IMG/VR virus record: IMGVR_UViG_3300017917_004222 | Coordinates: 32,001 to 96,000 of that record | Reading direction: 5' to 3' (one strand) | Source: a virus | DNA: 64,000 bases | In this document: one piece after another, positions 1-64,000 of the stretch | Layout: every line of letters starts with the position of its first letter | Position numbering within the stretch: position 1 is the first letter of the stretch | The notes under the pieces: model-generated | The model's database searches: none | The model's input: only the letters and a program-made list of their open reading frames with translations | What the model was told of the DNA's origin: nothing | Made by a program: the position numbers and the translations under genes

Positions 1-167
1 CAGCCCCGGTGCCTACGGCGTTGACCAACAGTGCTTGGGGCACTATGTTTTTGATTTTGGCCCAGACATCGGGTGAGATATCACTGTGTCCGGCCAAGAC
101 CACACAGTCCATGATCGATATGTCAATTTTTTTCATAGTTCATTTTAACAAAAACACAGGCAAAAGT

Positions 168-187
168 AAAGGGCCCACGGGCCCTTT
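168..187 (-). terminator. Rho-independent terminator of the baseplate/fibre operon
   Basis: AAAGGGCC-CACG-GGCCCTTT hairpin 19 nt past the stop at 206; the minus strand continues TTTACTTTT. Confidence 0.75.
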
Positions 188-205
188 AGATTGAAGCGCA
201 CCAAT

Positions 206-1906
206 TTAGAGAGTCGCAACTGGCGGTGGTGGCGACATCACTATTTGAGAATCACTTGCAACTGCAATCAGTTGTCCGCCTCCCCAGACTATCTCATTCA
301 GATTAGAAGCGGTGTTACTGGTTACCGAGCTCCATGTAATTCCATCTGTGCTAGTAATTATGGTACCGCCTGTGCCCACAGCGTAAAATGCTGTGTTGGA
401 CCATACCACCGAATACAACGGGGCAACCACGCCGCTGGTGCGGGAAGTCCAAGTTATACCATCGGTGCTACTGCGAATAGTTCCAGTATCGCCAGTGGCA
501 ACAAACGTATTACCTGATGCAGCTACCGCCCAGAATGTAGTGGATCCTGCACTTCTAGCCGTCCAAGTAACTGCGTCGGGACTGGTGCGAACTGCCCCAC
601 TGTTGCCCACAACAACGTACTGACCGTTGGCAAAGACTACCCCTCTCAATGCCGATGTGGTGCCGCTAGACTGAGTGGTCCAAGTAATTCCGTCGGCGCT
701 AGTTAGTATGGTTCCACTATTACCCACTGCCACAAAAATACTACCAGTCCAAGTCACAGCATTAAGAACGTTTGATGTGCCACTGGTTCTAGCAGTCCAA
801 GTAATTCCGTCAGCGCTGGTTAGTATGGTTCCAGATCCGCCGACGACAACAAATACACTGCCCGACCATGCCGCACCATTCAAGACTTGTATTGTTCCGC
901 TTGATCTCGAAGTCCACTCAAACCCACCTTGGCTGGTAACAATAGTACCTTCGGCACCTATTACAATATATTGGTTATTCCCATACCCAATACCAGTCAA
1001 CGTGAGGGTCGACCCTGTGACTCTCGATACCCAGGTCGCACCGTCTGTGCTAGTTGCCAAAGCTGGCAAGCCACCAAAGTACAGAAACCTATTGTTGGCC
1101 CATATTACTCCATTGATATCATTAGAGGTTCCGCTTGTCCTTGATGTCCACGGCCCTGCAGCGCTGGTGGCTGTAAACAGTGACCCAGTAATGCCTACTG
1201 CCACAAAAGTGGAGCCACTCCAGGCTATGTTGTTGAGCTGGCTTCCGATCCCACTAGTCTGCACAGCCCAAGTTACCCCGTCGCTAGAGGTTACTACCGC
1301 ACCCCCAGAACCCACAGCAACGTAGAGGCTACCCGTTGCAGTGATACCAAATAAATTGCTTGCAGTACCACTGGTTCTTGATGTCCAAGTAACACCATCT
1401 GGACTAGTAAGAATTGTGCCGGTGTTTCCTACTGCGACGTATTGGCCAGCAGAATAAACAATATCACGTAACAACACTGTTGTTCCGCTTGATCGAACAG
1501 TCCATGATGCTCCGTCAGAACTGGAAATGATTGTACCAGTTGCCCCAACTGCAACAAATCCTGTACCCGATGTTGCTACACGGTTGAGTGCGTTTGCAGT
1601 GCCGCTGGTCTGGAGGGTCCATACGTATCCGTTGGTGCTGGTAACAACTGTTCCACTTGCACCAACTGCAACAAATCTGCTGTTGCCCCATGTAACTCCA
1701 AATAGGTTAGAACTGGTTCCGCTGCTGCGTGTGACCCAAGTAACCCCATCGGTGCTGGCAATGATAGATCCAGAGAATCCAACTGCAATATATTGACTGC
1801 CGTCCCATGTTCCGTAGCCAAAAGCATTCGGCCGACTGAGTCGCTGCCCCCAGAGTTGGCCAGGGGCTTGCGACGATGCACTTAACACAATGCTACCAAT
1901 ACTCAT
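206..1906 (-). CDS. Beta-propeller repeat protein (BNR/Asp-box-like), probable receptor-binding or fibre-tip protein
   Basis: 566 aa of ~39-aa repeats 'FVAVG..GTI.TS.DG.TWT.RTSGT...L..V.W'; overlaps the upstream fibre gene. Confidence 0.75.
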   Translation of the reverse strand: MSIGSIVLSASSQAPGQLWGQRLSRPNAFGYGTWDGSQYIAVGFSGSIIASTDGVTWVTRSSGTSSNLFGVTWGNSRFVAVGASGTVVTSTNGYVWTLQTSGTANALNRVATSGTGFVAVGATGTIISSSDGASWTVRSSGTTVLLRDIVYSAGQYVAVGNTGTILTSPDGVTWTSRTSGTASNLFGITATGSLYVAVGSGGAVVTSSDGVTWAVQTSGIGSQLNNIAWSGSTFVAVGITGSLFTATSAAGPWTSRTSGTSNDINGVIWANNRFLYFGGLPALATSTDGATWVSRVTGSTLTLTGIGYGNNQYIVIGAEGTIVTSQGGFEWTSRSSGTIQVLNGAAWSGSVFVVVGGSGTILTSADGITWTARTSGTSNVLNAVTWTGSIFVAVGNSGTILTSADGITWTTQSSGTTSALRGVVFANGQYVVVGNSGAVRTSPDAVTWTARSAGSTTFWAVAASGNTFVATGDTGTIRSSTDGITWTSRTSGVVAPLYSVVWSNTAFYAVGTGGTIITSTDGITWSSVTSNTASNLNEIVWGGGQLIAVASDSQIVMSPPPPVATL

Positions 1907-3831
1907 TTAACATCTCTTCCCAGTAGAAGTCCAGTCCAGGTGGTACCACCATCATATGTAAAGAATCCCAATACATCGCGCCCTGACGCTGTGAGTGCAG
2001 GTACTACTCCGCTGGGCCACTTCACCCCGCTCCACCAGGTAATAGCTGCACTACCGCCGTTGGTTAGATCTAGAATAAAGCTCACTGCAGTGCCAGTAGT
2101 GGGCACATTACTCACTGTCAGCGTCGTTGAACCACTGATAGTGCGAGAAAAATAGTTACCAGTCGCTAGGTCAATGTTGCTTGCTGGAACTGCAACACTG
2201 GTCTCGCGTGTGCCTATCAACCTAGGCGTAGTAAGCACGCCAGAAGTTGCTGCGGCAGCGCCAATTTCGCTCAACGACCAGGCCACGTTGGCCGATCCAT
2301 CAACGCTCTTGCCTGTAGATCCCAGAGTAATTGTTCTGGCGGTTCCCCAGGTAGCAGTAGTGATGTTGGCAGTACCGTTAAATGCAGTACCATTGATATT
2401 TCTAGCAGTGGTTAGACTTGCTGCAGATCCAGTAGTGTTGATGCCGAGCGTACCAGTTACATTGGCTCCTGGCACCGAAGTTAGGCCTGCGCCGCTGCCG
2501 TTGTATTGTGCAGCATACACTTGGTTGAAGTAACTGGATACTGATCCAATGTTGCCCACTGCGTTGGTTCCAGTTTTTGCAATGGATCCGGTGGCCAAGT
2601 TGGCATACAGTGTGGTAGCGTCCACAACAACCACGTTGGCGGTACCAGCCACCTGCATGGCGATGTTGCCGCCTGTGGCAGCAATCTGCACGTTTGATGT
2701 GCCATTTTCAATTTTGCTTACCGAAATGGCTGCATCAAGCCCAGTTAGTTGGCTGCCGTTACCAATAAAGTACTGTGCTGAAATATTGGCTGCCGACACA
2801 ATGTTGCCTGTGGCCGACACAATACCAGCTGTGATGATGTTGCCACCCGACACGTTGCCAACAACGTTGGCGATGCCACTGACGCTTAGGTTTGCGCCTG
2901 CTAGGTTTGCAGTGGTGGTGATGTTGCCTGTGGCCGATACAATACCAGCGGTGGTGATGTTGCCACCAGTTACGTTGCCTGTTGCAACCACACGTCCAGC
3001 GGTGACCAAGTTGCCACCTGACACGTTGCCTGTGGCCGCTACTGCACCGGCAGTGACCAAGTTGCCGCCTGACACGTTGCCTGTGGCTGTGACTGTGCCC
3101 GGTGTCGAAACATTGGCGCCAGCAATGTTGCCAGTGACGTTTAGATTGCCCAGCACGTTGCCGCTGAAGCTGGCGCCCACGCCGTTGAAGTAACTGCCGT
3201 TGACGTTGCCGGTAACAGTGATCACGTTGCCTGCGTATGTGGCGATTCCAGACATAGCCGAACTGAGTGTGACCCCAGTATACACATACGGAAAGCTGGT
3301 GCTGATTGGCGATGCTGGTGTAAACGCATCTTGACTCACAATTGCCACTCGAGCGTTATTCACATAGATCGACGTTACAAAATGCGGGGTCGCTGTGTTG
3401 TCGTTGATGGTTTCAGGGATGGCGCCTGCTGTGCCGCTGGCACTGGAATAAGCAGGACCGACCACCAAGAATGCTGCACCTGTCCAAATTTTCAACTGTT
3501 GATTGGCAGTGTCAAACCAGAGATCGCCAACCACGTTGTTGGAGGGAGCCGAGGCACCTGCAGTGGATGAGCTGATGACTTTCCACGCTGCACCTTGCCA
3601 AACTTTCATGACTGCATTTGCACTGTCCCACCACAGCTGACCAGTCAGTGGCGCAGGGGGTGCAGTGGTGTTGCTGGAATTTTCTAAGAGATGAACAAAG
3701 TTTTCGTCAAGGAATTCGCCATAGTTGGCAACGTTTTTGCCCACCAGCACCATGCTTGACGAGCTGTTGACTGTGCCGTCAGGAATGGTAGCAAAAATCG
3801 TACCGTTTGTTAGATTAATTGTATATGCCAT
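1903..3831 (-). CDS. Baseplate-attached tail fibre with C-terminal adapter domain
   Basis: N-terminus 'MAYTINLTNG...LVGKN...YGE...ENFVHLLEN...GQLWWD'; many 'ATGNVSGGNL' beta repeats; C-terminus 'WPSG..P.LT..G.D...F.T.DGGTTW'. Confidence 0.7.
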   Translation of the reverse strand: MAYTINLTNGTIFATIPDGTVNSSSSMVLVGKNVANYGEFLDENFVHLLENSSNTTAPPAPLTGQLWWDSANAVMKVWQGAAWKVISSSTAGASAPSNNVVGDLWFDTANQQLKIWTGAAFLVVGPAYSSASGTAGAIPETINDNTATPHFVTSIYVNNARVAIVSQDAFTPASPISTSFPYVYTGVTLSSAMSGIATYAGNVITVTGNVNGSYFNGVGASFSGNVLGNLNVTGNIAGANVSTPGTVTATGNVSGGNLVTAGAVAATGNVSGGNLVTAGRVVATGNVTGGNITTAGIVSATGNITTTANLAGANLSVSGIANVVGNVSGGNIITAGIVSATGNIVSAANISAQYFIGNGSQLTGLDAAISVSKIENGTSNVQIAATGGNIAMQVAGTANVVVVDATTLYANLATGSIAKTGTNAVGNIGSVSSYFNQVYAAQYNGSGAGLTSVPGANVTGTLGINTTGSAASLTTARNINGTAFNGTANITTATWGTARTITLGSTGKSVDGSANVAWSLSEIGAAAATSGVLTTPRLIGTRETSVAVPASNIDLATGNYFSRTISGSTTLTVSNVPTTGTAVSFILDLTNGGSAAITWWSGVKWPSGVVPALTASGRDVLGFFTYDGGTTWTGLLLGRDVK

Positions 3832-3851
3832 GGTATCTTACCTGTTCCTTG

Positions 3852-4457
3852 TTACACTGCATTGATGTTGCTGAGAGTTTGAATTCGTACAGTGTAATCG
3901 ATCTGAATTTGTCTGTTCAAACTCTTTTGTACCGGGTGAAACACCACATGTGTGATGAGTCTTAGGTCGTCGGGTGCCCCGTTCCAGGCCTTGAGACCCA
4001 GTTCGTCAAACACAAATTCCCCGTTGAAATCGGTACTGTTGTCAAACGCCTGTTGTCCTGCAGGTTCACCGTAGTCCAGCAAACAAGTGACCAAGACATC
4101 GCTGTACACCGTGCCAGCTGTGTGCAACACTGTGAGCTTGTTGTTTTCAGGGTCGGTATCAGCTGCTGAATTGTCGTTGACAACTTTTGCGTATGTTTGG
4201 TTGTACAAGGCAGCATTTTGCCCTGTGGTGTTGGGTGGCAAGTATGTGATCACACCAGTTGCATCCACCGAGCTGCCGCCGTTGCCAAATGCCATCTGAT
4301 AGATGTATCCCAGCTGACGATCTGCAAGGCTCTGGGCCAGCGCGATGCTCATGTTCTCATAGTGAATGGCATTGCGTTTGTCAACAAATACTTCGCCACT
4401 GTTGGGATCATGGATCTTAAGAAAACCTTCAATTTTGCACAGTCCTGACGTAATCAT
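3852..4457 (-). CDS. Virion/baseplate protein (201 aa)
   Basis: Clean ORF within the structural operon; 'FDELGL...LITHVVFHPVQKSLNR' resembles fibre-attachment/wedge proteins. Confidence 0.6.
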   Translation of the reverse strand: MITSGLCKIEGFLKIHDPNSGEVFVDKRNAIHYENMSIALAQSLADRQLGYIYQMAFGNGGSSVDATGVITYLPPNTTGQNAALYNQTYAKVVNDNSAADTDPENNKLTVLHTAGTVYSDVLVTCLLDYGEPAGQQAFDNSTDFNGEFVFDELGLKAWNGAPDDLRLITHVVFHPVQKSLNRQIQIDYTVRIQTLSNINAV

Positions 4458-4612
4458 CCTCGAGTCTCCACAATAGTCTTGTTTGTATTTGGATCAAAAA
4501 TTCTCATGTGAGCTTGCACACTGATTGACCCCAGTTCGTTGGGTCTGCGTGGTGCAGCCGGCTTGTTGGGCTCAGCCGGCTTTTTTTCCGAATTTGCTGG
4601 TATATTTGACAT
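4454..4612 (-). CDS. Small protein (52 aa, MSNIPANSEKK...IVETRG) missing from the ORF track
   Basis: Translated by hand; ATGA overlap with the next start at 4457; ATAAATA motif at 4620-4626 just upstream. Confidence 0.65.
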   Translation of the reverse strand: MSNIPANSEKKPAEPNKPAAPRRPNELGSISVQAHMRIFDPNTNKTIVETRG

Positions 4613-4630
4613 GGTCATTTATTTATCCGG

Positions 4631-7600
4631 TCATAAACCACGCAGAAACCTTGCTGGTGCTGTGTTGGTTTCTTGCAGCGCAACACCATTGCTGGGTGTG
4701 CTGATTCCAGGTGCATACCAAGTCACACCACGACGCTGCAGTATGGTTACTTCAACCCCAGCTGGCGGTGCTGCCAATTCAGGGCTTGCGCCCGAATCCA
4801 CAACAAATTCAACAGTGGCCGGGGTGCCCGAAGTCACATTGTAGCGATACTGGCTGACCGCCGAAGTATCGTCTTGCGCATATTGCCGGACTCCGCCTAC
4901 ATACACCTCAAGACTTCTTGCAAACTGCGAGAATGTTCCGCCAAAAGTTGCGGTGGATATATCGCTGGCCACAAACACTGTGTTAACACCATCTCCCAGT
5001 GCGGTGTTGCGCACCACATAGTCTTGGTACTCTGGTGCCAACAAGTTGCCCTGATTGATGTCAGTTACCACAGCGCCCACCGAGTGATCAGCTGCTGCTG
5101 TTCCTGCTGTGCCGCGCATGAGTCCACCAATGGTGTTGTTGACAATGTTGCGATCGCGATACATTATGCGCTCGCCGTCGATTGTGACCACACCAAAGAT
5201 GCCAGCAACAAGATCAGGTTCGGTCAACGCTGCGGCATTGTCAACAAAGATCACAGTGTCTGCTGAGGACACTGGGCGAGCAACCACAGTGGAAGTGGCG
5301 CTGGTGATTCTGTATGTTGCCTGCACTCCGCGCATGTCCTGGAAGATCCTAAACGCAATTGCTTCGGGTACCACATTCTCAGTGAACTCAGTGACCGCTA
5401 GGGTTTGAGCAATTGATATTGTGCCCGAGCTCAGGATCAGGTATTGCCCATCAATTGTGAAGTCAATACCTTCGCTGAGTCGATATCCATCCAATGTTAC
5501 CCACAAGCGGTTGGGCGACACTGTGCGGTTCAAGAAGAAGTTGTTGCTGGTTGTGACCACACCCACTTGATACGAGAACGATCCTGGGTCGCCAGTGACT
5601 GAGCCCTCGTCAAACAGTGTGGTATCGTAGCCTTGTTCAACACCCACAGTTTCAGTGACAGGTCCCCTGAACACCAGTGTGGCAATGTCTTGTTGCGCAG
5701 TATCGTTCCAGGTTGTGATTTCCACACGATCGTTAACAGACAAGATGGTGTTGATGTTCAAGAACTCGCCTGAAACATAGTAGTCGGCTTGTGTGCTCAC
5801 ACTGATGAGGACGGTTGCACCAGCTGGTGGCGCTGTAATGAACTCAACTTGTCGTCCTGGAACATTGCTTCCGTCCCAGTTTGTGACCACGTACTGTCCA
5901 GACACTGGTCCGATAGACTGCACCTGTAGCACACCGTCGACCCATACCAGCACATCGGTGGCCGAGTCAATGATTTGTTGGCTGAAGCCGCCGCGCTGGG
6001 GCAATCCAAATCTAACGGTGCTGTCGTCGCCAAACCACTCAATACATTCATAAGGGCGTAGTCGTCGACCGTTGACAGTGACCACCATGTTGGCTGGGTT
6101 GGTTCCGCCAACGTAGTTGGTCAGCTGAATGGTCTTGGACACCGCAGTGGCCGCATCAATCACAACCGACTGCACTTGCGGTGCACTCCAGCTGTACTGC
6201 ACTGGAGAAGTGGTGCCCAGTGCTGCAACAAACACACCATCTGATGGGTTGAACGTGCTGTTGAACTCGATCAGGGTCTGAGTTGTGGGCACAAAGTTAT
6301 CCCAGTAGTTGGTATCTGTGATGTCTATACCAATCGGCACATCAGCATTGGCTCGATAGTAGTCGTTGCCATTCTTGACCACGTCAAGGCGCAACCAACT
6401 CACAGTGTCTGACCACGGAGTGCTGGGGTAGTAGGCAGACCAAGTGGCTCCAGACTGGGCCAGGCCATTCACAATCACCGCCAGCTCTTGTATCTCGGCT
6501 GCATTGACTGGAATCACAACCGTTTCGGTGAACAAATCTGCACCCAAGTAGTTCTGTCTGAACAGTTCGCTACCGCCGCCCAGGCTGTAGATCTGGATGT
6601 TGATGACATCGCCATTGGTGGCGTTCAACACTGTCACGGTCTTGTTCTCGTAGTCAATGGTGTAATCGACGTCAAGTGCGAGATCCAGGCCAGTGGTTGC
6701 ATTGTAAACCAAAAGCACTACTGGGGCTGCTAGATCAACATCGCCCCAGCTGTAGGTGGGTTCTGCAGTGTCAAAAAAGTAGCGAGCGGTTTGAATTGCA
6801 AATCCGTGACCGTTGCTGGTCCAGTCGCTGCCCGGGCGAGTGTACACTCTGAAGTCCAAGGTGTCGTACTCTGAGCCGTTTACCAGTTCTTCTGGGGCAT
6901 GACCTTCGTATGGTCCCACAAACTCACCGCCTGCCACGTTGATGTCAGTTGGACGAGTTCCCAGATATTGGTCAGCAAAGCTGCTGGCGTACACTGCATC
7001 AATTGGAGTTGTGTCCATGAAGTCTGGACCAAACACCTGAACTCCGGGGTAATCGGTACCGTTGATCAGCAGTGGCAGATCCAAGCCAGGCTGATCAGCG
7101 GTTGGGTTGTAATAGCCCATGGTTCGATCCACGCCCGACAGTTCGGTTGCTGGCACCGGAACCCAGTTGTCAAGATCAAAAGTTGGTCCTTCCACTGCGG
7201 TGCTGCCATCGGTGTTTTCAGCGCGCCACACACTGTTGTTGTAACGAACCAATGTGCCGTTTTCATAAGTGACGTTGGGTTGCCACTCTTGGATCTGGCT
7301 CTGATATTCGTAGCGGTCAAATTTGATCACAGTCTTGATGCTGCGAACCACTGGATTCAGCATGACTGGGTATGCAGTGGCTCCTTGGCCGTTGCCGCCA
7401 GTGATGGTGATGACCGGAGTAGTCACATAACCTGATCCTGGGTTGACCACAGAGATAGCAATCACTTGTCCGCTGCTGTTTATTGCTGCCTGCAGCAGGG
7501 CTGGTTCTACTGCATCTCCAGTGACAGTCACCGTCGGAGCAGATGTATAGCCGCTGCCACCGTTGGTCACTCGAACACTGTCCACATGCAGTGTGTAATT

Positions 7601-10600
7601 TTCAAACCACTGACTCCATGGCCACTGTGTCCAAATTGTGTCAGACGCTGCCGCGCTGCTGGGCGATGTGCCTGGCGATGCAGTAGAAGCAGTGTAAGGC
7701 AACAGTACAGGGCTTGTGAACTGCGGCACCGGCAGTGTGCGATTCCAATAGGCCGGTAGATCAAAGTCCGACATGTCGCCAGCGAACTGATCCAGACCAT
7801 TGTAGGTGAGGTTGAATTCACGCACTTGCACATGGTATGGCTTGACTTCTTGGATGTAGTCGGTCACAAACTCTTGATTGTCCTGCACATAGTTGGGGAA
7901 AGGCAGTAGTTCGCGAATTCGGTGATCCACGTCAATCAAGCTGGTCTTGACCAGCCAATCAGGTGCACGGAACTGACTCAAGATGAAATCAAACATCGAA
8001 GTCAGGCTTCGGTTGCGTTCGATCTGCAGTTCTTCCACAAACAATTCTTGGTTGATGGCTTGTAGAATCTTTCGTGTTTCCACAACTGGATCCTGGTCAA
8101 AATACTGAGAGTCAAACACATCAGCATCAAAACCAAATCGTCCAATGGAGTAATCGTACAGCACTGCCGAGATAGCAATGGTACCGTCTTGCAGTGCAAC
8201 TCGGTCCCAGCCAGTGGCCGAGCGAATATAAATCTCCCACTTGCCTTGACTGTTGGATGTGACCTTGACACTGCTGCCCACAGGTGCTTGACTCAAGCTC
8301 AGAGAGCTCAAGTTGGCGTACAATGGAACTTCAGCGGCCAACTGCGAAGATGGGTTGTATCCCACTTGATACCAGTTGATATAACTCCAGTAGTCCGAAG
8401 TCACGTAATTTTGCACCTTGGTCAGCCGCAGCTCGCGCAAGGCTGGGTTGACTTGTGTGGGGCTCACAGTGTAAATGGTCCAGCGGCCGTTGTTGTCAGC
8501 GTCGGTGCTGACCAGGTACTTGTAGCCCATGGGCACTGCATAGATGTTCTGATAAGACAGTACTTCCAAGTTTGCCACTTCAAAATCCCACTCACCAGAG
8601 CTGGCAGTGGGTTTGGGGTCGCTGCTGTTCAACAACGAAAAGTTTCGGGTTTCCGATACTGGGAACTGAGCCAGCACACGGTTCACGCGGGTTATGTAGT
8701 TCTTGAGCGCCAAGAATCGATCCGCAAACATGCTCTGACGTGGGCGGAACTGCACACCGTAACGCTGGCTGATTGGCAGATTGGGGTCTGGCACAAGGTT
8801 GCCCGAAGTATCGACGCCGCAGAAGGAGTCCAGCAACTTACGGTACAGCGACGAGCTCAAGAATGCATCTGCACGACCTTGCGCGATCAACTCATATTCA
8901 GTGTGAACGTTGGCATCAGTCAACTGCTGATCAAACTCAATGCTGATCACAGTGTCTTGCGCTTCGATGAATCGCAAACCGTTGTAGATGGCAATGGTAC
9001 TGCTGTTGATCGGTGCCACATAGGATACACCGCTGCTGCGAGGATTGGCAATGTACTGCGCCACCGCTGCGGCGCTGAGTGTTTTGCCTTGCGATGTGTC
9101 AATTGTGGTAATACCTCGGACCCAGAAGTAGTAGGTGGTCTCGAAGATTCCTTCCTGAGTCAATCTGGTACCAATAGAGTAACTCACAGTACTCAACACA
9201 GTGCCTGGTCCAGTGTAGTTGGCAGGCGGTACACTGCTGCTGATCCACTGATACACATCAACACTGGAGCCAGGGAAAATCTGTCCCCAACGTCGGCTGG
9301 CATACACAATATCATCTTGGTTAGGGTCCAGGAATCGCACGGTACTGATATCCCACCAAATCTGTCCCACTTGTGTTTGACCCCAGGGCTGGCCAATGTT
9401 GTTGACTGGGCCCACGTTGTAGCCTGCAGGATCAACTGCACCAACAAAGTCAATGTTTTCTTGTGCAGCGCCCAGCACTTTGCCTTGCAATGGATCAAAG
9501 AAATCAAAGTACTCGGTGTTGGCACCAGTCACGCGATCATACATGAATACAGAATTCAGCAGGCGAATATCAATCACTGGCTGCTGTTGGTGAATCACTG
9601 CCCATGCTGGGCGCTGTGTTTCGTTGTCAAACAGGAATGCCGAGCCATATGCTGCGGCGCTGTCGCCGGCATCGTTGCCCGGTGCACCCACGGCCAACAG
9701 ACCCGAAGTGTAGTTCACTGCTATACCAAACTGATCGTACGGAAGAACCTTGTTGTTGCCAATCTGCTGACCAAACACATAGTTTCCAACACTGGTGATT
9801 TTGCTTGCATCAGCATCAGCCAAGAAGTCGTATGTGTAAACAGCACCGCTCTGAACTTCAAGTGAGTAGAACTCGGTTCCACCGCCATCAAATGTCGTGG
9901 CCGGAACCTGCAGAGTTGCATCAAAGTCAAAAGTCACTGGCAAATACAAGGAACCGTTGGGCGCGCCCACTACTAGAGTAGAGCCAGTGTTTTCGATACT
10001 GAGACTGTGTCCAAATGCAGCATAGTCAACTGCTCTTGGGCTGAAAATGGTCTGTGCGTACACAAATACTTCAAAGCCCAGGGCTGCCCATGCAGTGCCT
10101 ACCGAGCCAGGTTGCACTCGCAACTTGTTGCGTGGTGGTACTGACTCAAGATTCACAACCGAGATGGTCAGTCGCCCATCAGCGCTGGCGCTGGCAGTGA
10201 CGTTGGGAACCTGTGCAGAGATAGCTGCCGCCAGACTTGCTACAGTGGCTGCCAGTGGTACTGCAATCTCTTGTTCGTTCACACGGATGGTGTGTCCTGC
10301 AGTCAAAACTGGGTTGGTATTCTTGCTGGTAATGGTGCCAAACACTTGTGGCTGGTTCACCATCCACTGTACTGCGCCGCCTTTGAATGCTTGCTGGCTG
10401 TTTTGCGGTGCACCAATAAACACACTGCTGCCTGCTGCCACAATTTCAACCGACTGTCCAAAGTTGGTCATCTCAGTTGAGTTGTTGACCACAGTGCCCG
10501 AGCTGTCTACGGTTTGCTGGACCAGCTCTTGCATCAGCGCGAAGCGGTTGGTTTCAATCTCAATCACATCGCCAATTTCGAGGTCAGCGTAGATTGTGAT

Positions 10601-13600
10601 GTTGTTGCCAGACACTGTGAAGCTGTTGTCACGATTTAGTGTGGTATCAGCTTGGTTTACCAAGAACACGCCGTTGACGCTAACTGCCACAGGGGCAATT
10701 GGTGCCGAACCATCAACAGTGAATGTGGTTGAACTGGGATCTTGTCCGTAAATGAATTTCTGAACGTTGCGAGTGAACACATATGCTTTTCCAGCCTGTG
10801 TTTTGCCATCAACTGTTTGATTGCTGCATCCAACAATTATTTGACGGCCGTCTGACGTGCAATTTACACTGTGACCAAATCTAGATCCAGCGGGTAGCCC
10901 TGCTGGAGCAATACCTCCAGACATCAGTCTAAAATAGCTGTTGGCTCGCACCACAATTGCTGCACCCGCAGGCGGCACGTTGGAGAACGATATAGTAGCT
11001 GGGAACAGGATTGTGTCAGTGAAACCATAGTCGGTTCCTGCTCGCTGAATCACACCGTTTACATATACCGAGAACGAGTACAAGTTGTTGACTGTGAAGA
11101 AGTACGGAGCTATTAAAAATTCATGCGCCAACGCAGGCGGGGTGTAGCTGGTGACTGCAATGGACAAGATACCACCAGATGTGTCAACTGTGCTCACTGT
11201 GATCAAGAGATTGCTGGGGGATCCTGGGCCGTTACCGCCAAAGTCGTCTTTGTCGATGGTCAACACATCGCCCGCTGTGTACCCTGTACCAGGTGCAGAC
11301 ATACTGACACTACCAGCAGTGGCGCCGGGTTGGCCTACCTGGCCTCGCTGACGCACCACAGTGAACTCAGCATTGCTGCCGGTACCACCTGTTGCAGTAA
11401 CATTGCGATACACACCGTAATCCAACTGCTTGCTGGACACACGAGATATAATCACAGTAGATCCTGCTGCTGGCGGGGTATTGAATTGCACCGACGCAAA
11501 GTCGCCTGCCACAGTGTAGTCTGTGGGATTCTCCAACAGAGTAGTGTCCACGACCACAGTGAGTTGCTCATCGTCGTCAATTTGTATGGTGTCTGCGATG
11601 GCTACAGTTGTTTCGGTTCCAGTGGCAGTGAATCGAATCACTTGATCTTCCCAGTCCACACGGCCATATGCTACCAAACGGTTGTTGCCAGGTTGGCCCA
11701 CGTACAGCCACTTTTCATCCTGACTCATGGCAACCGAGTATCCAAATTCTACCGGAGGCAGTGCCCCAGCTGACACAGTGGGAGTAGAAAGCACTTGCCA
11801 GAATTGATATGGGTTAGACCCAGGTGCGCTGGCAGAAAAATCCTGGTGAATTATGGTAACCGCGCCCACGTTGGCTTCGCCTGCAGGACCAAGACTGCGA
11901 CTTGCGCCTGCTGCGGCCCAGTCTCTGAACCCTGCAGTTACCGAATTACCCAGCCCCAACACATTTGATGTGTTTAGAGTCATGACAATGTCAGTGGAGT
12001 CGCTGGCAGTTACTGGAGTGTATTGCGTTTCATTGCCCTTGAGGTACACATACACTGCACCACGCTGTGTACCAGTTCCGGCATCATAGCGCGGACTACC
12101 CACAAACAATGAATTTTTGTTCAAGGTTTGTGCAACGCTGGCGCCAAACTGTTCAGTTTCGTCCAACAACTTTGGACGCAACAGGTACTGAGGATCACGG
12201 AACACAAACGGATCTTGTTTCTCCAGCACTTGCCACAGACCAGCACCGTTGTTGTCCACCCAAACTCGGGTACCCGAAGCAATTCGTGATGCAAATGGCA
12301 GGTCAATGATGTCGCTGGCTTGCACCACACGCTGAGATTGCAGGGTGAATCCAAGCCCATTGCCGTTGATCACAGTCTGTCCGCCTGGTGGCAGCGCCAA
12401 TGCAATAGACAATTCAGTTGGCGAAGACACTGACAACACAGTGTACACTCCGTCCACCTGGCTGTCAAAGAATCGAATGATCAAGGGATCATTGGCTTTG
12501 AGGTTGTGCTGATCACTAAACACCACACGGCAAGTGAGGTTCAAGTTGTCGCAAATGTGTGTGATGCGACCTGGCACAGTTTGCACACGATACACATTCC
12601 AGTCATAACTGTTGACCTTGGCCACCCAGACTGATGCACCTGCAGTGACTTCGTCAATGTTGGCTCGCAAGTTGTCAAGATCGTCAATGCTGAACACTGT
12701 GATATCCACATCGTCGATGTTGACGTAACCAGCAGTGGGCAATGCAATATCAGTAGGCAGAGTGTAGGTTGTGGGCAGAATATCCGGCGAGGTCAGTTTG
12801 AAACTGCTTTTCCACACATCGCTCAACACCACTGTTTGATCAGCTTGGCTGGGTTGATCAGGATTGATTACTTGAACCAGGCATGGGTTGCTGTTGAGCA
12901 GGCTCTTGTTGAGTCTCAAGTCAAAATAGCTGCGGTTGGCGTTGGCGCCGTAAGTGGCACGCAAAATCGCCCAGTTTTCATACACTGTGTAGTCGGCAAC
13001 TTCTTTGCCAAAGTCGCCTGGCGACAGCAACTGCAGGCTGCCCAGAGTACCTTTGGTGGAAGTGAACTGCTTGTAGATGTTGACCTGGCTCACATCGTCA
13101 AGATTCAACGCTGCAAAATATGTGCGTGGGCGGAATCCAATCAAGCCATAACTGAGCAGATCGTTATCTACTTCAAGGTTGGCCACGTTGACATTGTAGC
13201 TGTTGGACAACTGATCTGCCTTGTTGGCAATGTTGGGCAGCAGGCCGCGCTCGACCATGGTGTAATCACTTTGTGCCCAGTCAGAGTAGTTGAATGTGGT
13301 GCCCGGCTGCACAATGTTCAGTGCGCTCCAGTACACGTTCTTGTACTTGACCAGCTCACCCTTGGTGTACTTTTTGGTGGGTTCCCACTCGGCAACAGTG
13401 TCCTGATTCAGGATAAAGCCCTGTGCATCCACAGTGCCGTTCCATTCCGATGACACGTTTCCAATCAACAACAGTCGGCTCTGGCGAGCGCCGGTCACAG
13501 GATCCAGCACAAGATCGCCAAACGCACTGGTGTTGTTGAACACCAGGATATGCTCATAACTGGTGTAACGCAGATCAGCAAAGCTCAGGGCCTGACCGTT

Positions 13601-16600
13601 GAGCGGCTGCAGAGTCAGTGTGTTGTCAATACGCACAATGTTGATGTCACGTACTGCAAACTCGTTTTTGTTTTGGTCAGTCAACAACTTTTGCTGAGTC
13701 TGAGTGCTGATCTTGTCAGCAACAGCTTGTTCTTTTGTGATTGTGAGTCCGTTGGCCAAGGGGTTGAGGTTGATCAATCCGCCCACGCCCCAGGCCTGTG
13801 CACTCCAATACAAGAACTCGTCCACCATTTGTGGCCAATCCAGCACGTAGCCGTTTTCGTAACCCTTGAATTCAAATCCCAGAGAGTCAAGGTACTTGCC
13901 ATAACTGAGCAAGAAGTCGGCCACTTGTTCGGTTGTGGCAAAGGTTTGTCCGTAGGGCACCTGTACCACTGTGTCGGTATAAGATGCCGGCACGCGCACG
14001 CTTGCGCCACCAGACAAGAAGGTCCTAAACACACCCACTGGAATACTCTGGAATGTGTTGAAGAATGGCTGTGTGCTGCTGTAGCCAAACACGCTGTAAC
14101 CGTTGGTTTCTTTACGAACGATCACGCTGCTGTAAACACTGCGATCAAACGGTTGGTTCTTGTAAACAAACAACTCGTAGGTGTCATCGGGCAACAACAA
14201 GCTGGTGTTGGTAGTGGTTGGACTTGACTTCTCGGTGTAGATCTTGAGGTACTGCTTGTCACTGAAGGCGCCCAGGCGATAGCACAGTCGCACATCGAGG
14301 TTCTGTAGATCTGCTGTGAGGTTGGCGGTGCTGTTCACACCCAGCACTCGGTTGTAATCCACAATCCAGTCAATGTAGCTGGCCTTGCTGACGCCATCGC
14401 CGTAGACTTCAATGCCGCCGGCATCCAGGCGATAGCGACCGTTGTACAAGAACTGATCAAACTCGGTGTTGAAGCGATACAAGTCGCGGTCTGCAAACAG
14501 TGCAAAGAACTTGGCTGGACGAGTCAACGCCAACAGTCGCATGACTGCAAACGGATAGTCACTGGAATTCCACCAGGATGCTTCAACTGGGCCGCCGTCG
14601 CCCACTGCCCAGTTTTGTCGGAATTGTCCGTTGGCATACGAACCCATGACTGACTGGAATGGCGGCAGCAACTCGCCGCTGGAGTCCACTGGGATCACAC
14701 GCAACAGGCTTGGTCTTGCATATTCAGGGCGAACTTGAATGTTGCCAGGTTCGCGCACGATACCTGCAGCAAGGTCTTCCCACAACACCAGGTTGTCGGC
14801 AGTGTAAGGTGCAGGACCATATGTGATTTCCCACCAGGTGGGCTTTTGAGTCAGTCCCAACATTTCCCACGGGGTTGATTGTGGTTGTTCAGTGTCGTAG
14901 AACCAACGGTTCACACTGCGCCATGCACCAGGAAGATTCTGATTGGAAATCTTGCTCTGGGCACTGCTGTAGTTGTAGGAGAACTGGTTGGCAGCATTGT
15001 ATTGCTGTGCGTTGTAATCCAGCTTGTTCCAGCTCACGTAGGACAAGAAGCTTTGGCCAAGAATGCCCATGACCGTTTGATAGCTGTATCCAGTGTTTCT
15101 GAATTCACCCGGGATCACATCCGCGGCAGTGAGTGGCACAGGGTTTCCATCCAGCTTGAGGTTGTTGAAGATTCGTGTTTCAAAGTTCAACAACACTTGA
15201 TCTCGCACATCACCAAAGATTGGTGTGATGCTGCCATCGTGTCCGCGGATCACCTGCTGAGTTCCATTAGTGGCTTGAACTGTGATGATTTCGGGTATCC
15301 AGCTTGGGTACAGACCCAGCTTGGTGGGTGTGTTTGGAACAAAGTTGCCGTATGTGGTGGCGTATTCTTGAATCAACAAAACATCGCCCAACACAAGATC
15401 AACAAGAACTGTGATGCGTGGACCATCTGTAGCCACAGTGTAATCACGCCCACGTGTGAGCAGCTGGTTGTTCAAGTACACGTTCATGCCCAGGAAGTTG
15501 GCGCTGGTGTAATTGTAGACCTGCAGGGTGTCAAATACTGATGTAGTGGTGTTACCAATCACATAAGTGGTATTGGTGACATCGCTACCTGCCGGGATCA
15601 TGTCACTCCAGTAGAATGGACTCTGTTGAATCTTGCCATGAATAACTTCGGCCATGGCCATGTCAAGAATCTGACCTGGGGTTTCAAAGTTGATGGTGAG
15701 TTTGGTCACGGCATTCAACAGTTGATTCTTGAACTTGACGTACTCTTGGCTGGCAAACTGTAGCGAATCAAAAATGTTGTACTTTTCACTACGCAGGAAG
15801 TATCCAGCCAGGGTCAGTGGCGCGCTCTGCTGCAGAATAGTTTGGCCGTAGGGCACAATGTTGCCTAGATCGCGAGTGTTGTTGGCACCGTTGATCACAC
15901 CTGAAAACGCATTCAAGTTTTGGCAGATGCTTTGGTAGTGAGTACGAATGGTGCCCAGGGTAAAGCTGCTGCTGTTGATGTTGAACGGGTTGTTTTCGAG
16001 GTTGGCAGGCACCTGATAAAAACCAGTCTTGCTGACCTGTTGACTGATCACCTCAACAATGATCGACGACTCCAGTGCAGGCTCAGTCACGAATGTGATT
16101 TGTGTGGTGTCGGCACCAATGTCCACGCGGAAGGTACTGGGGTCTTGATACACATTCTCAACAAATACCTTGACTGATGGCAGCACTGTTTCACGAGAAG
16201 CTGCCACGTCCAGTACCAGCGGACGTCCTTGATACACAAACTCCAGCTGTTGCGGCGACGCGCTGTCAGCTGCGGCTGTTTGCCAGCCCAGCAACGAAAC
16301 ATAGTTGGTTCGATCGCTGTATTCGCGTGGTGTGCCCACGCTGATGTTCTCGTCAACACTGCCTGCAGAGGTATTGTACAAGAAAGTGCTGGTGTAAAGG
16401 TCATTGTTGAACACAATGTCGCCAATGCTGCCCAGGGCACTGTATTCCAGCTGAAGTCCCAACACACTGTCAACAGCACCCGAACCCACAGCATAGCCAA
16501 ACAGTCGAGACCCAGCAAATGTGGAACTTGGATATTTGACTCGATTGGACAGGCTGATGCCAGCAGAATCGTACACATCAAACAGTGGAGCCTGCTGTAC

Positions 16601-19156
16601 CGAAGTTTTTTGTTGTGCCAGCTGCCATGTAGCGCCGTCGAACCAGTAGGTCAGTCCGGCTTGCTCGCCGCCAAGACACAGAGCACAGTTGTCAATTTCC
16701 GTCACACCGTCAGATTCCAGTGTGAGCACAATCACCGGCTGCGAAATCAACGGTGCAACCGAATCCGGAGACACAAATTGCACACGATAGATATTGTTGC
16801 GCACCTGGCTATCGCCATCGTTGGCAAAAATGATTCTGCTGCCTTCCACCAACGAGTATCCAGCCACGCTGTACGAAGTAGATCCTTCCACATTGCTGAA
16901 GGCATCAGTTTGCGTGAAATCAATAATGTCAACTGGCTGCTTGGCCTGAGTGCCCATGTTGAACAATCTAATGCCTGGGCGGAACTGCAAAATTGGACGC
17001 TTGGCGCGCTGATTGTTGTCTAGTACCATGTCTGAATTATTGTATTCAGCTGTGGCTTTGATCACGTCAATGTGGAACCAACGGTTGCTGCGACTCCATG
17101 CGTTTTGACTTTTTGCCGAGCGGTCAATGGTCAAGTAATCCTGCTGGGTGGGTTCGCCGCCTGCAGAAGAATCCTCTCCAGGGACCACATAGCTTTCGGG
17201 TGTGATAAAGTTGCTGACTGGCAGCAATTCAATGGCCGAGCCCACGCCGCTCACAAAGTATTCAAGGTTGAGACCAGCTGTGGCAACCATTTCACCAAGA
17301 GCACTTTCCAACTCAAACACTGCGCCGTCAGGCAGCAAGCTGATTGAGAATTGGGTGTTGCTGACCACTTGCTTGACATAGTACACTGCATTGGCAGTGA
17401 TGCCACCAAACACGTCGCCGCTGAATACCACTTGCTTTCCGGGGAATAGATTTTCAGTGCTAAGGCATGTGATCAAGTTGATGGTGCTGGTGGTCTCGGT
17501 ACAGGTAACCACTGTTTCTTGGCTGCTGAATGTGTTAGGCACAGTTTCAGCATCAAACCGAACCTTGAGACCGTTGGTGAACACCACGCCGTTGGGCGAT
17601 GTGTAGTTTTCGCTGCCAACAATTTCACTGATGAAGATCTTGCTTTGATCCTGAGGTTCAACCAAGCGGATGATACCGTAGAATCCTGGATTTTCACTGT
17701 CTTGGTAGTACAGGGTATCTTGCACTGCAGTCAACAACGGGATCTGACTGAACACACCCGAATTCAATTTGTACCACTGAGTATTGGCATAGGTTTCGCC
17801 AAACAGGATATCAAACTTCTGCTGAAGGCCAACAGTTGCCACGTTAGACAATTGCAGAACAACATTGCTACCAACGATTTGGTAGTTGATGCGCCACACT
17901 TGATAACGCAAGGACAACGGCACTGATCCCCAGCCACCGGTGCTGGTGAATACCACGGTGCGGCCTTGCAGGTTGGTGATACCGTCAATACCACCATATG
18001 TGGCGTTGAAAGTGTCTAGATCAGCACCATTGATTTGATCGTAGTTCAGTGTGGTCAACAGGTCCACAGAACCAAAGTAATCAAGATCATAGAAGAACTG
18101 CTGTGCAGTTTTGCTGGGTGCGTTGAATGTCACAGTACCGTAATCGATACCATTGTTGGTCACACCAAATACCTGTCGAACACCAATATTGGGTGTGGCT
18201 GGATCTTGGCCCGACACGCTGGGCTTGGTTTGAATCCAGAACTTGGGTCCGGTGTTGACTGCTGGATCAACGATGTTGAGTTGACCACGCATGGTAAACT
18301 GATTGCCAGCCTGGTAGTACAAGGTGTTGGGTGCATCAGTTGGCACCACAAATGTCACAACACCATCAACAGATCCGTTGTTTGAAACTCCGCTGGTGTA
18401 TTGATCACCAACACCCAAGGTGTACGCAGTCTTGATGTAGAATGGGAAGTCACCTTCGCAGTCGATGGTGAATGTGTAGCTGCTGCCGCGCACCAGTGTG
18501 AGTGTGGGGTTCTGTTGCTGCTGAATCAAGTATGCAACTGTGCCAGCATTGCTGACCACAAAGCTCTGATTCTGGCTAGGAGCTTGATTGATGTTGAAAC
18601 GATATGAACCGCCACGCACCAGGTTGATTGTGGGGTTGGTGCCAACCACGCCATCAAATTGATAACCAGTGGCAGCACGATTCACAGTGTATGTGGTGTC
18701 AAGGCTGAGCGAACCTGCTGTGACATCCACCACTTCGGGCCCGCTGGGCAGCCAGTAATACTGACTGTAATTCACAAAAGAATCGTAGTCAACAAACGGA
18801 TCAAATGTGTAATACTGACTGCTGTAGAGTTCAGATTGCTTGGCGACATCGGCACCGTTGGACGACAAAGCGTCAACCATGCCCGGGTATGTGATCACGT
18901 CACGCACTGTGCGTGATCCGGGATCCAGGCTTACAACACCAGGCTCCAGTTGATAGTTGCTGCGAACATCACTGGATTCTTGTACATAACGATCCCCGGG
19001 TGTGACTCCAGGTCCCAATTTACGTCCAATATAGCCCTGAGTACGACGAAACTTGGGCTCTTGAATCAGCTGATCAAGAGTTGCTGCCAAGAATTGCTTG
19101 TTGGCATCAGTTTGGAAGATTTCAGGTAGAAAGTTTACAGATCTTACTCGGGACAT
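4631..19156 (-). CDS. Giant baseplate wedge/adhesin protein (~4,841 aa)
   Basis: Uninterrupted 14.5-kb ORF coupled (TGATG) to the gp6-like gene; FG-GAP-like repeats, CBM5/12-like 'W....Y..G..V.Y....W.A' modules and a 'YIQEVKPYH' wedge-like motif. Confidence 0.75.
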   Translation of the reverse strand: MSRVRSVNFLPEIFQTDANKQFLAATLDQLIQEPKFRRTQGYIGRKLGPGVTPGDRYVQESSDVRSNYQLEPGVVSLDPGSRTVRDVITYPGMVDALSSNGADVAKQSELYSSQYYTFDPFVDYDSFVNYSQYYWLPSGPEVVDVTAGSLSLDTTYTVNRAATGYQFDGVVGTNPTINLVRGGSYRFNINQAPSQNQSFVVSNAGTVAYLIQQQQNPTLTLVRGSSYTFTIDCEGDFPFYIKTAYTLGVGDQYTSGVSNNGSVDGVVTFVVPTDAPNTLYYQAGNQFTMRGQLNIVDPAVNTGPKFWIQTKPSVSGQDPATPNIGVRQVFGVTNNGIDYGTVTFNAPSKTAQQFFYDLDYFGSVDLLTTLNYDQINGADLDTFNATYGGIDGITNLQGRTVVFTSTGGWGSVPLSLRYQVWRINYQIVGSNVVLQLSNVATVGLQQKFDILFGETYANTQWYKLNSGVFSQIPLLTAVQDTLYYQDSENPGFYGIIRLVEPQDQSKIFISEIVGSENYTSPNGVVFTNGLKVRFDAETVPNTFSSQETVVTCTETTSTINLITCLSTENLFPGKQVVFSGDVFGGITANAVYYVKQVVSNTQFSISLLPDGAVFELESALGEMVATAGLNLEYFVSGVGSAIELLPVSNFITPESYVVPGEDSSAGGEPTQQDYLTIDRSAKSQNAWSRSNRWFHIDVIKATAEYNNSDMVLDNNQRAKRPILQFRPGIRLFNMGTQAKQPVDIIDFTQTDAFSNVEGSTSYSVAGYSLVEGSRIIFANDGDSQVRNNIYRVQFVSPDSVAPLISQPVIVLTLESDGVTEIDNCALCLGGEQAGLTYWFDGATWQLAQQKTSVQQAPLFDVYDSAGISLSNRVKYPSSTFAGSRLFGYAVGSGAVDSVLGLQLEYSALGSIGDIVFNNDLYTSTFLYNTSAGSVDENISVGTPREYSDRTNYVSLLGWQTAAADSASPQQLEFVYQGRPLVLDVAASRETVLPSVKVFVENVYQDPSTFRVDIGADTTQITFVTEPALESSIIVEVISQQVSKTGFYQVPANLENNPFNINSSSFTLGTIRTHYQSICQNLNAFSGVINGANNTRDLGNIVPYGQTILQQSAPLTLAGYFLRSEKYNIFDSLQFASQEYVKFKNQLLNAVTKLTINFETPGQILDMAMAEVIHGKIQQSPFYWSDMIPAGSDVTNTTYVIGNTTTSVFDTLQVYNYTSANFLGMNVYLNNQLLTRGRDYTVATDGPRITVLVDLVLGDVLLIQEYATTYGNFVPNTPTKLGLYPSWIPEIITVQATNGTQQVIRGHDGSITPIFGDVRDQVLLNFETRIFNNLKLDGNPVPLTAADVIPGEFRNTGYSYQTVMGILGQSFLSYVSWNKLDYNAQQYNAANQFSYNYSSAQSKISNQNLPGAWRSVNRWFYDTEQPQSTPWEMLGLTQKPTWWEITYGPAPYTADNLVLWEDLAAGIVREPGNIQVRPEYARPSLLRVIPVDSSGELLPPFQSVMGSYANGQFRQNWAVGDGGPVEASWWNSSDYPFAVMRLLALTRPAKFFALFADRDLYRFNTEFDQFLYNGRYRLDAGGIEVYGDGVSKASYIDWIVDYNRVLGVNSTANLTADLQNLDVRLCYRLGAFSDKQYLKIYTEKSSPTTTNTSLLLPDDTYELFVYKNQPFDRSVYSSVIVRKETNGYSVFGYSSTQPFFNTFQSIPVGVFRTFLSGGASVRVPASYTDTVVQVPYGQTFATTEQVADFLLSYGKYLDSLGFEFKGYENGYVLDWPQMVDEFLYWSAQAWGVGGLINLNPLANGLTITKEQAVADKISTQTQQKLLTDQNKNEFAVRDINIVRIDNTLTLQPLNGQALSFADLRYTSYEHILVFNNTSAFGDLVLDPVTGARQSRLLLIGNVSSEWNGTVDAQGFILNQDTVAEWEPTKKYTKGELVKYKNVYWSALNIVQPGTTFNYSDWAQSDYTMVERGLLPNIANKADQLSNSYNVNVANLEVDNDLLSYGLIGFRPRTYFAALNLDDVSQVNIYKQFTSTKGTLGSLQLLSPGDFGKEVADYTVYENWAILRATYGANANRSYFDLRLNKSLLNSNPCLVQVINPDQPSQADQTVVLSDVWKSSFKLTSPDILPTTYTLPTDIALPTAGYVNIDDVDITVFSIDDLDNLRANIDEVTAGASVWVAKVNSYDWNVYRVQTVPGRITHICDNLNLTCRVVFSDQHNLKANDPLIIRFFDSQVDGVYTVLSVSSPTELSIALALPPGGQTVINGNGLGFTLQSQRVVQASDIIDLPFASRIASGTRVWVDNNGAGLWQVLEKQDPFVFRDPQYLLRPKLLDETEQFGASVAQTLNKNSLFVGSPRYDAGTGTQRGAVYVYLKGNETQYTPVTASDSTDIVMTLNTSNVLGLGNSVTAGFRDWAAAGASRSLGPAGEANVGAVTIIHQDFSASAPGSNPYQFWQVLSTPTVSAGALPPVEFGYSVAMSQDEKWLYVGQPGNNRLVAYGRVDWEDQVIRFTATGTETTVAIADTIQIDDDEQLTVVVDTTLLENPTDYTVAGDFASVQFNTPPAAGSTVIISRVSSKQLDYGVYRNVTATGGTGSNAEFTVVRQRGQVGQPGATAGSVSMSAPGTGYTAGDVLTIDKDDFGGNGPGSPSNLLITVSTVDTSGGILSIAVTSYTPPALAHEFLIAPYFFTVNNLYSFSVYVNGVIQRAGTDYGFTDTILFPATISFSNVPPAGAAIVVRANSYFRLMSGGIAPAGLPAGSRFGHSVNCTSDGRQIIVGCSNQTVDGKTQAGKAYVFTRNVQKFIYGQDPSSTTFTVDGSAPIAPVAVSVNGVFLVNQADTTLNRDNSFTVSGNNITIYADLEIGDVIEIETNRFALMQELVQQTVDSSGTVVNNSTEMTNFGQSVEIVAAGSSVFIGAPQNSQQAFKGGAVQWMVNQPQVFGTITSKNTNPVLTAGHTIRVNEQEIAVPLAATVASLAAAISAQVPNVTASASADGRLTISVVNLESVPPRNKLRVQPGSVGTAWAALGFEVFVYAQTIFSPRAVDYAAFGHSLSIENTGSTLVVGAPNGSLYLPVTFDFDATLQVPATTFDGGGTEFYSLEVQSGAVYTYDFLADADASKITSVGNYVFGQQIGNNKVLPYDQFGIAVNYTSGLLAVGAPGNDAGDSAAAYGSAFLFDNETQRPAWAVIHQQQPVIDIRLLNSVFMYDRVTGANTEYFDFFDPLQGKVLGAAQENIDFVGAVDPAGYNVGPVNNIGQPWGQTQVGQIWWDISTVRFLDPNQDDIVYASRRWGQIFPGSSVDVYQWISSSVPPANYTGPGTVLSTVSYSIGTRLTQEGIFETTYYFWVRGITTIDTSQGKTLSAAAVAQYIANPRSSGVSYVAPINSSTIAIYNGLRFIEAQDTVISIEFDQQLTDANVHTEYELIAQGRADAFLSSSLYRKLLDSFCGVDTSGNLVPDPNLPISQRYGVQFRPRQSMFADRFLALKNYITRVNRVLAQFPVSETRNFSLLNSSDPKPTASSGEWDFEVANLEVLSYQNIYAVPMGYKYLVSTDADNNGRWTIYTVSPTQVNPALRELRLTKVQNYVTSDYWSYINWYQVGYNPSSQLAAEVPLYANLSSLSLSQAPVGSSVKVTSNSQGKWEIYIRSATGWDRVALQDGTIAISAVLYDYSIGRFGFDADVFDSQYFDQDPVVETRKILQAINQELFVEELQIERNRSLTSMFDFILSQFRAPDWLVKTSLIDVDHRIRELLPFPNYVQDNQEFVTDYIQEVKPYHVQVREFNLTYNGLDQFAGDMSDFDLPAYWNRTLPVPQFTSPVLLPYTASTASPGTSPSSAAASDTIWTQWPWSQWFENYTLHVDSVRVTNGGSGYTSAPTVTVTGDAVEPALLQAAINSSGQVIAISVVNPGSGYVTTPVITITGGNGQGATAYPVMLNPVVRSIKTVIKFDRYEYQSQIQEWQPNVTYENGTLVRYNNSVWRAENTDGSTAVEGPTFDLDNWVPVPATELSGVDRTMGYYNPTADQPGLDLPLLINGTDYPGVQVFGPDFMDTTPIDAVYASSFADQYLGTRPTDINVAGGEFVGPYEGHAPEELVNGSEYDTLDFRVYTRPGSDWTSNGHGFAIQTARYFFDTAEPTYSWGDVDLAAPVVLLVYNATTGLDLALDVDYTIDYENKTVTVLNATNGDVINIQIYSLGGGSELFRQNYLGADLFTETVVIPVNAAEIQELAVIVNGLAQSGATWSAYYPSTPWSDTVSWLRLDVVKNGNDYYRANADVPIGIDITDTNYWDNFVPTTQTLIEFNSTFNPSDGVFVAALGTTSPVQYSWSAPQVQSVVIDAATAVSKTIQLTNYVGGTNPANMVVTVNGRRLRPYECIEWFGDDSTVRFGLPQRGGFSQQIIDSATDVLVWVDGVLQVQSIGPVSGQYVVTNWDGSNVPGRQVEFITAPPAGATVLISVSTQADYYVSGEFLNINTILSVNDRVEITTWNDTAQQDIATLVFRGPVTETVGVEQGYDTTLFDEGSVTGDPGSFSYQVGVVTTSNNFFLNRTVSPNRLWVTLDGYRLSEGIDFTIDGQYLILSSGTISIAQTLAVTEFTENVVPEAIAFRIFQDMRGVQATYRITSATSTVVARPVSSADTVIFVDNAAALTEPDLVAGIFGVVTIDGERIMYRDRNIVNNTIGGLMRGTAGTAAADHSVGAVVTDINQGNLLAPEYQDYVVRNTALGDGVNTVFVASDISTATFGGTFSQFARSLEVYVGGVRQYAQDDTSAVSQYRYNVTSGTPATVEFVVDSGASPELAAPPAGVEVTILQRRGVTWYAPGISTPSNGVALQETNTAPARFLRGL

Positions 19157-22100
19157 CAAATAACTCCACTGCCAGGGGCGGTACGTAGATTGGTACTTGT
19201 CAATGCTTCAATCACTTCGATATTTTCGATCAATGCAGCATTTGCAAAAATTTCATTTGGTTCACAGCGAATTTCATACAGATCACCAAAGCTCTTTTGT
19301 GTATCCAGGGGAACTAGAACCACGCTGCTCACAATGGTTCCCAGCTGCTGGTGCAGGTATGCAGCCAACTCGCTGAAATAGAAGGTGTCGCCGAAGTTCC
19401 ACTTGTCAATGCTGAAGTAGTCGTTCATGGCCGACAGAACCGAGTTCTTGATTTCGCTCGAACTGGCTGTGGATCCTTGTGCACGGATCACTTTGACAGT
19501 TGCTCGCAAGCTGGCATCGGCTTTGGCGCCAAACAACGGCTTGAACGTCACACTGTTGAGAACGATGTTGTCACTCAGCATCTTGTAGTCTTGTAGTCCC
19601 TGGTAAGCTGTATTTAACTCGTCCATGGTGGGCACTTCTGGCTTGGCCACAGTGTTTGTGGTATCTCGCAGCCAGTTCTGATATGCTGTGTAGTAGGACT
19701 GTGTTACCACATAGATGTCAATGATGTTTGTGGTGCCTGGATCAATACGATTGGTCAAGGGCGAGTTGTGACGATACTGGAAGTACAGTCCCTGGCGTCC
19801 GGTCTTGGCAATCCACCCGGTCAGCGCTGTGAGCTGGCGTGCTCCAGTTGGTGTCAAGTCCAAGCGATAAAACACTTGGTCAGTTGTGGTGTAGAAAATT
19901 TGTCCCGGAGTCCATTCGGCCTTGGCCAACTCCAGCTGTGCCAAGGTGGCATAGTCATAGTTGACTCGGCCAGGCTCGACCAGCACATATCGTTGCAGGT
20001 TATCAAAGTCCACAATCTGTTCAAATGACACCAGCTTGCTGTTGGCGTTGACATTGGGTGCAACAATTTCGTCAAAGAAGTCTGGATTGTCAGGCACCCC
20101 ATCACTGTCGTTGTCGCGATAGCTGACCAGGACCTGGAAGTCATCCACATAGCCGTCGCTTTCAACCGGCTGACCCACAATGGTCATGTAGATGTCGCTC
20201 TGCAGCGGACTGGTGCTGTCGGGTTGGCTGTTCATGGCCAACACGTTCACATAGTCGCGAATCACAGTACCACTGCGGCTGTCGTAAATGGGCGAGCCAT
20301 CGTAGTAGAAGAATCTGGTTTGAAGCACACTGCCAAATGAGTAGGCTAGACCACGAGTGGTCACGGTGTAAATGTCGTTCTGTGCCACAAACTGCACCAG
20401 CCATGATGCATCCAGCACACCAGGAGTAGTGGAACCTGCATTGGCCAGACTCCATGCGGCATCAACTGCTAGGTTTGCACCTGGGATCAAGTACCAGGTG
20501 CCTGCAGTGCCAGTGACCACACCGTCGTTGTCGTATCCAATACCAAAATTTCTGTACAACAACATCTGTTCAACCATTTGTGTCTGCAATGCAGATGGCA
20601 GTGTTGTCACAAAAGCTGGAATGATGCTGTCAACCACAGCGCCAGTGGGCACAAAGTTGTTGAGTGTAACTGGACCTTGGCCGCTGGCAAGATTGCCTTG
20701 GCCGTTGTTGCTGCCATCGCCCACGATGCTGACTGGGGACGCCCAGATTTCCAGCTTTTCTTCGGGACGAGTGGGCACTCCGGTGCGGAGTCGATTGTTG
20801 GCGTCAAAGTAGTATCCTGCTGGCGGAACAAACTTGATCAAGCTGCGCGGAGCCACATACTGGAAGCTGGTGCTGCTGTAGGTGGGACCCACGGCCACTG
20901 GTGCCTCGGCTTGGTTCCTAAAGAAGCCAGTGGTCTCGTTGGTGAGTGTGGTGCTCTGCGACCAGGTGCTGCCAATAGTGGTGCCAGTGTTGACTGTGAT
21001 TCTTGGATAGTTAGCGTAGTAGAACTGCTTGACCACCTCCTTGAGCAGTTCGGGCTGCACCTGGTTGGTGATAAAGTTACTGATCTCGTTGCGGTTTGTG
21101 TAACTGAACAACAAGGTGGGAGTCACGTCTTCTTGCCACAATCCGCCGTCGCTACCAAATGTGTTGGTAGAGCTGTATTTGCCGGTATTGTCTACCAAGT
21201 CAAGATAACGACTGGTTCCAATGCTGGCACGGTTCACAGCCTTGCTCTTGATGATGCTGTTGTACTGAGTGTATGGGAACAGGTTGTAGTCTTCGCCGTT
21301 GACCATGCGGTTCTGGGTGTAGTAACGAGCAGGTGCACGTTGCTTGATTTGGTCCAGACTTTCACGAGCTTGTGAGTTTGTGACCGGCTGAGTGATACCG
21401 CAAGTGAATGTGATGGTTTGCAGGTTGCCGTTGCGATCAATATAGCTGATGGGCAGCACCACATTCTGCATTTCTTCAGGGTTGATGATGTACTGCAGGC
21501 CGTTGCTGCTGCGAACATATGCGCGGAATGTGCCCACTGGAATTTCGCTGAACACGCCGTCGCCAAACACCATGGTGATTTGATCGTTGGCGCGACTTGT
21601 GGTGGTGTAAATGGGTCTCAACTGTGTGGCCAACTGTTCAGCACCTGCGGCATAGATGTTTTCAACATAGGTCCACTCGCGGCTGATGTTGCCCACGTTG
21701 TCCAGCTGGAACAACCAACGATCGCTGTTGTTGATACCTTCAATGTTGATGTTGACTGTGCGGTTGGCAATGCGCTCGGGCAAGTTGAAGTCTTGGTTCA
21801 GCAGGGTGCCTTGCTTGAACAAAAAGAAGAAGCCGTTGTTGGCGCTGCTGTAGCCCAGGCTATCGTTGCGATACAACACGTTGAACGCAGAGTTTGGCAC
21901 CGGGCTGGGTTCATACACATAGTCTTCGCCCACGCTGGTGGATGTCACAGCCTCAAACGGCATGTTCACCCCGTCAACAATAGACGAGTATGGAATCACT
22001 GGAATGAAACCAGGCACCAAATTGATGGCGTACTCTTCGGTCCGCACGCCCAGGATGTTTTGACTGTTGCCCGGACGGCCCACACGCTGGCTGTCTACTA

Positions 22101-22590
22101 GGGATGCATTCACAATCGCGGTCCACTGTTCCAACCAATCGGGGTTGGTGGGATCAGCCCAGTTCACAGTGATGTTGCTGAGATTCACACCGTTGTAGTC
22201 CACCACGTTTTCGGTTGTGGTCACACTGAATGCTTTGAGATAGCCCGAAGCGCAGGTGTTGCGCTTGGGAGTATAGCTCACAAGATTGGCCAGGCGCACT
22301 GCTGAGTCACGACGTTCGGCAGTGTCAAGATAGTTTTCACGAGTGTTGAGGTCAGTACGGAATGCAAGGCTCTGACCCATGAATGCAATGATGTCCAACA
22401 AGGCAATGAATTCACTGCTCTCGATGTAGTCGTTGAATGTTTCGGGGTAGTACAGTCGAAGATAATCAACAAAGCTCTTGCGCAGAGTTTCAAAGTCATA
22501 GCTTTGGAAGTCTGCTTCGCGGTAGGTTTGATAGATCTGTTTCCAGTCTTCAACCCCAAAAATTGCTGTTTGTCGTGTGGTTTTTGCCAT
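19156..22590 (-). CDS. gp6: Baseplate wedge subunit, T4 gp6-like
   Basis: 'DFETLR...YL...FNDY.ESS...ENYLDTAERRDS..RLA..VSY.PKR', 'FGDG' and 'ESLDQIKQRAP..YYTQNRMVNGEDY' motifs. Confidence 0.85.
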   Translation of the reverse strand: MAKTTRQTAIFGVEDWKQIYQTYREADFQSYDFETLRKSFVDYLRLYYPETFNDYIESSEFIALLDIIAFMGQSLAFRTDLNTRENYLDTAERRDSAVRLANLVSYTPKRNTCASGYLKAFSVTTTENVVDYNGVNLSNITVNWADPTNPDWLEQWTAIVNASLVDSQRVGRPGNSQNILGVRTEEYAINLVPGFIPVIPYSSIVDGVNMPFEAVTSTSVGEDYVYEPSPVPNSAFNVLYRNDSLGYSSANNGFFFLFKQGTLLNQDFNLPERIANRTVNINIEGINNSDRWLFQLDNVGNISREWTYVENIYAAGAEQLATQLRPIYTTTSRANDQITMVFGDGVFSEIPVGTFRAYVRSSNGLQYIINPEEMQNVVLPISYIDRNGNLQTITFTCGITQPVTNSQARESLDQIKQRAPARYYTQNRMVNGEDYNLFPYTQYNSIIKSKAVNRASIGTSRYLDLVDNTGKYSSTNTFGSDGGLWQEDVTPTLLFSYTNRNEISNFITNQVQPELLKEVVKQFYYANYPRITVNTGTTIGSTWSQSTTLTNETTGFFRNQAEAPVAVGPTYSSTSFQYVAPRSLIKFVPPAGYYFDANNRLRTGVPTRPEEKLEIWASPVSIVGDGSNNGQGNLASGQGPVTLNNFVPTGAVVDSIIPAFVTTLPSALQTQMVEQMLLYRNFGIGYDNDGVVTGTAGTWYLIPGANLAVDAAWSLANAGSTTPGVLDASWLVQFVAQNDIYTVTTRGLAYSFGSVLQTRFFYYDGSPIYDSRSGTVIRDYVNVLAMNSQPDSTSPLQSDIYMTIVGQPVESDGYVDDFQVLVSYRDNDSDGVPDNPDFFDEIVAPNVNANSKLVSFEQIVDFDNLQRYVLVEPGRVNYDYATLAQLELAKAEWTPGQIFYTTTDQVFYRLDLTPTGARQLTALTGWIAKTGRQGLYFQYRHNSPLTNRIDPGTTNIIDIYVVTQSYYTAYQNWLRDTTNTVAKPEVPTMDELNTAYQGLQDYKMLSDNIVLNSVTFKPLFGAKADASLRATVKVIRAQGSTASSSEIKNSVLSAMNDYFSIDKWNFGDTFYFSELAAYLHQQLGTIVSSVVLVPLDTQKSFGDLYEIRCEPNEIFANAALIENIEVIEALTSTNLRTAPGSGVI

Positions 22591-22646
22591 GCTCGGTCAA
22601 CCTTGAGTTTTAGTCATGTATTTATTGACTCTAAAAACTGTGGGTT

Positions 22647-23021
22647 TTATACGTAGCTGGCGTTGCGAGTTTGTTGATCGAAAAATATGCTGAGTATCTC
22701 AGCGTTGGTTGTGCTGACCTGTTGCAACAACAGTTCAATCAGCACACCGTTGTCTTGTGGGAAGATGTTGATTTGACTCACAAAAAGTCTAGGGTCGCCG
22801 CCGGCCAAGCGCTGCACTTCACTCACAATGCCTTGACTGGTGGCTTCCACTTGGTTTTCAAACAAGAAGTCCCAGATCACAGTTCCGTAACCTGGGCGGC
22901 CCGGCAACTCGCCCTGCCGTATGTTAAAGGCATTGAGAAAGTCGCGTTTGATCAATTCAAAGTCAGTTAGGGTAAACTTTTTGAATTGGCCTTGTGTGTT
23001 GAAACCAATGTATGTAGGCAT
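22647..23021 (-). CDS. gp25: Baseplate wedge subunit, gp25-like
   Basis: 'LIKRD.LN.FN.RQGE.PG.PGYG..IWD.LFE...DPR' gp25/GPW motif; next to gp6. Confidence 0.85.
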   Translation of the reverse strand: MPTYIGFNTQGQFKKFTLTDFELIKRDFLNAFNIRQGELPGRPGYGTVIWDFLFENQVEATSQGIVSEVQRLAGGDPRLFVSQINIFPQDNGVLIELLLQQVSTTNAEILSIFFDQQTRNASYV

Positions 23022-23029
23022 ACTGATAT

Positions 23030-24547
23030 TTACCTGGCTTGATTGATGTAGACATCACCGGAGTTTCTCAGCACAATCTGCTGAACTTCTGCAAACAGTC
23101 TAGCAATGACTTCTTGTAATCTTGCAATCTCAGCTTCGGTTGAACTCTGGGCCTGTGTGAGCGTGCCAATCAAGCTGGTGCTTTGATCCCGCTGCAATGT
23201 TCCTTGTGCAATGGCTGCCAGTGTTTGCAACCTTGGACCAGACTGATACACAATTTGTAAATATTCCTCTTGCAGTGCGAACAACTGCTCGGGCGTGATG
23301 TTTCCGGTATCACGATACACCTGTAGTCGGTCTTGAATACTGGTGAGTGTGGCCACTGTGCTGGCGCCAAATCTAGACACAACATCAACAGCCAACACCG
23401 AACTGTTGACTTCTTTTGGCAGCGGATTCGGAATCTTGGCACTGGAAAGAATTCGTGCGGCAGCGGCGTTGACTGTGGCTCTGGAAATGGTGTTCACTGC
23501 CGGTACTGGTACTCGTGTGCCACGCTCGCCCCCACCGCCGCCAAACAGCGAGCCCACTAGATTTACTGCGAACCCAGCCATGCTGCCCAGCTTGCTAAGG
23601 GCACCAGACACACCCTGCACCAGGGGCGAATTCTTGACCCAGGCAGCGGCTTGTGCCACACCCTTGGATGCCACGCTGGCCAGGGCACCGATTGAGCTGG
23701 ATGCCATGTTGGCAATGCTGACACCCAGTTGCTTGATCTGCTGCACCCCTTCGGTCATGAGTTTTTGTTGAACAAACGACTGCAGGTTGCCATTGGACAA
23801 CATGCCTTCGATGTTCTTGATGCCATCTTTGCCGGTCCATACCGACGAACTGGACAGCACATCTGACAGTGGGTTTTTGCCGCCGGCCAAGAACTTGTCA
23901 AATGTGCCAGGCTTGAGATAACCAGCTGCTTCTAACTGGGTTGCATTCAGCGCATATTTGCCGATACCATTTTCGGTGACACTGTTAACAGCCTGTCCAA
24001 ACTCTTTTTGTACCCCTGCCATGGCTGCCGACAGTTGCTGTGTGGACAAATTTGGGATCTGTGATGTCAACCCCGAAACAGACTTGGCGTATTCGCCCAC
24101 AGTCAACGGATCCGGAAGTGCAGTGGTGTTGATTTTGATTCCAACAGATGCTGCTGATTTTGCTCCAGCATCTGCAAATGCAGCTAGGTTGGGCACAGAA
24201 TCCACAACTCTTGTGCTGACTTGACTGAGCAGTGTGGCTGGTTGCAGCGATGTCAACGTGGTTGAGATTCCCGACACTTGTTGCAACAACGGTGCTGCTG
24301 CAGAAATCAATCCGTCAGCCACTTGTGTTGCTGCACTGAGCACATTGCCTGACTTGAATCCCACAAGGCTGCCCGACTTGATCTGTTGTTCAAAAATTGC
24401 CTTGGCTTGGTCCAAGGTCATGCCAGCTGGGCCTTTGATTTCAAAAACACGTGACGAACCTGGTGTGGCCACTAGAGTCGCTGCCAACTGGGCCGACGAC
24501 GAATTCAGTGAACCCGGCTCTGGAAGTTGGAATGTAAATGATGCCAT
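23030..24547 (-). CDS. Baseplate-associated protein with a possible lysozyme-like domain
   Basis: 505 aa between gp5 and gp25; central 'GKYALNATQLEAAGYLKPG...WTGKDGI...L.N..LQ' segment. Confidence 0.45.
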   Translation of the reverse strand: MASFTFQLPEPGSLNSSSAQLAATLVATPGSSRVFEIKGPAGMTLDQAKAIFEQQIKSGSLVGFKSGNVLSAATQVADGLISAAAPLLQQVSGISTTLTSLQPATLLSQVSTRVVDSVPNLAAFADAGAKSAASVGIKINTTALPDPLTVGEYAKSVSGLTSQIPNLSTQQLSAAMAGVQKEFGQAVNSVTENGIGKYALNATQLEAAGYLKPGTFDKFLAGGKNPLSDVLSSSSVWTGKDGIKNIEGMLSNGNLQSFVQQKLMTEGVQQIKQLGVSIANMASSSIGALASVASKGVAQAAAWVKNSPLVQGVSGALSKLGSMAGFAVNLVGSLFGGGGGERGTRVPVPAVNTISRATVNAAAARILSSAKIPNPLPKEVNSSVLAVDVVSRFGASTVATLTSIQDRLQVYRDTGNITPEQLFALQEEYLQIVYQSGPRLQTLAAIAQGTLQRDQSTSLIGTLTQAQSSTEAEIARLQEVIARLFAEVQQIVLRNSGDVYINQAR

Positions 24548-24551
24548 GATT

Positions 24552-26054
24552 TTACCTCGCTATGATTTCTACGCCGCCCGGCAGTGGTGTGGCACCTGGT
24601 GGCGGTGTTGGTGTTCCTTGTTCAAACTCCACGCTGACTTCAACACCTTTGTTGTGCCAGGGGTATGGTTCATGAGTGGGGGCTCGACTGACAATGCTCT
24701 GCAGCGATCCTGGTGCTTGTTGCCAACCCGAGCTGGTGTCAAACTTGGTGTCATCCAGCATGGTGGTTTCGGTTCCCTTGGGAGCAGTCACTGATGGGGC
24801 AGGGGCTGAATTGAGATCAATACCAGTGGCACTGAAAATCAAGCTACCGCCGCCGCTCCAGCTGCCAGCAGATGAACTTTGAAGAGCCAGTGTACCATCA
24901 GATTTTACACCAATGCCACTGCGGCTGTAGATGTTCAGCTTGTCTTGTGAAATCAAGTTGAGCTTTTTGGTGGCATCCAGTGTGATGTCGGCGTCGGCTC
25001 GCACATTGAAATTGCGCTTGGCATACATGTTGATGTCCTGGTCAGCATGCATGTTCAAGTCACCCTGTGTTCTAAGATTGATAGAGTTGGCTGCATACAC
25101 GTCCACAGTGCCCTCTGAACCCAGTTCAATCCAAGTCTGTCCGTTGGCATGAACAAAATACATGAAGTTGCCGCTGTCGCTCATGAGAATCTGATGCCCA
25201 GCCGATGTTCTGAATCGCATGAGCTTTTCATTGCCGTTGATGTCGCCATCGTCCATGACCAGGGTATGTCCACCCATGCGCCCAATCACTCGCATGTCGT
25301 TGGGAGTCAGCTGGCCAGCATCGGCACGAGATTTGAGGTTTTCCGGTGACATGCCACCTTGATAAATGGGGGTGCCTGGCGTACTGATACCGTAGCACTG
25401 ACTGGGACTTTCGCGCTGGCTGCTGGACATGATGGGGCCGCGCTCAAAATCGTTGATCAAGCCTTGTTGGAACATCACCGCAGCCACAGCACTTTGCACC
25501 GGACGAGGCTTGTCACTAAATCTACCCGAGCCCTCGTATGCTTGGTTGTTGATGTTGATTTCAGTCACAGGCAATCGGGCCGCTTGCGAAAAATACGCGG
25601 CCTGATTTGCATTCTCGGGCACAAAGTTGCTGCTGGCGCCAATTGCTGGCACCATGTAGCCCACGCTCTGCTCGGGTACTACGCCAATGTAAAACCCTTG
25701 GCTGCGGTCGCCGTTGGCAAAAATACACAACACAGTCAGCCCAACATCAGGGGGCGTAAACCACATGCCATAACTGTTGGGGTTGCCTGGGTAAGCACCG
25801 TCCCCGCTGTTGCCCGAGCTTGGCGGAGTGTAGCCAAAGAAGCTGGGCAAATAGCTGACTGTGGTCCACTTGCTGCTGTCGTCGGGATCGCCGTCGGCAA
25901 AGGTGGCAATGTACACTTGCAAGCGGCCGCTGCGGGTTGGGTCAATGTTGTTTTTGACTATGCCATAAAACGGACCAAATTCCGTGGGCACATCACCACG
26001 GTCCATTTTGTAGTTGACCGGGCGTCCACGACTGCGCTGATTATCTTGTGCCAT
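24552..26054 (-). CDS. gp5: Baseplate hub/central spike, gp5/VgrG-like
   Basis: OB-fold 'GIVKNNIDPTRSGRLQV..YGMWFTPPDVG..VLC.F'; 'RTSAGHQILMSD' and beta-helix repeats. Confidence 0.8.
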   Translation of the reverse strand: MAQDNQRSRGRPVNYKMDRGDVPTEFGPFYGIVKNNIDPTRSGRLQVYIATFADGDPDDSSKWTTVSYLPSFFGYTPPSSGNSGDGAYPGNPNSYGMWFTPPDVGLTVLCIFANGDRSQGFYIGVVPEQSVGYMVPAIGASSNFVPENANQAAYFSQAARLPVTEININNQAYEGSGRFSDKPRPVQSAVAAVMFQQGLINDFERGPIMSSSQRESPSQCYGISTPGTPIYQGGMSPENLKSRADAGQLTPNDMRVIGRMGGHTLVMDDGDINGNEKLMRFRTSAGHQILMSDSGNFMYFVHANGQTWIELGSEGTVDVYAANSINLRTQGDLNMHADQDINMYAKRNFNVRADADITLDATKKLNLISQDKLNIYSRSGIGVKSDGTLALQSSSAGSWSGGGSLIFSATGIDLNSAPAPSVTAPKGTETTMLDDTKFDTSSGWQQAPGSLQSIVSRAPTHEPYPWHNKGVEVSVEFEQGTPTPPPGATPLPGGVEIIAR

Positions 26055-26057
26055 GTG

Positions 26058-28811
26058 TTATGTCTCTTTGTTGATTTTTTGTGCTAGATTCGTCGCTGTG
26101 AGGCTGTTGGTTTCCAGCAATGCATTATTTGTCAGTCTTTTCACCACTGGTAGATCAAATGTGGCCACTACTTCTTCTGCTCCGCCTATGCCCGATGTTG
26201 GCGGTTGTGGTGGCGACGAGAAGTCCAGCGTGGGCGCAGGTTGTTGATTTGGCACGTTGGTTCCTTGCACTGTTCTAGCAGATGCAACCAGTGGTGCCGG
26301 CATCATGGGCAAGTTTGCCCTACCAAATTGCCCAGCTGATACCGATCCTGTGACCCCGCCAGTTGAAATTACAGAGGTGCCTGCAGCTCGTAGTCCCAGC
26401 CCTGTTGACTGAGGCAACGACAGTCGAGCCTGCCCCGAGTCTGCTCGTGCCACTGCTTGGGGCGAGCTTAGACCAAAGTTGGCCGATGCTTGCGGGTTGT
26501 TTCTTGATGAATCAGAGTTCTCTAGCAATGACGGTGTTTGAATCGAGTATGCTTTGTTTGTGGGATTGGGTTTGAGATACAAGTACAGACCACCCTCAAT
26601 TGTTTGTTCAAACTTGCCCTGCTTGAAATCATTTGTTACTTTGTAACATTGGTACACACGGGTTGCTACCGAGGATGTTTTTCCACGGGGATCAATAACT
26701 CCAGAATCCGCATTGTAATCAAACGGACGATTCCAGTTGATTTCAAACATCACCTGAGCGCTCTCATAATTGATGCTACCGTCAGGATTGAACGGTCCGC
26801 TGGGCTGAACCTGTCGGCCATATGCCAGACTACCTTGTTGAATCCATGCAGGATCGCCAAGAATTTTCATTTTGCATACAGCCAAGTCGCCTGGACTGTA
26901 CAAGCTGTCGGCCAGGCTGGCAGCCACTTCGTTGCCACGACCATCGCTACCTTGCCTAGATTCAGCGCTGGCGGGACTGTACTGATAGAATGGCTGATCG
27001 CGCTGAGCTTGTATTAGACTGCGGCGGGTCAGCTCGGCCAAGCTGTTGTTTGGATTGCTGCCACTGACAGTGATGTTGAACAATGTATTAAGCTGTTCTT
27101 GATAGTCCAAGACTTCAGTGTTTTCGCCAGTGAACCAATATTGATAGCTCTTGTGAACTCCTGGGAACTTGGGAGGCGCAAAATATTTACTTTCGTAGTT
27201 GGTCAGTTGATATTTGCTGATAACAAACGTCACCCGCTGAGCATAATCATTTCGCAGATCGTCGTAAGGTTCTATCTGTTCGCTGTAGGAAGTAATGTGA
27301 AACCAGCTTACTGGCTTTGTCTGCCCGTCTTTGGCTACTTCATCACCTGTTGTGGCATCAATTTGTGTTGTGGCTTGGTTGTAAACGTAGCTGCTGTTTC
27401 GAATGGCCAGTTCAATAGCTTGCACAATCTGCATGCCTGCTGTGATTGCATAATTTTTGCTGGTAGTGTCCTTGGACAAACGGTCCTGATTCACATTGCT
27501 GGGACTTTGGCTGGTTGGCGCAGCCATTGGTGTTTGTGCATCTTCTTTTTTGTTGCCCACCAATACCACTGTGGCGTCGCGAATTTCCTCAGCCCCTTCG
27601 GCAAACTCAATCCGATATTCGTCGGCAATGCGAGCCCTGGCGTTTGGCCCTACCAAGAGAGTGCGCTGAAACTCGTTCAGGGCGGCCATGAGACCTTGTT
27701 TGATATATCGTTTGGCACTAGGCGCCGAGTTGGCTTTTGAAGGATTGCCAGCTCTATCAAGTCCTCTCAACACACGTGGGTCTGACTCTGCTGTCTGTCG
27801 ACCTCGCTGGTCGACTGTGACCGAATCCGCATACACAGTGCCACCGCCCAGCAATTGTCCCACAGTGATTTCGCTCAACTGAATGTCGTACGGAATAGTT
27901 CCGCGCTTGGTTCCAAACCCAATGCCTTGCCCATACGGAAGGCACTCAAAATCATAGGTTACTGTTTTGTTTGATATGCCCCAGTTGATTTTTGCAATAC
28001 GGAAAGGAATGTACTTTTCCACAATTGCACTGGGGTCGGTGCGAGCACCTGCGCCGGGTTCAGAGATGCCAGTCACTAGGTTGCCGTTGGCGTCGTAGCC
28101 GTAAAATTTTAGCACCATGAGATATGCCGAGGCACCGTAATTTATAGTGCCACCAGCGCCCCGGGGCGCCTGATCTTGCACAGCTTGATATATGCGGTCG
28201 ATTAGACTGATACCATTGGGTTCTACTACCGTAAACTTCAAAGTAGCTGCCGAGTGTGCAGATCTAGTAGCCTTGCCAGCAGTGAGCGTCACTAGTTCAA
28301 TATCGTCAATGTAAAAATCAAGATCAAATGCCGGGTTTCTACCAGCATTGGCTTGATTTGCCTCGGTGGTGTCAGCTGCAATACTTTTGCTAGCCAGGGC
28401 CTTTTGGAATCCACCAACGTTGTCTGGTGCACCACCGCTTTGAAACAAAAGATTGTACGAATTCACAACCTTGCGATCGCCGCCCATGAAAGCGTTGTAT
28501 TGCCCCGGAGTCAACAAATAAACACTGGCTCGGTAGGTGTAACTGGCATAGTTAGACAACACATTGGGGCGAGGATCAACCCGGTCAATTGTTTGATTTC
28601 CTGCGGCGTTGACATTTAATTGACTGCCAACAAGGGTCGGTCCGGCGCTGTCATCGGCCTTGCGATTGTCTCCTGGTGCAGCCGCAGATGCAGCGCCAGG
28701 CACAGGTGAACTCACTGTGCTGATGCTGTTGCCGTTGGGACGGAAACTGGAACTTTTTACGCCCGGATCCGTCGCAGGATTGACCGGCTGCGGAGCATTG
28801 ATTTCACTCAT
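26058..28811 (-). CDS. Baseplate hub protein (gp27/Mu gp44-like)
   Basis: 917 aa between the gp53-like and gp5-like genes; 'PNVLSNYASYTY', 'MKILGDPAWI', 'Y.V.NDFKQGKFEQTI'. Confidence 0.6.
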   Translation of the reverse strand: MSEINAPQPVNPATDPGVKSSSFRPNGNSISTVSSPVPGAASAAAPGDNRKADDSAGPTLVGSQLNVNAAGNQTIDRVDPRPNVLSNYASYTYRASVYLLTPGQYNAFMGGDRKVVNSYNLLFQSGGAPDNVGGFQKALASKSIAADTTEANQANAGRNPAFDLDFYIDDIELVTLTAGKATRSAHSAATLKFTVVEPNGISLIDRIYQAVQDQAPRGAGGTINYGASAYLMVLKFYGYDANGNLVTGISEPGAGARTDPSAIVEKYIPFRIAKINWGISNKTVTYDFECLPYGQGIGFGTKRGTIPYDIQLSEITVGQLLGGGTVYADSVTVDQRGRQTAESDPRVLRGLDRAGNPSKANSAPSAKRYIKQGLMAALNEFQRTLLVGPNARARIADEYRIEFAEGAEEIRDATVVLVGNKKEDAQTPMAAPTSQSPSNVNQDRLSKDTTSKNYAITAGMQIVQAIELAIRNSSYVYNQATTQIDATTGDEVAKDGQTKPVSWFHITSYSEQIEPYDDLRNDYAQRVTFVISKYQLTNYESKYFAPPKFPGVHKSYQYWFTGENTEVLDYQEQLNTLFNITVSGSNPNNSLAELTRRSLIQAQRDQPFYQYSPASAESRQGSDGRGNEVAASLADSLYSPGDLAVCKMKILGDPAWIQQGSLAYGRQVQPSGPFNPDGSINYESAQVMFEINWNRPFDYNADSGVIDPRGKTSSVATRVYQCYKVTNDFKQGKFEQTIEGGLYLYLKPNPTNKAYSIQTPSLLENSDSSRNNPQASANFGLSSPQAVARADSGQARLSLPQSTGLGLRAAGTSVISTGGVTGSVSAGQFGRANLPMMPAPLVASARTVQGTNVPNQQPAPTLDFSSPPQPPTSGIGGAEEVVATFDLPVVKRLTNNALLETNSLTATNLAQKINKET

Positions 28812-28812
28812 G

Positions 28813-29115
28813 TCAATATCCTAGTGTCGATTTAAGGGTTGTGCCCTTGGGTAGATAGATGGTAACCCCTGCGGCAAAATCCAAAGGAGGTGCAGTGAGT
28901 GCGTTGGGGTTGCGTTGATAGAACACCCACCACAGGTTGCTGTTTTGATACAAGTCATGTGCCAGCAGGTCAGGCCTGTACTGATATGTTTGTGTGATGG
29001 TCCACAGCTGGTCATCGTTTTCTTTGGGTATGGGTCGATTCACCATGACATCAAGAAAGAACTGACTGTAGCCAGTGAGATAATACGGACTTGTGGCATC
29101 GTAATTTGCAGCCAT
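28813..29115 (-). CDS. gp53: Baseplate wedge protein, gp53-like (LysM-like)
   Basis: 'YQYRPDLLAHDLY..SNLWWVF..RN...G..IYLP' motif. Confidence 0.8.
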   Translation of the reverse strand: MAANYDATSPYYLTGYSQFFLDVMVNRPIPKENDDQLWTITQTYQYRPDLLAHDLYQNSNLWWVFYQRNPNALTAPPLDFAAGVTIYLPKGTTLKSTLGY

Positions 29116-30368
29116 TACCAGAACCCTCCTCTAAGCAGACGTCCATTAGCAAACCCTTCCAGACTGAACTGCTGGCTCACTTGCGATCGTGTTTGAACCG
29201 GCAACAGAATCACGCTCACCTGCATTTTGGTAGGCACATACGTGGCGTTGGTGGTTGTGGGTGTGTTGACGTTTTGCGACAACACATCAGGTTCGGGCGG
29301 CCTAGGCACAGCGTTTGGAAACAAATTGGCGTTTTTGAGACGATTGGCCATGGACATGAACGGGCCTGCTTGAGTTATACCGCTGGACCTAGAGTTGCGG
29401 TTTTCCAAGTTCACACCAATTTGATTGGGTGCGTCGGCTCGTATGTAGTCCACATCTGCTGGCAGGCTGTAGGTAAAATTGGTCACCAAGCAGGGGTGAT
29501 TGTTGAAGTGATTGGGACCAAATCCCGAAATGTACACCAAGGGCGGCGGTGTGCCAGCCTGGGCATCCTTGCCGTAAAACATCTTGGTCACAGATCTAAA
29601 AAAGTGTATCACAGCCAGCAAATACTGTGCTTCCACTGTGTCTTGTGCTGTGAATTGCCCGGTCACTGTGATTTCGTTTACAGCGCTGTTCTTGTAGAAA
29701 TAACCACGGTAGTTGCTGTGTATGAGGTCATAGCGATCGTAGTTGGCCACATACTGTGTGTCAACTGTGGGTGTGTACGGAAAAATCACACCCTTTTCTT
29801 TGAGCGGGGCCAGAATGCCTGCATTAGACCCTGCATACAGATAATTGGCTCCCGGAGCCAACGTGATCCTGAAACGCCAATCATCGTTGTTGCCAATGTT
29901 TCTGCGAGCCGACAGCGTTTTTTGATTACGTGCTCGATCACGAGCAGCCGCTTCAGTAGCTGCAGCCTCGCGTTCGCGCTGTTCAGCATTCACCTGCTGT
30001 GCAGCTACTGAACCTGCAGGCAACTGTTCACCTGTTACTGGGTCAAACACAAATTCAGGATTGTTTGGCACGCTGGCTGCGGGCACTGGCTGGGGCGTAC
30101 TCACTTCTGCTGCTGGTGGCGGGGGCGCAGGCGGGGGCGGTGTTATTTGTGTGGTTGAGGGTGGTCTCACAGGATTTGCTGTGGTACCAGATGTGGCCCG
30201 CAACTGCTGGTATAGCGATTGCAGTCGCTTGTCAAGATCAAAGATCTGCAGGGTCAGCTGTGTTTGAGTAGTGGACCCAGGAGGAGCCACAGCCAACTGT
30301 TGCCGTAGCACTCGTAATGCATTCTCTATAGGAGTTATTTGTGATTCTATTTCTGAGCGTGTGGCCAT
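29115..30368 (-). CDS. Tail tube initiator/baseplate-tube junction protein (gp48/gp54-like)
   Basis: 'GVIFPYTP...HSNY..YFYKNS.V..I.VTG.FT...HFFRSVTKMFYG...PPP' tube-like fold after a Pro-rich N-terminus. Confidence 0.6.
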   Translation of the reverse strand: MATRSEIESQITPIENALRVLRQQLAVAPPGSTTQTQLTLQIFDLDKRLQSLYQQLRATSGTTANPVRPPSTTQITPPPPAPPPPAAEVSTPQPVPAASVPNNPEFVFDPVTGEQLPAGSVAAQQVNAEQREREAAATEAAARDRARNQKTLSARRNIGNNDDWRFRITLAPGANYLYAGSNAGILAPLKEKGVIFPYTPTVDTQYVANYDRYDLIHSNYRGYFYKNSAVNEITVTGQFTAQDTVEAQYLLAVIHFFRSVTKMFYGKDAQAGTPPPLVYISGFGPNHFNNHPCLVTNFTYSLPADVDYIRADAPNQIGVNLENRNSRSSGITQAGPFMSMANRLKNANLFPNAVPRPPEPDVLSQNVNTPTTTNATYVPTKMQVSVILLPVQTRSQVSQQFSLEGFANGRLLRGGFW

Positions 30369-30386
30369 GTCTAGTTTCCTGTATCT

Positions 30387-30392
30387 TATTTA
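30387..30392 (-). promoter_or_regulatory. T4-type late promoter core (TAAATA) heading the baseplate operon
   Basis: GGTAAATA 19 nt before the ATG at 30368, followed by an AGGA SD; the same core recurs at 22619-22624, 23027-23032 and 4620-4625. Confidence 0.65.
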
Positions 30393-30424
30393 CCCAAAAA
30401 ATTTTCGGCGTAGATTATGAAAGG

Positions 30425-30452
30425 TTGACAGCGCTTACTTTTGTGTTACAAT
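30425..30452 (+). promoter_or_regulatory. Sigma70-type early promoter of gp55
   Basis: TTGACA-16 nt-TACAAT with an extended -10 TG; AGGAG SD downstream. Confidence 0.7.
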
Positions 30453-30477
30453 AATTACATAGGAGATATCTCAACCC

Positions 30478-31368
30478 ATGACCATACCCAAGACCTCGCC
30501 CCGGGTCAATTACCTCAACAACCGGGACATTCTCAAAGAAATTCACCTTAGCAAGAACACATACTGCTCATTCCTTGATCCTGTTAACGATCATCAATAC
30601 GACATAATTCTTGCCAGCGTTGACATGATCGGCCCGCGCACAGTGGCAGAAGCACAAAGCAATCGTGCAGACCGTATCAAGCGCGAGACCGGCGAAGCGG
30701 TTGACCCAGTTAGTATTCCCACCAGTGATCTAGTGTTTAGAGTCATGACCTGGGAACACATACCCATGGCGCCCAAAAAGCCGCCCAAGGCGGCCAACAA
30801 AAAGCGCAAAGTAGAAGACATTTTGGATCTTGACGACATCACCAGCGATGTGGAAGATCTAGTTGACGAGCCCATTGGAGATCCCACTCATGTGCGAGTA
30901 AACTTTCCGCCCTTTTTTCACTATCGGATTGACAGCAATCAACAGCCGTTCTTGGTTGGCAAGAGTCACTGGCAAGGCGATTTGCACACCGGGCACTACA
31001 GCCGAGAACATGGACAAATGACCAAGAAACTGGCCATGATGTTCATGAAGCTGTGCGAACGCTATGCCACTAGATCCAACTGGCGCGGTTACACCTACAA
31101 CGAAGAAATGCGCGGCCAGGCCCTGTTGCAGCTGAGTCAGATTGGCCTGCAATTTGACGAGAGCAAGAGTCAAAACCCCTTTGCTTACTACACCGCTGCC
31201 ATTACCAACAGCTTCACCAGGATCCTCAACATTGAGAAAAAGAATCAAAACATACGCGACGACATCTTGGAAATGAACGGGCTCAATCCATCATGGACTC
31301 GACAAAACTCCGGCGCACCCAGCATGGCTGACATGTCCGGACCGGTTGTTTCTAGCTTGGATGAGTAA
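30478..31368 (+). CDS. gp55: Late-transcription sigma factor, T4 gp55-like
   Basis: 'NYLNN.D', 'NWRGYTYNEEM...FDESKSQNPFAYYT....NSF.R.L..EKK'; 55-47-46 synteny. Confidence 0.9.
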   Translation: MTIPKTSPRVNYLNNRDILKEIHLSKNTYCSFLDPVNDHQYDIILASVDMIGPRTVAEAQSNRADRIKRETGEAVDPVSIPTSDLVFRVMTWEHIPMAPKKPPKAANKKRKVEDILDLDDITSDVEDLVDEPIGDPTHVRVNFPPFFHYRIDSNQQPFLVGKSHWQGDLHTGHYSREHGQMTKKLAMMFMKLCERYATRSNWRGYTYNEEMRGQALLQLSQIGLQFDESKSQNPFAYYTAAITNSFTRILNIEKKNQNIRDDILEMNGLNPSWTRQNSGAPSMADMSGPVVSSLDE

Positions 31369-31374
31369 TATACT
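31346..31374 (+). promoter_or_regulatory. Sigma70-type promoter of gp47 (predicted leaderless)
   Basis: TTGTTT-17 nt-TATACT; the predicted +1 falls on the ATG at 31381. Confidence 0.5.
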
Positions 31375-31380
31375 GTTGTG

Positions 31381-32397
31381 ATGAGTAACCTATTCCGCAA
31401 AGCTGCTATCTTCACAGACATTCATTTCGGGCTCAAGTCAAACAGTGTGGTTCACAACGAGGACTGTTTGGCTTTTGTTCAATGGGCCACTGCCACTGCC
31501 CGGGCACAGGGGTGTGAAACCTGTCTGTTCCTGGGCGATTGGCACAACAACCGCAGTAGCCTGAACATTGTGACCCTGAACTACAGCCTAAGGGCTCTGG
31601 AGCACTTGAATGCCAACTTTGATCGAGTGTATTTTATACCTGGCAACCACGATCTTTATTATCGCGATCGGCGTGACATACAGAGCGTTGAGTGGGCTAG
31701 ACATCTCCCCAACGTGGAAATTTGTAATGATTGGGTCACTAGCGGCAACGTCACTATCGCTCCTTGGCTGGTGGGCGATGATCACAAGCGTTTGACCCGG
31801 ATGTCTGGACAATACTTGTTCGGGCACTTTGAACTGCCAGGTTACCTCATGAACGCCATGGTGGAAATGCCCGATCATGGCGAGGTCAAGAAAGAAGACT
31901 TGTCGGGCTTTGGTCATGTGTTTACCGGACACTTCCACAAGCGTCAGACCAAGCGCAACATCACCTACATTGGCAATGCATTCCCGCACAACTATGCCGA
32001 CGCTGGCGATGACGAACGCGGCCTGACCATCCTGGAATGGGGCAAAGATCCTGTGTACATGGCCTGGCCTGAACAGCCCACTTACCGTGTGCATGGCCTG
32101 GCCAACTTGATCGACAATGCTGCCACTCTGCTGCGACCCAAGATGCATGTGCGAGTGAACCTGGACATTGAGATCTCGTATGAAGAGGCCAACTTCATCA
32201 AAGAAACGTTTGTTCAACAATACAACCTGCGTGAAATGAGCTTGATCCCCAACAAAACACAGGGCGTGGGTGAAGACCTTGCACCCGGCGATGTCAAGTT
32301 CGAAAGCGTGGATCAGATTGTGACCGATCAGATCACCAACATCGAAAGCGAATTCTACGACAACCGACTGTTGTTGCAAATCTACCAGAACCTATGA
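31381..32397 (+). CDS. gp47: Recombination endonuclease subunit gp47 (Mre11/SbcD-like)
   Basis: Metallophosphoesterase motifs 'TDIHFG', 'LGDW', 'GNHD', 'GHFH'. Confidence 0.93.
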   Translation: MSNLFRKAAIFTDIHFGLKSNSVVHNEDCLAFVQWATATARAQGCETCLFLGDWHNNRSSLNIVTLNYSLRALEHLNANFDRVYFIPGNHDLYYRDRRDIQSVEWARHLPNVEICNDWVTSGNVTIAPWLVGDDHKRLTRMSGQYLFGHFELPGYLMNAMVEMPDHGEVKKEDLSGFGHVFTGHFHKRQTKRNITYIGNAFPHNYADAGDDERGLTILEWGKDPVYMAWPEQPTYRVHGLANLIDNAATLLRPKMHVRVNLDIEISYEEANFIKETFVQQYNLREMSLIPNKTQGVGEDLAPGDVKFESVDQIVTDQITNIESEFYDNRLLLQIYQNL

Positions 32398-32438
32398 TTC
32401 AATTTCAAACTCTCACAGTTTCTTCATTGGCTTGGTAA
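32394..32438 (+). pseudogene. Stranded original 5' end of gp46 (MIQFQTLTVSSLAW*)
   Basis: ATG overlaps the gp47 stop; the first 9 codons match the gp46 N-terminus MIEFKTLTV at 7 of 9 residues. Confidence 0.7.
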
Positions 32439-32470
32439 ATACAGTAGCATTACCAACGGAGTAAGTAACT

Positions 32471-33334
32471 ATGACCAGAGAAATTGTTGAGAAGTATATC
32501 AAGACCAAACGATTCACAGATAAAGTTAACCGGCCGCTGCGGGAAGAAGAATTGTTGGCGCTTGACGAAGTAGTCAAGTACTATGGAATATCAGTGTTCA
32601 CTCGAAACAAAAGTCCACTAGAATCTAGGATAATCAATGATCGAATCCCCCTTATGATCAAACACAATGTGGTGACCATTGTTGAAAATTTAGAAAAGTC
32701 AAAACATGTTCGGAGAAACTCCTTAGAACACTATGAATTGATTTATGGGGACTTTGCTAAAGAGATTTATCTTGCGCGCACAAAAAAGTCATTGCAATGT
32801 GAAGATAACTTTGTTGCTCGACACGGCGAACAAAAAGGAAGGGAACTATGGAAAGAGTTCAGCGCCAAAAAATCCAAAACATCGGCGTTTACTAACTCAA
32901 GAGACTGGTACGTTAAGCAATTTGGAGAAGAAGTAGGAAACAAAAAATGGGATGAGGTGGTCCTCAAGCGCCATCGCAAAAGGTGGACTATAGAAGGGTT
33001 GATCGAAACACATGGTAAGAGCCTAGGTGAGCAGATTTACAAAAACATGCTACAGACCAGACAGAGTTATAAAGGTTATGCTAGGAGAGTTCATGCACTC
33101 AGTCATCAAGTGTACGAAGACAACATCGACATCATAAATCCTAACCGTTATCCAAGAACATTATGCGGTGTTGACGGCGGCTGGCAACTGGATCATATTA
33201 AACCCATCAAAGAATGTTACATTCAAGGTATGTCAGTTGAGGATGCATCCAAGTTGGAAAATTTAAGGATGTTGCCATGGAAAGAAAATTTAGCGAGAAA
33301 CAAGAAAGCAAGGAAACAGAATGATCGAGTTTAA
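32471..33334 (+). mobile_element. Free-standing HNH homing endonuclease
   Basis: C-terminal 'WQLDHIKP...ENLRMLPWKEN..RN'; three '(H/F)G...G...(W/Y)' helical repeats; AT-rich; own TAAATA (32436-32441) and GGAG SD. Confidence 0.75.
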
Positions 33335-35399
33335 AACACTAACTGTCCGAAATTTTATGAGTGTGGGGAACTCAGTCCAAGCCGTGGACTTTGATCGTCG
33401 CGACCTCACACTGGTGCTGGGCGAAAACATGGACCTGGGTGGCGACGGTAGTCGCAATGGCACAGGCAAGACCACCATCATCAATGCCCTGAGCTATGCC
33501 TTGTATGGGCAGGCTCTCAGCAACATCCGCAAGGACAATTTGGTGAACAAGACCAATGGCAAGGGCATGTTGGTCAGTCTCAGCTTTGCCATCAACGGTC
33601 AAAACTATCGAATCGAGCGTGGTCGCAAGCCCAACGTGCTGCGATTCATTGTGAATGACCAAGTGCAAGGGCAAACCGGCGCCGACGAAGCACAAGGCGA
33701 CAGCCGTGAGACTCAAGAAGCCATTGAACGTGTGCTGAACATGAGTCACGACATGTTCAAGCATGTGCTGGCTCTCAACACCTACACCGAACCGTTCTTG
33801 AGTCTCAAGAGCAATGATCAGCGCACCATCATCGAGCAACTGCTGGGCATCACCATGCTGAGTGAAAAGGCCGAACGCATCAAGGAACAGTCGCGAGTGA
33901 CTCGTGATGCTGTGCAGACCGAAGAGCTGAGAATCCGCGCTGTGCAAGAAGCCAACAAGCGCATTGACGAACAGATCAACGGTCTCAAAATGCGTCAAAG
34001 CATGTGGCAGAAAAAACATGATGCTGATTTGAGTCAGTTGGTGACCGAGTTTGATGATCTGCAGCGCATCGACATCGACGCTGAACTGGCTGCACATGCT
34101 GCCTTGGCTGTGTGGTCCGAACAAAAGAAACGCCATGATGCATACATGGCCTTGGTTGCACGTCAACTGGCATGGCAACAGCGTCAGGCACGTGATATAC
34201 AAGCCCTGACGCAACAGCTGACTCAGCTGAGTCACATTGACTTTGATGCTGAACTGGCTGCACATGCTGCTCGGGCACAATGGCAGCGCGTGGTTGCCGA
34301 ACAGGCGGCTCTGCAGCGAAGCATGGCTGCCAACACTGCAGCGGTGGAAAAAGAGCGCCGCATGATCGAAAAGCTCACAGGCGAAATACAGACTCTAGAA
34401 CAACATCGTTGCTATGCTTGTGGCCAGGATTTCCATGATGACCAGCACACTCAGGTGCTGAACAGCAAGCGTGAGCAACTGGCAGAAAGCCAAGCACATC
34501 ACGATGCTGTGTTGGCCCGCATTGCCGAAGATCTCATGCTGGTGACTGATCCCGGAGAAGAGCCACGCACCTTCTACGCAACCGAAGCCGAAGCTGTGCG
34601 GCAAAGTGCAGAGATCGTGAACCTGCAGCAACAGATTGCCACACGTCAAAATGAAACTGATCCCTACTTAGAACAGCTGGCCGAAAGTGAATGCGGTGAC
34701 CCAGGTGCAGCACCGCGCACTCACTATGACTCTGAGCGTGAGGCAGTGGAGCATCGTTCCAGGGTCGAGACCTTGATTCAGCAGATTGAATCCCGAGCCA
34801 CGGAAACTGATCCCTACACTGATCAGATTCAAGACATGCAACAACGTGCCTTGCAGACTGTGGACTACACTGCTCTCAACGAACTCAATCGTTTACAAGA
34901 GCATCAGGAGTTCCTGCTCAAGCTGTTGACCAGCAAGGATTCGTTTGTGCGCAAGAAGATCATTGATCAGAACCTCAGCTATCTCAATCAGCGACTCACA
35001 CACTACCTGGATCGCATTGGACTGCCACACACGGTGAAATTTCAGAACGACCTGTCGGTCATGATTGAAGAGCTGGGACGTGAACTGGACTTTGACAACC
35101 TCAGCAGAGGCGAACGCACTCGCTTGATTCTCAGCATGAGCTGGGCATTCCGTGATGTGTGGGAAAGCCTGTACCACCCCATCAACCTGTTGTTCATTGA
35201 CGAACTCATGGACAACGGCCTTGACACCCAGGGTGTGGAAAACGGTCTGGCCCTGCTCAAGAAGATGAGTCGTGAACGCAACAAGAGCGTTTGGTTGGTG
35301 AGTCACCGTGATGAACTGGCCGGGCGTGTGGAGAATATTCTCAAAGTGGTCAAGGAGCGTGGCTTTACCAGCTACTCAACTGACGTGGAAACGCCATGA
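33321..35399 (+). CDS. gp46: Recombination endonuclease ATPase subunit gp46 (Rad50/SbcC-like)
   Basis: Walker A 'NGTGKTT', CYAC zinc hook, 'LSRGE' signature, Walker B 'LFIDE', 'SH' H-loop. Confidence 0.95.
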   Translation: MIEFKTLTVRNFMSVGNSVQAVDFDRRDLTLVLGENMDLGGDGSRNGTGKTTIINALSYALYGQALSNIRKDNLVNKTNGKGMLVSLSFAINGQNYRIERGRKPNVLRFIVNDQVQGQTGADEAQGDSRETQEAIERVLNMSHDMFKHVLALNTYTEPFLSLKSNDQRTIIEQLLGITMLSEKAERIKEQSRVTRDAVQTEELRIRAVQEANKRIDEQINGLKMRQSMWQKKHDADLSQLVTEFDDLQRIDIDAELAAHAALAVWSEQKKRHDAYMALVARQLAWQQRQARDIQALTQQLTQLSHIDFDAELAAHAARAQWQRVVAEQAALQRSMAANTAAVEKERRMIEKLTGEIQTLEQHRCYACGQDFHDDQHTQVLNSKREQLAESQAHHDAVLARIAEDLMLVTDPGEEPRTFYATEAEAVRQSAEIVNLQQQIATRQNETDPYLEQLAESECGDPGAAPRTHYDSEREAVEHRSRVETLIQQIESRATETDPYTDQIQDMQQRALQTVDYTALNELNRLQEHQEFLLKLLTSKDSFVRKKIIDQNLSYLNQRLTHYLDRIGLPHTVKFQNDLSVMIEELGRELDFDNLSRGERTRLILSMSWAFRDVWESLYHPINLLFIDELMDNGLDTQGVENGLALLKKMSRERNKSVWLVSHRDELAGRVENILKVVKERGFTSYSTDVETP

Positions 35400-35408
35400 A
35401 ATTTAAGT

Positions 35409-35454
35409 GTGTGCTGGGTCCGTGCATAATTACTTGCTCAAGGACCCAGCACAC
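35409..35454 (+). promoter_or_regulatory. SD-sequestering hairpin with a late-promoter-like TAATTA in its loop
   Basis: Perfect 13-bp stem GTGTGCTGGGTCC/GGACCCAGCACAC ending 2 nt before the ATG at 35457. Confidence 0.65.
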
Positions 35455-35456
35455 TC

Positions 35457-35900
35457 ATGACATGGCTATACCAAGGATCACCAGTTGAAACATTACCGGA
35501 AGAGTGTGCAGGATTTGTGTACCTTATTCAAAACACTCTAACCGGTCGCAAGTACATAGGCAAAAAACTAGCAAAATTTTCTCGAACCAGGCAGCAGACA
35601 GTAAAACTCAAGAACGGCAGCAAAAAGAAAAAGAAAATTCGCACCAAGGTGGATTCGGATTGGCGTGACTACTACGGTAGCAGTCCCGAGCTCACCCGAG
35701 ACATAGAACAGTTAGGCAAAGAGCATTTCACACGAGAGATCCTGTACTATTGCGGCAGCAAATCTGAATGCAGTTATGTTGAAGCAAGAGAGCAGTTCAC
35801 TCGCCGAGTACTAGAGTCCGATGAGTACTACAACGGTCACATTCAAGTGAGAGTGCATGGGTCGCACATTAAGGGCAAGATGATTAATGAAGCGCAATGA
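35457..35900 (+). CDS. Short GIY-YIG family nuclease (catalytic domain only)
   Basis: 'GFVYLIQNTLTGRKYIGKK...YYGSS...F.REIL...E...YYN'. Confidence 0.8.
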   Translation: MTWLYQGSPVETLPEECAGFVYLIQNTLTGRKYIGKKLAKFSRTRQQTVKLKNGSKKKKKIRTKVDSDWRDYYGSSPELTRDIEQLGKEHFTREILYYCGSKSECSYVEAREQFTRRVLESDEYYNGHIQVRVHGSHIKGKMINEAQ

Positions 35901-36117
35901 ATTCTCATACACTCGAATGCCGTTTGGTCAATATCGTGGACGCTACCTGCGAGAAGTGCCCGACCAGTATCTGGCCTGGGCATCTGTTGCAGTGAGCGAT
36001 CAAGGGCTTGCACTCATGTTCCGTGCTGAACTGGCCAATAGACACACTGACTGGCAGCAACTAGAAGCAAACCTTCAAGCATCCACTAGAAACAAACACA
36101 GGCAACATCAGCGGTAA
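35887..36117 (+). CDS. DUF3820-like small protein
   Basis: 'MPFGQYRG..L.EVPDQYL.W' motif; overlaps the GIY-YIG stop. Confidence 0.65.
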   Translation: MKRNEFSYTRMPFGQYRGRYLREVPDQYLAWASVAVSDQGLALMFRAELANRHTDWQQLEANLQASTRNKHRQHQR

Positions 36118-36660
36118 AGGCTTGCGCAGGCCAAATTCGTGCGCTCACGACAAGGGGTTTAACTACACCCGGACGGAAGACTCCAGCCGCCAGGAGCACT
36201 CAGCGACTATCCTTAACAGGACGACGATCGGATACGCCTTCGTACAACCGGTTTCGCTGTTTGAACAGAATTTTGAAAAAGGCTAAAAGACGCTGCCGCG
36301 AGGCAGCAGGTTTGTCGCATGCGCTGGTATGCATGTGGCAAGCTGCCGTTGTGAACAAGAACGAAACGAGCAGGTACCGGACAACCGCCTGTGCGTTTGC
36401 TAACAGCAAACATAGTTTTAATACCAGTGACTGCGCTACTCAGATGAAGTTCCAGTTTCTTTGCCCTGTGCGGGCAAAGTGTGACCACTTAATCTAGATG
36501 AATATTCTTTCGCTTCGCTTTGTTCAGTGCTGTTCTAAAACAAGTGTGAACGAAGTGAAACACAGATGTGCGTTAGCACATCTCCTGTGAGTGGGTGACA
36601 GTGACACTACAAATGAAAATCCACGTGTGTTACGTGGATTGAGGGTTTGGTGTCTTGACC
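36118..36660 (+). ncRNA. Candidate large structured non-coding RNA (alternatively a structured DNA element or origin)
   Basis: ~540 nt without a credible ORF; about 10 stems, including a GNRA tetraloop and G-U-rich helices on the + strand. Confidence 0.55.
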
Positions 36661-36664
36661 GACA

Positions 36665-36901
36665 TCAGAAGAATGGCAACTTGGAATTCTTGGTTGTTTC
36701 AATGTTCTCCTTGATCAGTTCATTGATCATGGTACGTTCAGCAGAGCTCATGTTCATAACGTCGTTGTAAGTGGCCCCTCCCCGCATGTGCCAGCTCATT
36801 TTGATGCAGCTCTTTCTGATGGTGTTGGCCTCCTGGTCCATCTGCTCAATCAAGGCCTGAATTTCGTCTGCTGCGTAATTCAGGAGGCGTCCTCGAAAAA
36901 A
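36665..36901 (-). CDS. -1 frame extension of the gp26-like chaperone (GT-like; gp51-like position)
   Basis: Open frame FFRGRLLN...KLPFF overlaps the end of 36880-37725 at a T TTT TTC heptamer; independent ATG initiation (MDQEA) is not excluded. Confidence 0.65.
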   Translation of the reverse strand, partial: FFRGRLLNYAADEIQALIEQMDQEANTIRKSCIKMSWHMRGGATYNDVMNMSSAERTMINELIKENIETTKNSKLPFF

Positions 36902-37725
36902 CTTGATGCATCCAGTGAGATACCCTGCTGATATTCGTGTCCGCACTCGGGGCAGGCTAGATTCATTGGAGGAATGTCACTGCCGGATCTCAATTCAATC
37001 ACATGATCTTTTATGCGGTTGAACGTGATACGATCGCAGTGTTCCAGCCATTCATGAATGTGTTCACGTTCGGTGACCACAGCAGTTGGAGTCTTGATGG
37101 CGGCAACCGAATATGAAATGGCTTCACTGGTGATGTGAGTGAGATCAAGCAAGGTCTTTTGTAACAGCGCTACCTTTTCTTCTTCGGGCATGCTGCGATC
37201 TGCAGTCAGCATGGCTATGGTTTTTTGCTGTTCAAACTGTTTGATGTTGATCTGATTGATCACGTCAAAGGTCATGGGCTGGAAATAAATTTCCAGGTCT
37301 CCATGAATCATGGGCTGTTCAAAGTCAACTCTTTTCAAATTGCCCAGCATGATACGCATGTCCGCTGAGTATTCTTGCTCGTGTTTGCAATTGGGACACT
37401 TGCTGGACACTTCCAACTCATGTCCGCTGCTGGCAATGCGGATTCCCAACAAAATGGCGTTCAAATCCACGCTGGGTACTTTCCATGCATTTTTAATGGC
37501 AGGCACACAGCTTTGTACCACAGACACCACGGCTTGTCCGTTGTACAGCGCATCCGGTGTTCGATAAGTGATTTCGTCAATGGCAGTCATGGGATACACC
37601 GGAATCTCGCGGTTGGCAGGCATGTCCAGTGCGCCTTCGAGCCAATGGTTTCCTTCGCTGGGTAACTGCAAATAGATGGCCGGTTGACGGAAAAATTGTG
37701 CTAGTGGGTTGGCGGAATTGGTCAT
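36880..37725 (-). CDS. Baseplate hub assembly/tail chaperone, gp26-like
   Basis: 'LPS.G...PMTAIDEI...DL..IL..IRIAS.G', two CxxC pairs, ends 'SFF'. Confidence 0.75.
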   Translation of the reverse strand: MTNSANPLAQFFRQPAIYLQLPSEGNHWLEGALDMPANREIPVYPMTAIDEITYRTPDALYNGQAVVSVVQSCVPAIKNAWKVPSVDLNAILLGIRIASSGHELEVSSKCPNCKHEQEYSADMRIMLGNLKRVDFEQPMIHGDLEIYFQPMTFDVINQINIKQFEQQKTIAMLTADRSMPEEEKVALLQKTLLDLTHITSEAISYSVAAIKTPTAVVTEREHIHEWLEHCDRITFNRIKDHVIELRSGSDIPPMNLACPECGHEYQQGISLDASSFFEDAS

Positions 37726-37733
37726 AAAACACC

Positions 37734-37752
37734 TATAAATATAGTCTACTTA
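37734..37752. promoter_or_regulatory. Divergent late promoters
   Basis: Perfect TATAAATA (+, 37734-37741) for the tape measure gene; TAAGTA variant (-, 37747-37752) for the gp26-like gene. Confidence 0.65.
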
Positions 37753-37764
37753 TGGTGCAAAAAC

Positions 37765-40323
37765 ATGGCTGAACAAGATTTATCAAGAATGCAAGAACTT
37801 TTGGCGCAAGTCAATCGCGAATACGAGCAGTTTGGCCGTGTGCTGCCAGAAACACGTCGAGCACTGGATTCGGCTACAACTGGAGTCAAGAACTTTGACA
37901 TGCAACTGGACTTGGCTGCCAATGCAGCCCGCGGTGTTGTGGGGGCTGTGACTGGTTATACCAAGGCCATGTACAACGGTGAGCGCGGCATGCGAGCGTT
38001 CAACAGCAGTATCGACAGCATGGCTGGTGCAGTTCAGTCAGCATCGGCCAGTCTTGGCCAGGTGCTGCCTGGGGCAATAGGTATAGCAGTTTCATCATTG
38101 GGATTCCTAGCTGGCGAATTAATGAAGGCCAGCAAGGTAATAGGCGAGCAAGCGGACCTATCATACGACGCATACAAACAGTTGGCTCAAAGCGGCGCTG
38201 CCGCTGGCGATGGCATGACCGGGGTATTTGAAGGTCTGCAAAAAATGGGCCTGGGAGTCAAAGAAGCCGCCAGTTATGTGCAGTTGTTCAACAGCAATGC
38301 CGACACCATGGCCCAGTTTGGCAGTACCGTGGCCAACGGTCGAAAGATCTTTGAAAACACTGTGGCCGAGATGGTGCCGTTCCGTGAGCAATTGCGAGCC
38401 ATGGGTATAGAGCAAGAAGCTCAGAACGAAGCGGTCATGACCTATGTCAAGATTCAAAACCGCCTCAATATCCAAACTCGCGACAACACTGCCATAACTG
38501 GCGCTGCAGCCATGGCCTACATCAAGGAAATGGACCTGCTGACCAAGCTCACCGGCATGAGCGCCAAACAGCAGGAAGAGATTGTTAATGAGGCCATGCG
38601 GCACCAGGTGTTTGGCTCCGTGGTTGATCAAATGATATCAAACAACCAAGAAGACGCTGCCAAACTGTTGCAGGCGGGTTTGAAAATGGCCACTGCTATC
38701 GGTAATGATCTCGGAGAGGCTTGGAAAGGTGTAGCATCTGGAATGATCACTGACGAAGCTGCACGCAAAGGTATGATGAGTACCAACGCTGAAATTGCTT
38801 TCGTGATTGAACGAATCAAAACCGGGCAGATCAAGAACATGGAGGAACTGGCTCGCGCCTTCCAGGGCCTGGCTGGCACAATGGCTCAAAACAAAGAAAT
38901 AATGTCCGGTGCTTTCCAGACCAAGGCCGCTGAAGAGTTCTTTCTGTCATTTTCAAGCCACTCCAATGCTGTCAAGTTTGCAGCAAACAACTACTCCGAA
39001 GCTCTGCAGCAGGCCATGGATCAGCAAGATCGGCAAACAGGTGCAAATGGCCGCCAGATGGACGAAGCAACAGCCAATTACGCTCGTGCGCTGGCAGCAC
39101 AGCAAGAGGCCATGCTAGTTGAGCAAAAAACTGTGCAGTTGGCAGTGGGCGGATATGTTGAAGCAGCCGCGGCCACAGCCGAAGCACATGCAGAATTGGC
39201 ACATAAAGCATACGATGCAGCACGGGAATTGGCCAATCTGGGTCTAGGAGCAGATGCAACCAAAGAAAAAATCAAGGCACAGTCAGACCTCAACTGGGAA
39301 TCATTGACTGGTACGTCGCTGATAGTGAGTGGCATAGCTCGAACTGTTGAAAGGATTCTCCGAGTTACATCGGCTGTAATTGGGACGTTTAGTAGCAAGA
39401 TAGAAGAAGTTCTCGATGATCTTGCTGACACAGCAGAAAGAGAACGGGTCAAGTCAGAAAATATTGAACTCATGGGCCAAGGCCGGTTCGTTGAAGCCAA
39501 GCCTGAGTCATACAGCGCGGTAAAAGACGCTGGCGGCATGAGGGCAGCTGCTGATGCAACAGCCATGACCACCTCAGGACTCAAACAATACGGACTCAAA
39601 TTAAGAACTGATGCCCGCGGAAACCACGGTGATATACAAGTAGAAGGCGCACCAGTCAGCGCCAAGCTCTTGGATTTGGCAAGAAGCATACAAGGGAACA
39701 TCAAAGGTTTTGCACATTTTACTGGGTTCAACGATGCATATCATCAAAAACACAAGCCCAAAAGCAAGCACACTGCTGGCTTCGCACTGGATTTTGAATT
39801 GGCCGAAGGACAAAAACCATCTATTGAAGAAGGCAAGAAAATTGTTGAGGAACTCAAGCGCCTGGGTGCTGCATATGCCAAAGACGAGTACAACTTCCCC
39901 AGTGACGGCGCTGTAGGAAAAGGGCACTTTCACGTGGAAGTGGCTCTAGCCAAAGGTGGTTTGGTGCAGCAACCCACAGTGGCCCTGGTGGGAGAAAAAG
40001 GTCCCGAGGCTGTGGTTCCCTTGGATCGCATGTTTGACGACATCAAGGATCTCATGGAAGTGTCGAGACCACGAGTTGAAATGGCATCAGACTTCCCCGA
40101 CATGATGGCCGAAATAATGACAGTGGCCAATCAAAACGCTCCAGTTTTTGATACCGAAGGCATTACTGAATCGCTCAAGCAGACCGTGACAGACCTCACA
40201 AGATCCAACAGTCGCAGCATCAACGCTGGATTCGAAGCCTTGATTTCGGAGATTCGTGGATTGACATCGGTGAACAAAAATCTCGTGGATATCCAAGAGA
40301 AGATACTCCGCATGCAAACTTGA
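37765..40323 (+). CDS. Tape measure protein with an M15-like peptidase domain
   Basis: Ala/Gln-rich helical body; 'SKHTAGFALD...HFHV' zinc motif; 'A.GG.V..PT.ALVGEKGPEAVVPL' motif. Confidence 0.75.
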   Translation: MAEQDLSRMQELLAQVNREYEQFGRVLPETRRALDSATTGVKNFDMQLDLAANAARGVVGAVTGYTKAMYNGERGMRAFNSSIDSMAGAVQSASASLGQVLPGAIGIAVSSLGFLAGELMKASKVIGEQADLSYDAYKQLAQSGAAAGDGMTGVFEGLQKMGLGVKEAASYVQLFNSNADTMAQFGSTVANGRKIFENTVAEMVPFREQLRAMGIEQEAQNEAVMTYVKIQNRLNIQTRDNTAITGAAAMAYIKEMDLLTKLTGMSAKQQEEIVNEAMRHQVFGSVVDQMISNNQEDAAKLLQAGLKMATAIGNDLGEAWKGVASGMITDEAARKGMMSTNAEIAFVIERIKTGQIKNMEELARAFQGLAGTMAQNKEIMSGAFQTKAAEEFFLSFSSHSNAVKFAANNYSEALQQAMDQQDRQTGANGRQMDEATANYARALAAQQEAMLVEQKTVQLAVGGYVEAAAATAEAHAELAHKAYDAARELANLGLGADATKEKIKAQSDLNWESLTGTSLIVSGIARTVERILRVTSAVIGTFSSKIEEVLDDLADTAERERVKSENIELMGQGRFVEAKPESYSAVKDAGGMRAAADATAMTTSGLKQYGLKLRTDARGNHGDIQVEGAPVSAKLLDLARSIQGNIKGFAHFTGFNDAYHQKHKPKSKHTAGFALDFELAEGQKPSIEEGKKIVEELKRLGAAYAKDEYNFPSDGAVGKGHFHVEVALAKGGLVQQPTVALVGEKGPEAVVPLDRMFDDIKDLMEVSRPRVEMASDFPDMMAEIMTVANQNAPVFDTEGITESLKQTVTDLTRSNSRSINAGFEALISEIRGLTSVNKNLVDIQEKILRMQT

Positions 40324-40427
40324 CCACGGTAAATAACTCACTATGCTAGAGCAAAATTACGTGTGTCCACACCGGGTCAAGCCCCAGGCGATGCCCGTTG
40401 AAACAACAGAATTGATGGGGCAAACCA

Positions 40428-42236
40428 ATGGCTGACAAGAAGAATGCCTCATGGCGCAAGTATTTCAAGGTCGCTGACACCTCAGGTGTGATGAGCCCAA
40501 TTTCGGGCAGTAACCAATATGGCCTTCCGGGCTATGGCAAAAACGACGGATCTGGCTCAACCACAGCTGATTTTACTTTCAAGAACTATGCCAGCCGCTT
40601 GCCTGAAGTGTATTCGGGCCACCCCAACCGTGTGGAGCGTTACAACCAGTACGAAAACATGGACATGGATTCGGAAATCAACGCCTGCTTGGACATCATT
40701 GCTGAATTCAGCACACAGATGAACCTGGACAACGGCACACCGTTTGAGGTCGAGTACACTGACAAGCCCACTGATCACGAAGTCAACATCATACGCAAAC
40801 AGTTGCAACAGTGGGTCAAGCTCAACCAGTTGGATCAGCGCATATTCAAACTGTTCCGCAACACCATCAAGTATGGCGATCAAGTGTTTGTTCGTGACCC
40901 CGAAACATTTGAAATGTACTGGGTGGACATGAGCAAGGTCATGCGTGTGATCGTTAACGAAAGCGAAGGCAAACGTCCCGAACAGTATGTGATTCGAGAC
41001 ATCAACCCCAATTTTCAAAGCCTCAGCATAGCGCAGAAAACCACCACGGACTACATGACCAATCCAGTTACTGGTACTATTTCGGGGTCAGCAAACTACA
41101 CCATGCCCAACGGCGGTGTTGGCGGCGGGGTAGGCAATTCACGCTTTATGACTGCCATGAACGAGACTTGCATTGACGCCAAGCATGTGGTGCACCTGAG
41201 TCTCAACGAGGGCTTGGATGTGTTTTGGCCGTTTGGTCGCAGTGTGTTGGAACAGATTTACAAGGTTTTCAAGCAGAAAGAACTGCTGGAAGACGCTATC
41301 TTGATCTATCGTGTGAGTCGTGCTCCGGAACGCAGAGTGTTCAAAATTGACGTGGGCAACATGCCTAGCCACTTGGCTATGGCGTTTGTGGAACGTGTCA
41401 AAAACGAGATGCATCAGCGTCGTATCCCCACTGTGGCCGGTGGCGGACAGAACATGATGGATGCCAGCTACAACCCGCTCAGCATCAACGAAGACTACTT
41501 CTTCCCCCAAGGTCAAGACGGCCGTGGATCTAGTGTTGATGTGCTGCCTGCTGGCGCAAACCTAGGCGAAATCGACGACCTCAAGTACTTCAACAACAAA
41601 ATGGCCCGTGGTCTGCGTGTGCCCTCCAGCTATCTGCCCACTGGTCCGGATGACTCAGATCGCAGTCTCAGCGATGGCAAAGTGGGCACAGCCCTGATTC
41701 AAGAGTATCGTTTCAACCAATACTGCGAGCGTTTGCAAGGACACATTGCACAGAAGTTGGACGACGAATTCAAGATGTTCTTGAAGTGGCGCGGTTTCAA
41801 TATTGATTCCAGCCTGTTCAACATCAAGTTTGCACCACCACAGAACTTTGCCAGCTATCGCCAGGCCGAGCTAGACACCACACGAATTCAAGCATTCAGC
41901 AGCCTTGAAGCACTGCCCTACATGAGCAAGCGTTTCTTGATGGAACGATTCCTGGGCTTGAGCGAGGACGAGATTAGAAAGAACGAAGAAATGTGGCGTG
42001 AAGAGCGAGATCAGCCCGAAGTGCAAACCACATCTGGACAAGATCTTCGCAGTATCGGTATCACCCCAGGCGGTATTGAATCTGACCTTGACATGGGTCA
42101 AGAAATGGCTGGCCTGGAGCAAGCTGGTGCCATGCCCGGTGCTGCGCCTGGCGCCATGCCCGGTGCTGCTCCTGGTGGCGCGCCTGGTGGAGTTTTGCCA
42201 GCATCGGGAACACCGCCAGCACCAGGTTCGGTATAA
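40428..42236 (+). CDS. gp20: Portal protein gp20
   Basis: 'LLEDAILIYRVSRAPERRVFKIDVGNMP', 'EDYFFP...GRGSSV..LP', 'L.VPSS.L'; upstream TAAATA at 40330-40335. Confidence 0.95.
   Translation: MADKKNASWRKYFKVADTSGVMSPISGSNQYGLPGYGKNDGSGSTTADFTFKNYASRLPEVYSGHPNRVERYNQYENMDMDSEINACLDIIAEFSTQMNLDNGTPFEVEYTDKPTDHEVNIIRKQLQQWVKLNQLDQRIFKLFRNTIKYGDQVFVRDPETFEMYWVDMSKVMRVIVNESEGKRPEQYVIRDINPNFQSLSIAQKTTTDYMTNPVTGTISGSANYTMPNGGVGGGVGNSRFMTAMNETCIDAKHVVHLSLNEGLDVFWPFGRSVLEQIYKVFKQKELLEDAILIYRVSRAPERRVFKIDVGNMPSHLAMAFVERVKNEMHQRRIPTVAGGGQNMMDASYNPLSINEDYFFPQGQDGRGSSVDVLPAGANLGEIDDLKYFNNKMARGLRVPSSYLPTGPDDSDRSLSDGKVGTALIQEYRFNQYCERLQGHIAQKLDDEFKMFLKWRGFNIDSSLFNIKFAPPQNFASYRQAELDTTRIQAFSSLEALPYMSKRFLMERFLGLSEDEIRKNEEMWREERDQPEVQTTSGQDLRSIGITPGGIESDLDMGQEMAGLEQAGAMPGAAPGAMPGAAPGGAPGGVLPASGTPPAPGSV
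42126..42173 (+). repeat. 24-bp tandem repeat encoding GAMPGAAP x2 in the portal tail
   Basis: GG(T/C)GCCATGCCCGGTGCTGC(G/T)CCT twice. Confidence 0.8.
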
Positions 42237-42244
42237 ATATCAAC

Positions 42245-42478
42245 ATGCTGCTAAACGAATTTTCCAACTCTGGCGCCATCAGCAAAGAGCCCGATGCTTA
42301 CCAGGATCTTGCTGATGACAACAGCCAAGTCAAACTCAGTGACCTGAGAAAGACGCGCCTTACCCTGCGGCAACTGAACAAACTTCGCAAAATGAACGAC
42401 GTGCGGTCGGTGGAATACAAGGAAAAACTGAAACTGTTGCGTCAACAGTATGCACCGCCTGCTGCCCCAATGATGTAA
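42245..42478 (+). CDS. Small head-module protein (77 aa)
   Basis: 'RKTRLTLRQLNKLRKMNDVR'; perfect TATAAATA at 42232-42239. Confidence 0.75.
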   Translation: MLLNEFSNSGAISKEPDAYQDLADDNSQVKLSDLRKTRLTLRQLNKLRKMNDVRSVEYKEKLKLLRQQYAPPAAPMM

Positions 42479-42501
42479 AAATCGCAATTTATCGCAAATT
42501 T

Positions 42502-42526
42502 GACGCTGTAATCCGCGTCTTTTTTT
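42502..42526 (+). terminator. Probable intrinsic terminator
   Basis: GACGC...GCGTC stem followed by T7. Confidence 0.45.
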
Positions 42527-42574
42527 GCTGCGATGTAAATATCAGTACACTTTACCTAACAGGAGTTTCCCCTT

Positions 42575-43354
42575 ATGAACAAATTTGAACAGTTGATTGA
42601 ATACGTGATCAACGATGAAGAAAGCAAAGCTCGCGAGCTGTTCCACGAAATCGTGGTTGAAAAGAGTCGTACCATCTACGAAAGTCTCATGGACGATGAA
42701 GACCTCGGCGGCGATGCTGCTGATGACTTGATTGATGAAGTTGAGTCTGAAGAAGAGTCCGACATCAACATGGAAGCCGAAGGCGACGAAGAGATCGATG
42801 ATGAAGAAATCGACATCGACATGGGCGACGACCTAGGCGATGACATGGGCGACGACCTAGGCGATGACCACCACGACGATGTGGGCGGTGACGAAGAGCT
42901 CGAAGACCGCGTGATGGACCTGGAAGACAAGCTGGACGAACTCATGGCCGAATTTGAAGAACTCATGGGCGACGAAGGTGGCGACATGGGCGACGGCGAT
43001 GACTTTGGCGATGACGAAGGCGGCGATGCCATTGAAATGGACGACACCGAAGAAATGGAGCCCATGGCTGAAGCCATCAGTCTCAAGGCCGCTCCCAAGC
43101 CAGTGACATCTGAACAAGGTGACGGAAAGGCAGGACCTGTTGCATTCAACAGCGGCGCTGCTGGTATGGCAGCCAAGCCTGTGCACCCAACTGGCACTGA
43201 AGCACAAGGCCGTGCAGCCCCCACAACCAAGGATCTGATTGGTGACTTCCAGAACAAAGCTGGCGCCAGCATGAAAGATCAAAAAGCGGCTCCCAAGCCA
43301 ACAACTGGTCAGGCCAGCGGCGTTAACACCCGCACACCTTTCCCGAAGGGTTAA
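42575..43354 (+). CDS. Acidic prohead core/scaffold-type protein
   Basis: Very Asp/Glu-rich; between portal and protease; AGGAG SD; TAAATA at 42536-42541; 24-bp tandem repeat at 42818-42865. Confidence 0.7.
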   Translation: MNKFEQLIEYVINDEESKARELFHEIVVEKSRTIYESLMDDEDLGGDAADDLIDEVESEEESDINMEAEGDEEIDDEEIDIDMGDDLGDDMGDDLGDDHHDDVGGDEELEDRVMDLEDKLDELMAEFEELMGDEGGDMGDGDDFGDDEGGDAIEMDDTEEMEPMAEAISLKAAPKPVTSEQGDGKAGPVAFNSGAAGMAAKPVHPTGTEAQGRAAPTTKDLIGDFQNKAGASMKDQKAAPKPTTGQASGVNTRTPFPKG

Positions 43355-43358
43355 TTGA

Positions 43359-44000
43359 ATGTCGTCTCGTTACCTAAGAGAAGATCTTACTTTTGTCCAG
43401 GCCAACATTCAGGTTCTTGAGGAATCTGATGCGGCCACCGGCGGTAAGAATCTGTATCTCAAGGGCATTTGCATTGAAGGCGACAAGCGCAATGCAAACG
43501 AGCGAATCTATCCACGCCACGAGATCATCAAGGCAGTTGAAACCATTAACGAACAAATCCGCAATGGCAACTCTGTATTAGGTGAAGTGGACCATCCGGA
43601 TGATCTCAAAATCAACCTTGACCGAGTGTGTCACTCGGTCGAGAGTATGTGGATGGACGGACATGCCGGCTGCGGCAAACTCAAAATATTGCCCACCCCC
43701 ATGGGCAACCTTATCAAAACATTGCTACAATCTGGCGTGAAACTGGGTGTTTCCAGTCGCGGTAGTGGCAACGTGGATGATAGGACCGGACATGTAAGTG
43801 ACTTTGAAATTGTCACTATAGATGTGGTTGCTCAACCCAGCGCCCCCAACGCATACCCAACCGCGGTGTACGAAGGACTCATGAACATGCGACACGGTCA
43901 CCGTGTCCTGGATATGGCTCGTGAAGCTGGTCAAAGTGACAAAGTGCAGAGATACTTGGCCGAGGAAGTAAAACGCCTTATCCGGGATCTCAAAATCTAA
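43359..44000 (+). CDS. gp21: Prohead protease gp21
   Basis: 'N.N.RIYP', 'LGEVDHP', 'TPMG', 'GVSSRGSG', 'DVVAQPSAPNA'. Confidence 0.95.
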   Translation: MSSRYLREDLTFVQANIQVLEESDAATGGKNLYLKGICIEGDKRNANERIYPRHEIIKAVETINEQIRNGNSVLGEVDHPDDLKINLDRVCHSVESMWMDGHAGCGKLKILPTPMGNLIKTLLQSGVKLGVSSRGSGNVDDRTGHVSDFEIVTIDVVAQPSAPNAYPTAVYEGLMNMRHGHRVLDMAREAGQSDKVQRYLAEEVKRLIRDLKI

Positions 44001-44012
44001 GGAGAATCAGGA

Positions 44013-45110
44013 ATGTTTGATGCAATCAAACCCTTGCTTGAGAGCGGACTGATCAATGAGGACATCGGAAGAGAACTCAACGAAGCTTGGGAATCAAAAC
44101 TAGGCGAAGCCCGTGAACAAGTGCGTGCCGAACTCCGCGAGGAGTTTGCACAACGCTACGATCATGACAAGAGTGTCATGGTTGAAGCCTTAGATAAAAT
44201 GGTAACTGAAGGTCTGCAGGCAGAACTGCAAGCCTTTGCTGCTGAAAAGCAAGCATTGGCCGAAGATCGCGTGAAGTTCCAAGTCAAGATGAAAGAAAGT
44301 GCCACCAAGTTCAACAACTTCTTGGTCACCAAATTGGCTGAAGAAATCAGCGAGCTGCGCAAAGACCGCAAAGTGCATGCAGAAGGACTAGCCAAGCTAG
44401 AAAACTTCATGGTGCATGCGCTGGCTCGTGAAATTCAAGAATTCGCACAAGACAAGCGTGCAGTGGTGGAAACCAAAGTCCGCCTGGTGCGCGAAGCTCG
44501 TGAAAAACTTGAAACACTCAAGGCTCGCTTTGTAAAAGAAAGTGCTGCCAAGATGAGCCGTGCAGTTAGCCTGCATCTCAAGGCTGAATTGACACAGTTG
44601 CAAGAAGACATCAAGGTTGCTCGTGAGAACAGCTTTGGACGTCGTATCTTTGAAGCTTATGCTGCTGAATTTGGCGCTACTCACCTCAATGAGAAAGCCG
44701 AAGTCAAGAAGCTCTACAACATGTTGGCCGACAAGGACCGTAAATTGTCCGAAGCCATCAAACTCAGCGAGCGTGCGAGAGCCGTGGTTGAGTCCAAAGA
44801 ACGCGAAGTACGCATGCTTAAAGAAAGCAACGAGCGTGAAGCTACCATGCGTGAACTGCTGGCCCCTCTCAACAAGGACAAGGCCGAAGTCATGCGTAAT
44901 TTGCTCGAGAGCGTTCAAACTCCACGTTTGAAGTCAGCTTTTGAAAAGTATCTACCAGCAGTGTTGGAAGATCGTTCTGCAAAAGCCCGCAAAGTGATTG
45001 CAGAATCGGTTACCGAAGTAACTGGTGATAAAACTGTTCCCACCCAGCATGAAGCAGATCGCAATGCATCCAGCAACGTGATTGACCTTAAGCGCCTGGC
45101 CGGGCTATAA
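44013..45110 (+). CDS. gp22: Prohead core scaffold gp22
   Basis: Long coiled coil between protease and major capsid; 'GRRIFEAY'. Confidence 0.85.
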   Translation: MFDAIKPLLESGLINEDIGRELNEAWESKLGEAREQVRAELREEFAQRYDHDKSVMVEALDKMVTEGLQAELQAFAAEKQALAEDRVKFQVKMKESATKFNNFLVTKLAEEISELRKDRKVHAEGLAKLENFMVHALAREIQEFAQDKRAVVETKVRLVREAREKLETLKARFVKESAAKMSRAVSLHLKAELTQLQEDIKVARENSFGRRIFEAYAAEFGATHLNEKAEVKKLYNMLADKDRKLSEAIKLSERARAVVESKEREVRMLKESNEREATMRELLAPLNKDKAEVMRNLLESVQTPRLKSAFEKYLPAVLEDRSAKARKVIAESVTEVTGDKTVPTQHEADRNASSNVIDLKRLAGL

Positions 45111-45127
45111 TTAAATAGGAGACTCTA

Positions 45128-46324
45128 ATGTCACAAGAACTACTCGAAAGTCGTTGGGATGAAACCAAAGAGGCCCTTCTCGAAGGCCTTAATGGTACCA
45201 AACGCAACAGCATGCGTGTTATCCTCGAGAACACACGCAAGTACCTGAAAGAAAACGCTTCTGCAGGTAGCACCACAGCTGGCAACATTGCCACCCTGAA
45301 CCGCGTGATCCTCCCAGTGATCCGACGTGTGATGCCAACCGTTATTGCTAACGAGTTGGTTGGTGTTCAGCCCATGACTGGTCCTGTTGGACAGATCCAC
45401 ACTCTGCGTGTGCGTTATGCCCAAAGCCTGACCGACACCAGCGCAGCCGCCACCAGCGTCACAGCTGGCCAGGAAGCTCTGAGCCCGTTCACCATCGCTA
45501 CTGCATACAGCACAGTGCCCAAAGACACTGCGTCTACCAACAGCTACACTGGTGGTAACACTGCTGTGATGGAAGGCAACGGCGGCAAGCAGATCTCCGT
45601 GCAGATCCTGAAGCAGGCTGTTGAAGCCAAGACCCGTAAGTTGCAAGCTCGTTGGACCTTTGAATCGGCCCAAGACGCTCAAGCCATGCACGGTATCGAC
45701 GTTGAAGCTGAAATCATGGCCGCTCTGGCTCAGGAAATCACAGCTGAAATTGACCAGGAAATCCTGTTGAGCCTGCGCTCACTGGCTGCTACTGAGTTCA
45801 CATACAACCAGGCTACCGTTAGCGGTACTGCTACTTTCGTTGGTGACGAACACGCCGCTCTGGCAGTTCTGATCAACCGCGTGGCAAACCTGATTGCTCA
45901 GCGTACACGTCGTGGTGCTGGTAACTACGCTGTGGTCAGCTCTGCTGCTCTCACAGTGCTGCAAAGCGCTACCACTTCGGCTTTTGCTCGTACCACTGAA
46001 GGTACTTTCGAAGCTCCTACCAACACCAAGTTTGTTGGTACACTGAACGGCGCAATGCGTGTGTTCGTTGACAGCTATGCCAGCGACACCACTCCTGTGC
46101 TGGTTGGTTACAAGGGCTCCAGCGAAGCTGACGCTCCTGCATTCTACTGCCCATACATCCCCTTGATGAGCAGTGGTGTTGTGTTGGATCCAACCACATT
46201 CGAACCAGTCGTGTCATTTATGACGAGATATGGGTACATCGAGTTGACAAATACTGCAAGTTCGTTCGGTAACGCGGGCGACTACGTGGGCGAAATTGCT
46301 GTTTCGAATTTGAGCTTCAGCTGA
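45128..46324 (+). CDS. gp23: Major capsid protein gp23
   Basis: 'VGVQPMTGPVGQI..LR', 'VEAKTRKLQARWT.E.AQD', 'EI.AEID.EI', 'FYCPYIPL', 'F.TRYG'. Confidence 0.97.
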   Translation: MSQELLESRWDETKEALLEGLNGTKRNSMRVILENTRKYLKENASAGSTTAGNIATLNRVILPVIRRVMPTVIANELVGVQPMTGPVGQIHTLRVRYAQSLTDTSAAATSVTAGQEALSPFTIATAYSTVPKDTASTNSYTGGNTAVMEGNGGKQISVQILKQAVEAKTRKLQARWTFESAQDAQAMHGIDVEAEIMAALAQEITAEIDQEILLSLRSLAATEFTYNQATVSGTATFVGDEHAALAVLINRVANLIAQRTRRGAGNYAVVSSAALTVLQSATTSAFARTTEGTFEAPTNTKFVGTLNGAMRVFVDSYASDTTPVLVGYKGSSEADAPAFYCPYIPLMSSGVVLDPTTFEPVVSFMTRYGYIELTNTASSFGNAGDYVGEIAVSNLSFS

Positions 46325-46350
46325 TCTTCGATTGGTATTTTACCAACTCA

Positions 46351-46376
46351 GAAAAAGGGCCACAAGGCCCTTTTTC
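46351..46376 (+). terminator. Intrinsic terminator after gp23
   Basis: GAAAAAGGGCC-ACAA-GGCCCTTTTTC. Confidence 0.85.
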
Positions 46377-46443
46377 ATTGACTTCTTTTCTGTAATGTGT
46401 TATTGTTATAAGGTGAAATCGCAGTGAGAAACTAAATAACAAT

Positions 46444-47208
46444 ATGAAACCTTATACCTATCTAATCAAACATCGTCCTTCGGGCAAAGTCTATTACGGA
46501 TTCCGCTGTGCAAATCGAGTGGAACCGCACGAAGACTTGTGGAAACATTACTTTACCAGTAGCCCTAAAATTCAGCAACTTATAGAAGAAACAGGCGCAG
46601 ACAGCTTTGATACAGAAATACGTCGAGTGTTTGAAACCAAAGAACAAGCTGTGGCTTGGGAAACTCGTGTGCTGACTCGATGCAAAGTTCTACATGACGA
46701 TCGTTGGATCAATCAAAACGTAGCAGGGTATATTGTGCCCACCGAGGAAAGCCGAAAGAAGATCAGCGACTTCCACAAAGACAAACCCAAGAGCGAGGAC
46801 CATAAAGAAAAAATACGCCAAGGCAATCTTGGAAAAAAGAAGCCGCCTCGTAGCGAAGAATATAGAGCTCTGATGTCTACGTTAAAATCAGGAGAGAATA
46901 ATCCAAGGTACGGCAAAGAAGTATCAGAGGAAACTCGACGTCGAATCAGCGAAGCCAAGAAGGGCAAACAGGTAGCACATAACAAAGGACAGGCTATGAG
47001 TGAAGAACAAAAAGCCAAGATACGTGCCGCCAAAGCTGCTAACCCTGTCAAGATGAGTGCAGAATCAATTCAAGCAAGAGCTGATAAACTACGAGGACAA
47101 CGTCGACCCAAGCTGCACTGTGGTCACTGTGGTAGAGACATTGCAGCAGGCTGGTTTCACCGGCACGGTGATCAGTGCAAACACCGCGGCAGTAGCGCCC
47201 AGGACTGA
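46444..47208 (+). mobile_element. Seg-like GIY-YIG homing endonuclease with NUMOD3 repeats
   Basis: 'PYTYLI...YYG.R...Y.TSS' catalytic domain; 'SEETRRRISEAKKG'-type repeats; C-terminal CxxC. Confidence 0.8.
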
Positions 47209-47221
47209 ATCAACCGCCAAC

Positions 47222-47246
47222 AAAAAAGGGCCCGGGGGCCCTTCTT
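47222..47246. terminator. Bidirectional intrinsic terminator
   Basis: AAGGGCCC-GG-GGGCCCTT; T6 on the minus strand, TTCTT on the plus strand. Confidence 0.75.
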
Positions 47247-47433
47247 GTAACAACCGTCGATGCGTTTGAAATGCATTGGCAGTTGATCAAGTAACTCAAA
47301 ATCGACGGAACATCAGTGCTGGTCAGGCAACGAGTGGCCCTTTGTTTCAATAATATTGTTGTTTAACGACCTTGTTTATTTATTTTCAATCTTGGTTACT
47401 TGGGTACTGCATCAAGTCTCAATATCATGCAGT
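47222..47433 (-). ncRNA. Candidate ~210-nt small RNA
   Basis: Bounded by a near-consensus sigma70 promoter and a U6 terminator; no SD-led ORF; 5' hairpin begins at the predicted +1. Confidence 0.55.
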
Positions 47434-47439
47434 GTGTGT

Positions 47440-47468
47440 ATTTTACATGTCGCAGTTGGCAGTGTCAA
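47440..47468 (-). promoter_or_regulatory. Sigma70 promoter
   Basis: TTGACA (47468-47463)-17 nt-TAAAAT (47445-47440). Confidence 0.75.
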
Positions 47469-47600
47469 TGCATTTTGGATCCAGGCAAAAACACAGTTTG
47501 GACATAAATAATCAGTCCGCAATTGTGCGGCTTATGCTGAGATTAACACCCACAGCGTAGCGGTTAGAACCCGCATCGGGCTTCTTGAAGGAGAAAACAA

Positions 47601-48305
47601 ATGGGACGTCCACTCAAAATCAAAAAAACAACCACCGTTGACATCGGTTTCAATCCGTTCAGCGCACTGACCAATCCAATCTATCCTAGCGATCCAACCA
47701 CCTTTGATGGCACAGAATATCTGGGCGTGGTGGGCGGAGCCAACGCAGGTGTGGCCACTGCAGCATATCCAGTGGTCAAGGCTCGTGCCTACATCTCAGG
47801 TGCAGCTGCCGAAGACGATGCCTACATCATCACTCAACGCGGTACAACCAAGTACTTGGTGGCCACAGTGAGCGCTGTTAACGACGAAGACATGGTTGTG
47901 GGCAACACCTACCGTATTCTGTCAGTAGGCACCACCGACTGGGCCGCATGCGGTGCCACCCGCGCCAACGCTGCCGTGGGCGATATTTTCACTGCAACTG
48001 CCGCTGGAGCCGGAACAGGCACTGTGCAGCAGGTGGGAGTTTGTGTGCTGGCCAATCAAGCCGACGGCGCACTCACTGCTGGCAACATGAATATCACATT
48101 CAGCAACGGCGACAGCACTGTTCAACGGATCAGCAAGCTGACCAACAAATTTGCACTGGACTACAGCAATCCTCCGGTGCGCTACTTGGTCAACTTCTTC
48201 AGCGATGAAGGCTACGAAATCAAGTCTGGAACATCTGGCGCCACCAACGTGTCTGGACAACAGAACCAAGTGAGCTTGGCCATTGTAGAGAAGTTTACTT
48301 CTTGA
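47601..48305 (+). CDS. Probable virion structural protein (head-associated)
   Basis: Late promoter ATAAATA at 47504-47510; AAGGAG SD; next to the capsid gene; 'MGRPLK' start. Confidence 0.6.
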   Translation: MGRPLKIKKTTTVDIGFNPFSALTNPIYPSDPTTFDGTEYLGVVGGANAGVATAAYPVVKARAYISGAAAEDDAYIITQRGTTKYLVATVSAVNDEDMVVGNTYRILSVGTTDWAACGATRANAAVGDIFTATAAGAGTGTVQQVGVCVLANQADGALTAGNMNITFSNGDSTVQRISKLTNKFALDYSNPPVRYLVNFFSDEGYEIKSGTSGATNVSGQQNQVSLAIVEKFTS

Positions 48306-48325
48306 TCATTTGATTGAGCCACACG

Positions 48326-48358
48326 GTCCTCCCAGCTAATTACTGGGAGGACTTTTTT
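48326..48358 (+). terminator. Terminator hairpin that also occludes the next SD; TAATTA in its loop
   Basis: GTCCTCCCAG-CTAATTA-CTGGGAGGAC then T6, then ATG at 48359. Confidence 0.7.
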
Positions 48359-48946
48359 ATGAGCATGGCATTTGTATTGGGCAATGGCGTTAGTCGTCGT
48401 GCAGTTGATCCTGCAGCATTACTGGATTTGGCACCAGTTTACGGCTGCAACGCACTGTATCGGGATTTTGTGCCCACGGCCTTGGTGGCTACAGATCGTC
48501 CCATTGCTGAACAAATACAGAATTCGGGGTACAGTGCCCAGCATCGTTTCCACACTCGCAAGCCTTTGCCTGGTCTGGGTGCACTGGATGTGCCTCGCAA
48601 ATACTATGGATTCAGTTCAGGACCATTGGCTGTGGGCATCGCAGCTGGTGACGGATTTTCGGTGATCTACATGTTGGGGTTTGACATGGGCCCAACTGCA
48701 GTGGGACGATTCAACAACATCTATGCCGACACTGAGTTTTACAAACGCAGCGCTGACCTGCCCACATACACTGGAAACTGGACTCGACAGGTGATCACAC
48801 TGTGCCAGGACTTTTCGCAAACCCAATTCATTCGAGTTCAAGGCGAGACCACAGCAGACATCGCCGAGTTCCGCGGCATACCAAATCTAGCACACCTGCC
48901 CATGCAAGATTTCCAACAGCGCTTGGCCGCACGCCACGGTCTCTAA
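48359..48946 (+). CDS. Rossmann-like transferase of the DUF115/Maf/sialyltransferase type
   Basis: 'AFVLGNG.SR', 'YGCNALYRDF.P..LVATD', 'SSG..A', 'IYMLGFD'; start reassigned to the ATG at 48359. Confidence 0.55.
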   Translation: MSMAFVLGNGVSRRAVDPAALLDLAPVYGCNALYRDFVPTALVATDRPIAEQIQNSGYSAQHRFHTRKPLPGLGALDVPRKYYGFSSGPLAVGIAAGDGFSVIYMLGFDMGPTAVGRFNNIYADTEFYKRSADLPTYTGNWTRQVITLCQDFSQTQFIRVQGETTADIAEFRGIPNLAHLPMQDFQQRLAARHGL

Positions 48947-49008
48947 CCGCAGCCCAAAAGTTTAGTCTGCATCCTTTGATAAATACTCCAGAGGATCCAG
49001 ATTGAACC

Positions 49009-50169
49009 ATGACTCAAATTATTATCAATGTCGGTGAAATAGCCAATGATGGCACTGGTGAAGCCTTACGAGATGCATTTGTTGCGGTAAACGAGAACTT
49101 TACCGAAGTCTACACAGCCGGGCCAGTTGGCAGCAACGTTCGAATTGCCAACAACACCATCACCACCACTGTGGTCAATCAAGATCTTGTGTTGCGTCCC
49201 AACGGTATTGGCAACATACAAGCCAACGCCACCATCATGCCAGCACTGGACGGGGTGTACGACATTGGCCGCCCCAATCGACGATTTGACAGCATACATG
49301 CCGCTTACTTTTACGGCAACGGTGCGGGCATCACTGGACTGACGACTGGTGGCTTGGCCAACGGCACCACCACACTGAACACAGCATTCAACGGCAACAT
49401 CACTTTCAACATCAGCGGCGTGCCCAACGTTGCTGTGTTTTCGGCTAATGCTGTGTTGATCAACACTGGCTTGACAGTAACTGGCAACTTACAAGCCAAC
49501 AGCTTTGTGGGCAATGGTAGTCAGTTGACCGATGTTGATGCTGTGAGCATCAGCAGCGGAAACAGCAGTGTGCAATTTGACCAGGCCAACGGCAATGTCA
49601 ATATCAGTGTGCACGGCACAGCCAACGTGGTCACAGTCACGCCCAGTGGACTACAGGTACAAGGTAATCTTGTTGCTGGCAACATCATTGGCAATATCAC
49701 AGGTAATCTTGCAATATCGGGTGCCAACACCGGAGTGCTGTTCAACGACAGCGGTGTAGCCAACGCGGTGCCTGGCTTGTTGTTTGACAAGAACTCGGGC
49801 AATCTAACCGCTGCAGGCAACATTGCCGGCAACTATCTAGTGGGCAACGGTGTGGCCATTTTGGGAGTGTTGGCAGACCGTGGCAGCGATCCCAATAATT
49901 GGAACACCCTGACCCAAATGGGGGTGTATGCGGTAAATAGAACAAGTTGGGCTGGAACCATTGGCACACCAATCGACAGTCAGATATATGTTGGGTTACT
50001 GGAAGTCAAAAACAGTACCGGAAATGCATTGCAACAGACCTTTTACCCTGGACAGTACCAGTCGGGGGATGTCAAGACGCAATGGAATCGATCAAACTGG
50101 GCTGGATCATGGACCAGTTGGATCAAGGTGGTCAATGATGACCAAGTAGTTATAGGTGGGGAATTTTGA
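49009..50169 (+). CDS. Fibre protein with a gp9/gp10-like N-terminus and knob-like C-terminus
   Basis: 'INVG..ANDGTGEALRDAF..VNENF'; C-terminal 'WNTLTQMGVY...GLLEV...W.R..W...WTSW'; TAAATA at 48980-48985. Confidence 0.7.
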   Translation: MTQIIINVGEIANDGTGEALRDAFVAVNENFTEVYTAGPVGSNVRIANNTITTTVVNQDLVLRPNGIGNIQANATIMPALDGVYDIGRPNRRFDSIHAAYFYGNGAGITGLTTGGLANGTTTLNTAFNGNITFNISGVPNVAVFSANAVLINTGLTVTGNLQANSFVGNGSQLTDVDAVSISSGNSSVQFDQANGNVNISVHGTANVVTVTPSGLQVQGNLVAGNIIGNITGNLAISGANTGVLFNDSGVANAVPGLLFDKNSGNLTAAGNIAGNYLVGNGVAILGVLADRGSDPNNWNTLTQMGVYAVNRTSWAGTIGTPIDSQIYVGLLEVKNSTGNALQQTFYPGQYQSGDVKTQWNRSNWAGSWTSWIKVVNDDQVVIGGEF

Positions 50170-50191
50170 CCAAGTTGGTCGGAGATAAATT

Positions 50192-52879
50192 ATGTCAAAT
50201 ACAATTTTAATTAAGCGATCAGGCACACCAGGCGCCGCTCCAGCAGCTGGCAACATAGCCTATGGTGAACTGGCGATTAACTATGCCGACGGCAACTTGT
50301 TTTTCAAGAACAGTCTTGATTCTGTAACTGTAATTGCCAGCACACAGTTTGTGAACGTGACTGGCAACGTGTCGGGTGGCAACGTCACCACCACAGGTGT
50401 TGTGACTGCAACTGGTAATGTAACAGGTGGCAACATTATCAGCTTGGGCACAGTGGCTGCAACTGGCAACGTGTCGGGCAACTACTTCCTGGGCAACGGG
50501 CGATTCCTAACAGGTATTGACACCACACTGATCAGCAACGGCAACAGCAGTGTTCAAACACTGTCCAATGCCAATATCACAGTAAATCCTGCAGGCACAG
50601 CCAATGTGGCGGTGTTTGCCAGCACAGGCGCATATGTCACAGGTGTTGTTGATGTCACTGGCAACATTGTGGCCAGCGGCAATGCATCAGCCAACAACCT
50701 TTCGATATCCAATGCAGCCGCTGTGGGTACTCTGACATCTACTGGCAACATCACAGCTGGTGCAGGCGCTTACTTTATCGGTGATGGTAGCCTGTTGACC
50801 GGTATCGACGCCACATTGATCAGCAACGGAAATGCGTCGGTACAAACCCTGAACAATGCCAACGTGGAAATCAAAGCCGGTGCGAACGGCAACATTTCTG
50901 CAGTTTTCTATGATGGCGGGGCAACTGTTACTGGCAACGTTGCAGCAACTGGTATTTTGACCAACAACTATTACTATGCCAACGGTACCCCAGTTGATTT
51001 CCAGCAAGCAGCAGGATCCAACACACAAATTCAGTTCAACTCCAACAACAACTTTGGTGCCAGCGCTGCATTTACATTTGATTCTGCAAGCAATGTTTTG
51101 AGTGTGGGCGGCACCGCCAACGTGACTGGCAACGTCAATGCTGGCAATGTCAATGCTGGTATTGTGGCTGCTACCGCAGTGTCTGCAACTGGCAACATTA
51201 GTGGTGGCAACATCTCTACCGCTGGCACTGCCAGCGCAGCAACACTCAGCGCAACTGGCAACATTAGTGGCGGTAATATTGCAGTGACTGGCGCAGCCAG
51301 CGCAGCAACACTCAGCGCAACTGGCAACATTAGTGGTGGCAACATCTCTACCGCTGGCGAAGTCAGTACAGCTACACTCACAGTGTCGGGCGCAACCAAC
51401 GCCAACACCATTGCTGCCAACAGCATCACAGTATCGGGCAACATCCAGAGCAACAACACTGTGTTGGCCAACAGCATCACCAGCGTGAGTGGTGCACTCA
51501 CAATTGCACCAGCATCGGGCAACATCAACTTGTTCACAGCCAATGTGGGCGCAGTGGTGCTGCAAGACAACCGAATCACTGGCCTGGCCACTCCTACCTT
51601 TGCAACTGATGCAGTGACCAAACAGTATGTGGACGATGCGGTATCGACTGGCATCACCATCCACACTCCAGTGCGTGTGGAAACACCCACAGCACTGACA
51701 CCTGTGACATATGCACAAGGTGGCACAGTGGCCACAGTGACTGCAGTTATTTCTCCCAACACAGTCACCGTCAGCGGCAGTACACCCACAGTGAATGACC
51801 AGTATTGGTTTGCCAACACCTTCAACGGCATCCTGGCCAACACCTCTTACTTTGTGGTGGGCGTGAGCGGGCAAGATGCCACACTGAGCCGATCGTACGG
51901 CGGCGCACCTGTGACGAACTTGACTTCGGGAACCAGTCTCACACAGAGCGTGCGAGTCAACTCAGGCGTGGGCGCCACACTCACCAGCAACACCAACGGT
52001 GCACTGGTTGTGGACGGTGTGACCTTGAGCACAAACGATCGTGTGCTGGTATACAATCAGACTCCAGCATACCAAAACGGTGTGTATGTGGTTACTGATG
52101 CAGGTTCGGTCAGCACACCCTGGGTCTTGACACGTGCCACCGATGCCGACAGTTACATCCCCGACAACATCACCGGCATGGACTCGGGCGACTACTTCTT
52201 TGTTCAGCAAGGTGTTACTGGTGCAGGCGAAAGCTATGTGCTCACTGCACCTCCGGGACCAATCCTTATCGGTTACGACTCGATTACATATACCCAGTTC
52301 AGCGCCAGCCAGGTGTACAGCGCCGGCAGCGGTATTGCACTAACTGGTACCACATTCTCGGCCAACGTTGACAACGTCACCACAGCTATTGTGAGCGGCA
52401 ACATTGTGGTCAAAGCTAGTGCACAGCTGACCACTCCCAATATTGGTGCTGCAACCGGTACCAGCTTGAACGTTACCGGATCAGTCACAGCCACCAGCGT
52501 GGATGCAGGTTCGGGCAACATTGCAACCACTGGTAATGTGCTGGCTGGTACAGTAACTGCTACCACAGTGTCTTCGGGCACAGTGACAGCTTCGGGTAAT
52601 GTTGCTGGCGGAAATCTTACCACAGCAGGCCAAGTAGCCGCAACTGGCAACATCACTGGTGGCAATATTGCAACCACTGGCACAGCCAACGTGGCAACGC
52701 TGATTGTGACCACGGTGGCCAATATCACATCAACAACTCCCAGCTCAAATACCACCACAGGTGCGTTGATTGTGGCAGGTGGTTTGGGTGTAGCAGGCAA
52801 CATTTATGCTGGTGCACTGTATGACAACGGCACAGCGGTATTAACTATCAACTCGATTGTGGACGGTGGTACATACTAA
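50192..52879 (+). CDS. Long fibre protein (Mtd-N-like N-terminus)
   Basis: 'ILIKRS...P....I.YGELAINY.DG.LFFK'; ATGNISGGN repeats; 'DAVTKQYVD'; 66-bp tandem units near 51185-51360. Confidence 0.7.
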   Translation: MSNTILIKRSGTPGAAPAAGNIAYGELAINYADGNLFFKNSLDSVTVIASTQFVNVTGNVSGGNVTTTGVVTATGNVTGGNIISLGTVAATGNVSGNYFLGNGRFLTGIDTTLISNGNSSVQTLSNANITVNPAGTANVAVFASTGAYVTGVVDVTGNIVASGNASANNLSISNAAAVGTLTSTGNITAGAGAYFIGDGSLLTGIDATLISNGNASVQTLNNANVEIKAGANGNISAVFYDGGATVTGNVAATGILTNNYYYANGTPVDFQQAAGSNTQIQFNSNNNFGASAAFTFDSASNVLSVGGTANVTGNVNAGNVNAGIVAATAVSATGNISGGNISTAGTASAATLSATGNISGGNIAVTGAASAATLSATGNISGGNISTAGEVSTATLTVSGATNANTIAANSITVSGNIQSNNTVLANSITSVSGALTIAPASGNINLFTANVGAVVLQDNRITGLATPTFATDAVTKQYVDDAVSTGITIHTPVRVETPTALTPVTYAQGGTVATVTAVISPNTVTVSGSTPTVNDQYWFANTFNGILANTSYFVVGVSGQDATLSRSYGGAPVTNLTSGTSLTQSVRVNSGVGATLTSNTNGALVVDGVTLSTNDRVLVYNQTPAYQNGVYVVTDAGSVSTPWVLTRATDADSYIPDNITGMDSGDYFFVQQGVTGAGESYVLTAPPGPILIGYDSITYTQFSASQVYSAGSGIALTGTTFSANVDNVTTAIVSGNIVVKASAQLTTPNIGAATGTSLNVTGSVTATSVDAGSGNIATTGNVLAGTVTATTVSSGTVTASGNVAGGNLTTAGQVAATGNITGGNIATTGTANVATLIVTTVANITSTTPSSNTTTGALIVAGGLGVAGNIYAGALYDNGTAVLTINSIVDGGTY

Positions 52880-52893
52880 TTTAAAGACCACAC

Positions 52894-53934
52894 ATGACAA
52901 ATAGGGTACTTATAAAGCGCTCGGGAACGGCAAACGCTGTTCCTGGGGCAGCAAATCTTGAGCTGGGCGAGTTGGCCATCAACTATGCCGACGGTAACCT
53001 GTTTTACAAGGATGCTGCCGGAAACGTGGCTGTGATTGCCAGCAACCGATCTGCAGTCTACAGCGGCAACGTCACTGCACAGTATTTTATTGGCAACGGT
53101 AGCCAACTGACTGGCGTCACAGCCACTGGTTGTGTTGTGGTCAGTTCAAACTCACCTGGGTCGCCTAAAATTGGCGACATCTGGATTGATTCCGACGATG
53201 GTACTGAATACTTGTATTTCAATGATGGCACCAGCAATGTGTGGGCCGAAATGGCATCGGTCTACAGCTTCAGCTCGGGTGGCGGCGGTGCTAGTGTAGC
53301 TGGGGCAAACACTCAAGTTCAGTACAATTCCGACGGCGTGCTGGCAGCATCGGCCAACTTCACATTCAACGGGTCTAGTGTCACAGTTTCGGGCAACATC
53401 AATGGCGGAAATCTAGTCACTGCAGGCGCTGTAACAGCCACAGGCAACGTGTCTGGTGGCAACATCATCACCGCAGGCGCAGTATCAGCAACAGGCAACG
53501 TCACTGGCAACTACTTCATTGGCAATGGCTCACAACTGACTGGTATAGTTTCCAGCGCATATTCGGCCCAGTACACCCTTACTGCCACAACCTCTAACAA
53601 CACCGAAACCGAAGCGTTTGTAGGCGGAGTAGCTGGGACCAGAATCCCTGTACCGCTCAACACAACCGTTTATTACACAGCCGACATCGCCTGCCGCAGA
53701 ACTGATACAGCAGGAGATCATGCAGCATGGTTCCTCAAAGGTGTGGCCACCAACAACGCAGGCAACGTGACCGACGTGGGCTCGTTGTATGAAGTGATTG
53801 TGTCACGAACAGACACATCATTGACCGTGGATTTGCGAGCCGACAACACCAATGACAGCGTGGGTGTGTTTGTGACTGGTGCAACGGGTAAAACACTGTC
53901 GTGGCGTGTTGCAATAACTACAGTGGAGGTATAA
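52894..53934 (+). CDS. Fibre protein paralogue with the same N-terminal domain
   Basis: 'VLIKRSGT..AVP....L.LGELAINYADGNLFYK'; 'GDIWIDSDDG'. Confidence 0.7.
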   Translation: MTNRVLIKRSGTANAVPGAANLELGELAINYADGNLFYKDAAGNVAVIASNRSAVYSGNVTAQYFIGNGSQLTGVTATGCVVVSSNSPGSPKIGDIWIDSDDGTEYLYFNDGTSNVWAEMASVYSFSSGGGGASVAGANTQVQYNSDGVLAASANFTFNGSSVTVSGNINGGNLVTAGAVTATGNVSGGNIITAGAVSATGNVTGNYFIGNGSQLTGIVSSAYSAQYTLTATTSNNTETEAFVGGVAGTRIPVPLNTTVYYTADIACRRTDTAGDHAAWFLKGVATNNAGNVTDVGSLYEVIVSRTDTSLTVDLRADNTNDSVGVFVTGATGKTLSWRVAITTVEV

Positions 53935-53935
53935 C

Positions 53936-54409
53936 ATGCCAAGAACAAGAAGTGTGCTGGTTGACAACACAATCGGACGAATTTTTAGAAACGTGACCAC
54001 AGTTGCACAAGCCAGTGCAGCCAGTGTGATTGCAGGTGACCGTTTGACCACACGATCCATTGGGTCTGGGCAAGCCGCATTGATAAAAATTGCCAACAAC
54101 ATCGGTGGCAAGGGTTTGTTTTTTGTTACAGGTGCGTCTGTGACTCAGTTGCGAGTAAGTTTGATTCGTGCTCCGCGTGGGCGCGATGCATTGATCCAAG
54201 TGCGCAAAGGTCTCACGTATGCCACCTCTACCACAGTTGGAGAACCATACGCTATTCCTGCTGGCAATGTCAATGTTGCAGCCACAGCCACTTATACCGT
54301 TGCTATTACTCTAGCAGCTGGCGAATCGTTGTATTTCGATGTGGTTCAAGTGGGCAGTATGTTCGCCGGCACCGGGTTAACAGTCACTGTGAACCTTTAT
54401 ACAGTATAA
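53936..54409 (+). CDS. Hypothetical beta-rich virion protein
   Basis: GGAGG SD; tightly packed in the fibre cluster. Confidence 0.6.
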   Translation: MPRTRSVLVDNTIGRIFRNVTTVAQASAASVIAGDRLTTRSIGSGQAALIKIANNIGGKGLFFVTGASVTQLRVSLIRAPRGRDALIQVRKGLTYATSTTVGEPYAIPAGNVNVAATATYTVAITLAAGESLYFDVVQVGSMFAGTGLTVTVNLYTV

Positions 54410-54412
54410 AAC

Positions 54413-54601
54413 ATGGAACAACAACTCAAACAACATTTTGGCGACGTTGACATTTACCGCTTCAATGGGCACCGCAGCCGCATTGGGGAATTGGGTATCG
54501 CTGTCAACTACGTGATTGTAGAAAACGAAATCTACTTTGTATCCGAACAAGTCAGTACCGACATTCGTGTTGAACTTGTGTATCCGAAAGGAACTGAATA
54601 A
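54413..54601 (+). CDS. Hypothetical protein (62 aa)
   Basis: Fills the gap exactly; TAATG coupling to the next gene. Confidence 0.55.
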   Translation: MEQQLKQHFGDVDIYRFNGHRSRIGELGIAVNYVIVENEIYFVSEQVSTDIRVELVYPKGTE

Positions 54602-55629
54602 TGTATGCAAAACTCGTGGTAGGCGCAACTGCCATCAACGTGCATCAAGCCATGCGAGACATTGGCCGCTTGATCACATCTGAAACTCCATCAACTGCCC
54701 TGCTGGGCGCATTCAGTCAAGTCAACTCGGTGATTGTGGATGACACCCCAGCAGGCTGGACCTATGTGGGCAGTGTGAGTGCAGATGATCGTCCCACCAT
54801 AGCCGCGGTGGGCGCAGCCATCAACTATACCATTGATACCCACTGGAATCTGGCATTTTCAGCCCCGTGCCTGGAAGGAGAAGCCCTCAAGTACATGACA
54901 CTGAACGTGGCCTGGCGCGGACTCACTGCCAATAACAACCGCAACTTTACCATGACTGGTGCAGAGAGCGTGACTTCATTGGGTGTGGCCACTAACGAAG
55001 GCGGACGATACTTTTGGGGTTCTGCCGAAGGTGTAACCGAGCCAGACGCAGTGTCGCTACAGACCACAGCAGGATCTATCATTCATGTGATTGCCACACC
55101 GCGACATGTGACTTTGATCAATGAAGGTCGTGGCATGCAGGCCATCTGGGAAACCACCATGACTGATGTGCATCGTTTTTACGGTACAGCACCTTTTGTG
55201 CATTTTAGCAATGCCAGCAGCGTGACTGGCTTGGCCGGTGCAATCATCCCCACAGTGCAGACCACTGCAGCGGCCAACTCATTCCATGCCACTGTGTTTG
55301 CAATTACTGATCTAACCACAAGCACATTGTATGGCACATACGGCCCCACAGTGAATGACACACTGAATCAGACCTACTTCCGTCAGCAGTCGTCGAGTCT
55401 GCGTCGAGCCACAATCTCTGATACCGGAGCACCGCGATACCAAATCAGTCCATGCTTTTTCCAACTGGGCAACTTTGGGTATCCTACCCAATACGTCACC
55501 GGAGTGGTGCCCATGTACTGGACTGCTCCACAAATAGGAACCACTGGCGACACAATTGACATCAATGGCGACAGTTACACATTTTTCAACTCCGGCACCA
55601 TATTTGGTGTTGCAATGAAGACTTCGTAA
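54601..55629 (+). CDS. Hypothetical virion protein (342 aa)
   Basis: AAGGA SD; C-terminal 'GDTIDINGDSYTFF'. Confidence 0.6.
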   Translation: MYAKLVVGATAINVHQAMRDIGRLITSETPSTALLGAFSQVNSVIVDDTPAGWTYVGSVSADDRPTIAAVGAAINYTIDTHWNLAFSAPCLEGEALKYMTLNVAWRGLTANNNRNFTMTGAESVTSLGVATNEGGRYFWGSAEGVTEPDAVSLQTTAGSIIHVIATPRHVTLINEGRGMQAIWETTMTDVHRFYGTAPFVHFSNASSVTGLAGAIIPTVQTTAAANSFHATVFAITDLTTSTLYGTYGPTVNDTLNQTYFRQQSSSLRRATISDTGAPRYQISPCFFQLGNFGYPTQYVTGVVPMYWTAPQIGTTGDTIDINGDSYTFFNSGTIFGVAMKTS

Positions 55630-55631
55630 TC

Positions 55632-56546
55632 ATGGCCACCAACGCAGGACTTGTTTCATACATCAACTCTCTATCGCCAGCTGTGTACTGGCGACTGGAC
55701 GAAGCCAGCGGCACCTCTTTTGCGCAAACTGGTTCCAGCACAGCTGGGGCCATGACCGCATCGGGCACAGTCACTGCCAGCGACGCCACACTGATCCCAG
55801 GCGATGCAACAGAGTTTGTGACGTTCGGGGTAGGTGGGTATGCCAGCGCAGCTCGCGGCAACATCACAGTGCCCTTGACTGACGTGACCATTTCCTACTT
55901 GATTCGTTTCTATCCGCCCTACACTTCCTCGGCCAACATCTTTGCACTGAGTCTCATGGGCTCAGGCGACTCGTCGTCAACCACCAACGTGCAGACCTAT
56001 CAGTATTTCACACCCACCACCGGCATATTCAACGAAATCATGGAATATGGCACAGGTGTGAACGAGTTGATTGAATCCATCAGCCCCATGGATCCAAGAT
56101 TTGCGGTGAATGGCATTGACAACACTTTCATGATCACAACTGTGCGCAACAGCGTGGCCAAGCAACTGTCTACCTATGTGAATGGTGTGCTGTTTGACCG
56201 TCAAACATATGTCAACAATGCCACAGGCGGTACTGCAGCAGGTGTGGTATGGAGTCTAGGCAACAACACCGCTGTTGGTATTGCAGCTGGCGGCAGTGCT
56301 ACCAGCATGGGTCATGTGTGTGTGTTTACTCGATTGTTGAGTGAGCAAGAAATCCGTGACATGGCAGATGCCGCCGGACGTTTGGATGCCAGCCCAGGCC
56401 AGTTGAGATTTGACATGTCTGCAGCAACGGGCCCAGCAAGCAATTTCCTTGAAACCAATGTAGTCAAAACCTTACTGTGTGCAGTTGATCCGTTGGTGGA
56501 CATCAGTGTGGCATTTCCGAGCGAAGCCTACACAACCGAAGAATAA
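55632..56546 (+). CDS. LamG/concanavalin-A-like lectin-domain protein
   Basis: 'P.VYWRLDEASGT', 'TYVNGVL', 'VFTRLLSEQEI'. Confidence 0.65.
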   Translation: MATNAGLVSYINSLSPAVYWRLDEASGTSFAQTGSSTAGAMTASGTVTASDATLIPGDATEFVTFGVGGYASAARGNITVPLTDVTISYLIRFYPPYTSSANIFALSLMGSGDSSSTTNVQTYQYFTPTTGIFNEIMEYGTGVNELIESISPMDPRFAVNGIDNTFMITTVRNSVAKQLSTYVNGVLFDRQTYVNNATGGTAAGVVWSLGNNTAVGIAAGGSATSMGHVCVFTRLLSEQEIRDMADAAGRLDASPGQLRFDMSAATGPASNFLETNVVKTLLCAVDPLVDISVAFPSEAYTTEE

Positions 56547-56573
56547 ATACAAGATCAACAACGGTAACACAGT

Positions 56574-58883
56574 ATGGCTCTAAGTTTTCCAATTTCCCCA
56601 ACCCCAGGTCAAACCTATACCTACAGTGGTAGAACCTGGGTATGGACCGGGTCAGCCTGGAAGGTCAACGACACCGGCGCCATCAACGGCATCATAATTG
56701 GCAACACAACTCCAGCAGCTGGCTCGTTTACCACGCTCACAGCCAACGGAGAAGTCAATCTTGGCAACGTGGGCAACATTACCATACTGGGCGGCACCAG
56801 CGGCCAAGTGCTCAGTACAGACGGAGCAGGAAACTTGAGTTGGGCCGACGGCGGCGGAGGCAGCAACGTCACTTCTATTGTGGTGGACAATTTTACCGGC
56901 AATGGAGTGGCCAACAGCTTTGTGCTCACTACCACCCCCATCAGTGAAGACTGGGTCTCTGTGAACTACAATGGTGTGATGCAACAAACTGATGCATACA
57001 GCGTGAGTGGTAACACCATAACATTTGTTACCACCCCGGCCAACACCGCTGCTATTGAAATTCGCACAGTGACATTTGGGGGCACTGTGGCCCTGGCCAA
57101 CACAGCCGAAACCGTGACTGGCAACGCACAGGCCAACATCACCAGTGTGGGTACATTAACCAGTTTGACAGTGTCGGGCAATGTCACGGTGTCAGGTACC
57201 GGAAGTCGTATTGTTGGCGACTTCACATCCGCGGCCAACAACCGTCTTGCGTTTCAAACCAGCACAGCCAACTCACTTTCAATTGTGGCTGCATTGCCGT
57301 CTGGTACGGGTACCACATCAATTTTGCGGGCCTACTGCGGCTCAACCCCGTCTACAGCATCTTTCCTTGACATACGTGCCACATCCACTGCCACACAACT
57401 GTGGTCTGGCCGCGAAATCTCGTCCACATTTGGCTTCTTGCCACTGACTTTTCACACCAACAATGCGGAGCAGATGCGATTGGACACATCGGGTAACCTG
57501 GGTGTTGGTACCAATGCACCGTCGCAGCGTCTAGATGTAAATGGTAATGTTGCAATCACTGGCTCGGCGCGCCGGATCATTGGCGACTTTAGTGACGCTA
57601 CATTCTCAAATCGGCTTTTGTTTCAGACCAGTGTTGCAAACACAAACACAATAGTAGGAGCTGTACCGAGTGGAACCGGACAAATTGCCGGGTTCCGTGT
57701 GTTCAACAGCTCTGATTCGGTCAACGCATCTTTTGCCACACTGGCTTGCAATGCCACAGTGGCCTACATTGATTCATCTCTTTCGGGTACTGGGTCATAC
57801 TTGCCTTTAGCGTTCTTCACAGGTGGCAGCGAGCGCATGCGTATTGACACTGGTGGTAACTTGATTATTGGCGGCAGTTTTAGCAGCGATGCCGGCGCAG
57901 TCACACTAACAGGGGACGGAACTGTTCGGGCAATCCTTGCCAATGCAGCTGGCGGACAATCAATTATTGGTGCAGTTGGCGGGGTTTCAAACGGGTTTGA
58001 GGTATCAGTTGCTGCAACCAACGCAACAACATATAGGTGGAACAACCCTGCGGGCACAGTAATGACACTGGACGCCGCTGGCAACCTCGGCCTTGGAACG
58101 GTTCCGAGTGCGTGGTCTGCGCCCGCGCGGGCGATCCATCTCGGTAATTTTGGGGCAGTCTACCAGAACGCATCAGGCTATCCAGAACTGGCGTTCAACA
58201 CCTTCCAGAACACATCCAACGTCTACACCTACCGAAATACGGACGTAGCTACGCGTTACAGCCAAACCAACGGTCAACACCAATGGTTTACCGCCCCCTC
58301 CGGCACCGCGGGAAGCCCAATCACATTCACACAGGCGATGACGCTGTCTGCCGCTGGAGACCTGTTGGTGGGAACAACAGATACTGGTCTTACCACAGGC
58401 AACGGCTTTAAACTCTTAACCAGCGCAACTGGTCGAAACTTGGTCATAAATGCCCCAGCAAGCACAAACGCCAACGAAGGTTTTATGATGTACTCCACTG
58501 GCGCAGGTGCATATCGATTCTATGTACAATGGAACGGGCAAATTAATGCAACCAACACCAGTATTACAGCCATTTCAGATGTATCGCTTAAAGAGAACAT
58601 CCGCGATCTCGAAACTGGACTTGATGAAATCATGGCCTTGCGCCCTCGCCGGTTTGATTGGAAAGAAGAAACACACCTCGGTGAAAAAAATGTTGCTGGC
58701 TTCGTTGCTCAAGAGCTTGAGCAAGTCTTGCCAGATCTGGTGTACGAATACAAGTACAATGAAACTGGAACAAAAAAGTCAATCAAGATGGGCGACATTT
58801 TGCCTACGCTAGTAAAAGCGGTACAAGAACAACAGGCCATCATCCAACAATTACAAGCCCGTCTCGACGCCGCCAATCTTTAA
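56574..58883 (+). CDS. Tail fibre with C-terminal intramolecular chaperone (peptidase S74)
   Basis: 'MALSFP.SP..GQTY', 'ERMRID..GN' repeats, 'SDVSLKENI...GF.AQELE.VLP.LV' plus terminal coiled coil. Confidence 0.85.
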   Translation: MALSFPISPTPGQTYTYSGRTWVWTGSAWKVNDTGAINGIIIGNTTPAAGSFTTLTANGEVNLGNVGNITILGGTSGQVLSTDGAGNLSWADGGGGSNVTSIVVDNFTGNGVANSFVLTTTPISEDWVSVNYNGVMQQTDAYSVSGNTITFVTTPANTAAIEIRTVTFGGTVALANTAETVTGNAQANITSVGTLTSLTVSGNVTVSGTGSRIVGDFTSAANNRLAFQTSTANSLSIVAALPSGTGTTSILRAYCGSTPSTASFLDIRATSTATQLWSGREISSTFGFLPLTFHTNNAEQMRLDTSGNLGVGTNAPSQRLDVNGNVAITGSARRIIGDFSDATFSNRLLFQTSVANTNTIVGAVPSGTGQIAGFRVFNSSDSVNASFATLACNATVAYIDSSLSGTGSYLPLAFFTGGSERMRIDTGGNLIIGGSFSSDAGAVTLTGDGTVRAILANAAGGQSIIGAVGGVSNGFEVSVAATNATTYRWNNPAGTVMTLDAAGNLGLGTVPSAWSAPARAIHLGNFGAVYQNASGYPELAFNTFQNTSNVYTYRNTDVATRYSQTNGQHQWFTAPSGTAGSPITFTQAMTLSAAGDLLVGTTDTGLTTGNGFKLLTSATGRNLVINAPASTNANEGFMMYSTGAGAYRFYVQWNGQINATNTSITAISDVSLKENIRDLETGLDEIMALRPRRFDWKEETHLGEKNVAGFVAQELEQVLPDLVYEYKYNETGTKKSIKMGDILPTLVKAVQEQQAIIQQLQARLDAANL

Positions 58884-58898
58884 TTAAGGAACTCAGCA

Positions 58899-59243
58899 AT
58901 GGCAACATTCAAATGGATTATTTCTGCGCTGGATTGCGTGCCCTCACTTGACGGTCGCACCAACGTGGTACGCACAGTACACTGGCGCTGCACAGGGCAC
59001 GGCACTGTGGCGGATCGCGAATATATTGGCACAGTGTACAGCACTTGCACTCTTCCTGATCCCGCTGGTTCGGGCGATTTTGTTGCGTATGCAGACCTAA
59101 CGCAAGAACAGGTGTTGGCGTGGATTTGGGATAACGGAGTTGATCATGTGGCTACAGAAGCTTTGGTACAGCAACAACTGGATCTGCAAATCAATCCGCC
59201 TGTTGTACAACCACCGTTGCCATGGAATTCTACTGCCGACTAA
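58899..59243 (+). CDS. Fibre-associated small protein
   Basis: 'VV..VHWRC.G...F..Y.DLT.EQVL.W...LPW'; AAGGA SD. Confidence 0.65.
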   Translation: MATFKWIISALDCVPSLDGRTNVVRTVHWRCTGHGTVADREYIGTVYSTCTLPDPAGSGDFVAYADLTQEQVLAWIWDNGVDHVATEALVQQQLDLQINPPVVQPPLPWNSTAD

Positions 59244-59279
59244 AAAGCGGTGTAAATATTCCCGTCAACGGAGACACAC

Positions 59280-59441
59280 ATGAACACTGAATCCACAATC
59301 TCAATCCAACTCACAGTGAACGAAGTCAATTTTGTTCTGCAAGTGCTAGGCGAGCTACCTACCAAATCTGGCGCCTGGCCTCTAGTTACCAAAATTCAAG
59401 GTCAAGCACAGAGCCAGGTAGAATCCCCTGCAGCAGAATAA
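59280..59441 (+). CDS. Small protein (53 aa, MNTESTISIQLTVNEVN...AAE) missing from the ORF track
   Basis: TAAATA at 59253-59258, GGAG SD and an open frame translated by hand. Confidence 0.65.
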   Translation: MNTESTISIQLTVNEVNFVLQVLGELPTKSGAWPLVTKIQGQAQSQVESPAAE

Positions 59442-59497
59442 GTCTGGCAACCCAGCAGGGTCGAGATCAGCATAAATACACCAAACAGTGAATATCT

Positions 59498-59932
59498 ATG
59501 TCTATCACCCTAGTTCAACCATTCAACATCGACACCAGCAAGACGTTTGAGTTTGCCAATGTATCAGTAACAGGCAACACAGTGATTGGTTCACAATCTG
59601 CTAATGCTAAACTAGACGTCAGTGGCAGCATTGCAGTCAACGTGGTAGCGGTGCCTGCGCTAGACATTGATTGTTCGCAAGGCACATTTTTCACAAAAAC
59701 CATCAGCAGTGCGTCGGAATTCACATTCAGTAATCCGCCAGCTGATCGCGCATATGGGTTTGTGCTTGAACTCACACTTACTAGTGGCACAGTGACTTGG
59801 CCAGCGTCGGTTCGTTGGCCTGGCGGCACCGCCCCCACACTCTCAACTGGCAAAGTTCAGATTTTGATTTTCATTACTGACAACGGCGGCACCACCTGGT
59901 ATGGTGCATCTAGCATCAATTACAACACGTAA
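59498..59932 (+). CDS. Short fibre adapter-domain protein
   Basis: Similar to the C-terminus of 1903-3831 ('ID...G.FF.KTI...WP....P.L......F.TD.GGTTW.G'); TAAATA at 59473-59478. Confidence 0.7.
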   Translation: MSITLVQPFNIDTSKTFEFANVSVTGNTVIGSQSANAKLDVSGSIAVNVVAVPALDIDCSQGTFFTKTISSASEFTFSNPPADRAYGFVLELTLTSGTVTWPASVRWPGGTAPTLSTGKVQILIFITDNGGTTWYGASSINYNT

Positions 59933-59942
59933 AGGCAGGTGA

Positions 59943-62900
59943 ATGCTTACTATTCCAAGTCAATTGCTTTTGGGTGCAGGAGCATCTGAACCCGCACCGA
60001 CCCCGGGGCAAAACTGGATACCCCGAATGCCCGGGGTATCGGCTTTCAACGTCAAGTCTACATATTCGCCCGAGCTGGGTATTTTTGTTGTTGTAGGCGC
60101 CAACGGAACAGTACTGACATCCCCGGATAATTTGGCCTGGACCAGGCAAATATCCGGAACCTCATTTCAATTGAACGATGTGGTCTGGTCAGGCACTCAG
60201 TTTGTAGCAGTGGGCAACACAGGTACAATCATCACCAGTCCCGATGGCGTTACATGGACCGCCAGAACTTCGGGTACCACTGTTACGTTGAACGGGGTGT
60301 CTTGGTCGGGTACTCAGTTTGTGATAGCAGAAGCCTTTAGCGCACGTTTTATCACATCAACTGACGGCATCACATGGCAACGAGTGCAGTTTTCACAGCC
60401 CTATGCTGGCATGGTATATGTGTCATCATCTAACCTGTTTGTGTCAGTAGGTACTTTCGGGGTAATTCAAACCTCGCCTGATGGCGACACTTGGACTATA
60501 CGCACCAGTCCAACTTCGCAGACGCTTAACTCAGTTGCATGGAATGGAAGCATTCTAGTAGCAGTGGGCAACTCGGGCACAATCGTCACCAGTCCCGATG
60601 GTGTCACTTGGACGGCTAGAACCTCAAATACCAACGTCACATTGTCGTCGGTCACATGGTCAAGCTCCAACAATCAGTTTGTGGTTGTGGGCAACAGTGG
60701 TACAGTGTTAACGTCACCCGACGGAGTATCTTGGACATCACAGTTGCTTGGCCAATCTATATTGGATGTGACCTACGCACCAACATTGAATACGTTTTTG
60801 GCAGTGGGCACAATTGGGCTAATTGCAACCAGCACCGACGGCGCCACCTGGACGCCGCAACAACCGGCCACACTCAACCAATTGAACGGGGTCACCTGGA
60901 GTGGCAGCCAGTTTGTGGCTGTAGGCAACTCGGGCACAATTTTGACCAGTCCCGATGGCACCACGTGGACTTTGAGGACCTCGGGCACAACTGCCATCTT
61001 GACTTCGGTAGTTTGGGGCAACAACATATTTGTCGCAACTGCGTTTGGTCAGGTGTTTACTTCTCCAGACGGCATCACTTGGACCCCACGAACAGTAAGC
61101 AGTGGTAATCAATTCACCAACATCACTTGGTCTGGGACTCAGTTTGTGGCTGTGGGCAACACTGGCATCGTGGCCACCTCGCCTGACGGAGTCACATGGA
61201 AAGTAGTAGGCCATAGCAATACGCTTTTGGGCAATATAGCATATTCATCCTCGCTGGGTGTGTTTGTGTCAGTGGGTGCAAACGGCACAATATTACGATC
61301 AACCGATGGCAATTTCTGGGAAAGACAGGTATCGGGCACTGCCAACCAATTGAACTCAGTCATATGGAACGGTACAAATTTTGTAGCGGTGGGAAACACC
61401 AGCACGGTGCTGATCTCGCCTGACGGTATAACATGGACCCTTAGGGGTGCCGCCGCACAGGATGTTCTGTGGATTGCACAATCGCCCAGTTTAATGGTTG
61501 CTGTGGGAACAACTGGCATGATTTCGACCAGCACCGACGGGCAGGCTTGGACTGGAAGAGTAACGGGCACTACCAACCGAATGACCTCGGTGGCCTGGAG
61601 TGGCAGCCAGTTTGCGGCAGTAGGAGCCGGGGGTACAGTTCGCACCAGTCCTGATGGCATCACGTGGACCGCACAAACTTCGGGAACCACTAGTCAATTT
61701 CAGGGCGTGGTGTCATCTGGAAGTCAGTTTGTGGCCGTGGGAGCCGGGGGTATGATTTCCACCAGTCCCGATGGCGTCACATGGACTGTACGAACTTCGG
61801 GAACTGCTAACCAATTGAACAGTGTGACCTGGTCAGGAACTCAGTTTGCGGCAGTGGGTGCCACAGGCACAATTGTTACCAGTCCAGATGGCATCACGTG
61901 GACCACCAGAACTTCGGGCACCACTGTTTCGTTAAACGGGGTATCTTGGATCGGCAGCCAGTTTGTGGCAGTGGGTGCCACAGGCACAATCCTTACCAGT
62001 ACCGATGGTGTGACCTGGACACTAAAATACCAAGGCATTACCAACAACCTTTTGGGAATCACTTGGGACGGTGCTCAGTTTGTAGCGGTGGGAGCCACCG
62101 GTATTATTCGTACCAGCCCCGACGGTGTCACCTGGACCACCCAGTCGTCGGGGGTTAGTACTCAGTTAAGTGGTATAGCTTGGACTGGAACCACTCTTGT
62201 GGCTGTGGGGGCCCCGGGTGTGATTCGCACCAGTCCCGATGGCATCACCTGGAGTGGGCGAGCCAGCGCCACAACCACAACATTGAACCGAGTCGTTTGG
62301 TCGCCACAGCAGTTTCTTCTTGTGGCTGTGGGCGCCCTGGCAGTTACCACAAGGTCGCCCACATCTAACGGAGACGGATGGATTGCCCAACCCACTGGTA
62401 CCTCTAGCAACTTGGTGGGAGTGACATGGTCAGGCACTCAGTTTGTGGCTGTGGGCGCGTCAGGTACAGTTAGCACCAGTACTGATGGTGCCGCGTGGAT
62501 TTTGAGAACGTCGGGTACTACTAGCCAATTGAACAGTGTGGTCTGGTCAGGCACTCAGTTTGTAGCAGTGGGCAACACAGGTACGATTGTTACCAGTACT
62601 GATGGTGCCGCGTGGATTTTGAGAACGTCGGGTACTACTAGCCAATTGAACAGTGTGGTCTGGACTGGCACCCGGTTTGTGGCAGTGGGCGTCAGCGGTG
62701 TCATACGTGCTAGTGACGATGGCAGTACCTGGACTGGTCCTTTTTACTCGCAAAACTTAACATACACCCCGGTGTATGCAAGTTCTCTAGGTTTGTATGT
62801 TGCAACTGGAGCCGGTGGAACAATAATCACATCTCCGGACGCAACGTCTTGGACCACACGTACAGTTGCCACCACGCTTGAACTATACATGACTGCATGG

Positions 62901-64000
62901 TCAGGTACCACACTAGTGGTGGTGGGGCAAAGCGGTGTAATTTTTACATCAACTGATGGCATCACATGGACCAGCCGCACTTCGGGCACCACCAACAACT
63001 TGTTGGCAGTGACTTGGAGTGGAACACAGTTTGTGGCGGTGGGTGTGTCGGGCACAATTCGTACTAGTCCAGACGGCACCACCTGGACCACTAGAACCTC
63101 GGGTACCACTACAACATTTCAGTCAGTAACATGGTCAGGCAGTTTATTTGTGGCCGTAGGCAACTCGGGAATGATTCGTACCAGTCCCGATGGCATCACT
63201 TGGACAGTTCGCACGTCGGGGACCTCTAACACTTTGACATCAGTGGTGTGGACTGGCAGCCAGTTTGTGGCAGTTGGCGCTTCGGGCACGGCTCTCACCA
63301 GCACTAACGGCATCTCTTGGACCATTAGATCCACAGGAACCACCAACCAATTGAACGGTGTGGCTTGGAGTGGAAGTCAGCTGGTGGCAGTGGGATCACT
63401 GTCTACAATAATAACATCCACCGATGGCATCACATGGCAACGTGTAAATCTCGGTAGTGAAGCGTCTGGTACTGGTGTGGCATGGGTCAACAGTCAATTC
63501 TTAACTGTGGGGCCCAGCGGGTTCGTTGCCACATCAGCCAACGGGTCTAGTTGGACAGTGAGGTCCTACAATCCCAGCCTCAGTACGCTGAACACAGTTG
63601 TGTGGTCAGGATCGAAGTTGGTAATTGGAAGCGTAAACGGGCGGGTATCAAACAGCAGTAATGGAATCAACTGGCAAACCACGTTCTTGGGTTATCCAAC
63701 TGACACTAGAGACATAGCGTTTGGTAACGGTCTTTATGTTGCTGTTAATGTTGGATCTGTTTTCACAAGCACTGATGGTGTAAATTGGACATTTGTGCCT
63801 ATTTTTGGGACCTCATCCACCAACCTAAATGCAGTGGTCTGGAGTGGCACTCAGTTTGTGGTTGTGGGTTCCACAGGCACAATTGTCACCAGTACCGATG
63901 GTGCCACCTGGACCATTAGAACCTCGGGCACTGTGCAGAATCTCAGCGGGGTGGTATGGAGTGGTACTCAATTTGTGGCCGTGGGGGTTAGCACTATTCT
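59943..64000 (+). CDS. Very large beta-propeller repeat protein (>1,350 aa, truncated by the window edge; absent from the ORF track)
   Basis: Starts MLTIPSQLLLGAG; 39-aa 'WSGTQFVAVG..GTI.TSPDG.TWT.RTSGT' repeats; same frame at the window end (not every codon was checked). Confidence 0.8.
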   Translation, partial: MLTIPSQLLLGAGASEPAPTPGQNWIPRMPGVSAFNVKSTYSPELGIFVVVGANGTVLTSPDNLAWTRQISGTSFQLNDVVWSGTQFVAVGNTGTIITSPDGVTWTARTSGTTVTLNGVSWSGTQFVIAEAFSARFITSTDGITWQRVQFSQPYAGMVYVSSSNLFVSVGTFGVIQTSPDGDTWTIRTSPTSQTLNSVAWNGSILVAVGNSGTIVTSPDGVTWTARTSNTNVTLSSVTWSSSNNQFVVVGNSGTVLTSPDGVSWTSQLLGQSILDVTYAPTLNTFLAVGTIGLIATSTDGATWTPQQPATLNQLNGVTWSGSQFVAVGNSGTILTSPDGTTWTLRTSGTTAILTSVVWGNNIFVATAFGQVFTSPDGITWTPRTVSSGNQFTNITWSGTQFVAVGNTGIVATSPDGVTWKVVGHSNTLLGNIAYSSSLGVFVSVGANGTILRSTDGNFWERQVSGTANQLNSVIWNGTNFVAVGNTSTVLISPDGITWTLRGAAAQDVLWIAQSPSLMVAVGTTGMISTSTDGQAWTGRVTGTTNRMTSVAWSGSQFAAVGAGGTVRTSPDGITWTAQTSGTTSQFQGVVSSGSQFVAVGAGGMISTSPDGVTWTVRTSGTANQLNSVTWSGTQFAAVGATGTIVTSPDGITWTTRTSGTTVSLNGVSWIGSQFVAVGATGTILTSTDGVTWTLKYQGITNNLLGITWDGAQFVAVGATGIIRTSPDGVTWTTQSSGVSTQLSGIAWTGTTLVAVGAPGVIRTSPDGITWSGRASATTTTLNRVVWSPQQFLLVAVGALAVTTRSPTSNGDGWIAQPTGTSSNLVGVTWSGTQFVAVGASGTVSTSTDGAAWILRTSGTTSQLNSVVWSGTQFVAVGNTGTIVTSTDGAAWILRTSGTTSQLNSVVWTGTRFVAVGVSGVIRASDDGSTWTGPFYSQNLTYTPVYASSLGLYVATGAGGTIITSPDATSWTTRTVATTLELYMTAWSGTTLVVVGQSGVIFTSTDGITWTSRTSGTTNNLLAVTWSGTQFVAVGVSGTIRTSPDGTTWTTRTSGTTTTFQSVTWSGSLFVAVGNSGMIRTSPDGITWTVRTSGTSNTLTSVVWTGSQFVAVGASGTALTSTNGISWTIRSTGTTNQLNGVAWSGSQLVAVGSLSTIITSTDGITWQRVNLGSEASGTGVAWVNSQFLTVGPSGFVATSANGSSWTVRSYNPSLSTLNTVVWSGSKLVIGSVNGRVSNSSNGINWQTTFLGYPTDTRDIAFGNGLYVAVNVGSVFTSTDGVNWTFVPIFGTSSTNLNAVVWSGTQFVVVGSTGTIVTSTDGATWTIRTSGTVQNLSGVVWSGTQFVAVGVSTI
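62475..62663 (+). repeat. Exact 72-bp direct repeat with a 117-bp period
   Basis: 62475-62546 is identical to 62592-62663. Confidence 0.85.

What the first reader, a model, noticed from the sequence alone, without database searches (positions are those of the whole stretch)
35409..36660. Candidate nuclease + RNA cassette: minimal GIY-YIG, DUF3820-like protein and a ~540-nt structured non-coding region
Seen: the longest non-coding stretch in a densely packed window begins right after two overlapping small genes and is full of stems. These include CAGCGA/TCGCTG (36201-06/36254-59) closing a multi-branch junction and GCTGCC-GCGA-GGCAGC (36292-36307, GNRA tetraloop). There is a 14-bp helix with 4 G-U pairs (36309-22/36331-44) and a 13-bp helix with 2 G-U pairs (36514-26/36547-59). 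Further hairpins lie at 36395-36411, 36459-79, 36564-83 and 36618-40. G-U (rather than A-C) mismatches and a GNRA loop on the + strand point to selection on an RNA fold. I do not recognise it as tmRNA, RNase P, an intron or a tRNA. Known: free-standing GIY-YIG homing nucleases normally carry DNA-binding tails, as 46444-47208 does; this 147-aa one has none, and its translation appears gated by a hairpin. Inference: an undescribed phage ncRNA, possibly a ribonucleoprotein partner or specificity factor for the nuclease. Alternatively it is a structured replication or packaging element that the nuclease nicks.
Basis: partly seen in the sequence, partly recalled or inferred. Interest (0 to 1): 0.85.

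Follow-up and report, generated by a model that had tools for sequence, protein, structure and literature searches.

The report
Large phage RNA beside GIY-YIG nuclease
The "unknown" non-coding stretch is a real, about 465-nt structured RNA whose first third is the already catalogued Polynucleobacter-1 motif (Rfam RF01718); in hundreds of freshwater T4-like phage contigs it lies just behind a small, unusually conserved GIY-YIG nuclease gene, and what it does is still unknown.

Summary
Window 36119-36585 (+) is a densely structured non-coding RNA: 73 pairs, 97.7% paired across 69 diverse homologues, 46 pairs with compensatory changes. Slid controls gave 34-42% paired.

It is not undescribed. Bases 36119-36262 match Rfam RF01718 (Polynucleobacter-1 RNA, Weinberg 2010) at 94.6 bits against a cut-off of 37. 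The raw 2010 alignment already showed a 3' "tail" with a pseudoknot, and noted an upstream gene family resembling PSSM2_218.

New here:
- That upstream gene is the 147-aa minimal GIY-YIG nuclease (PF19835, phrog_447).
- The RNA is about 465 nt. Its conserved 3' domain is absent from Rfam.
- Its 5' region has three exchangeable forms. Two of them get no Rfam hit.
- The carriers are T4-like freshwater phages with the gene order gp47-gp46-GIY-RNA-gp26.
- Every close GIY homologue with enough downstream DNA has the RNA (70 of 70).
- Cultured-phage homologues at 48% identity or less lack it.

The DUF3820 ORF is a lineage-specific insert, one of many at the GIY/RNA junction. The hairpin at 36618-40 is the terminator of the opposing operon.

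Function is unproven. I favour a stable trans-acting RNA made from the nuclease transcript, possibly a protein-binding scaffold. An RNA-nuclease particle is possible (about 0.15-0.3).

The parts
35408..35454 (+). 13-bp hairpin ending 2 nt before the GIY-YIG start codon. A late-promoter-like CATAATTA sits in its loop at 35425-32.
   Evidence: The 81-nt segment folds at -36.8 kcal/mol. The hairpin is kept in the nearest kin L002 (-29.5) but absent in most of 60 relatives, whose mean is -10.3. The motif ATAA[C/T]TA lies within 45 nt upstream of the ATG in 40 of 60 loci against 2.6% background.
35457..35900 (+). Minimal GIY-YIG nuclease gene, 147 aa (phrog_447; the cyanophage 'NAD synthetase'/gp202/PSSM2_218 family).
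   Evidence: PF19835 at 115 bits over profile positions 1-123 of 123, and phrog_447 at 135 bits. 35% identity to PSSM2_218, E 2e-19. AF2 model pLDDT 95.7. Best structural match is the I-TevI catalytic domain, Z 8.7. Y22, Y33, G35, E109 and N126 are invariant in 65 diverse homologues.
35887..36117 (+). 76-aa DUF3820-like ORF, a lineage-specific insert between the nuclease gene and the RNA.
   Evidence: PF12843 at 33 bits, matching only residues 8-32. Found at this place only in the window, L002-L012 and L055.
36119..36262 (+). 5' domain of the RNA = Rfam RF01718, Polynucleobacter-1. It starts 1 nt after the stop codon.
   Evidence: cmscan 94.6 bits against a gathering score of 37, E 1e-20, model positions 1-141 of 141. 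Helices 36124-28/36140-44, 36181-84/36193-96, 36201-06/36254-59 and 36226-31/36248-53 covary. A small pseudoknot stem, 36119-21/36130-32, covaries as GC/AU.
36263..36362 (+). Central part: A-rich linker, GNRA-capped hairpin 36292-307, long hairpin 36309-44, short helix 36348-50/36360-62.
   Evidence: The same elements are visible in the flanks of the 2010 raw alignment.
36324..36427 (+). Pseudoknot: the loop of the long hairpin (36324-30, CUGGUAU) pairs with 36421-27 (AUACCAG).
   Evidence: Mutual information on A2: 36327/36424 GC 58, AU 11; 36328/36423 CG 51, UA 18; 36329/36422 GC 43, AU 25.
36364..36505 (+). Conserved 3' core shared by all three RNA forms: helix 36364-67/36415-18, GGUACCGGACAACCGCC, twin modules 36427-48 and 36481-502, hairpin 36459-79, and long-range CAC(36197-99)/GUG(36481-83).
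   Evidence: Highest conservation of the whole RNA. An iterated nhmmer profile of this part finds it in 195 loci, including forms B and C. The twin modules change in concert.
36512..36585 (+). 3' end module: optional strand UCGCUUCGCU (36512-21), hairpin 36544-47/36560-63 with a GA/GNRA-type loop, and terminal hairpin 36564-83.
   Evidence: 60 of 69 sequences with 27 different stems; all 7 pairs of the terminal hairpin have compensatory changes.
36618..36640 (-). Intrinsic terminator of the convergent minus-strand genes (93-aa ORF and gp26-like baseplate hub). Not part of the RNA.
   Evidence: The terminator scan places the stem plus T-run on the minus strand only. There is no conservation with relatives here.

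Best explanation
IDENTITY (shown, about 0.97). Window 36119-36585 encodes a member of the Polynucleobacter-1 RNA family. It is a multi-domain, pseudoknotted RNA of about 465 nt, carried by a large lineage of uncultured freshwater T4-like (Kyanoviridae-related) phages. It sits at a fixed place: gp47, gp46, minimal GIY-YIG nuclease, RNA, then the converging baseplate genes.

HOW IT IS MADE (inferred). The RNA has no promoter of its own. It begins 0-3 nt after the stop codon of whatever gene precedes it. So it is transcribed as the 3' part of the nuclease mRNA, from a late-type ATAAYTA promoter just upstream of the nuclease gene. It probably persists as a stable species, protected by its compact fold and terminal hairpin.

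WHAT IT DOES (inferred, about 0.4 overall). It acts in trans as a structured scaffold rather than as a UTR.
- The conserved 3' domain carries two copies of one module, GUGAC-N9-10-CUxRGAUGA, that mutate in concert. This fits two equivalent binding sites for one dimeric or duplicated partner.
- The exchangeable 5' domain (forms A, B, C) adds a variable function.
- The nuclease next door is the leading candidate partner (about 0.15-0.3), but a host or other phage protein is equally open.

The DUF3820 ORF is a passenger inserted at the junction.
For: - Rfam hit at 94.6 bits over the whole model.
- Covariation: 97.7% of cells paired against 34-42% when slid; 806 compensatory cells against 72-126; 0 of 500 shuffles reach the observed values.
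- G-U pairs set the strand.
- An extra pseudoknot is seen by mutual information.
- Non-coding.
586 of 600 candidate stretches encode a GIY relative. At least 8000 GIY protein clusters at 90% identity.
- Linkage: GIY upstream in 127 of 132 RNA-first loci. The 3' domain was found in all 70 protein-first loci with enough downstream DNA.
- Synteny with gp46, gp47 and gp26 is kept.
- The nuclease is under strong constraint. Median identity to the window is 72.5%, against gp46 52.5%, gp47 68.7% and gp26 40.1%. It is higher than gp46 in 66 of 66 loci.
- The RNA-linked clade has a fixed 31-aa Lys-rich beta-hairpin, against 20-25 aa in homologues without the RNA.
- The ATAAYTA motif lies upstream of GIY in 40 of 60 loci against 2.6% background, and no sigma-70-like promoter was found in 35200-37000.
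- The RNA keeps its place and start when other ORFs are inserted upstream, which argues against a UTR specific to the nuclease message.
- Twin modules change in concert: 69 of 69 and 68 of 69 concordant.
Against: - RNA ends, processing and stability are therefore all inferred.
- Linkage to the nuclease sits inside one syntenic phage lineage, so shared descent alone could explain it.
- Homologous nucleases at 30-48% identity in Melnitz, S-CAM7, P-SSM2, RHph_I1_18, Moby and phiEa104 have no such RNA, and genes follow them directly.
- L130 carries the RNA with no GIY gene between gp46 and the RNA.
- Phages with 96% identical nuclease genes carry different RNA 5' forms, so the 5' domain at least is not matched to the protein.
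- No protein column tracks the twin-module letters better than background.
- The terminal hairpin is not followed by a U-run, so the 3' end is undefined.
Confidence: 0.45

Rival explanations
1. Domesticated homing or marker-exclusion nuclease next to its target. The GIY-YIG enzyme cuts DNA of the neighbouring RNA gene, in its variable 5' region or at the junction, in co-infecting related phages. The RNA is an independent functional gene that merely offers a conserved target, as tRNA genes do for T4 SegB. The discrete 5' forms are cleavage-resistant alleles.
For: - The catalytic domain is of the SegE/I-TevI homing type: PF19835, and I-TevI at Z 8.7.
- The three RNA 5' forms are scattered over the gp46 tree: 9 changes, with starred branches forcing at least 3 for each of forms B and C.
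- L212 against L208: 96% identical nuclease genes, similarity ending exactly at the stop codon and resuming in the 3' module.
- The same junction is a hot spot for inserted ORFs, as expected where double-strand breaks are repaired repeatedly.
- From general knowledge: free-standing T4 Seg and Mob nucleases cut close to their own insertion site.
Against: - There is no DNA-binding domain at all. The second GIY-YIG of the same window, 46444-47208, has NUMOD3.
- The gene is fixed in the lineage and more conserved than gp46, which is the opposite of the gain-decay cycle of selfish nucleases.
- The family is also conserved elsewhere in cyanophage genomes, without any RNA next to it.
Confidence: 0.2
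2. RNA-dependent nuclease. The RNA is the scaffold or specificity subunit of a GIY-YIG ribonucleoprotein. The conserved 3' domain binds a nuclease dimer through the twin modules, and the exchangeable 5' domain or the hypervariable linker (36503-40) sets the target. This would parallel HEARO RNA and IscB.
For: - Strict adjacency of a domain-less nuclease and a large conserved RNA.
- A clade-specific extended basic hairpin in the protein.
- Twin modules that evolve in concert.
- Architecture of a conserved scaffold plus a variable part.
- Precedent: a nuclease-associated large RNA found by comparative genomics proved to be a guide scaffold (HEARO enzymes, PMC9755519).
Against: - No unstructured guide-like segment was identified.
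- RNA matches to the phage's own 148 kb are not enriched: 4 matches of 13-14 nt against 1.3 expected, with a maximum of 4 in shuffles.
- No protein-RNA covariation.
- Relatives of the nuclease work without RNA.
- L130 lacks the adjacent nuclease.
- No RNA-guided GIY-YIG enzyme came up in the literature search.
Confidence: 0.15
3. Cis-acting 3' UTR that stabilises or autoregulates the nuclease mRNA, or simply a structured buffer between convergent operons.
For: The RNA starts immediately after a stop codon and has no promoter of its own. It lies where two transcription units converge.
Against: - About 465 nt with at least 15 covarying helices, two pseudoknots and sequence blocks that are invariant across phages whose gp46 is 45% identical. 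This is far more than stabilisation needs.
- The RNA is kept unchanged when unrelated ORFs become its upstream neighbour, and in L130.
Confidence: 0.1
4. A DNA-level element, such as a replication origin or a packaging or recombination site, folded as single-stranded DNA and nicked by the nuclease.
For: It lies beside the recombination nucleases gp46 and gp47 and another nuclease.
Against: Strand-specific G-U pairs, GNRA tetraloops, tandem G-A motifs and pseudoknots with covariation are RNA features. The Rfam family was built and scored as an RNA.
Confidence: 0.03

Closest known systems
Polynucleobacter-1 RNA motif (Rfam RF01718; Weinberg et al. 2010, PMC2864571)
   Same: The window's bases 36119-36262 match the full model at 94.6 bits. 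It lies downstream of the same gene family (GOS11034, PSSM2_218-like). The 3' 'tail' hairpins and pseudoknot noted in the 2010 raw alignment are present.
   Different: - Rfam holds only 141 positions; the RNA here is about 465 nt, and its most conserved part (the 3' domain) is outside the model.
- The 2010 authors found it in no sequenced purified phage and did not recognise the neighbour as a GIY-YIG nuclease.
- Two sister forms (B, C) with the same 3' domain get no Rfam hit.
HEARO RNA / omega-RNA with IscB (OMEGA systems; PMC9755519)
   Same: A large conserved structured RNA, found by comparative genomics, lying next to a small nuclease gene with no obvious targeting domain.
   Different: The nuclease fold is GIY-YIG, not HNH/RuvC. 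There are no transposon ends, no identified guide segment, and no evidence of binding. The element sits at a fixed place in a phage genome rather than in mobile copies.
T4 free-standing GIY-YIG homing nucleases (SegA-G; SegB in the tRNA gene cluster) and I-TevI
   Same: The catalytic domain type is the same (PF19835; I-TevI Z 8.7). The position is next to conserved RNA genes. In the window lineage, a hairpin over the ribosome site with a late-promoter-like motif inside resembles I-TevI control. The comparison with T4 rests on general knowledge.
   Different: There is no DNA-binding tail. The gene is fixed and strongly conserved in its lineage instead of sporadic.
Large orphan RNAs of phages and prophages (GOLLD, ROOL)
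   Same: Several hundred nucleotides, many covarying helices, phage-borne, function unknown.
   Different: No sequence or model match: none is reported by cmscan over the window. This RNA is tied to a nuclease gene rather than to tRNA clusters.

Membership tests
Rfam RF01718 Polynucleobacter-1 RNA | Covariance-model score at or above the curated gathering score, over the whole model | tested here: met
   94.6 bits against 37; model positions 1-141 of 141; E 1e-20.
Rfam RF01718 Polynucleobacter-1 RNA | Model helices kept by compensatory change in homologues | tested here: met
   Helices 1-7 on A2 are 96-100% paired, and most pairs have changes on both sides.
Rfam RF01718 Polynucleobacter-1 RNA | Lies downstream of the GOS11034 / PSSM2_218-like gene (2010 supplement) | tested here: met
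   The 147-aa ORF is 35% identical to PSSM2_218, E 2e-19. It is upstream in 127 of 132 loci. In the window one small ORF lies between them.
GIY-YIG nuclease superfamily (PF19835 SegE_GIY-YIG) | Profile match, GIY-YIG fold, and catalytic Tyr, Tyr, Glu and Asn | tested here: met
   115 bits against 25. I-TevI Z 8.7, PD-T4-3 Z 7.4, UvrC-N Z 5.7, EndoII Z 5.5. Y22, Y33, G35, E109 and N126 are invariant and R93 is kept in at least 90% of sequences.
Free-standing homing endonuclease (Seg type) | C-terminal DNA-binding module (NUMOD, IENR1 or helix-turn-helix) | tested here: not met
   The protein ends about 20 aa after the catalytic domain. No second Pfam domain is found, whereas 46444-47208 in the same window has NUMOD3.
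Free-standing homing endonuclease (Seg type) | Sporadic presence among close relatives, with decay | tested here: not met
   Present in nearly all loci of the lineage and more conserved than gp46 in 66 of 66 loci.
RNA-guided nuclease systems (OMEGA-like) | Conserved scaffold RNA next to the nuclease gene | tested here: met
RNA-guided nuclease systems (OMEGA-like) | A variable guide segment that matches targets | tested here: inconclusive
   A hypervariable linker exists at 36503-40. Matches to the phage's own 148 kb are not enriched. Host and competitor genomes were not available.
RNA-guided nuclease systems (OMEGA-like) | Physical RNA-protein complex and RNA-dependent cleavage | not testable with these tools
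   Needs biochemistry.
T4 endonuclease II (DenA)-like host-DNA nuclease | Specific structural or sequence kinship to EndoII (PDB 2WSH) | tested here: inconclusive
   Z 5.5, rmsd 3.7 A over 83 residues, weaker than I-TevI. No sequence or profile hit in the PDB.
PF12843 (DUF3820 / QSregVF_b) for the 76-aa ORF | Profile match over the domain | tested here: inconclusive
   33.3 bits against 22, but only profile positions 10-34 of 66 are matched.
Kink-turn / K-loop motifs (for the twin modules) | Tandem sheared G-A pairs next to a bulge or loop, shown by structure or probing | not testable with these tools
   This rests only on resemblance by eye of GUGA...GAUGA to box D'/C'.

The most novel reading that the evidence does not exclude
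The RNA and the minimal GIY-YIG enzyme form a ribonucleoprotein. A nuclease dimer sits on the twin, concertedly evolving modules of the conserved 3' scaffold. The swappable 5' domain (forms A, B, C) or the hypervariable linker determines what is cut or spared, for example in competition between co-infecting phages. This would be the first RNA-dependent GIY-YIG nuclease, a parallel to HEARO and IscB.
Probability: 0.15. Interest if true: 0.9.

Novelty: new member of a known kind. Interest (0 to 1): 0.55.

Why it matters
Polynucleobacter-1 has been an orphan Rfam motif since 2010, with no function and no known carrier.

Results here:
- It is placed in a very abundant lineage of freshwater T4-like phages.
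- Its constant neighbour is identified as a nuclease.
- The catalogued 141 nt turn out to be only the variable front end of a modular RNA of about 465 nt. The back end is conserved, and two further front ends are uncatalogued.

That turns an orphan motif into a testable system: one gene, one RNA, three natural alleles. The history of HEARO RNA and IscB shows that nuclease-associated large RNAs can hide new enzymology.

Even if the RNA works without the nuclease, it joins the few large phage RNAs whose role is open. Its twin modules, which mutate in concert, are an unusual and unexplained evolutionary pattern.

Tried and rejected
- tRNA or tmRNA: ARAGORN finds none in the window.
- Other Rfam families over 35300-36900 at E up to 10: only chance-level microRNA and leader hits far below their cut-offs.
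- Near or distant DNA match in cultured phages: none.
- Protein-coding reading of the region: rejected.
- DUF3820 as the conserved partner. This was my first lead from the 2010 wording. Rejected, because the ORF is present only in the window's kin and L055.
- T4 EndoII (DenA) identity of the nuclease: not specifically supported.
- Polynucleobacter genome context: could not be reached.
- Protein-RNA covariation between the twin-module letters and nuclease residues: ranks 35-139 of 233 RNA columns, no signal above phylogenetic background.
- Guide-like complementarity of the RNA to the phage's own 148 kb: not enriched.
- Plain nhmmer with a form-A profile missed forms B and C and the Polynucleobacter-like subgroup. 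An iterated 3'-domain profile was needed.
- Literature on RNA-guided GIY-YIG enzymes or on phages of Polynucleobacter with this RNA: nothing found.
Full report
WHAT IS THERE

The window is part of a 148-kb IMG/VR virus record. Around the finding, the + strand carries three genes:
- a gp46/SbcC-like gene, 33321-35399;
- a 147-aa GIY-YIG gene, 35457-35900;
- a 76-aa DUF3820-like ORF, 35887-36117.

An ORF-free stretch follows, up to 36664. There a 93-aa ORF and a gp26-like baseplate-hub gene arrive on the minus strand. The stretch is the longest ORF-free region of the window. Its chance ORFs are not kept in relatives.

IT IS A KNOWN RNA MOTIF, IN PART

- cmscan against Rfam 15 places RF01718 (Polynucleobacter-1 RNA) on 36119-36262. 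The score is 94.6 bits against a gathering score of 37, over the whole 141-position model. The match starts one base after the stop codon.
- The motif comes from Weinberg et al. 2010 (PMC2864571).
- Their supplement says three things. The 3' half is not always detected. Most copies lie downstream of gene family GOS11034, which resembles PSSM2_218 of cyanophage P-SSM2. No copy was seen in any sequenced purified phage.
- Their raw alignment carries a 'tail' sub-family with a pseudoknot. Its flanks show the same hairpins and sequence blocks as the window's downstream part.

It is partly met for the rest.

THE RNA IS LARGER, AND REAL

- Conservation runs from 36119 to about 36505. A further conserved module ends with the hairpin 36564-83.
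- On 69 homologues below 90% pairwise identity (A2), RNAalifold predicts 71 pairs, 44 of them with compensatory changes.
- With one added pseudoknot stem, 73 pairs are 97.7% paired, against 34-42% when partners are slid. There are 806 compensatory cells against 72-126 in the slid controls. No shuffle out of 500 reaches any observed measure.
- Mutual information adds a 7-bp pseudoknot between the loop of the long hairpin (36324-30) and 36421-27.
- The 3' end holds a hairpin with tandem G-A, two G-C pairs and a GNRA loop. It is found in 60 of 69 sequences with 27 different stems. The terminal hairpin follows it.
- Abundant G-U pairs fix the + strand.
- The single sequence folds only moderately better than shuffles, at z -3.2.
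- The hairpin at 36618-40 belongs to the opposing operon as its terminator.

WHO CARRIES IT, AND WHAT IS THE PARTNER GENE

- In the RNA-first set, the ORF that ends at the RNA start is a close homologue of the 147-aa GIY-YIG protein in 100 loci. It lies one ORF further upstream in most of the rest, giving 127 of 132 in all.
- DUF3820 occupies the junction only in the window's kin (L002-L012) and in L055.
- Elsewhere the inserted ORF is a zinc-ribbon protein, a methyltransferase-like protein or an unknown protein.
- One contig, L130, has SDR-like, radical-SAM and PD-(D/E)xK nuclease genes there, and no GIY gene.
- Neighbours are conserved (gp47, gp46 and gp26-like), so this is one phage lineage.
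- PSSM2_218 is a homologue at 35% identity, E 2e-19. The 2010 'GOS11034' neighbour is therefore this nuclease family (phrog_447), which cyanophage records mislabel as 'NAD synthetase'.
- Searching from the protein side, 586 of 600 candidate stretches encode a relative. The 80 best (65-85% identity) were kept. All 70 of these with enough downstream DNA carry the RNA's 3' domain.
- Cultured-phage homologues, at 48% identity or less (the best is Methylophilales phage Melnitz), have no RF01718 hit, and genes follow them directly.

THE NUCLEASE

- It is a complete GIY-YIG catalytic domain. The AF2 model has pLDDT 95.7, and the best structural match is the I-TevI catalytic domain at Z 8.7.
- The catalytic Tyr, Tyr, Glu and Asn are invariant.
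- It has no DNA-binding tail.
- It is the best-conserved gene of the neighbourhood. Median identity to the window is 72.5%, against 52.5% for gp46, and it is higher than gp46 in 66 of 66 loci. This does not fit a decaying selfish nuclease.
- The RNA-linked clade has a fixed 31-residue Lys-rich beta-hairpin, where RNA-less homologues have 20-25 residues.
- A motif ATAA[C/T]TA, close to the T4 late promoter, precedes the start codon in 40 of 60 loci against 2.6% background.
- The strong hairpin over the ribosome site is specific to the window's lineage.

MODULAR RNA

- The region between the upstream stop codon and the 3' domain falls into three discrete forms: A (150 loci, including the Rfam type), C (33) and B (11).
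- Forms B and C match no Rfam family.
- The forms are scattered over the gp46 tree: 9 changes, where shuffled labels give 14-17.
- L212 (form B) and L208 (form C) have 96% identical nuclease genes. Their similarity ends at the stop codon and returns only in the RNA's 3' module.
- Within the 3' domain, two copies of one module (36427-48 and 36481-502) carry the same letter at two variable positions in 69 of 69 and 68 of 69 sequences. Neither position pairs with any other column.

READING

The identity is settled. The function is not.

- I favour a stable trans-acting RNA made from the nuclease transcript. The RNA keeps its exact start and sequence whatever ORF precedes it, and its complexity exceeds what a UTR needs.
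- The twin modules suggest two equivalent sites for one partner. The nuclease is the obvious candidate, but nothing shows binding.
- The mosaic 5' forms and the insertion hot spot fit a rival: a domesticated homing or exclusion nuclease that cuts this region in competing phages.
- Tests for a guide function and for protein-RNA covariation were negative or uninformative.
- No expression data were available.

Noticed in passing
window 47504-47603: A second Rfam hit: RF02980 freshwater-2 RNA at 66.1 bits (cut-off 49.9), 47515-47603 (+). A late-promoter-like ATAAATA sits 4 nt upstream, at 47504. The motif runs into the start codon of a 234-aa ORF at 47601, so it looks like a late-gene leader. It lies about 300 nt downstream of the window's other GIY-YIG gene (46444-47208, which has NUMOD3).
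   Followed up: partly
L160, L163, L166, L191, L212 (between the GIY gene and the RNA): An ORF of about 85 aa with a CxxC...CxxC zinc-ribbon-like end (…ICNTCGGKF.NWIPKG…) is inserted at the same junction where the window has DUF3820. Several unrelated passengers use this one site.
   Followed up: partly
L130:6280-8477: A syntenic contig where SDR-like, radical-SAM and PDDEXK_15 nuclease genes replace the GIY-YIG gene between gp46 and the RNA. It is the only clear case of the RNA without the adjacent GIY gene.
   Followed up: partly
L212 compared with L151 and L208, between gp46 and the GIY gene: L212 carries about 1 kb of extra DNA between gp46 and the nuclease gene that its near relatives lack. 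The gp46/GIY junction is therefore also variable.
   Followed up: no
window 36514-36526 with 36547-36559: The optional strand UCGCUUCGCU is complementary to the conserved GAGCG..GCGAA loop of the 3' hairpin. The two pairings exclude each other, which could make a switch. The strand is missing in at least 10 of 69 homologues.
   Followed up: partly
(protein family): The minimal GIY-YIG family is very large: at least 8000 clusters at 90% identity, and 2136 clusters at 50% identity with E of 1e-3 or better. Most members are stand-alone proteins of 140-150 aa. Many records still call them 'NAD synthetase', which looks like an annotation error that has spread.
   Followed up: partly
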